DNA of 63,454 nt, the filler included, from Hyphochytrium catenoides (taxonomy: Eukaryota > Protista > Hyphochytriomycota): the NCBI GenBank assembly GCA_900088475.1. It is 8 parts of 8 records of this genome, joined end to end, with 100 filler letters (N's around TTAATTAATTAA, not from the genome) between each part and the next. Parts side by side here need not be neighbours in the genome. Positions count along the whole stretch, not along the records: positions 26,205 to 43,358 come from FLMG01000962.1; 7 more parts are not named here. One strand, 5' to 3'. The first letter of the stretch is position 1, and each line of letters opens with the position of its first letter. Position numbers and translations under genes: made by a program. Below are positions 1 to 63,454 of the stretch, piece by piece. The notes below the pieces were generated by a model. That model worked only from the letters and a program-made list of their open reading frames with translations, was not told where the DNA came from and made no database searches.

Positions 1-611
1 AGAAAGAGAGAAAGAGAAAGAAAGAAAAGAGAGAGATCCATACATAGAATAGAATGTTCGTGCTCAAGAGTAGCCAAACCCCAGAAACATAGGAACAAAA
101 GTCGACGGCCATGAGAAGTATCGGCCACTGTCTGTCTAAATAGAGGTATGGATATAGGAGGCTTCTGCATCTTACAAAGTAAAATCCTCTTACCCAATCC
201 AAGGGTTAATCCATTCATAACCTAGTCAGTCGGTGAGAAGCAGGCGGAGCTGACTGAGAATGTACGAGAAGCAGGACAAGCTGATCTGAGAATGTATTAT
301 TATACGATACTGATAGGGACACCATGCGGTGCTCAGTCTCCTTATCAAAATTCGTGAACGGCGATACGAGACTAATTTCACATTGATGAACCTCCATGAA
401 TAGTCTCTTCTTCAATGCCAAGCCTTTCTGCCTTGTGATATCCCCGAAAGTCTGCGCTCACTTGCACTATGTGGGTTGAATGCAGGAATGAGTTAGCTAT
501 GGCGGCGTCAGATGAGCGTACGTAGAATCAAAAAGTAGGGATGATGTTTCACATATGAAAGTACGAAAACATGGCTGAGGATATGAAAGTTTAAAGCGCC
601 AACTACCGAGC

Positions 612-2742
612 CTATGGAGCCCATGCCCGTGTTATTTGCGAATGGGGCTCTCTCTCTCTCTCTTCTTTGTGTCTTTCCCTCCTTCTTGAGATGATACCTT
701 GCCACTGTCTTATCGTCTCGCGTGACCTTAGGTCCGCTTGCCTCGTGGGCTCCGGAATGCGGTGCCGACAGCAGATGCGAACCAAAGCTAGCGATGTCTG
801 CAGGCTTACCCTGTGGCCCACAGAGAGGAAAATAGGCTTCCGTAGGGTTGGGGAAGAGAAAAATGCCAAGCCCCACTCCTAGCGAGTAAAAGGCCGGGTT
901 AAGAACAATTATGCAAATACCGTTGTAGCACGAGACAGAGTACCTCAACCCGATAGCCATAAAGGCGGCCAGTGTCCAAAGAGATAGAGAGTGAACAAGG
1001 GAAGACTTCAACGAAGCGGAGAGAGGAGTATCACAATGGACACAATAGAAGCTTAGAACAGGACACCATAAGGGAGGAAGGAGGAGAGGAACAATAGTAC
1101 ACCTTTCCGGAGGCACCGACGATTGGAAATGTGTCAGACTGCGAACCTGAGCTGCGTGCCATCTCGTCCGCTCTATGGCGTAGAAGGCCCTTGATATGGT
1201 CGGTTTCTATACCATCAACATGGAAAAAGGTCTTCGCAACCCCTGCAGATCATAATAAAGAAGCGCACGCTCTGTTGGATTAAAAAAAGTCCGACGGAAA
1301 AGAAGATCGGTCATGATAGCAGGAGAGGAAGAGCGAAGAGGCTGCCAGAAGTGCAATCCCATTGATTGCAACAGAGAAGGAGCGACTGCAACCAGCAAGA
1401 GAAAGAGAGAGATAGAGCTAGAGATTCCCGGTTAGGAATTGTCAAAGGGTGCCCAAAGTACCTTATAAAGACGCTTAGAGAGGGCAGGAGAGACTACTAG
1501 GCGTCAGAAGACAGGACGATGCGCATGTTTAGATGAACGATATAAGCCGGAAGGTGGGACAATCATACCAACAGTGGGAATATCCACGAGGACGCCTAAG
1601 TGGGAGGCCAACCCAAAGCCTCGAGCGTGGAGAATGCCATTTCCATCTACCAGGATCACTTGTGGGACTAAAGCTATGCCGAAGAGAGCAGAGGAGGTGA
1701 GGGGAGACAGCGGTAGCATTCGGAGCTTGAACAAAGTAGTTGGCCGGAAGACGGCCGACAGCCATTTGGTCCTGGACCGAAGAATGCCACAAGAGGACTG
1801 ATAGAAACAGGAGAGTAGTTGGCCGGGACGGAGAAAGAAACAAGAGAGAAAAGAGGACTGATAGCAGAGGAGAGGGAAGCGAATGCAGAGACAAAGGAAG
1901 TAACCCCGAAGAGAATCAGACTTAAAGGGCTGAGCTCGCCGGCATGGAGAACACGCACCCGGATCTGAGCTCTTGAGTTCATTGATCAACCTCACCAATG
2001 GTTCCACCTCGCGAAAGGCTAAAAATCCTAAGAAAGGTGATAGGAATGAGCAAGGTTCAAGTCTCTTACGCTATGAAGAACCATTGTTCGCTGTAGCCAA
2101 GCTGTGCGTGTATAGACATCTGCAAGTGGCACTCGCAAGATAGAGAAGGGACACTCAAGGAGGTCGGGCCCTGACAGAAGGCGACGTGCCTTTGCACACG
2201 CCGGCTTTCTCAGGGATAAGGGAGGTGAGTTCATAGAGCGGTTCTTCACGGCACGGGATAAGGTGAGAGGGAGGTTGACGGAACGCCAGTGGTGTCACCT
2301 GGAATGTATGGCAGACGAAGCTCGAAGTGCGTCTGTGCCTCGTAGAGGACTTGAAGGGAGGGGAAGGATAGGACCACTAAGCAGGCACAAGCGTCGACCT
2401 CGGAGCCTGGCAGGAAGCTAACAGTGGATGACGGAACGGTGGCCAGTCTGAGAGTCAACGTGCCTGTCTAGAATAATGTGACCCTTACGCACCTGATGTC
2501 CACGCCGCCTACGAGTCTGAGAGGAGGTTTGCCCAGGCTATCCGCTCCCTCTGGGCACTGCCAGTCATGATCATCATACTCTTTGAGCCTCACTTTCAGC
2601 TCCTCCTGCGCCGCTGCAAGCAGATGACGATCTGACTGGTGTATGAGAAGCTGACAGGAGATTAGATATTACCTTCCCACGCCGATCTCTGGCCTTCCAA
2701 CGAAGTGACATTTTGTCCGTCTTCCTCCTCTTCTGATGCCAT
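612..2742 (-). CDS. ENDOV: Endonuclease V (inosine-specific nuclease), 7 exons: 2673-2742, 2493-2613, 2299-2417, 1959-2027, 1569-1673, 1103-1242, 612-878
   Basis: Phase-consistent GT-AG splicing gives [99 protein letters not shown], the canonical EndoV motifs. The exact C-terminal tail is less certain. Confidence 0.93.
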
Positions 2743-3688
2743 GATCTTTTCCTACGCACAGCTTGCCGTTGTGGGCTCGGCGTTAACGACCTCTCATCGT
2801 ACCGAGCTAACAATAGTGAAGCTTGAGCTTACGGCCCACACCACGCTCAGAGCTAATGAGAGCTAGAATGAGGCCATGGAGACAGCGAAATTGTCGCAGA
2901 CTCTCCACGGCATTCTCTCTCTCTCTCTCTCTCTTTCCCCCTCTGTCTGTCTGTCTCTCTCTCTCTCTCTGTCTCTCTCTCTCTCCTCTCACTTTGTCTC
3001 TCTTTCTTCTTCTTGCAGCTGGTGCCTCGTCTCTCTTTAATTGGTGTGGTGAAGCTCAAGAAAGATTTTATAGAAAAAGACAGGGCTTCCTCATGAGGAG
3101 AGAGAGACAAGAAAACTGCTGCTCGCTTCAATCATCAGAACGTTCAGGCAACTGACTCCGAGGGGTTTCCTGAACGATACCGATAATCGTAGAGGGAGGC
3201 ATTACGATTATCGTAGTAGAGAATCAATTTCAGTCTCTGGTATGAGATCCATCACCACATCATCGCCGTAAAAGAGCTACTACTATGTGGCGAGAGAGGA
3301 TATTTAGGTATTATGACAATCTGTGTTTGTATTACTACTGGTTGGGCCGTTTCTATGGTGAGTTTGGGATGTTGATGGCTAAGAAAGGAACAGGAAAGGG
3401 CAAGTTGATGCTTGTCATTCCCCTCTCCTTTGAGAGAGAGCCAGAGAGAGAGACAGAGAGACTTGACGAGAGAGACAGAGGAAAGAGATAGATTGAGAGA
3501 GAGCTGTATATAGGGGAATGAAACAGACAGAAGAAGCCAAACACAGCCAGACCATATCGTGAGAGAATGACATAGACAGAGTAATGGAGAACAAAGAGAC
3601 AGAGAAAAACATGGGATACACGGACAGATCAAGCGGAAATCGAAACAGAGAGAGAGAGACAGAGAGAGTCAGTGAGAGAAAGTAAGAA

Positions 3689-3756
<68 letters not shown>

Positions 3757-3980
3757 AGAGGGAGAGAAAGAATCAGAAAGGACTGAATCGCATTGTACTG
3801 AAATGTGTAGCTACAGTTTCCGTCCCTTTCTCTCTCTCCCAGTGGACTCATTGGTATCGAAGAGACAAGTGAAGAGCTGATCTCTTCCTTCTACCGCGTG
3901 CTTCTTTTCTCCTCACATCTGAAGCTTCCCATCTAATCTGCGAGTCTTCATTAGCTTCATCTACGAGCTCCATCTCCACG

Positions 3981-6292
<2,312 letters not shown>

Positions 6293-8145
6293 AGAGGTTA
6301 TAGGTCCAGTCATTTATTTTGTTCCTTAATATAATCTCCCGTCGTGTTTGTCATGAGACATTTCGTGCTGGAGACAAATCTAGCTTGAAAATAGCGAGCA
6401 GTGAACCGGCATAGCAGGGCAATAGTTATAAAAATAAGATACCTGATACTGTGTGGGCCCGACAGAGGCGCAGCCCGCTGCTGCTGACTGCCTAATGATC
6501 AAGGAAAAGCTTCAGTCCAACATGTCACTTCCCCGTGCTCTAATTCATCGTCGTTGGCATCATCAGATTGGTCGTACCAGGGCATTCTGCATAATGTGCA
6601 ACAGCACTCCGGCAGCACCACGACGTCAGGTACGCGTGTGAGGCACGACAGATAAAATAACTTCCCAGACCACAGCGGTATGCTCCTTGGCAAATCATCA
6701 CTCTGACCTGGCACCTTCACTCACAGCGTAGAAAGCAACCCATAGATGCAAGGAAGCGCTTACCCCAGCTCATGTGCTCCACTCACAATGCTGCAGTGTC
6801 CCCATCAGGCGGACGCCAGAGAACCAGAGACCGAGTGCAGCGCGCGGCTGTTGATTGGACAGCAGATGACAGGCTGCACGCACGAGATAGAGGGGAGATG
6901 GAATGGCGGCGAAGGCGAGGGAGACAGAGCGGCAGTCAGCCGATGGACGCACACGACGCGCAGGCAGCGGCGGAGAGACGTTTGGGGCGCGGCTGTTGGC
7001 TGCTTTTTGATAGCTTTACCATGAGGTTTTCTATCGTTGGAATATAGTAAGAATCCCGAATACATGCATCTTAGAAAGGTGCGGTTTAGATTCTGACTAG
7101 GGTTATTCTGGATGTGTACCAGGATTTGGAAAAGAATTGGGTATCTGTAAAATAAGATTTTGATGACATTTTTCTGAGGTCTTTGTTCCTCGAGAACATT
7201 CTATGGTTGAGTATACAGGTACCCACCCATCCTTATCTTAACAGCAATTTCTTTTTGACAAGGAATTGGATCTTAAAGAGCGGGTGGGCAGGGGTAAGAC
7301 ACTCTATGACACTCTATGGACATGTAGAGGTACCGGGGCAAGTAAGAGATACGATAAAACCATTCAGCCCTGTGACTCTCGGGAGACAGATTCCTGACTG
7401 TGAAGACAGAGCTCGAGCAGCATCTTATTCAGCATTATTCTACGCAAAAAGAATCAATTCTCATTATCATCTAACATGTTAAAGACTCTTTATTTGTTTT
7501 TGCTAAACGAATGAACCCCTCTCACACTTTATCATATAATAACCAACAGCTTTAGTAGAGGAATTCTATTTAGACAGACTGGCACAGTAGATTCAAAAAC
7601 AGACAAACACATTTCCCCTTGCGCCAAATAAAAAAGAGGAATAAAGTGAGGTTCAAAGTGGTGCACGCAAAAAGATCTCCCGCCTCATCTCTCTTCCTCT
7701 CTCCCACCGTCTCCCAGCTGTTGCTATATCCTTTTATAAGTAGTAAGGCGCGCCGCTCAGCAGTTGTGCTGCCCCTCGTCCCAAGAAAGGTTGTCGATCT
7801 GCCTCCGGTTGCTTCCTGCTTGGACCATAGATCAGTGACGAGAAGCTCCTGCTCTGCCACGCACCATATAGACCGCCACAAATCATTCTTCCAACTCCTT
7901 TTATCGGCGATTCAAACGAAGGTAAATAATACTGAGCTGCTGGTTCTCTTTATCTACAGCTGCCCTGGTGCTTGCCCCTGCGTTTGGACACCTTACGATC
8001 CTTACTGATCAGTGGGATTCCTGAGCTCTTGCAGCACAACCAGCCACACTTCTTAAAGGGCTACGCAGGACCCCTATCTGTGGAAACTAGTCGCCTCCTT
8101 GGTGTAGTTTTACTGCGTGCCAGATAGTTAGCAGCAGACCAAAAA

Positions 8146-8835
8146 ATGCCTTCAGAAGCACATCTCCCACACTCTTCTGCCGCTCTAGAGCCAGTATCGA
8201 AGCTCAAGCAAGTCCAAGGCCAGCAGCCCCAGTCAGAGTCCACTCCTCCTACATTCACCAACATGATTCGCGGAGGAGATACGCCACTCTGGTCCTTGCA
8301 CAAGCACGTGGAACTCAGAAAGTCTCCGTTAGGCGGCTATGGGCTCTTCACAACCGCCAAGATATGTGCTGGAGAGGTTGTCTGGGCGGATGACCTAGAA
8401 CGGACGATGGACGACTCAGTGCCCATTAGCGAAGTTGAGACTTGGCCCACAGAGAGGCGTCAAGACTTCTTGCATTACGCCTACCAGGTGTCTCCCACTC
8501 ACATGGAGGGATGTGACGATAAGACGCGGGCAATGAACGATGCCGCGCGCTTCCACAATCACAGCTGTGACCCCAACACCTGGTTTGTAGGCGATACCAC
8601 CATGACAGCAGTTAGAGACATAGAGGCCGGCGAGGAGATCACGTATGACTACGCCACCAGTGAGACATACTTTGAGAAGTTTGACAAGTGTCTTTGTGGC
8701 ACGAAGCTCTGCAGAGGGAAGGTGAGGAAGGATGACTGGAGGGACCCTGAGCTACGAAGGCGATACGGACGCCATTGGATGCAGTATATTCTAGACATGA
8801 TGGACGCAGAAGAGAACGCGAGTGTAGGGGCTTAG
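8146..8835 (+). CDS. Small SET-domain + post-SET protein (putative lysine methyltransferase), intronless
   Basis: Motifs GYGLFT, RFHNHSCDPN, RDIEAGEEITYDY and post-SET CLCGTKLCRG. Confidence 0.9.
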   Translation: MPSEAHLPHSSAALEPVSKLKQVQGQQPQSESTPPTFTNMIRGGDTPLWSLHKHVELRKSPLGGYGLFTTAKICAGEVVWADDLERTMDDSVPISEVETWPTERRQDFLHYAYQVSPTHMEGCDDKTRAMNDAARFHNHSCDPNTWFVGDTTMTAVRDIEAGEEITYDYATSETYFEKFDKCLCGTKLCRGKVRKDDWRDPELRRRYGRHWMQYILDMMDAEENASVGA

Positions 8836-11695
8836 TTGTTAGCTACATTCGTACAGCAGGACATACTGCGGCCCAGCTTCCATCGATGGGTCGCGAGAGG
8901 CGGCGCCTCTTATGGCATAGTGCGCCCTTGTAGCTGAGCAACCTAGTGTCCTCTTTTTAGCTAGTGGGTTAGACTTCTGATGCTACTTCTAGACATTGGG
9001 TGTCTACTAGCGGCCCGGTGTTAATATTATTGGCTAAGGTGTGATAATAAGGATTGCCACGCCTGTCTTACGACCCTGATAAAGGTTGTCCATCCTTTTT
9101 CAGCTGGACGTACTCCTATTATGGCAACCCTGAACGAACTGAAGGTATATCATTGGTAGCTCTATTAGATAAGTGCTGTCCACTACCGTCTCGGACGATT
9201 GGTCTGTAGATGGAGTGCATTTACATGCACAGAAGGGTCTGCCACCTTCCTCTCCGAATGCTGCCGCTGGGGTCAGTGTCGACCTCTTTCCAGCCTTGAG
9301 CAAGGCAATGCCAACAGATGCCCAGAAGGTGATCTGTCTCTTGTGACTTGGGAGATCTTTGTGGTCACTACCTTCTCCTCTCTGGTTCACTTCTTCCACA
9401 GTCAGGAAACTATATATACAGAGGCAACGATGTAAGTCTTTGAAATTCAATGAATAATTCTCCTTGAGTGACATTATAGACCATGCGATTTGATGCTTAG
9501 TAGAGTCTAATACTTCTTTGGTTCTGAGTCTAAGGAAAGCAAGGACCTTGTCCCTGTAAAATAAGACTCAGGTAGCTGCGGTGGCGACCTCATGGCTCTG
9601 TCTACCACGGATGACACAGGTGCGGAGTAAACGATAGAGAGAGAAACACTAATCAGCAGCGTCAACAGACAAGAGGACGGAGAGGAAGAAAAATAGCTGC
9701 GTGTAGCTGCACAGTCACGGAGGGAGAAAGGGCAGAAGAGGTCCTGATCCTGACTGGCTCCACAAGCTCTCCGCACGGCCTTCATGACGTGGCACTGGCC
9801 TGCCCTCTCCAGCTTGTACACGCCAGGTTCCTTTATTTTAGCAGAAAGCGATAGAACGAGATGTGTGAGTATGATTGGATGTGTGACCAGTGACCTAACC
9901 AGTGAGGAAACGGCACAGAGAAGAAGCTGCACGGCGACTCTTCCTGCTCTATCTCGTGCTATTATAAAAGACTACTCGTACTTTGAGAGAGAGGCATTTG
10001 CCGTTTTTTCAGTTGTGCTGTCGTGCTGTCCCGCTTTGGCTAACCCGCTCCCTACATCTGCTTCAGTGGGTAACCATGGGTCTCCCTCCCTTCCTCTCTC
10101 TTCTTCTAGAACTACTACCTGTACTGTTGTAGCTCTTTCTCTCTCTCTCTGCCCCTCTTCTCTCTTTCTCTCTCTCTCTCTCGCTCTTTCTCACCCCCCC
10201 TCTCTCTCTCTCTCTCTCTTTCTCCCTCTCTCTCTCCCACTCTCTGTCTGTCTGTCTGTCTTTCTCTCCCCCTGTCTCTCTCCCTCTTTCTCTCTCTCTC
10301 TCTCACTCTCTCTCTCTGTCTGTCTGTCTTTCTCTCCCCCTGTCTCTCTCCCTCTCTCTCCTTTTGTTTTTCTCTTCCTTTGTCTGTTCTACCAATAGCA
10401 ACCCACCCACCAGTTGAAATCTCTGTTACTGTAGAACAAAAAGATCACCCACCCATCCTGCCCTGTATCTTTATTGCTTTGGCCACCCACAGCCGCTCAA
10501 TTCATCCAGGGAACACCTCACCAAAGGTGTGTCACCATAAATGCTACAAAGCAAATAGTATTGGACACGCTATTTGGCGGTAGCTTCTGCAGTAATAGAC
10601 AGGGGTTTATTCTTTTCATAACACATTAACAATGGCCAGCACGGTCTAAAGGTAATTTACGAGACTTGACTCTGCAAGCACTGCCTTTGTCTGTCTTTTG
10701 GACAGTGACAGCGACGACTGTTGGATAATCCCAGAGAGGGAAAGGGACAAAAGAAAGGGAAAGAAAGGCAAGGGCAGGTTGAAGAATAAAGAGACACACT
10801 AAAGGTAAGGACTGTTGGCGATAGGACAAAAGATCGCGATCGAGACAGAGCAGCCAAACGTGAAGCTGAAGAACAGGCAAATTGACAGCGAAAAGTATCC
10901 GTTGGTAACCGTCCTGATCCCCGCACCTTACCCTCGGCTACCCGAGGTGCTAGGCAGCTGTCAAATGGATAAGGGTGATTATTTGTTACAGCTAGGAATG
11001 GGGAAAGCTCCTATTAGCATGTGTGGTCGGCGGCCACTGCTGCTCTTTTCTAGGTAGTGAACTGATTTGTTCGGGTGTATCTTTCTTCTTCCACTAGCCG
11101 CTCAGCACACCTTCATCATTGCGATCTAAACCTCATTTTGGTCTTTCTTGGTTTGGATACGCTTCCACAAGCTCCTTCCCAGGATAGTATATTCTGTAGC
11201 ATTCAGGTGTTATTTTGAACTCAAACCCATCCTCTACCTGTGGGGCCTGACAGGGACACTAAGAAATAACTGGGGATTATAAATCAGCGCATAAGAGAAT
11301 TAATGAAACCGTGAGTTCGCTTGTTCCAACGGCCTCTTATGTTCACAGAATTGTTTGGCTTTACTACTTTGAAAGATTTAAAAGGCGGTTTGACTTGGTC
11401 TTTCCACTAGATGAGGCATGGTGAGAGATATTAGGAGGGCTGAAGATATACAGAGAGGCCATTCCAGGCAGTAACAGAGCACCAGTAGCGCTTAAGTAAA
11501 TATAGAGAGAGAGTCGACGAGACGACCGGCTCGTGAGACAGAGTGTCCGATATGATAGACAGAGTGGAGCCCACGCCAGTCGCAAGGCACAGGCTGAACG
11601 ATCAGGCGCAGCCGCAGGTTGAAGCAGAGCAAAAGGAAACTAAGGGAGAGAAGAGAAAGAGAGGAGAGAGAGAGAGAGAGAGAGAGGAGACGGGG

Positions 11696-11795
11696 NNNNN
11701 NNNNNNNNNNNNNNNNNNNNNNNNNNNNNNNNNNNNNNNTTAATTAATTAANNNNNNNNNNNNNNNNNNNNNNNNNNNNNNNNNNNNNNNNNNNN
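11696..11795. other. Artificial contig-joining spacer (44N + TTAATTAATTAA + 44N)
   Basis: Exactly 100 bp with a 12-mer giving stops in all six frames. The identical structure recurs 7 times in the window. Confidence 0.97.
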
Positions 11796-13452
11796 GAGAG
11801 AGAGAGAGAGAGAAGAGCTGTTGCGCACCAACTTGTACTCCATGTCTCCTTCTTTCTGTGAAAGTCTTGTGTACTACCTGGTAGAGAAAGGCTGAGCAAT
11901 GAAGAGAGAGAATACGTTTGTAGAGAGAAGAGAGAAGGAGAGAGAACAGAGGAGTTCCAGAAAGTGCGCTGAAAAGATAAGAGGAAGGCAGACAAAAGAG
12001 AGAGAGAAGAGACGAGCGCGATCGAAGTCGGTTACCTTCCGCCTGGAATCTCCCAATTAAACGGTAACTCTTGAGGAATAGAGCCGCAGCCGCTTTCTGC
12101 GCAAGCTTCTCTCTCTCTCTTCGTACACACTTTCTCTCTTTTTCTCTCTCTTCTCTCCTCGCTGGTGCCCTACGTGGAAGAAGAAAAGCTTCGAGCTCTG
12201 CTAAGCTCGCTGATAGCAGCGACAATGATTGGAAAACCCGATGATGGAAGCTTCAGGTCCGCACCCTTCTTCCCCCGGCAAATTTCCTCACCTGATCTCT
12301 TGGTGTCTCTCTGCCTCTCTTTCTTTCTCTCGTCTTTCCCTCTCTTTTCCTCAAGATGCCTTTGTTGTCCGATCCTCTTGTCTCTCTCTCTCTCTCTCTT
12401 TTTCTGTGTCTCCCTCTCTTCTATCTCTTGCTGCTCTTCCGCTGATGCGATCGAGAGGAAGAAATTTATGAGTTGGACAAGCAGAGCCAAAGAAATGACG
12501 ACACGAAGCAGAGCCTAAGGACAGAGAAAGAGAGAGAAAAGAGAAAGAGAGAGAAAGACAGAGAGAGAGGAAGAGAGAGAAAAAAAGAGAGAGAAAGAGA
12601 GAGAGAAAGAAAGAGAGAAAGAAAGAGAGAGAGAGAGAGAAAGAAAAAAAAAGTAAAGCACCAAGCAACACGAAATGACGGCCCGACACCACGAACACGA
12701 GCCAGAGCCAGAATAAATCCTACAAGTAGGATAGTTGAGAGAGAGAGAGAGAGAAGAATACAAATCCAAAAAATAGTCCGACAGAGGTCTTTTCACTCTT
12801 CAAAAATTATCCGAAAATAGCTGAACATACTCCCCCATTTGGCTCCTCCCTTCTCTTCTGTTGTTACCAGCACAAAGGATTCCGCCAAATAATTTATCAC
12901 CTCCAAACAGAAGGCTTCTTATTCTCTGAAAACTTCCCGAAACATGACCAGTCCGAAAGAAGAAAAAAGACTTTTCAATATGTAAGATTGAGTGATGCAA
13001 AATATGGTTTAGAGTTTTGTTCCGTGAACTCCCAAAACTCCCATTCAATACGAAATCATAAGTTTCAATGAAAGCTTCAGCTGTCCAGGGGGAGGTCTGA
13101 CGCTTCCATGAAATGCGAATCAATCCCATCAGAAGTTGTCCAAAACAGAGAGACAGAGACAGAGACAGAGAGTGAGACAGAGAGAGACACAGAAAGAGAG
13201 AGACAGAGAGAGACACAGAGAGAGACAGAGCGAGAGAAGAGAGAGAGGGGAGAGAGTAGGAAACAGAGAGAGAGTAAAGCTAGATAGAAAAAGAGAGAGA
13301 GAGAAGAAAGAAAGAGAGACAAAAGAGAAGGACAGTTCTGGAGGGGGGATGCGGGACACGAAGAGGCAGCGTGAGAGAGAGAGAACCAAGAGAGAGAGAG
13401 AAGAGAAGTGGCAGCGACTTCTTGGGAGAGAGAGGAGAGAGAAAGAAAAGAG

Positions 13453-13496
<44 letters not shown>

Positions 13497-13987
13497 ATGA
13501 GACAGAGCAGCGAGGTAGGGTGCCAAAGAACGGAAAAGAGACAGAGAAAAAAAGAGGAGAGGAGAGGCTGACCACTGAAGTGACAACTGCCAATGGGAAG
13601 AGACAGCTGAAGAGACTCAAAGGAAAAAGAAGCTTCAACTTCATCTAATGAAAAGAAGAAACCGAAATATCTGGGGAAGAGAGACTCATCTCTCTCTCTC
13701 TCTTGTCCTCTCTCGCCCAAACAAGAATAAGGGAAAGACTTCACAAGATAAAGACAGAGACGGTGACAAGCAAAAAGAAGAAGTGAAGAGACAGAGCGGG
13801 CGGAAGGCGATAGAGAATAAGTTCGCCCTAGAAGAGAGGAGAAGAGAGAGAAAAGAGACGAGGATGAGAGGGAGAAAAGAGAAAGAAAAAGAGTCAAAGC
13901 GGACAGCGCATGAGAGAAAGCAAAAAGAGAAAAACCGGAGACGGAAGAGAGCGAGTGTGTTGGAAGAGAGTTAAGAACGACACTCAG

Positions 13988-14024
<37 letters not shown>

Positions 14025-14061
14025 GCAACGTTGCGGGCAAGTAGTACAGCTTCTCTCTTCA

Positions 14062-14343
14062 TTATGAGGAGTAAAAGACTGATAAGAGTGACTGGACGTA
14101 GTCAATAAATGAATCTTCTAAGCTTGACTCTTTCTCTCTCTCTCTCAACTTTCTCTCTCCGGGAAGTTTCACCACTGCAGTGAGTCCTTTGGTCCGCAAG
14201 TCCAGCCGGAGCTCCATCAGCAACCACTGACTATACTTGGCCTTGACAGGCCGTGTAGAGAGAGAGGGGGGGAGAGAGAGANNNNNNNNNNNNNNNNNNN
14301 NNNNNNNNNNNNNNNNNNNNNNNNNNNNNNNNNNNNNNNNNNN

Positions 14344-14377
<34 letters not shown>

Positions 14378-14536
14378 AGGAAGGAGGAAGAAGTGCGTCA
14401 GAGGTTTACGGGGCGACCTGAAAGACAACTCATATTGAGGCCTCCTCCCAAGGCAATGAAAAGAGAGAGGGGAGAGAAAGTAAATGATTGAGTGAAAGAG
14501 AGTCGTGGATGTGCATCAGCGCAGAACGAAACAAGC

Positions 14537-14578
<42 letters not shown>

Positions 14579-15067
14579 TATATGAGAGAGTGGGAGAGAA
14601 CACCAAATAAGGGAAATGAGGAGGAGTAATCAGTCAAAGCTAAATGACAAATGCGTCGGAGTAGGGCAGAAAGAAGAAGACAGAGTACTACGGCGAGAGG
14701 GAGGGCAGAGAGAGAGAGAAAGAAAAGGACCGAGAGAGAGAGAGAGTGAGAGAGAAAGAGAGAAAGAGAGAATGAGAGAGAGAGAGAGAGAAAGAAAGAA
14801 AGGAAGAAAGAAATAGAGAGAGAGAGAGAGAGAGAGAGAAAGAAAGAAAGGAAGAAAGAAAGAGAGAGAGTTGTGCGGAGAGAGGAGAGAATGGAAAGGA
14901 AACTACCTCCAGGGCATAACAGAAATACTTTATCCGCTGTTCCAAGAGGCCGCTTGCGAGGATCATGATCTCTCCTTCCTTCAACTGGAGCTCAAAGTCC
15001 GCCTCACTTTTCAGCAGAGGGAGAGAGAGAGACAAGGTTCGGCTAGATAGAGCAGGACCGGAAGGGA

Positions 15068-15101
<34 letters not shown>

Positions 15102-16353
15102 TGAGAGAGACAGAGAAGGAAGATTGGGGTTGGGTTGGAGAGGAAGGGAGAGAGTGTAGTAGTGAAAGAGGGCCATGAGAGGCCCAAGAGGTGGCGGTGC
15201 AGAAGTTGCATATCAGGACAAAACAGAAGAGAGAAGCGAGTCAGAAGGCAGGAGAGACGCGTGTTTCTCTCTCGGTCTTTGTTGTCACTCTCTCTCTTTC
15301 GTTTGGTTTACTCTCTCGCGACTCCCGACTATGTCTAGCCTCCTGCCCCGCCTGTGTGTGCGTGATCCCTCTGTCTCTCTTTGTCTCTCTCTCTGTCTCG
15401 CTCTCTCTCTTTCCCCATCTCTCTCTCTCTCCTTTCTCTCTCACATAAACTCTCACACTCTCTCAACAATTGGCCTCACTTACAACGCTGCAGTGCCGAC
15501 CCAAAGTCTTTCGAAGTCAGCAGGAGCTAAATGAGGAGAAGGTGACAGCTGCAATTGATCTATAACGAGGAACAGAGAGAGACAAAGAGAAAGAATGTGT
15601 GAGAGAGAGCGAGAGAAAGAGAGAGAGAGCGACTAAGAACGCTCCGGTGGGAGAAACACCATAGTGATGGCTTCGAAAAAGACTCATAACCAAAAAGACC
15701 AAGAAGGACCCAATAAAGTAGAGTTTGGCAAGCAACGAGAAGGGAGGTGGGAAAGAGAGAGAGAGAGAGAAAAAGAGAGAGAGTAAAAGTAAAAGAGAGA
15801 GAGAGAAGGAAAGAGAGAGAGAGAAAGAGAGACACACAGAGAGAGAAAGAAAGACACAGCGAGAGAGAAGGATAAAGAGAGAGAAAGAGAGAGACGTAGA
15901 TATATTTAGAGAGAGGGAATAGGTGAGACTGGATTAGATAGAAACAAGAGAGAGACATTGCATACCCATAGGAGAAGACTGCGTTCTCTCCTTGGTCTCA
16001 CTGAGCAGCGTAACACCGCTAAGGAGGTCAACAAGTGTAGAATCTTCTCCTCTCTCTTGTGCTTCTTTCTCTTCCTCACTCGGTCCCACGCTTGTGGAAG
16101 GCGAGATAAATGAAAAGGCTGACTCTGCATAAAGCGGGAGAGAAAGTCAGTTTAACTACTTTCTTGACACGAGAGGGAAGAGAGAAAGAAGCAAGAGAGA
16201 GAGAGAGAAAGAGAATGCATAGGTCATAAGAGAGAAAGCGGAGACTACAAGTAAGGAAAGGAGGTGAGAGAGACTATAGAAAGTGAAAGGGAAATAGGCT
16301 TTAGGGAGAGAGGGCGCCAAAAATAAAGCACTGAGATGTTGTGAAACGGGTTG

Positions 16354-16390
<37 letters not shown>

Positions 16391-16556
16391 GAGAGAGAGA
16401 GAGAGAGAGAGAGAGANNNNNNNNNNNNNNNNNNNNNNNNNNNNNNNNNNNNNNNNNNNNNNNNNCAAGAGCACCTGGCGCTGGACTCGTTACGGCTGCC
16501 ATGAGGTCCGCGTGCATGTCCTGACTGAAGTTTTATGGCGGAGAAGAGAAAAAAAA

Positions 16557-16588
<32 letters not shown>

Positions 16589-28596: not shown

Positions 28597-31500
28597 CAAC
28601 GGCTGTGAAGAACGGCGGGCAGCAAGAGATGGCAGCGGAGAGGATCCGAGCGGTGATAGAGAGCGCGGTTGATGGCATCCTGGTCATCGACTCTTCCGGT
28701 ATAGTAGAGGAGTATAACCCTGCAGCTCGCAGGATTTTTGGCTACGAGAAAGAGGAAGTTCTGGGCCAGAATGTAAAGATGCTGATGCCGCCTCCCTATC
28801 GGGAAGGGCACGACGGCTTTATCCATCGTTATTTGCAGACCGGAGAAAAGCGAGTTATCGGAATTGGGAGGAAGGTGGTTGGCAGGCGGAAGGATGGGTC
28901 AACTTTCCCGATGGATCTCTCCGTGTCTCAGATGAAAGTTGGGGAGAGCATCAAGTTTACTGGGATCGTTAGAGACACCAGTGAACAAGAAATGGCAGCG
29001 GAGAGAGTCAGAGCGGTGATAGAGAGTGCCGTGGATGGCATACTGGTCATTGACACCTCAGGGACTGTAGAAGAGTACAACCTTGCTGCGTGTCGCATGT
29101 TTGGCTATGCGAAAGAAGAAGTGCTGGGCCAGAATGTGAAGATGCTGATGCCCTTTCCTTATCGTGACAAACATGATGAGTTTATCAAACGTTACCTTCA
29201 AACGGGCGAGAAGAAAGTAATCGGCATCGGGCGAAAGGTGGTAGGTAAAAGGAAGGATGGTTCCACCTTCCCGCTTGACCTTTCAGTCTCACAGATGAAG
29301 GTCGGACAAAGCATCAAGTTTACGGGGATCGTTAGGGATATTAGCGAGCAAGAGATGGCCGCTGAAAGGATCAGAGCTGTCATAGAAAGCGCAGTAGATG
29401 GGATCCTGGTCATTGATTTCTCAGGATTGGTAGAGGAATACAATCCAGCGGCAAGGGAACTCTTCGGCTACTCTACAGAAGAAGTGCTTGGGCAGAACGT
29501 GAAGATGCTCATGCCCCCTCAGTACAGAGAGCACCACGACGGGTACATACAAAGCTACCTTCGGACAGGCGTAAAGAGGGTGATAGGAATAGGCAGAAGA
29601 GTGATTGGGCTGCGGAAGGATGGCTCTACTTTCCCTATGCACCTCTCGGTGTCAGAAATGAAGATCGGCAATAGCATCAAGTTCACTGGCATTGTTAGGG
29701 ATATGAGCAAGGAGCTTGAAGCGATGCGGATGAAGGAGCACGCGGAGTCAGAGAGTAAAGCAAAGAGCGAGTTTCTCTGCAACATGAGCCATGAGTTCAG
29801 AACTCCTCTCAATGGCATCATGGGCACAGCCAGCCTCCTCTACGAACAGGCAGAAACGGAGGGAACCAAGGAATGTGCAGATATCATTCTCACCTCTTCT
29901 CGAGCGCTCTTATCCATTGTCAATGATCTGCTGGACTATAGCAAGCTGGCAGCTGGGAAGATGGTGCTCGTGGCTGAGCATTTTGACCTGTTGCTTGCCA
30001 TGGAAAACGTCGTAGATCTGCTCTATGGGGAGGCCAACAAGAAGGGCCTTCTCCTCTATCTTGACTTCCCTCCTGACATTCCCCGATGCTACTATGGAGA
30101 TAGTGGAAGGATTAGACAGATTGTCCTGAACTTTGTCTCCAACAGCCTGAAGTTCACCAGGAAGGGGCATATAGCCATCAAAGTTCGCGGAGAAAGTAAG
30201 GACGCTTCTTCTCCCAGTCCAGGAAACTCGTTTCGTCCCCATCCCGTGGAGGCCATGGCGCCGCCCGGAGACGACCTTACTTCTCCGCAGTCCTGCGGTC
30301 AGCGTATAGTCTTACATCTATCAGTGGAGGATACAGGCATCGGTATTCCAGAAGAGAAAAAGGATGTCTTGTTTGAGCGCTTCGCACAGCTGGACAACTC
30401 ACAGACTAACGGCGGAACAGGCATTGGTCTCTCGATCTGCAAGCACTTAGCGGCTCTGCTGGAAGGTGAAGTGACTGTGGAGAGTGAGGTTGACAGTGGA
30501 AGCACATTCACACTTTCCCTCTCCCTTCCCGTGGCTGAAGAAGAGGAAGAAGAAGCAAAGTTCTCTGGCCTGGCAGTAGCTTCCCCATCTTGCTCTTTTC
30601 TAGAGCCAGACTTACAAAGAAAGAAAGCAGAAGGTGGCTGCCCCTTCGTGAAGAGCTCAGAGGGTGGCTGTCCCTTCGTCAAAAGCTCCATTTCTGACGT
30701 CACGTCCACAACCACCGATGAGGGTAGCAGCAGGATGATGGCCATGATGAGGCGCGAACGCAAAAAGACTAGCCGAGAGCTTCCAAGAACTATGGGTAGG
30801 AACAGTCCTGGCAGTAGAGAAGATGAGGAACAGGGAGGCGAAATAGTTGCGGCAACAACATCGAAACGGAAGAAAAGGCTGCTGTTTATCACACAGAGAA
30901 TACAGAGCTGGCTTCCTATTGCCAGGTATTGTGAACGCGGTCTTCAGGTAGCTGAGTCGTGTCAGGTTGTTGGCTCTATCTCTGAGGCGAGAACGGCAGC
31001 AGCAGAAGGGTTCTCAAAGGTCCTTTTCTCAACTTCGTCTTCAGTCCAGAGAGGGGAAGAAAGGAAGAGCTGCTTTAAGGATAGTCTTGGTGGGTTAAAA
31101 CCCTCTTCCACCACCTCAGCCACCCCAGCTTTCCATGCAGTGTTAATTGACCAGACCATTATCGCTCAGCATCCGACTCTCACGCAGTTTTTCACTGAGG
31201 AGCTACGAAGAGCTCACAAGGACCTAGATCTTCCTTCCCCTATCTTTATTTATGTGTCCAACGGTCAGGTGCATGGACAAGAGGAAGGGAAGGACATTCC
31301 CATCTCCTCTCCATTGAGGTTCTCTGCGCTGGAGGCCCTGATGGCCGCAGTTGATCAGCGGCTTCTCGATATTTCTTCGTCTTCTGCTTCTTTGGCTTCC
31401 CCATGTTCTCCTTCCTCCTCGATTTCGGGGTCTCCGCCATCATCTCCACTGAGTACAAAGCAGTCACCTTTGGGTTTTGACTTGGACAGCAATCCTTCTT

Positions 31501-32057
31501 TATCGGGAGCCACGGGTGCCTTGTCAAGGAGAGCCAGTCAAGTGCCTAATCTTTCAGATCCTCCTCCCGGAGCGCGGTATATATTCACTGGGACACGGAT
31601 ACTCTTAGCTGAAGACTGCATAGTAAATCAAAAGGTGGCGACTATGCACCTCAAGCGCCTAGGATGTGCGGTTGACACCGTGGCCAATGGAAGTGAGGCA
31701 GTGAAGAAGTTGCAGGAGAACAACAGCTATGACATCGTGCTGTTGGACATCCATATGCCTGTCATGGACGGGTTTACGGCAGCGAGGAAGATAAGAGAAG
31801 AGGAAGCGAAAAGGCAACAGAAAAAGCCCATTCCTCTAGTTGCTCTCACCGCTTCTGTCATGTCCAGTACGCGAAGCGAATGTACTCTGGCTGGGATGAA
31901 TTGGTTCATCAGCAAGCCGGTCGCTGCAGAGGTATTCCTGGAGCTGCTTCAAAGATACGTTCCACATCTAGCCCAGCAAGTGTCGGAGCCCGCGGGCACG
32001 AAGAAATTGTACAAGAAGTCATCCTCGTCGACAAGGAAGACAGAGGGGGCAAGGTAA
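28597..32057 (+). CDS. Hybrid sensor histidine kinase: 3x FixL-type PAS, HisKA, HATPase, degenerate receiver, receiver. No intron seen. The true start may lie in or before the N gap (first visible ATG at 28629).
   Basis: Three PAS/PAC repeats; H-box EFLCNMSHEFRTPLNGI; N-box QIVLNFVSNSLKFT; G1 DTGIGI; F LFERF; G2 GGTGIGLSI; receiver RILLAED..DIVLLDIHMPVMDG..VALTAS..FISKP. Confidence 0.95.
28623..29705 (+). repeat. Three tandem 363-nt coding repeats (121-aa PAS units)
   Basis: QEMAAER(I/V)RAVIESAVDGILVID recurs with ATG at 28629, 28992 and 29355. The proteins are near-identical, with many synonymous differences. Confidence 0.95.
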
Positions 32058-33221
32058 CAGCTCCGACAGCAGCGCCAACTTCTTCTTTTGGTCTAAAGAT
32101 TTCGAGGCACGTACCGACGCCCCAACAGAGGCAGAGTGGGGGTCTCAAGAACACGTTGGCAGCCTTATCACAAAGTTGACTCTCCAGCCTTGCTAATGAC
32201 GTAGGGGAAAACGCCGCATGAGTTCATCATTGGCACAAGAAGCATGATGGATAGTCCCTACCATCTGCCGCTAGGATGCCGCAAGAATTCCTTAAAGCAG
32301 AGAGCAGAAGACGAGCAGAGGAGAGAGATGACGGGCTGTTGCCGACTGCGTTTTGTTAGCTCCTGTCGTTGAGCTGTAAAGACGAGCAAGCTGTAATCCT
32401 TACGAAGGAATAAGGGAGTGAGTCGAGTAGGAACTTCTATGTAAGTCAGAGGCTCAAGATCTCAATTGCTGGCTTCACGGAGCATGTCAATGCTGGTACT
32501 ATGTCTAATGAAAAGTGGTCTTCAAAATATCTTGCCCAATGGTAACATTCGCGGTTTAGATCTAGCTGAAGTGGTGTGCCTGGCGTAGCTGATGGGCAAC
32601 TTAGTCTGGGCCGTGGCAATGGAGGACAAGAGTAGGACCTTCCTGCTGCCTTATAGCTCAACAAGAAGAGTGTTGATAGGTGCGAGGGCCCTGTCCGTAG
32701 ACTTATACATGGCTCATATGCTAAGTGCTAGTTAGCGGTTAGGGATAGAACATTGGGTCATTCTGCACCGAGAGGACAAGCGCAGATATTCATTTGGTCA
32801 CATTGAAGGAGGGAAGAGTAACGATATATATTAATAGTGATGATAGCTCGATCGTCCCGACCGAATCGAGTCTCTCACTCCCTGCAAAGTGGCCACGCTG
32901 TTGGGGAGAAGCTTCTGAGGCTGTGCGGCCGATGTGACTCCACCGAGCAACGAGATGCAGAGGGCGCATTGGGGTGGCCATAACATCGCTACGGATTTGG
33001 TGATGAAGNNNNNNNNNNNNNNNNNNNNNNNNNNNNNNNNNNNNNNNNNNNNNNTTGCAGTAGCCACAGGCACATGAGAAGGCACCAATACAAAGGAGAC
33101 CTCAAATGGGGTGGCTGCTTGCGATATCTGCTTCAGGCCGCACTCCCAAGCAAACACAGCCGCTCGGTTCTATTTTCCTCTCTGCCTGCACCTGTTTCCT
33201 GCCTGTGGTGACAACTAACGG

Positions 33222-34433
33222 CTAAAGCGGACGCGCAGCTCGAGTGGAGGACGACCTTGAGCGCGAGGAGGACTGGTTGTGGACTACCACTGGTGCAGGA
33301 CTGGAGATGATGCTGTAGAAGAAAGAGAATGGCATCCTCCCTGACGTAATCAACGTTGCCTCTGCGCAGGGTACGTCTACGGCAACATGTTCTGGGACTA
33401 GCGTCGCGTAGGTCGTTATTGGCAATCCTGTTGCTCTTCTTCCGTCTTCTTCTGAGCTTCTATTGATATCCTTGGCGCTCATCAGAAGAGATGAAGTCGT
33501 TCCCTTCTTTCCAAAGGTGGTGTCCGCGCTACTGGAGAGGAAGTGTCGCTGGACCCAGAAACCGACACAAGCTAGAAGGAGAAGAGAAAGAATAATGATC
33601 ACCGTCAGCAAAATCGTCCATACATCATCACTGTCAGACGAAGAAGACTGCGGCTCTGCCTTCTTCCTATCGTCTTTATCTACTGGTGGAGCCGTTGCAG
33701 TACTGGCAGCCGACCCTTTTGCTTCCTCTCTCTGGCCAGCTACTCCTTGGCTGGGAACCGCAGATTCGGAGTTAGCTCTGCCCTCAGAACCCGAAGGAAG
33801 CTTGCTTGCTTGGGTAACGACTTCATTGCAGCTTTCTGCGGACGAGGAGACTTGTCCAACAAGAAGCCGATCTAAAAGGCACTGACAGTAGAGTAAAGCT
33901 TTCTGCTTCTCAGTCTGGGATAAAGTAGTCGTCGACCCGGTTGAAGCTGTAGGTGGCCTTCCTCCTCCACCGAGGTTTATGACCTTCTCTGGTCCCAAGG
34001 AAGTGGCAGAAGGAACTGTGGATGGGCTTTGGGTTTGAAGATCAGCAGCTTCAAGCGCCCTTCCTCCTGCCTGGGAAACCTTCGAATTGTTGCTCCTCGA
34101 GGCAGAAATTGAACAAGATTGACAGCCATTTAAAGCAGGTGTGAAGACACAGCTTGCAAGGGCACCACTCTCCTCTTGGAGGCACTTTTTCGCCATTGAG
34201 CTATTAAATACGTTTTGCGCTTGGTAGCAGGAGCAGGCCCGTTGGGCAAAGTCAATGTCAAAGACCCGCTCTAGGCCGCCTCCTGGTCCGCACTCCGCTG
34301 TAAGATTAAAAGGAGGAGATGGCGCGAAGTCAGCACTTAGTCTTGGAACTAAGTTTGCGCACATCAAGGCGTAAGCAGCCAGGAGGCCGAGGAAAGGAGA
34401 AGGACACTTTCGACAAAATGCTAGCCATGCCAT
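33222..34433 (-). CDS. Intronless type I membrane protein with a Cys-rich ectodomain, unknown function
   Basis: 403-aa non-repetitive ORF: N-terminal hydrophobic signal (FLGLLAAYALMCA), Cys domain, S/T-rich stalk, TM segment VWTILLTVIIILSLLLLACVGFWV, cytoplasmic tail. A paralog lies at 42.5 kb. Confidence 0.8.
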   Translation of the reverse strand: MAWLAFCRKCPSPFLGLLAAYALMCANLVPRLSADFAPSPPFNLTAECGPGGGLERVFDIDFAQRACSCYQAQNVFNSSMAKKCLQEESGALASCVFTPALNGCQSCSISASRSNNSKVSQAGGRALEAADLQTQSPSTVPSATSLGPEKVINLGGGGRPPTASTGSTTTLSQTEKQKALLYCQCLLDRLLVGQVSSSAESCNEVVTQASKLPSGSEGRANSESAVPSQGVAGQREEAKGSAASTATAPPVDKDDRKKAEPQSSSSDSDDVWTILLTVIIILSLLLLACVGFWVQRHFLSSSADTTFGKKGTTSSLLMSAKDINRSSEEDGRRATGLPITTYATLVPEHVAVDVPCAEATLITSGRMPFSFFYSIISSPAPVVVHNQSSSRSRSSSTRAARPL

Positions 34434-37400
34434 TCGTCCGTGACCTATAGTCTCTATGTTTATCCAACTGTCCGATGAGATTCAAGTGAAGAGTTAGCTG
34501 CGAGGGATGTCAGAGGTGACGAGGAGCAAGCAGCAAAGATTGATCCCGTCCATGCCGAGAGAGGGAAAAGCTCAGTAGAATGGGCAATGCTGTCTCCTGC
34601 GATAAAGAGCGAGCTCACCAAGAAGGCACTATAAAGCACTCATGTAGATGGAGTTTCGACGGCGAGCAACCACTGCGCAAGACTCAAGATGTAGGAGGGG
34701 AGAGGACTCCAAGTCTTTTTTGACCAAGGCACAGAAGCTGTGCCCGAGAAACGGAAGCAGGAGGTAAGAAGGAGCAGCCAGAGACGGAAGATCGGGAGAG
34801 CCAGATATCACCGCTAATGTAATATGGGACAGAACAATGGACGGAGTAAGAAGTGTAGCAGATAGTTACAGGTCAAGAGCCAGAAGCTTGGCAGAAAAAG
34901 AGGGGCGAAGAGGATTTTATGCACCCTAGGACCGGTGCTTTAATTACAATGGAAGCTGCTGGCAGCATGGCGAGGTTAAACTGATGTCATGACAGAGACA
35001 CAAGGCTGAAGGATAGCGTTCTCTAGTCAGTCATACTAGCTCTACTGCTACCTTATTAAGCTACAGCACGGGGTGCGTTCCTCGCGGCGGAAATGTCAGC
35101 TCCCCGCTCCACTCCTCCTGCGTTGATGTGGTTAGTAGGGTTTAGGGTAGAGCAAGAGTTCATGCCAAAAAAGACAGGAATGTCAAAGTCCGCGAAGAAC
35201 AAGAGGCCTTGCAAGTAACAAGTGATTCTGCCTACTCTTAGCACCAGCCACTCCCTATTAGATCTACTCCTTCCCACACTCTAGCCCTATGAGTCAGAAG
35301 TACGTTGTAACTTCCCCCGTACTTCGGTACTTCTACTGCTACAGCCTTTAGCCTTTGCTACTTCTACAGCCAGATGAGGCGTGGTTCTACTTTCGTCTCG
35401 TTATTGCAGAGTGCAAAGGAAATGTCATGGCGCTGCCTGTCTCTGCAGCCACGCTGACTAGTTCTACTGACTACTATGGCAAGACCTAAGACCTCGGAGC
35501 TCAACCAAGCCCGCCTTATGAGCAGCAAGTAATGGAGTTGACGGACGGAGCGGAAGGGTTGAAAATTGTCTAGAGGTCTCATCACCCGGCTCACCGTCCA
35601 CTTGAGGAACAGAGGTGCTCGAGGTCTCGAGGTTCTATCCTCTTCTTCTCCCTCACTCACTGCCTTGGCCAGTGGCAACTTTAGTGGCTTGGAGCTGGGA
35701 CGGAAAAGGTCTTCCATCTGGAATCGAGCACATCGTCACCGTCATCAGACAAGCATTAGCTTTCTATATTCTAGATTTGTCAAGACTCAGCGGACTCAGC
35801 CAGAAACGGAAGCTTTGGACCAGGCCGCGCTCTCTTCCTTGTGTACGTGCAGCCAAGTATCCGCGGGTACTTGTATAAGTCCTGAAGTCGCTGTTCTGCT
35901 AGAAGTCTTACTATTTACCACGGTATCCCCTTGACCAGCAACTCTTCCTTCACGCTACTTACTACTAACACAATCCATTACTACTGTTTTACTTGGGTGC
36001 CGACGAAGATAACGATATAGATTCCCTGTAGGAGTTTGTCACCTTCACTACCTGTACACGGTACGACCTATTGTGCTCCTGTCTCCTTCAGAACCCGTAC
36101 AGCTCTGAACTCTGACACCTCTCGGAGGTCGAGGAGGACCCGGACTGTCGCGCCCCCAGCAAAGGCTGCCGCCAGTCTACATCATTAACAAAGCTTCGAA
36201 GCACAGGAAAGCTACTCTCATCACCTCTCAAATCAAGGATGCCAGGTACATGTGTGTATCGAAGAAGTTCGGCGTCCATTGCAAGCAATGTTGCGGAGAG
36301 CAAGCAGCGGCGGTGGCACCTGGACGAGGAGCATAAAGGAAAAAGTCTGAGCCACATACACACACGTGGAGTAATAAAACCGCAACAATGTGTGTGTCTA
36401 CTCTACCAATGTGCAATGATAGAAGCATCAGAGGACTCTGTTCCCAGTGGCAAAGCAACAGATAGATCAGGCCGACAAAGATTTTTTACTGTTACTAGAA
36501 CGTTCGTGTGTAGCAGGATTTTCAACACCAATTTCCACGAAGCGTTAGCCAGCTGCCGACAGCTTTGTCCTAATAGAAGAAGGAGGTTTCTAACGAGAAC
36601 CGTTCGTTTTGATGACCGCATAAGCCTGGTAGGAGGGTTCCCGTCATGAGGCCCTTGAAACATCTGTCGAGCTATCTGTAGTCGTAGAAGTTCCTTGTTC
36701 TTGTGGTGGGCACTGTTTAGTAGGTTTTGCCCTGCGTTCTTCTTTTTACTTTTGGTGCCTCAGCAGCGTGGCAGAGTCTCAGTCCAACAGGGACAGCCAG
36801 AAGACTCTGCTGTTCTAGTGTGGGCACCGACACCGTACTAAGGCTTACTACCTCCTTCTATCTCTCCCTTCCTCGTGCTCCATGACAGCCACTTTATTAG
36901 TACCATAATAACTTGTTTCCTGGGTTAATGCTCTTAGAATTGAACGCATACAGCACACCTTGTTATTATGACTGTACGACCCTCTTCTGGGAGCTCTGAA
37001 TCAACTTGTGTTGAATGTCTCTCCACAAGTACGTGTGCAGCTGCGGTCAGGTACTATTGACCAAGTAGTCTCGTCTGAAGTCACCTCCATTGAATGCAGG
37101 AGCTTGTTGCTAAGACAAGAGAGGTGCTCAATCATGTTATTGACGTAGATGCTATCAAGGTGCTCTTGATTGGGATGGTATGTACACGAAGTCCCGTCAG
37201 AACAGAACCCGCCTCGAGTAGTCATCCAAAAAATCCAAAGGCCTCTCATTTATCCAGACATCGGACTGCATCCCCCAATTAGAAGTACGTGACCTTATAG
37301 AAAATGTCTTATTATCAAATTATACAACTCTTATCAATGACCTGGACAGAGGAATGGTCCAGCAGGTAGCCTTTAGAACGAGCAGCAACAAAAGTCGGTT

Positions 37401-38372
37401 CATGCAGCTTTGGATAAAATATTCTTCGAGCTGCTAGACTGCTACCTACTGAGTGTCCAACACCACAGGGTTACTACTTGGCAACGTCGGCAACAAGCGC
37501 ATCGACGCATCGTCGTTACCTAGAGGCCACATCGGTCATCATCATCAATGTTGTTCCATCAATGAGTGATGAAAACTAAAGCACTTCTTCATTGAACAAT
37601 CAACAACCTCAGAAATCCCCTAGGTGCAGGGGCGTTGCCCCTTGTTCATAACTAACTTGAAACCCCCGAGATTAATATGTTTCTCCACGAATATCCTCGG
37701 TCCGTTAGTAGAGTAGGTAGGAAACTTAATGAAGACCCTCGAGATTAAGTCAGTCTCCATATGCGAACCGAAACTGACATTACCAAGCCAAAGGTCACAT
37801 CAGTCACATCACCAGGACGTAACTTCATTGCCAGTCTCATGAAGTCTGGAGCCTGCTGGAGCGCGAGCAAACTAGACCAGTCTGCCGTCTGCCATGACAC
37901 CATGAATAATAATCAGCCATCGTCGTGGCAGGGACAACAGCTTCACGAGCCTCGATCCTTCTTTGCGCTACTGGTGGCGGGTAGTTGCTGAGGCCCACTC
38001 CATAAGGCACCCTTGTTCTTTTGCGTAGTGTTCCCGCGTGGAGGAGAGAGCTACTTGTTGCCTCTATGATCGGCTGTCCCCATTTAACGTCGAGGAGACA
38101 CCACGCCAGCATCTGGCCTGGTCAACCATCCCATAATCAGTTCAGCTGGTCACTCTGTCTCCTTCAATAGGGTGCTGTCTTGGAGAATGGCGAGGAGGTT
38201 TGCTTCACGGCCTCAGATTTTCGATTCTACCGACTACTAGCAAAGAAAGACTTTCTCCCGAGGCAGCTGTATAGCCCAGAGGGAAGAAGCTACAGCGGCA
38301 TATTGCACAAGAGCCACTTCATTGATTGAGTCTCTCAGACCTATCGAAGCCACGGCGGGCTTGTCTTCATAG

Positions 38373-38516
38373 GAAATGCTTCAAGAGCCATTTTTCATCT
38401 TCTTCCTCATCGGAGCAGGCGTCTTCTACACCGCGGAAACCGAGGACTTCTACTATTTGGGATTAGGGGCCCTCCTCCTCAACTTCCTCGCGTTTCTAAT
38501 GATCACTTATCTTTGA
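38373..38516 (+). CDS. Probable terminal exon of an unidentified membrane protein (two short hydrophobic helices)
   Basis: After cttcatAG it reads EMLQEPFFIFFLIGAGVFYTAETEDFYYLGLGALLLNFLAFLMITYL*. Candidate upstream exons exist (e.g. ~37100-37177 ELVAKTREVLNHVIDVDAIKVLLIGM between AG and GT), but the full model is unresolved. Confidence 0.35.
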   Translation, partial: EMLQEPFFIFFLIGAGVFYTAETEDFYYLGLGALLLNFLAFLMITYL

Positions 38517-41500
38517 CCCTCCCACATGACGAGCTATGGAAGAGGTCAACATCACCATCGGAAGAAATATTAACTGAAACCAGGCTAAAGGCTGGAGGTT
38601 AATTGACCTACTCCTCGTCGCCTATCAACCCTCCTCTCTCGGCTATGCCACAGAGCAACGTCTGTCATCCATCTCTTTCTGGACTGTCTTTTGGTCTACT
38701 CAACTTCGGTCGAAGTGCCCAACTGCGGGATCGCTTTTAGAGGGCACCGTGACATATATTTTTGTCAATTGCCGCTTCTCAGCAAGACGGTCAATAGATA
38801 TTTTCGTTGCAAGCAACTCCCGTAAGCACTACTACGGTGCAGAAGAGCTCTTTACCTCTTCTTGGTCTTCATCTTCCTTGTCATGGGCGGGACGCGGTAC
38901 AAACAGGAGCTGATGTAGTGCGATTTTTCCCTCTTTGCCACTGTGTGTATGTTAGTCATCGTATGGAGTGTTCGTGTCTCTCAAGACAAGTAGTGGGCAG
39001 ACCCTTTCTCCAATAGTGATCTCCACATTATGTCTTAAGTACTATAGGTTGAGACGCGTAACAGGCGCTCTGGGTAGGCTACTACTGCGGATTATTGATA
39101 TTATCTAAAGGATCTAACGGTTAATCTTTTGACTTCATGAGGTGGTGTTATGACTTTCCTGCCCGCGGATCCCACTGACTAACCAACGAGGAGGGACTGC
39201 TTGGCATAAGTGAGTCTAGTTGAGTTGCAAACCACGAGGACGAAGAAGGGGCAGAGCCCGTATTATCGCTCTTATCTCACAGGCTGAACAGTGCCGAGCT
39301 TCACGACCTTTCCAGTAACCTCAGTATTTGCCTTCTATCCTCGTTCGCCTGCCTTTTGCATATCTGCAGAATCTCCGGCAATGTTCTAAGAGCCAGAGTC
39401 AGTCGGCGGGGTTTATCATCTTCATCTTGTATGGGCTCTTCATCCCTTCCACCCACCTTCTTTCTTCTTCTTCTGTTGTGAAGAAGTCCGCGTAGCGTCA
39501 ATGAGAAGAAACCATCATTTCGGAACCACCACCCTTTGCCTGTGGTGGGCATAGATGCGTGTGACACGGACAGACATCGAGCCGGAGGAGCGTTACAATG
39601 GCTGAGGGCCCGATCCAGTCAGAGGAACCTGCACGACCCTGTTACAATGCGAAGACGAACAAAATCGGTACGCCACCATCACAAAGGGCCTCAGAAGGGC
39701 ACGGGGAGTACTACATGCTAGTCTACAGAGAGGATGCACGCCAAGTAGAGGAGGAAGGAGGACTACTGCCAAATGAGGCGAAAGGGACAAAAGTCAGGTG
39801 GAAGTGGAGTGAGAGAGAAAGGTGAGAAAGAAGGATAGAGATTGCAGTCAACTCTTGGGTGGGATGCAGAAAGTGAGCCGGGCAATGTCACCCACCACCT
39901 TTATTGACCCATAAGACAAGAGACTGATGAGTGGAACAATCGCACAGGAAGGGGGAACAAGGAGAACAGAATTCTTGTTTGAGTGGACAGAGTCCTGCGA
40001 AGAAGTGCCGGTGATGGGCAATCAGGGTCGAGCTGAGACCCAGTAATAGTAGATAGAAGCAATCTACGGGTACAATAAAAGAAGAAGAAGTCAGGAGGGA
40101 GGCGCATGAGAGAAATACAAAGGAGAAGCAGGAACCAGGAGGACAACAACAAGGATAATCGGAAGAGGAGAGAAAATAGCTAGGTATCTCTCAGTAGTAG
40201 CCTTGTTTTGCTGATCTTCCTGACGGGAGACAACAGGTATCTTAACGCAGGTCATTATTAGAGATAGGGCGTTGTTCCTTGTGGTATTAGCAAATCATCA
40301 TGCAGTCGTCAGCCATCATACTACTACTAAGGAAAAAGAGTAGAGCTATGGAGGAGAAGGACGAAGATTGAACGAGGACACGTTAAATTATGAGGGCTGA
40401 CACTCCTTAGCTGGCTGCACGCTGCCTGTACAAAAGTAGACAATGTTGTTGATGAACTAGTAGGAGAGAGACCACCATGTTGATTAAGGCCCCAGCATCG
40501 ACAGGCGTCCTTCTCCTTCTCAACCGTCAGCCAGGAAGGAAAGGGAACAGTTCAAGGAGAAAGAGTTGAGACAAAGAAGCAACAGAGGCAGAGCGCACGT
40601 CGTGAGGTTGATGGGAGAGACTGTTGGCTAAGCCAACCGCGCATGCAAAAGGGAGGGAGAGAGACAGACAGAGAGAGAGAGAGAGAGAGACAGAGAGAGA
40701 GAGAGAGTGAAGAGAGAGAGAGAGGGAGAGAGAGTCCCAGACTGAGAGAGAGAGGGACAGAGAGTCCCACGCTGCGCGATCCGAAGAAGAGAGGAGGAAG
40801 AGTTCTTAGCTCTCTTGTGCCTCTGCCCTCACAGTGACCGCGGGCGCCGATCCTGTGACCCAGGGAACGGCCATCAGAACCCAGAGCTCCACGTGCTAGA
40901 CGTATTACTATGACCAGCGGGAATAGCGCCATAGCGATCCTCAACCTTGCGTGTATTACTACTCCTAACCTGCGCCTTTTGGTAACGGCGGTCCGACGTC
41001 CCTCAGTCACCCCCCAGCACCCCGAGGAGAAGGTTTAGGAAGCTTCAGTATCAAAGGCACCGGAATGCTAGGGTTTGTGGTGTATCACTGTCGGGGCGGA
41101 ATAGGGTCAGGTAGTATCAAGTGTGCTATCATCATGGAGGAGACGGAGGAGAGACAGACAAGAGGAAAGGAGGAGGAGGGACAAGAGACAGGGAAGGCGG
41201 GGCCAATGAGACAGATTTGAAGAGAGGTACATAAGATGAATGACTGTAAGTAATAGTTTTAGGAGACAGAGCGTGGCAGAGGTAGGAAGGTGCTTGAAGG
41301 TGAGATGCATGTCAGAGTAATGGAAGTGCTGCCCTTCAGAGACATGGCAAGGAGGCACAGGACACCATGAGAGGAGAGAGAGAGAGAGAGAGAGAGAGAA
41401 GAGAGAGAGGAGAGAGAGGAGAGAGGGAGAGAGAGAGAGAAGAGAAAGGAGAGAGAGAGAGAGAGAGAGGAGAAAGGAGACAGAGGAAGAGAGAAGAGAA

Positions 41501-53350: not shown

Positions 53351-54624
53351 GGGAGCTCTATCAGCTCTATCGGATGGCTCCACAACTCGCTGCATGGCCG
53401 AAAATTCATGGGAACAAGTATTCGTTACTTCTGTATAAAAAATACTTAGTACAACTAAATGAACGAAAGTTGTCAATCTTTGAGTCCGTTAGTAGTCTTT
53501 GCGGCGTCTCAGCTTTGAAGAAACGAGGGCTTTAGCAAACATTAATCACCGCCTAGTCTAGCTGCCCGTTGCCCACGGTAGAAGCTACAAAGGCTACGCA
53601 TGGAATCCCCTGGACTTGACATGTCTTCTTGCTTCTCATTTCGCCTACATCATGGCCCCGGTGGTCTGCCAATTCCTACCATACATTGTTTCGCGAAGCG
53701 CGAAGGTTGCCTTCTTTGCTCTGCCTCATGCCCATTCAGCCACCAGCCATCTTCTTGCCCCTTCTTGTCTCCGTCATCCATGACGCTAGCCTTTTTGCAC
53801 GGCAGATAGGTCATAGCTCCGGCCTCTCAGCGTCGTCGAGATAAGCAGTGCAACGCCTGCAACACACTCATCACCGCCACAGAAATTTCCGTTTCAGGTG
53901 GCAAATGTGATAACCAGATTAGAATCAGAGTGTCTAGTTTTTTGGCGCCAACGGCGTGAATTTGCTTCAACTCCTCCTCCTCCTCCTTTCCTCCTCCACT
54001 CCCAAAACTGATGGGAAGCTTTCTCTCTCTCTCTCTCCCACTCTGTCTCTCTCTCTGGCTCCACATCTCCCGCTGTTTCTCTCCAGGTTTCCCTCGCTCG
54101 CTCGCTGGCCTCCTTCGTTCTGCTTCTCTTCTCCGTATCCCCGACTTACTACTCTCTCTCTCTCTCTCTCTCTCTCCCGTGTTGTTTCGCACCTCCCTTC
54201 GTGGTCTGTCATAGAGGGAGGTCGGCTCTTCATCACCTTTCTTGGGTGTGCTTACAGAGCATTTCCCCCGAGCCCATCCTCCAGTTTGTCTGGCTTTCCT
54301 CCGTGCAGCTGCGCTGCATCCCGCCGAGTGGTCTTTTTAAGCTGCTTCCCGCCATTATTTTGGCGCTCACGCAGAGCTCTGATTCAGCTGTTAAAAGAGG
54401 CGTCACATCGTCTCTTGCCCAGGCGGAAGAAGGGAAAGACCCGACTCTAGACCGCACTCTGGACTGCAGGAGTTATGATTGGGCAGGTTGTGGCTCGATT
54501 GCTCTGGTAAGCACTTAGACTCTTTATCTTCAGCCGTTGTCACAGCCAAATAGTGCTGAGATGAAACTCTGTAGTGACGTGATAGGATGCCTCTACCCTG
54601 TTTACGCCTCAGCCAAGGCCGCGC

Positions 54625-54724
54625 NNNNNNNNNNNNNNNNNNNNNNNNNNNNNNNNNNNNNNNNNNNNTTAATTAATTAANNNNNNNNNNNNNNNNNNNN
54701 NNNNNNNNNNNNNNNNNNNNNNNN
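54625..54724. other. Artificial contig-joining spacer
   Basis: 44N-TTAATTAATTAA-44N. Confidence 0.97.
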
Positions 54725-55967
54725 TACAGGAGGCCCTCACAAGGGCATGACAGGGCGCTTCTTCTTCCTCTTCTTGCCCACCGTTCAAGTTTTACGGACG
54801 CTGTTCGTTCGTAGTTGTACATCGTATCAGCGTCACTAGTGGAGACCGTTAGCGGCTATCGTAGAGCTTGGGGAGAGAGAGGAGAAGTGAGGAGCGCACC
54901 AGTGATGAGAACGAAGGCTCGGAAGCCGAGGTCAAACTGTAGCCTCTCTGTCTGTCTGTCTTCTTCTCTTTAGCTGCTCGGTACTGTCGTCGCTTCTTCT
55001 GGGTCCTCTGGGCCGCATCCTCAGCGTCATTGACCGGTGGAGCGCTGGGTAGAGCACTTGCCGCGCATCATCTTAGTAGAGCTCCAACTCGCTATTGTTC
55101 TTTCTTTGATTGGCGTCCGGGAGAAGCAGAGGAAGACAGAACCTTACGGCTTCCAGGCCCACCTTAATCAAGCGGCGGCACGTAAAAACTCTATCACTCT
55201 CCGAGCCACCGAGGTTGAACTTCTTCAAGAGTATTCCATCGTTCTTAGTAGTACTGCTGAATAGCGGTGTGGACTCATAAAGTAGCCTCCCTCAGCCAGA
55301 AGGGTTGTATGCCATCATTATGTCCTCACGCCATCTGAAGCAGATAAGGCAGAGCAAAGTCTCCGATCCCTTTGCTTTAGAGGTAGGGCGTCGGAATTTG
55401 TCTTGAAGGTCTACCTCCTCTAAACCTTTAACTTAGGCACTGGCAGACTCCTCCGATGAGGGAGAATCGTTATCAACCATCCAACACAGTCACCCAGCTA
55501 CCGCTGCAGCCTTTTCACTACTGGATGTAAGTCTTGGGCCATCTTCCGTTGCTGCGTGCTCCGCAGAATAGTTATTAAGGGAGATTATGATTATTAGCTC
55601 TCAGACGCGAGCCAGATGACATCAGAAGACGATGAGGAAGAGGAGAAAGGGGAGCCCATGGGAAAACGGCCAAACACCGACTCTAAGCAGAGTAGATCAG
55701 CTTCAGAGATGTCAGAGCGTCTTCATGCCCCGAGTGCAAAAGGTACGAAAAACCTTGGCTTAGGGTACCTAAAGGCTAGGAAGAGACACCGGATGAGAGA
55801 GATGAGGAGGCCCAGCAAACAAGAGCGTTACTTACACCGCCTGAGCGGGAGGAGATACGCGCAAGGGACGATTCAGCGCAAGATAGGAAAAGAAAGACGG
55901 TGGTTTTTGTGACGGAGAGGAGAAGGGGGAAGGAGAGGAAGAGGTAGAGCGAGAGCGCTACCTGCAG

Positions 55968-56959
55968 CACTAAACGCCATAACGTTAGAAAAAGGGTCGA
56001 AGAAACCCAAGAACAGAGGCAAGAAGAAGAAGAAAGGCTCAGATCCTAATCTTACTATCACAACGGCCAGTGAGGAGATAGATGAAGACGCTTTGTTAGC
56101 ACAAGCAATCGTCGATAACGCCTCGACCTATAGCATCAAGCCAGCTTCTTACAAGGTAAATTAGGGTCTGGGAACTCGGAGCTTTGGATCCACACTCGTA
56201 CTCATAGCAGCCATCCAAGCTCTCTAATATTCTCCTTTCCTCGATCCACTTTCCATCCTTCCTTGCTGACCCCATTCGTCTTTCTGAGGTTGCATCTGCT
56301 CTCTGTGTTATGTTGGCATCTCACCTCCTTGTACCTTTCACGTGTTTTGATGCCGTACTCTAATACTAGTTAACGCTGAACTGCGTGCACAATGGAAAAG
56401 ACTTCCAAGTGAAGTGCCGAAGCGACGACACAGTCCTGCAGTTAAAGGACCAAATCACCCAGCATCTTGGGTTCCCCCCGACTAATCAGGTAAGCAAGAT
56501 CTGACAGAGTTTGCACCAGAGTAGGCGAACAAAGCACCATGAAGAGGAAGGAAAAAACTCTATGCTGTGCAAGGAACAGCCACCTATCATGGCATTACGA
56601 GCTGACCACTGCTTGAAGCGTTTAGTCTTCAGAGGCAAGGTCTTGGGCAAGGACGAAGAACGATTAGCAGAAAGAGGGCTCAAGAATAACTCCCATGTCA
56701 CAGTCCACTTCGTGCTGAGAGCTACCAAGCAGGTGAGAGTGCAAACTCTTCTGGAGAAAAGTTATAGGACCGAGTCATCTGTTTCAACCTGTATGACATA
56801 GCGCCAAGACCCTTTTCGGCCTGTTGCCTTTACTGAGAGATATAGAAACGCGAGACTTAACTTTACCTATCGCTAACTCGTGTATTGTTGCTTCTTAGGC
56901 TGGATCCAGCCCTGATGATGCTAAGGAGCCGGAGCCGTTACCTCATACCAAGGCCGCTG
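55968..56959 (+). CDS. Partial ubiquitin-like (UBL) domain protein. Exons: ~55968-56155, 56370-56489, 56619-56732, 56899-56959; 5' end unresolved (possibly ATG 55616), 3' end truncated
   Basis: LTLNCVHNGKDFQVKCRSDDTVLQLKDQITQHLGFPPTNQ|RLVFRGKVLGKDEERLAERGLKNNSHVTVHFVLR fits the ubiquitin-fold pattern. It is preceded by an NLS-like KKKKK and a UIM-like EEIDEDALLAQAI. Confidence 0.75.
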
Positions 56960-56973
56960 GTAAGGGAGAGCGC

Positions 56974-57073
56974 NNNNNNNNNNNNNNNNNNNNNNNNNNN
57001 NNNNNNNNNNNNNNNNNTTAATTAATTAANNNNNNNNNNNNNNNNNNNNNNNNNNNNNNNNNNNNNNNNNNNN
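56974..57073. other. Artificial contig-joining spacer
   Basis: 44N-TTAATTAATTAA-44N. Confidence 0.97.
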
Positions 57074-57460
57074 TATATTGTAGCCAATCAGATCGCAGCA
57101 TTAGGTGGCCGTTGACGGTGCTATAAATACTGTTTACTGCTCCCCGGTGGAGATGCTCTTATAAGGCCACAGTCAAATCCCTGTAAAAAACGGTATAATT
57201 GACAGCTTCGCAAGCTTTTCCTTCCATTCTGCGAATTATCGCGATTTTGACAGAGGCCCGAAAACTGATCTGTGTGGATCATCAGAGTTCGCAGCTTTCA
57301 GAGCTTCATCATCACCTCCCAGGCCACAAGGCGGAAAGGTATTGACGGAGCTCTGAAGAAAATTCTGCAGTCAGACTGTCCCACGTGAGGCCTTTCAGAT
57401 CTTTCATCAACAGCTGTGGCGTCGCTGTAGGATAGTAGGAGGACGTCGGATTCGAGAATA

Positions 57461-60862
<3,402 letters not shown>

Positions 60863-61843
60863 AAGAAATGTACCTTACGCCAGCCATTGACCTCTTATGA
60901 CGAGAAAACGTCCTCGTTCCTTTCTTCCTCTTCTTTCCGTCTCTGCCTTCTTCTCTCCTTCCTTCTCTGCTTCACGCTCCTTGCTTCGTCTCTCGCATAG
61001 AAGAAGAGCTTTAGAAACATGGCGAAACGGTACTGAAGAGGAAGAAGACTACTTTTTGGAGCATTGCAACTCTATAGATCGTCGGCCTCCGCTGATAATC
61101 TTATTCTAGTTAATATTAGTAATCAATAGGGCAGTCTTCACAACCGTTTTGCCTCTGCCAGGAAGAGAAAAGTTGTCTCTTTTTCCCTACGACCCTTTCT
61201 CGTCCTCTTCTTCACGGTCACCGACAGAGAGAGAGAGGAGAGAACAAGAAAGAGAGCGCAGATAGGAAAGAGAGAGAGAGAGAAGGAAGAGAGACAGAGA
61301 GGGAAGCGAGGTAGATATAAAAGGTAGGAGAGACACAGAGAGAGAGAGAAAAAGGAAGAACAGAGAGGACAAACGAGCGCAGCAAGAGCCAGAGCTCGAA
61401 AAAATATGCGGACAGAAGAAGAGACGTAGGAGAAGGGAGTGAGAGACACGCAAGGGAGCACTTGGCTGAGGGAGACACAGCATGGAGAGAGAGAGAGTGA
61501 GTGAGAGAGAGGGAGAGAGAGAAGTAAAAGAAGAAGAAGTATAAGCAGAAAGGAAAGGTAATAGAGGAGAGGTGATAAATAGTGTTCAGGAGAATGCAAT
61601 TGTGGAGACAGAAGATTACATTCTCAAGCGCGGACACGAACCTCTCCAATAGTTGTCAGTAGATAAGACCATGAGTTGTGACTCTCTCTCTCTCTCTATC
61701 CCCTCTTGCTCTCCTCTCCCTTCATCCTACATAGCAGCCTTCTGGCCATATGACAGCAGGCTCTCTTTCCCTGATGCTGCGAACCATGAGAGAGAGGAGT
61801 TAGGGTTGCTCAATGCTTTAGAGCTGTTGTGAGATCTTGACGA

Positions 61844-61873
<30 letters not shown>

Positions 61874-61874
<1 letters not shown>

Positions 61875-62143
61875 TGTCCTCCGCCGCAGCCATCGAGAGA
61901 GAGAAGCAGCGGCAGGAGGCTCTAGAGATAATCACAGGCTTCTGGCGGATCCACAAGGCTCGCTGCTTTGTGAAGGAGAAATGGAAGAAACAGCACCGGA
62001 AGCTGTGGGACCCTGTGCGGTACCGGCCTGGCTTCTACTATCAGCACTTTCTCTCTCTCCAGGAGAAGAGAGAGAGACCCCGGTTCATGGGGAAGAGTGA
62101 CATTCTCTCAGAGATGGAAACATATTCGGCCGTGCTGATCCAG
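61874..62143 (+). CDS. First exon of an IQ-motif / WW-like protein; truncated by the contig end
   Basis: IQ-like ALEIITGFWRIHKARCFV, a degenerate WW-like KLWDP..FYYQHFLSLQEKRERP, then AVLIQ (start of another IQ) ending at a GT donor. Confidence 0.55.
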
Positions 62144-62265
62144 GTATAACATAGGAAGTTTATCCTCTCTCTCCTATCGTCTCTGTCTACTTTCTTGCTG
62201 CTTGACCACTCTATTGTTTGGGGTCGGTCTCTCTTGCTCTCTCTCTCTCTCTCTCTCCCTCTCTT

Positions 62266-62365
62266 NNNNNNNNNNNNNNNNNNNNNNNNNNNNNNNNNNN
62301 NNNNNNNNNTTAATTAATTAANNNNNNNNNNNNNNNNNNNNNNNNNNNNNNNNNNNNNNNNNNNN
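62266..62365. other. Artificial contig-joining spacer
   Basis: 44N-TTAATTAATTAA-44N. Confidence 0.97.
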
Positions 62366-63454
62366 TCAGACTTTTTCAGACAAATTAAGACAAAAACGAA
62401 GTCACAGTGTATCTGTTTCCCCTGCCGCTTATTAACTTCCTTGTGCAACGCTCTTCTTTGCCTTCCTCATTCTTTCCTTTCATAAAATCATCATTATTCT
62501 GGTTTCCACGCTATCTTTTTTCTTTCCTCGTCCATTTCTCTTGTCTTCCTTCTTCATGATTCTTCCTGTTTTCTTTTCTTCCGTGCCCTTGCTTTTTTCT
62601 CTCTCCTCTCTCTCTTTTTTCTTCATGACCATTATAAATGTATATTCTGCGGTGCTCTGTCTTTTCTTTTGATTATTTTCTTCTTTTGTCGTCTTTTTCA
62701 TCGACTCTTCTCTCTCTTTTTTTTGCCTTTTCTTTTGCCTCTTTCTCGTGGGTTTCTTTTCCTTCTTCTAACTTCTGTGCTCTCCTTTTTCTAGCTTCTG
62801 TCGAGATGACAACGTTAGCCAGTTGTTGCCTTCCGTTTCTTCTTTTCTTCCTTCCCTTCGTGCCCTTTCTTTCTCTTTTCTCGTCCCCGTCGCCTTTCGT
62901 TTTTCTTCCGTCTCTCTCTCTCTCTCTCTCTGTTTCTCTGTTCTCTCTTTCTCTCTCTTTGTCTCACTCTCTCTCTCTTTCTCTCTCACTTTTTTCTTTC
63001 TCTTTCTCTCTCTCTCTTTTTCTTTCTCTTTCTCTCTCTCTCTCTTTCTCTCTCTTTGTTTCTGTCTCAATCTCTCTCCCTCGCCCTCTCTCTCTTCAAT
63101 CTTTCTCTTTCTCTCTCTTTCCCTCTTTGTGTCTCTCTCTCTATATATATATATGTCTGTGCCACCACGCTTTCTTTTTCTCTGTTTTGATCTCTTCCCC
63201 TCTCTCTCTCGCTTTCTCTGTCCTTTTGTGAATCCATTGGGTATGTTATGCTGAATTATACTCATTGGTATTGTTGATAAGCGGCTTGAATTGTCTGTTA
63301 TCAAGAATAATCTGCACTCCTTTGATTATAAACGTGTATACGCCTATTCGGGATGATTGCAAAGGATACCACGCTTATCCCTAAACTTTACATTGCTGTT
63401 AGACAGAACCCAGTCTCCAGGTCTCCTCCTGGAGAGGAAAACAAGTGGTGGTGG

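Follow-up and report, generated by a model that had tools for sequence, protein, structure and literature searches.

Direct heme-based O2 sensors that feed two-component relays have been studied extensively in bacteria but hardly at all in eukaryotes, and a histidine kinase gene of Hyphochytrium catenoides (assembly GCA_900088475.1) raises the question of what its repeated PAS sensor detects and how far its arrangement is new. The window, by which we mean the whole stretch of DNA analysed, comprises 63,454 nucleotides in eight joined parts. From this sequence alone, a preliminary description had proposed a soluble hybrid kinase with three tandem FixL-type heme-PAS domains, and had placed its novelty partly in the lineage and the triplication.

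Gene structure and reading frame

The ORF listing gave one long ORF on the + strand, with its stop at 32057, within the 17 kb piece at 26205–43358. Read from 28629 to 32057, this ORF has no introns and encodes three PAS repeats followed by HisKA, HATPase_c, a linker of ~350 aa and a receiver domain (Table 1). Residues are numbered throughout on the translation of window positions 28599–32054.

The coordinates first given for the repeat array were correct, and the run of N just upstream of it has now been placed. In all three DNA runs, contigs span the interval between 28542 and 28597 with 92 bases, so that the gap is too short for a 363-nt unit, and an extra PAS copy hidden in it was ruled out. 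The GTG at 28491, a candidate start of the ORF, proved to be an artefact of the gap, because its true length is 92 nt and not 54, which leaves the upstream frame out of phase. The correct upstream frame contains a stop and has no ATG in the 23 codons preceding the gap. The start is therefore either the ATG at 28629 or lies inside the 92 nt of the gap, and any N-terminal extension beyond the visible kinase would amount to at most ~40 residues in this exon.

Table 1. Features of the kinase locus in window coordinates
Feature	Positions	Strand	Basis and key residues
Assembly gap, 54 N	28543–28596		True length 92 nt according to contigs of three DNA runs
First visible in-frame ATG, candidate start (MAAERIRAV...)	28629–28631	+	Upstream frame with a stop and without ATG
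Predicted heme-PAS 1, aa 10–130	28626–28988	+	His71 codon 28809–28811; Arg91 codon 28869–28871; Arg77 equivalent to R206
Predicted heme-PAS 2, aa 131–251	28989–29351	+	His192 codon 29172–29174; distal Arg212; Arg198 equivalent to R206
Predicted heme-PAS 3, aa 252–372	29352–29714	+	His313 codon 29535–29537; distal Arg333; Ser319 (29553–29555) equivalent to R206
Helical linker into DHp/HisKA	29715–29957	+	Pfam HisKA aa 388–453; acceptor His398 codon 29790–29792; H-box SHEFRTPLN
HATPase_c catalytic domain	30096–30527	+	N box aa 511, G1 (DTGIGI) 578, F box 592, G2 (GGTGIGL) 605
Low-complexity linker, ~350 aa	30546–31598	+	No family match
Receiver domain	31599–31946	+	Pfam Response_reg aa 1001–1116, E 9e-20; E1005-D1006, Asp1050 (31746–31748), Thr1084, Lys1106
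Stop codon	32055–32057	+	ORF listing

Host of the gene

One reading of this locus is that the gene is bacterial, sitting on a contaminant contig or acquired by very recent transfer, and is not a working eukaryotic gene. An ORF without introns would fit such an origin, as would a run list with no RNA run in it and the finding that its close relatives, a few protists aside, are all bacterial (Planctomycetota, Acidobacteriota and Proteobacteria, at up to ~50 % identity). We nevertheless regard it as highly improbable. When contigs of three DNA runs from the source organism were compared over 27600–32300, read depth was even across the gene and its flanks in all three, and contigs joined the flanks to the gene both at PAS1 and at the 3′ end. 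The flanks contain (CT)n/(GA)n tracts of 250–300 bp, long non-coding stretches that leave ~8 kb without a sizeable ORF, and two paralogous ORFs for Cys-rich membrane proteins without database homologs, so that their layout is not bacterial. The kinase itself has an insertion in HATPase_c and a low-complexity linker of 350 aa, and searches of 185,579 prokaryotic species genomes, of 1.84 bn protein representatives and of the JGI metagenomes found no relative above ~50 % identity. Finally, 24 base differences between runs fall inside the ORF. All 15 of those in aa 1–650, including a seven-SNP alternative haplotype in PAS1, are synonymous, which argues that the gene is under selection in its host organism; the nine in the linker divide into three synonymous and six non-synonymous. 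The eukaryotic host assumed at the outset is supported by flanks that look eukaryotic, share the read depth of the gene and are physically joined to it.

The neighbouring ORF of 403 aa had no homolog among 5.8 bn proteins, with only weak Atlas neighbours, and neither it nor the kinase is on record as a called gene. Searches of Rfam gave no matches. Short matching pieces, one part of the non-conserved linker included, were seen in a soil metagenome, and hint at a soil-dwelling relative.

The sensor module

Tandem Repeats Finder detected a 363-bp period over 28623–29520, and a repeat search placed the beginnings of three in-register copies at 28623, 28986 and 29349. At the protein level these correspond to three 121-aa units without indels, with a mutual identity of 74–86 %, of which PAS3 is the most diverged. 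A mis-assembled repeat number was considered and is countered by a separate 1109-nt contig that extends from the last part of PAS1 over both following units into HisKA, although the runs may be the assembly's own source. Pfam assigned three PAS (E 7e-54) or PAS_9 (E 5e-49) domains to the kinase, followed by HisKA, HATPase_c and Response_reg. In a phmmer search against all PDB chains, the heme domain of RmFixL (1d06) ranked top (E 1.1e-35), with PAS2 as the best-aligned repeat, followed by BjFixL entries (E 1e-33 to 1e-30) and then by EcDosP (E 1e-19). The best solved relatives are the heme domains of RmFixL and BjFixL, with E values that chance cannot account for.

Positions of BjFixL were mapped onto the repeats through phmmer alignments and a profile alignment, and the 16 pocket positions examined per repeat were consistent with FixL in all three. 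The proximal His on helix F-alpha (BjFixL His200) is aligned with His71, His192 and His313, and the distal Arg on G-beta (Arg220, which contacts bound O2) with Arg91, Arg212 and Arg333. Every unit also retains the Val188, Met192, Tyr207, Phe249 and Gly251 of BjFixL, and the hydrophobic distal pocket (Ile215, Ile216, Leu236 and Ile238) reads Val, Ile, Leu and Val throughout, as in RmFixL, with no Met ligand. At Arg206, a proximal polar residue at the heme edge, PAS1 and PAS2 have Arg and PAS3 has Ser. The preliminary description had identified three FixL-type domains in tandem, with GQNVKMLMP, VIGIGR and RKDGSTFP in each copy, equivalents of His200 and Arg220 in all three, and Arg, Arg and then Ser at the equivalent of Arg206; repeats, Pfam, phmmer and pocket residues bear out each of these observations.

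As a reference class we used the FixL/DosP-type heme-PAS domains (cluster 3 of PMC10468136). Escherichia coli DosP (EcDOS), the next best solved relative, belongs to the same cluster, yet its heme is six-coordinate, with Met as the distal ligand, and its output is a phosphodiesterase. Since the units in the window have Ile where DosP has this Met, a five-coordinate, FixL-like heme is expected in each of them.

An AF2 model of aa 1–470 (20-sequence alignment, mean pLDDT 78) contained three canonical PAS units linked by 16-residue helices, which start at an RD(T/I/M)S(E/K) junction, and a single helix over aa 370–417 that is unbroken from PAS3 through the H-box. Compared by Foldseek with BjFixLH (1dp6, 1drm and 2vv6), the PAS unit model gave a target-normalized TM of 0.94–0.95 and an rmsd of 0.9–1.1 Å. 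The repeats thus resemble rhizobial FixL (1d06/1ew0; 1dp6, 1drm, 8js5) in fold, in the proximal His and distal Arg and in the hydrophobic residues of the distal side, and in both a helix follows an RD-x-(T/S)-E junction. Rhizobial FixL, however, has one heme-PAS per chain, with a non-heme PAS-A in addition in BjFixL, whereas the window protein has three heme-type units, the third with Ser at position 206.

When the repeats are compared with one another, synonymous sites prove to be saturated, with pS at 0.76–0.92, whereas pN is 0.08–0.15. This indicates that the triplication is old and that each copy has been maintained.

Transmitter, linker and receiver

The motif set of a hybrid kinase is complete, comprising the HisKA His, the N, G1, F and G2 boxes, and the acidic pair, Asp, Thr and Lys of the receiver; the insertion in HATPase_c lies between the N and G1 boxes. 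Solved relatives of aa 368–1152 were best represented by the hybrid kinases 7p8e, 6qrj and 7z8n and by HK853, and matches to the receiver half included receiver domains of hybrid kinases, while no FixL kinase occurred among the 60 PDB matches listed for this region. An H-box of the FixL class (AHELNQPL type) was not encountered after the heme-PAS units, where the H-box is SHEFRTPLN. Given this H-box and the best matches to the hybrid kinases 7p8e and 6qrj, the transmitter is not FixL-class; by its motifs and matches, the protein combines a sensor of FixL type with an output module that is not of the FixL class. This is a second departure from rhizobial FixL, in which a FixL-class kinase acts with a separate FixJ, whereas here a hybrid-class transmitter is fused to its receiver.

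Pfam detected no HPt domain within the kinase ORF, and no TM segment was seen in the visible kinase sequence. At this level of evidence, both the soluble character and the His-Asp type of kinase and receiver had been read correctly.

The linker between HATPase_c and the receiver had no Pfam match even at E 10, pseudo-receiver domains included, and a single-sequence AF2 model of it was uninformative (pLDDT 38). A tandem 30-bp repeat at 30628–30688, found with Tandem Repeats Finder, encodes EGGCPFVKSS twice, and the linker contains two CPF motifs that are similar to heme-regulatory motifs. No ortholog of the transmitter, linker and receiver above 45 % identity emerged from a word-index search, an exhaustive search of the 1.84 bn representatives or the JGI metagenomes, which returned generic HK/REC matches only.

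Relatives and novelty

A profile of the three repeats was run over the best 120 database relatives, and 603 domains were found. At least three FixL-type PAS domains with both His and Arg were present in 90 of these 120 relatives, with a maximum of 11, and many of the multi-PAS relatives also carry HisKA, HATPase_c and REC. Bacteria commonly have arrays of 3–11 such domains, and examples from eukaryotes are those of Chromera velia (A0A0G4HHW9), Bodo saltans, Diplonema papillatum and Colponema vietnamica. The novelty ascribed to the lineage and to the triplication was therefore overstated; among eukaryotes, Chromera velia has a protein with four PAS domains, kinase and receiver. As far as its sequence tells, the window kinase adds a new member, from an orphan lineage, to a known, widespread and biochemically unexplored class of multi-heme-PAS kinases.

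The Chromera velia protein (A0A0G4HHW9; P0049 in our set), an uncharacterized histidine kinase, has FixL-type PAS domains with His and Arg followed by HisKA, HATPase_c and REC, and is 40 % identical to the window protein over 739 aa. It differs in having four units, 130–138 aa apart, with Ala or Gly at residue 206. The three units of the window form one clade (SH-aLRT 99), which points to amplification in the lineage or to homogenization of the copies, and the repeats of the two proteins each fall in a clade of their own. An independent origin of the two arrays was favoured by a quick tree, but an AU test does not reject a shared clade (p-AU 0.69).

Bacterial multi-heme-PAS kinases, such as the Gimesia aquarii 'Sensor protein FixL' (P0030), that of a Planctomycetota MAG (locus L001) and P0065, are 40–50 % identical to the window protein and place 3–7 in-register FixL-type units immediately ahead of HisKA/HATPase_c, in many cases together with REC and HPt. 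What sets them apart is a period of mostly 128 aa (one heptad more), short linkers to REC and a prokaryotic genome context. A further group comprises the arrays of 9–13 FixL-type PAS domains in Bodo saltans (P0027), Diplonema papillatum (P0017), Colponema vietnamica (P0026) and the metagenomic 9xPAS-cyclases P0006 and P0007. Most of their domains retain the His and many the Arg, and P0006 shares the 121-aa period, but a kinase core is missing, or the output is a class III cyclase, and their repeats are more diverged (scores 50–130 versus 250). In Chlamydomonas reinhardtii, the FixL-like heme-PAS domains of the FXL proteins reportedly bind heme and O2 (Murthy et al. 2012, FEBS Lett). We found no relevant literature on eukaryotic or tandem FixL arrays and no characterized tandem array, bacterial multi-heme-PAS kinases included.

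The Ser of PAS3 at position 206 was considered as a special feature and rejected as such. Across the 603 related domains this position is Asn in 241, Arg in 65 and Ser in 19, with Ala, His and Gly also represented, and in P0065 each of the three units has Ser. The residue is therefore not family-defining, and its replacement by Ser is ordinary variation. In BjFixL, the R206A variant reportedly keeps O2 binding with a weaker inhibition in the off-state, as would fit a role of the residue in off-state coupling. Variants of R200 in SmFixL keep ligand binding and have altered signalling intermediates (PMC10765370).

Spacing of the units

Among the relatives, the distances from His to His between successive units were 121 (36 cases), 128 (184), 135 (10) and 142 (1), so that 231 of 282 spacings conform to 121+7n, as do 104 of 115 proteins by modal value, although the sequences are related and the counts are not independent. 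Both spacings in the window protein (121 and 121) belong to the shortest class. This heptad-quantized spacing, together with the helical linkers of the model, suggests that a coiled-coil spine keeps the units in fixed register and couples them mechanically.

An alternative is that only PAS3, next to the kinase, signals, and that PAS1 and PAS2 act in dimerization or as a scaffold, or are redundant copies, with no effect of their heme status on the output. Both BjFixL (8js5) and EcDosP do carry a second PAS without a sensing heme beside their heme-PAS, and PAS3 is the most diverged copy. PAS1 and PAS2, however, keep every pocket residue including Arg206, their low pN stands against saturated synonymous sites and their polymorphism is synonymous only, and the strict 121+7n register found throughout the family speaks for each unit being mechanically coupled. 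We judge signalling through PAS3 alone to be distinctly unlikely.

In the window protein, the PAS3 His and the H-box His are 85 residues apart, which lies outside the 75+7n series that 29 of 44 relatives follow. For this reason the sign of the response is not to be assumed from FixL, and an O2-off polarity may not carry over.

Predicted function

We consider it probable that this hybrid histidine kinase is cytosolic and that its visible sensor consists entirely of three in-register FixL-type b-heme PAS domains, predicted to act as a multi-heme sensor of O2 or another gas. Confidence differs between the parts of this reading. That all three units bind heme is very likely in view of their pocket residues; that the physiological ligand, predicted to be O2 or another diatomic gas, is O2 itself appears somewhat favoured; and for an O2-off switch, drawn by analogy with FixL, the chances appear even. 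With regard to polarity, it is observed that PAS3, which adjoins the kinase, has no proximal Arg.

The same architecture, with heme, could instead report a signal other than O2 (NO, CO, the redox state of the heme iron or heme availability), or could have inverted polarity, with ligand switching the kinase on. Heme-PAS domains of the FixL/DosP cluster serve varied outputs and ligands (PMC10468136), and this alternative would also suit the two CPF motifs of the linker, with their likeness to heme-regulatory motifs, the spacing of PAS3 to the H-box off the main heptad series and the Ser at the R206 position of PAS3. It is opposed by the distal Arg, which in FixL hydrogen-bonds bound O2 and is kept in all three units, by the hydrophobic FixL-type distal pocket, likewise kept in all three, and by the closest solved relatives, which are O2 sensors. 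Taken as a whole, this alternative seems unlikely to us.

Under the preferred reading, that of a multi-heme gas sensor, the protein would work in the cytosol as a dimer that carries up to six b-hemes. Binding of gas, most likely of O2 that the distal Arg stabilizes, would shift both the FG loop and the contacts at the heme edge in each unit. This shift may then pass through the RD-x-S-E junction helices and the dimeric coiled-coil spine to the DHp domain and alter autophosphorylation at His398, from which the phosphoryl group would move to Asp1050, on to a separate HPt protein and finally to a response regulator encoded elsewhere in the genome. Six hemes per dimer would most plausibly give a shifted or sharpened dose response compared to a single-heme FixL.

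A bolder version of this idea, which we put forward as a long shot, is that such arrays act as a single allosteric rod, heptad-locked and with the hemes acting together, so that the response to O2 is steeper or more sensitive than that of any single-heme sensor, and that the CPF motifs of the linker might report free heme. The window kinase belongs to the minimal-linker (121-aa) class of these arrays; in this scenario several of its hemes per dimer would cooperate, and free heme would be a second input.

In summary, the kinase is not a new kind of system. Its gene is a clean, intron-free and easily expressed eukaryotic example, and the databases searched contain no relative of it above ~50 % identity. 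Heme-type PAS units in arrays of 3 to 11 or more are a frequent arrangement, and their 121+7n spacing provides a concrete hypothesis of coiled-coil coupling. The three-unit kinase of H. catenoides therefore offers a tractable way to learn what multiplied heme sensors do to the dose response.

Spacing of the PAS units and features of the kinase linker

Among the 120 best database relatives of the kinase (P0001–P0120), consecutive FixL-type PAS units were set 121, 128, 135 or 142 residues apart in 231 of 282 spacings, and this pattern held in 104 of 115 proteins. The three units of the kinase itself lie at 28626–29714. Such quantised spacing implies that the units of tandem heme-PAS arrays would be joined by helical linkers in heptad register.

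The low-complexity linker between the HATPase_c domain and the receiver carries a tandem repeat encoding two copies of EGGCPFVKSS, which resemble heme-regulatory motifs (Cys-Pro followed by a hydrophobic residue). No Cys-Pro dipeptide occurs in the 1152-aa kinase other than the two in these copies. As the product of a single duplication event they have no statistical weight, and the Chromera velia homolog (A0A0G4HHW9), unlike the kinase, lacks the motif. Further along, aa 745–1000 (30831–31598) displayed hydrophobic strands and helices (RLLFITQ ... AVLIDQT ... IFIYVSN). Their pattern recalls a degenerate receiver-like domain preceding the true receiver, comparable to that of plant cytokinin receptors; Pfam gave no support for such a domain here and a single-sequence model was uninformative.

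Features of the kinase linker and flanking regions (aa numbered on the translation of 28599–32054)
Feature	Position	Strand	Remark
Imperfect (CT)n/(GA)n tract	27273–27507		
Tandem 30-bp repeat	30628–30688		aa 676–695; EGGCPFVKSS x2
Second assembly gap, 46 N	33009–33054		Between kinase gene and Cys-rich ORF
Cys-rich ORF, complete	33222–34433	-	Six-Cys domain
Imperfect (CT)n/(GA)n tract	40645–40796		
Imperfect (CT)n/(GA)n tract	41358–41641		
Cys-rich ORF, runs into end of piece	42459–43406	+	Six-Cys domain

Flanking genes and sequence variation

The two Cys-rich ORFs share a six-Cys domain of ~85 aa (38 % identity, E 3e-15), and the product of the complete ORF starts with a signal-peptide-like sequence and also has one TM helix and a Ser/Thr-rich stretch. 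As no homolog of the complete ORF was found in 5.8 billion proteins, the pair looks like a lineage-specific surface-protein family. The imperfect (CT)n/(GA)n tracts that flank the genes are long (150–300 bp), and the window is strongly purine-rich on the + strand between 39.2 and 42.2 kb.

Within PAS1, contigs from two DNA sequencing runs of the source organism (X1 and X2) revealed two forms of 28670–28805 at roughly equal depth, differing at seven sites, all third positions and all synonymous. The alternative form is an allelic haplotype or else stems from a further, near-identical copy. Furthermore, contigs of 148–151 nt from a 2025 soil metagenome run matched the non-conserved linker at 31236–31589 with 2–5 mismatches. 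The matches suggest that the source organism, or a close relative, inhabits soil.
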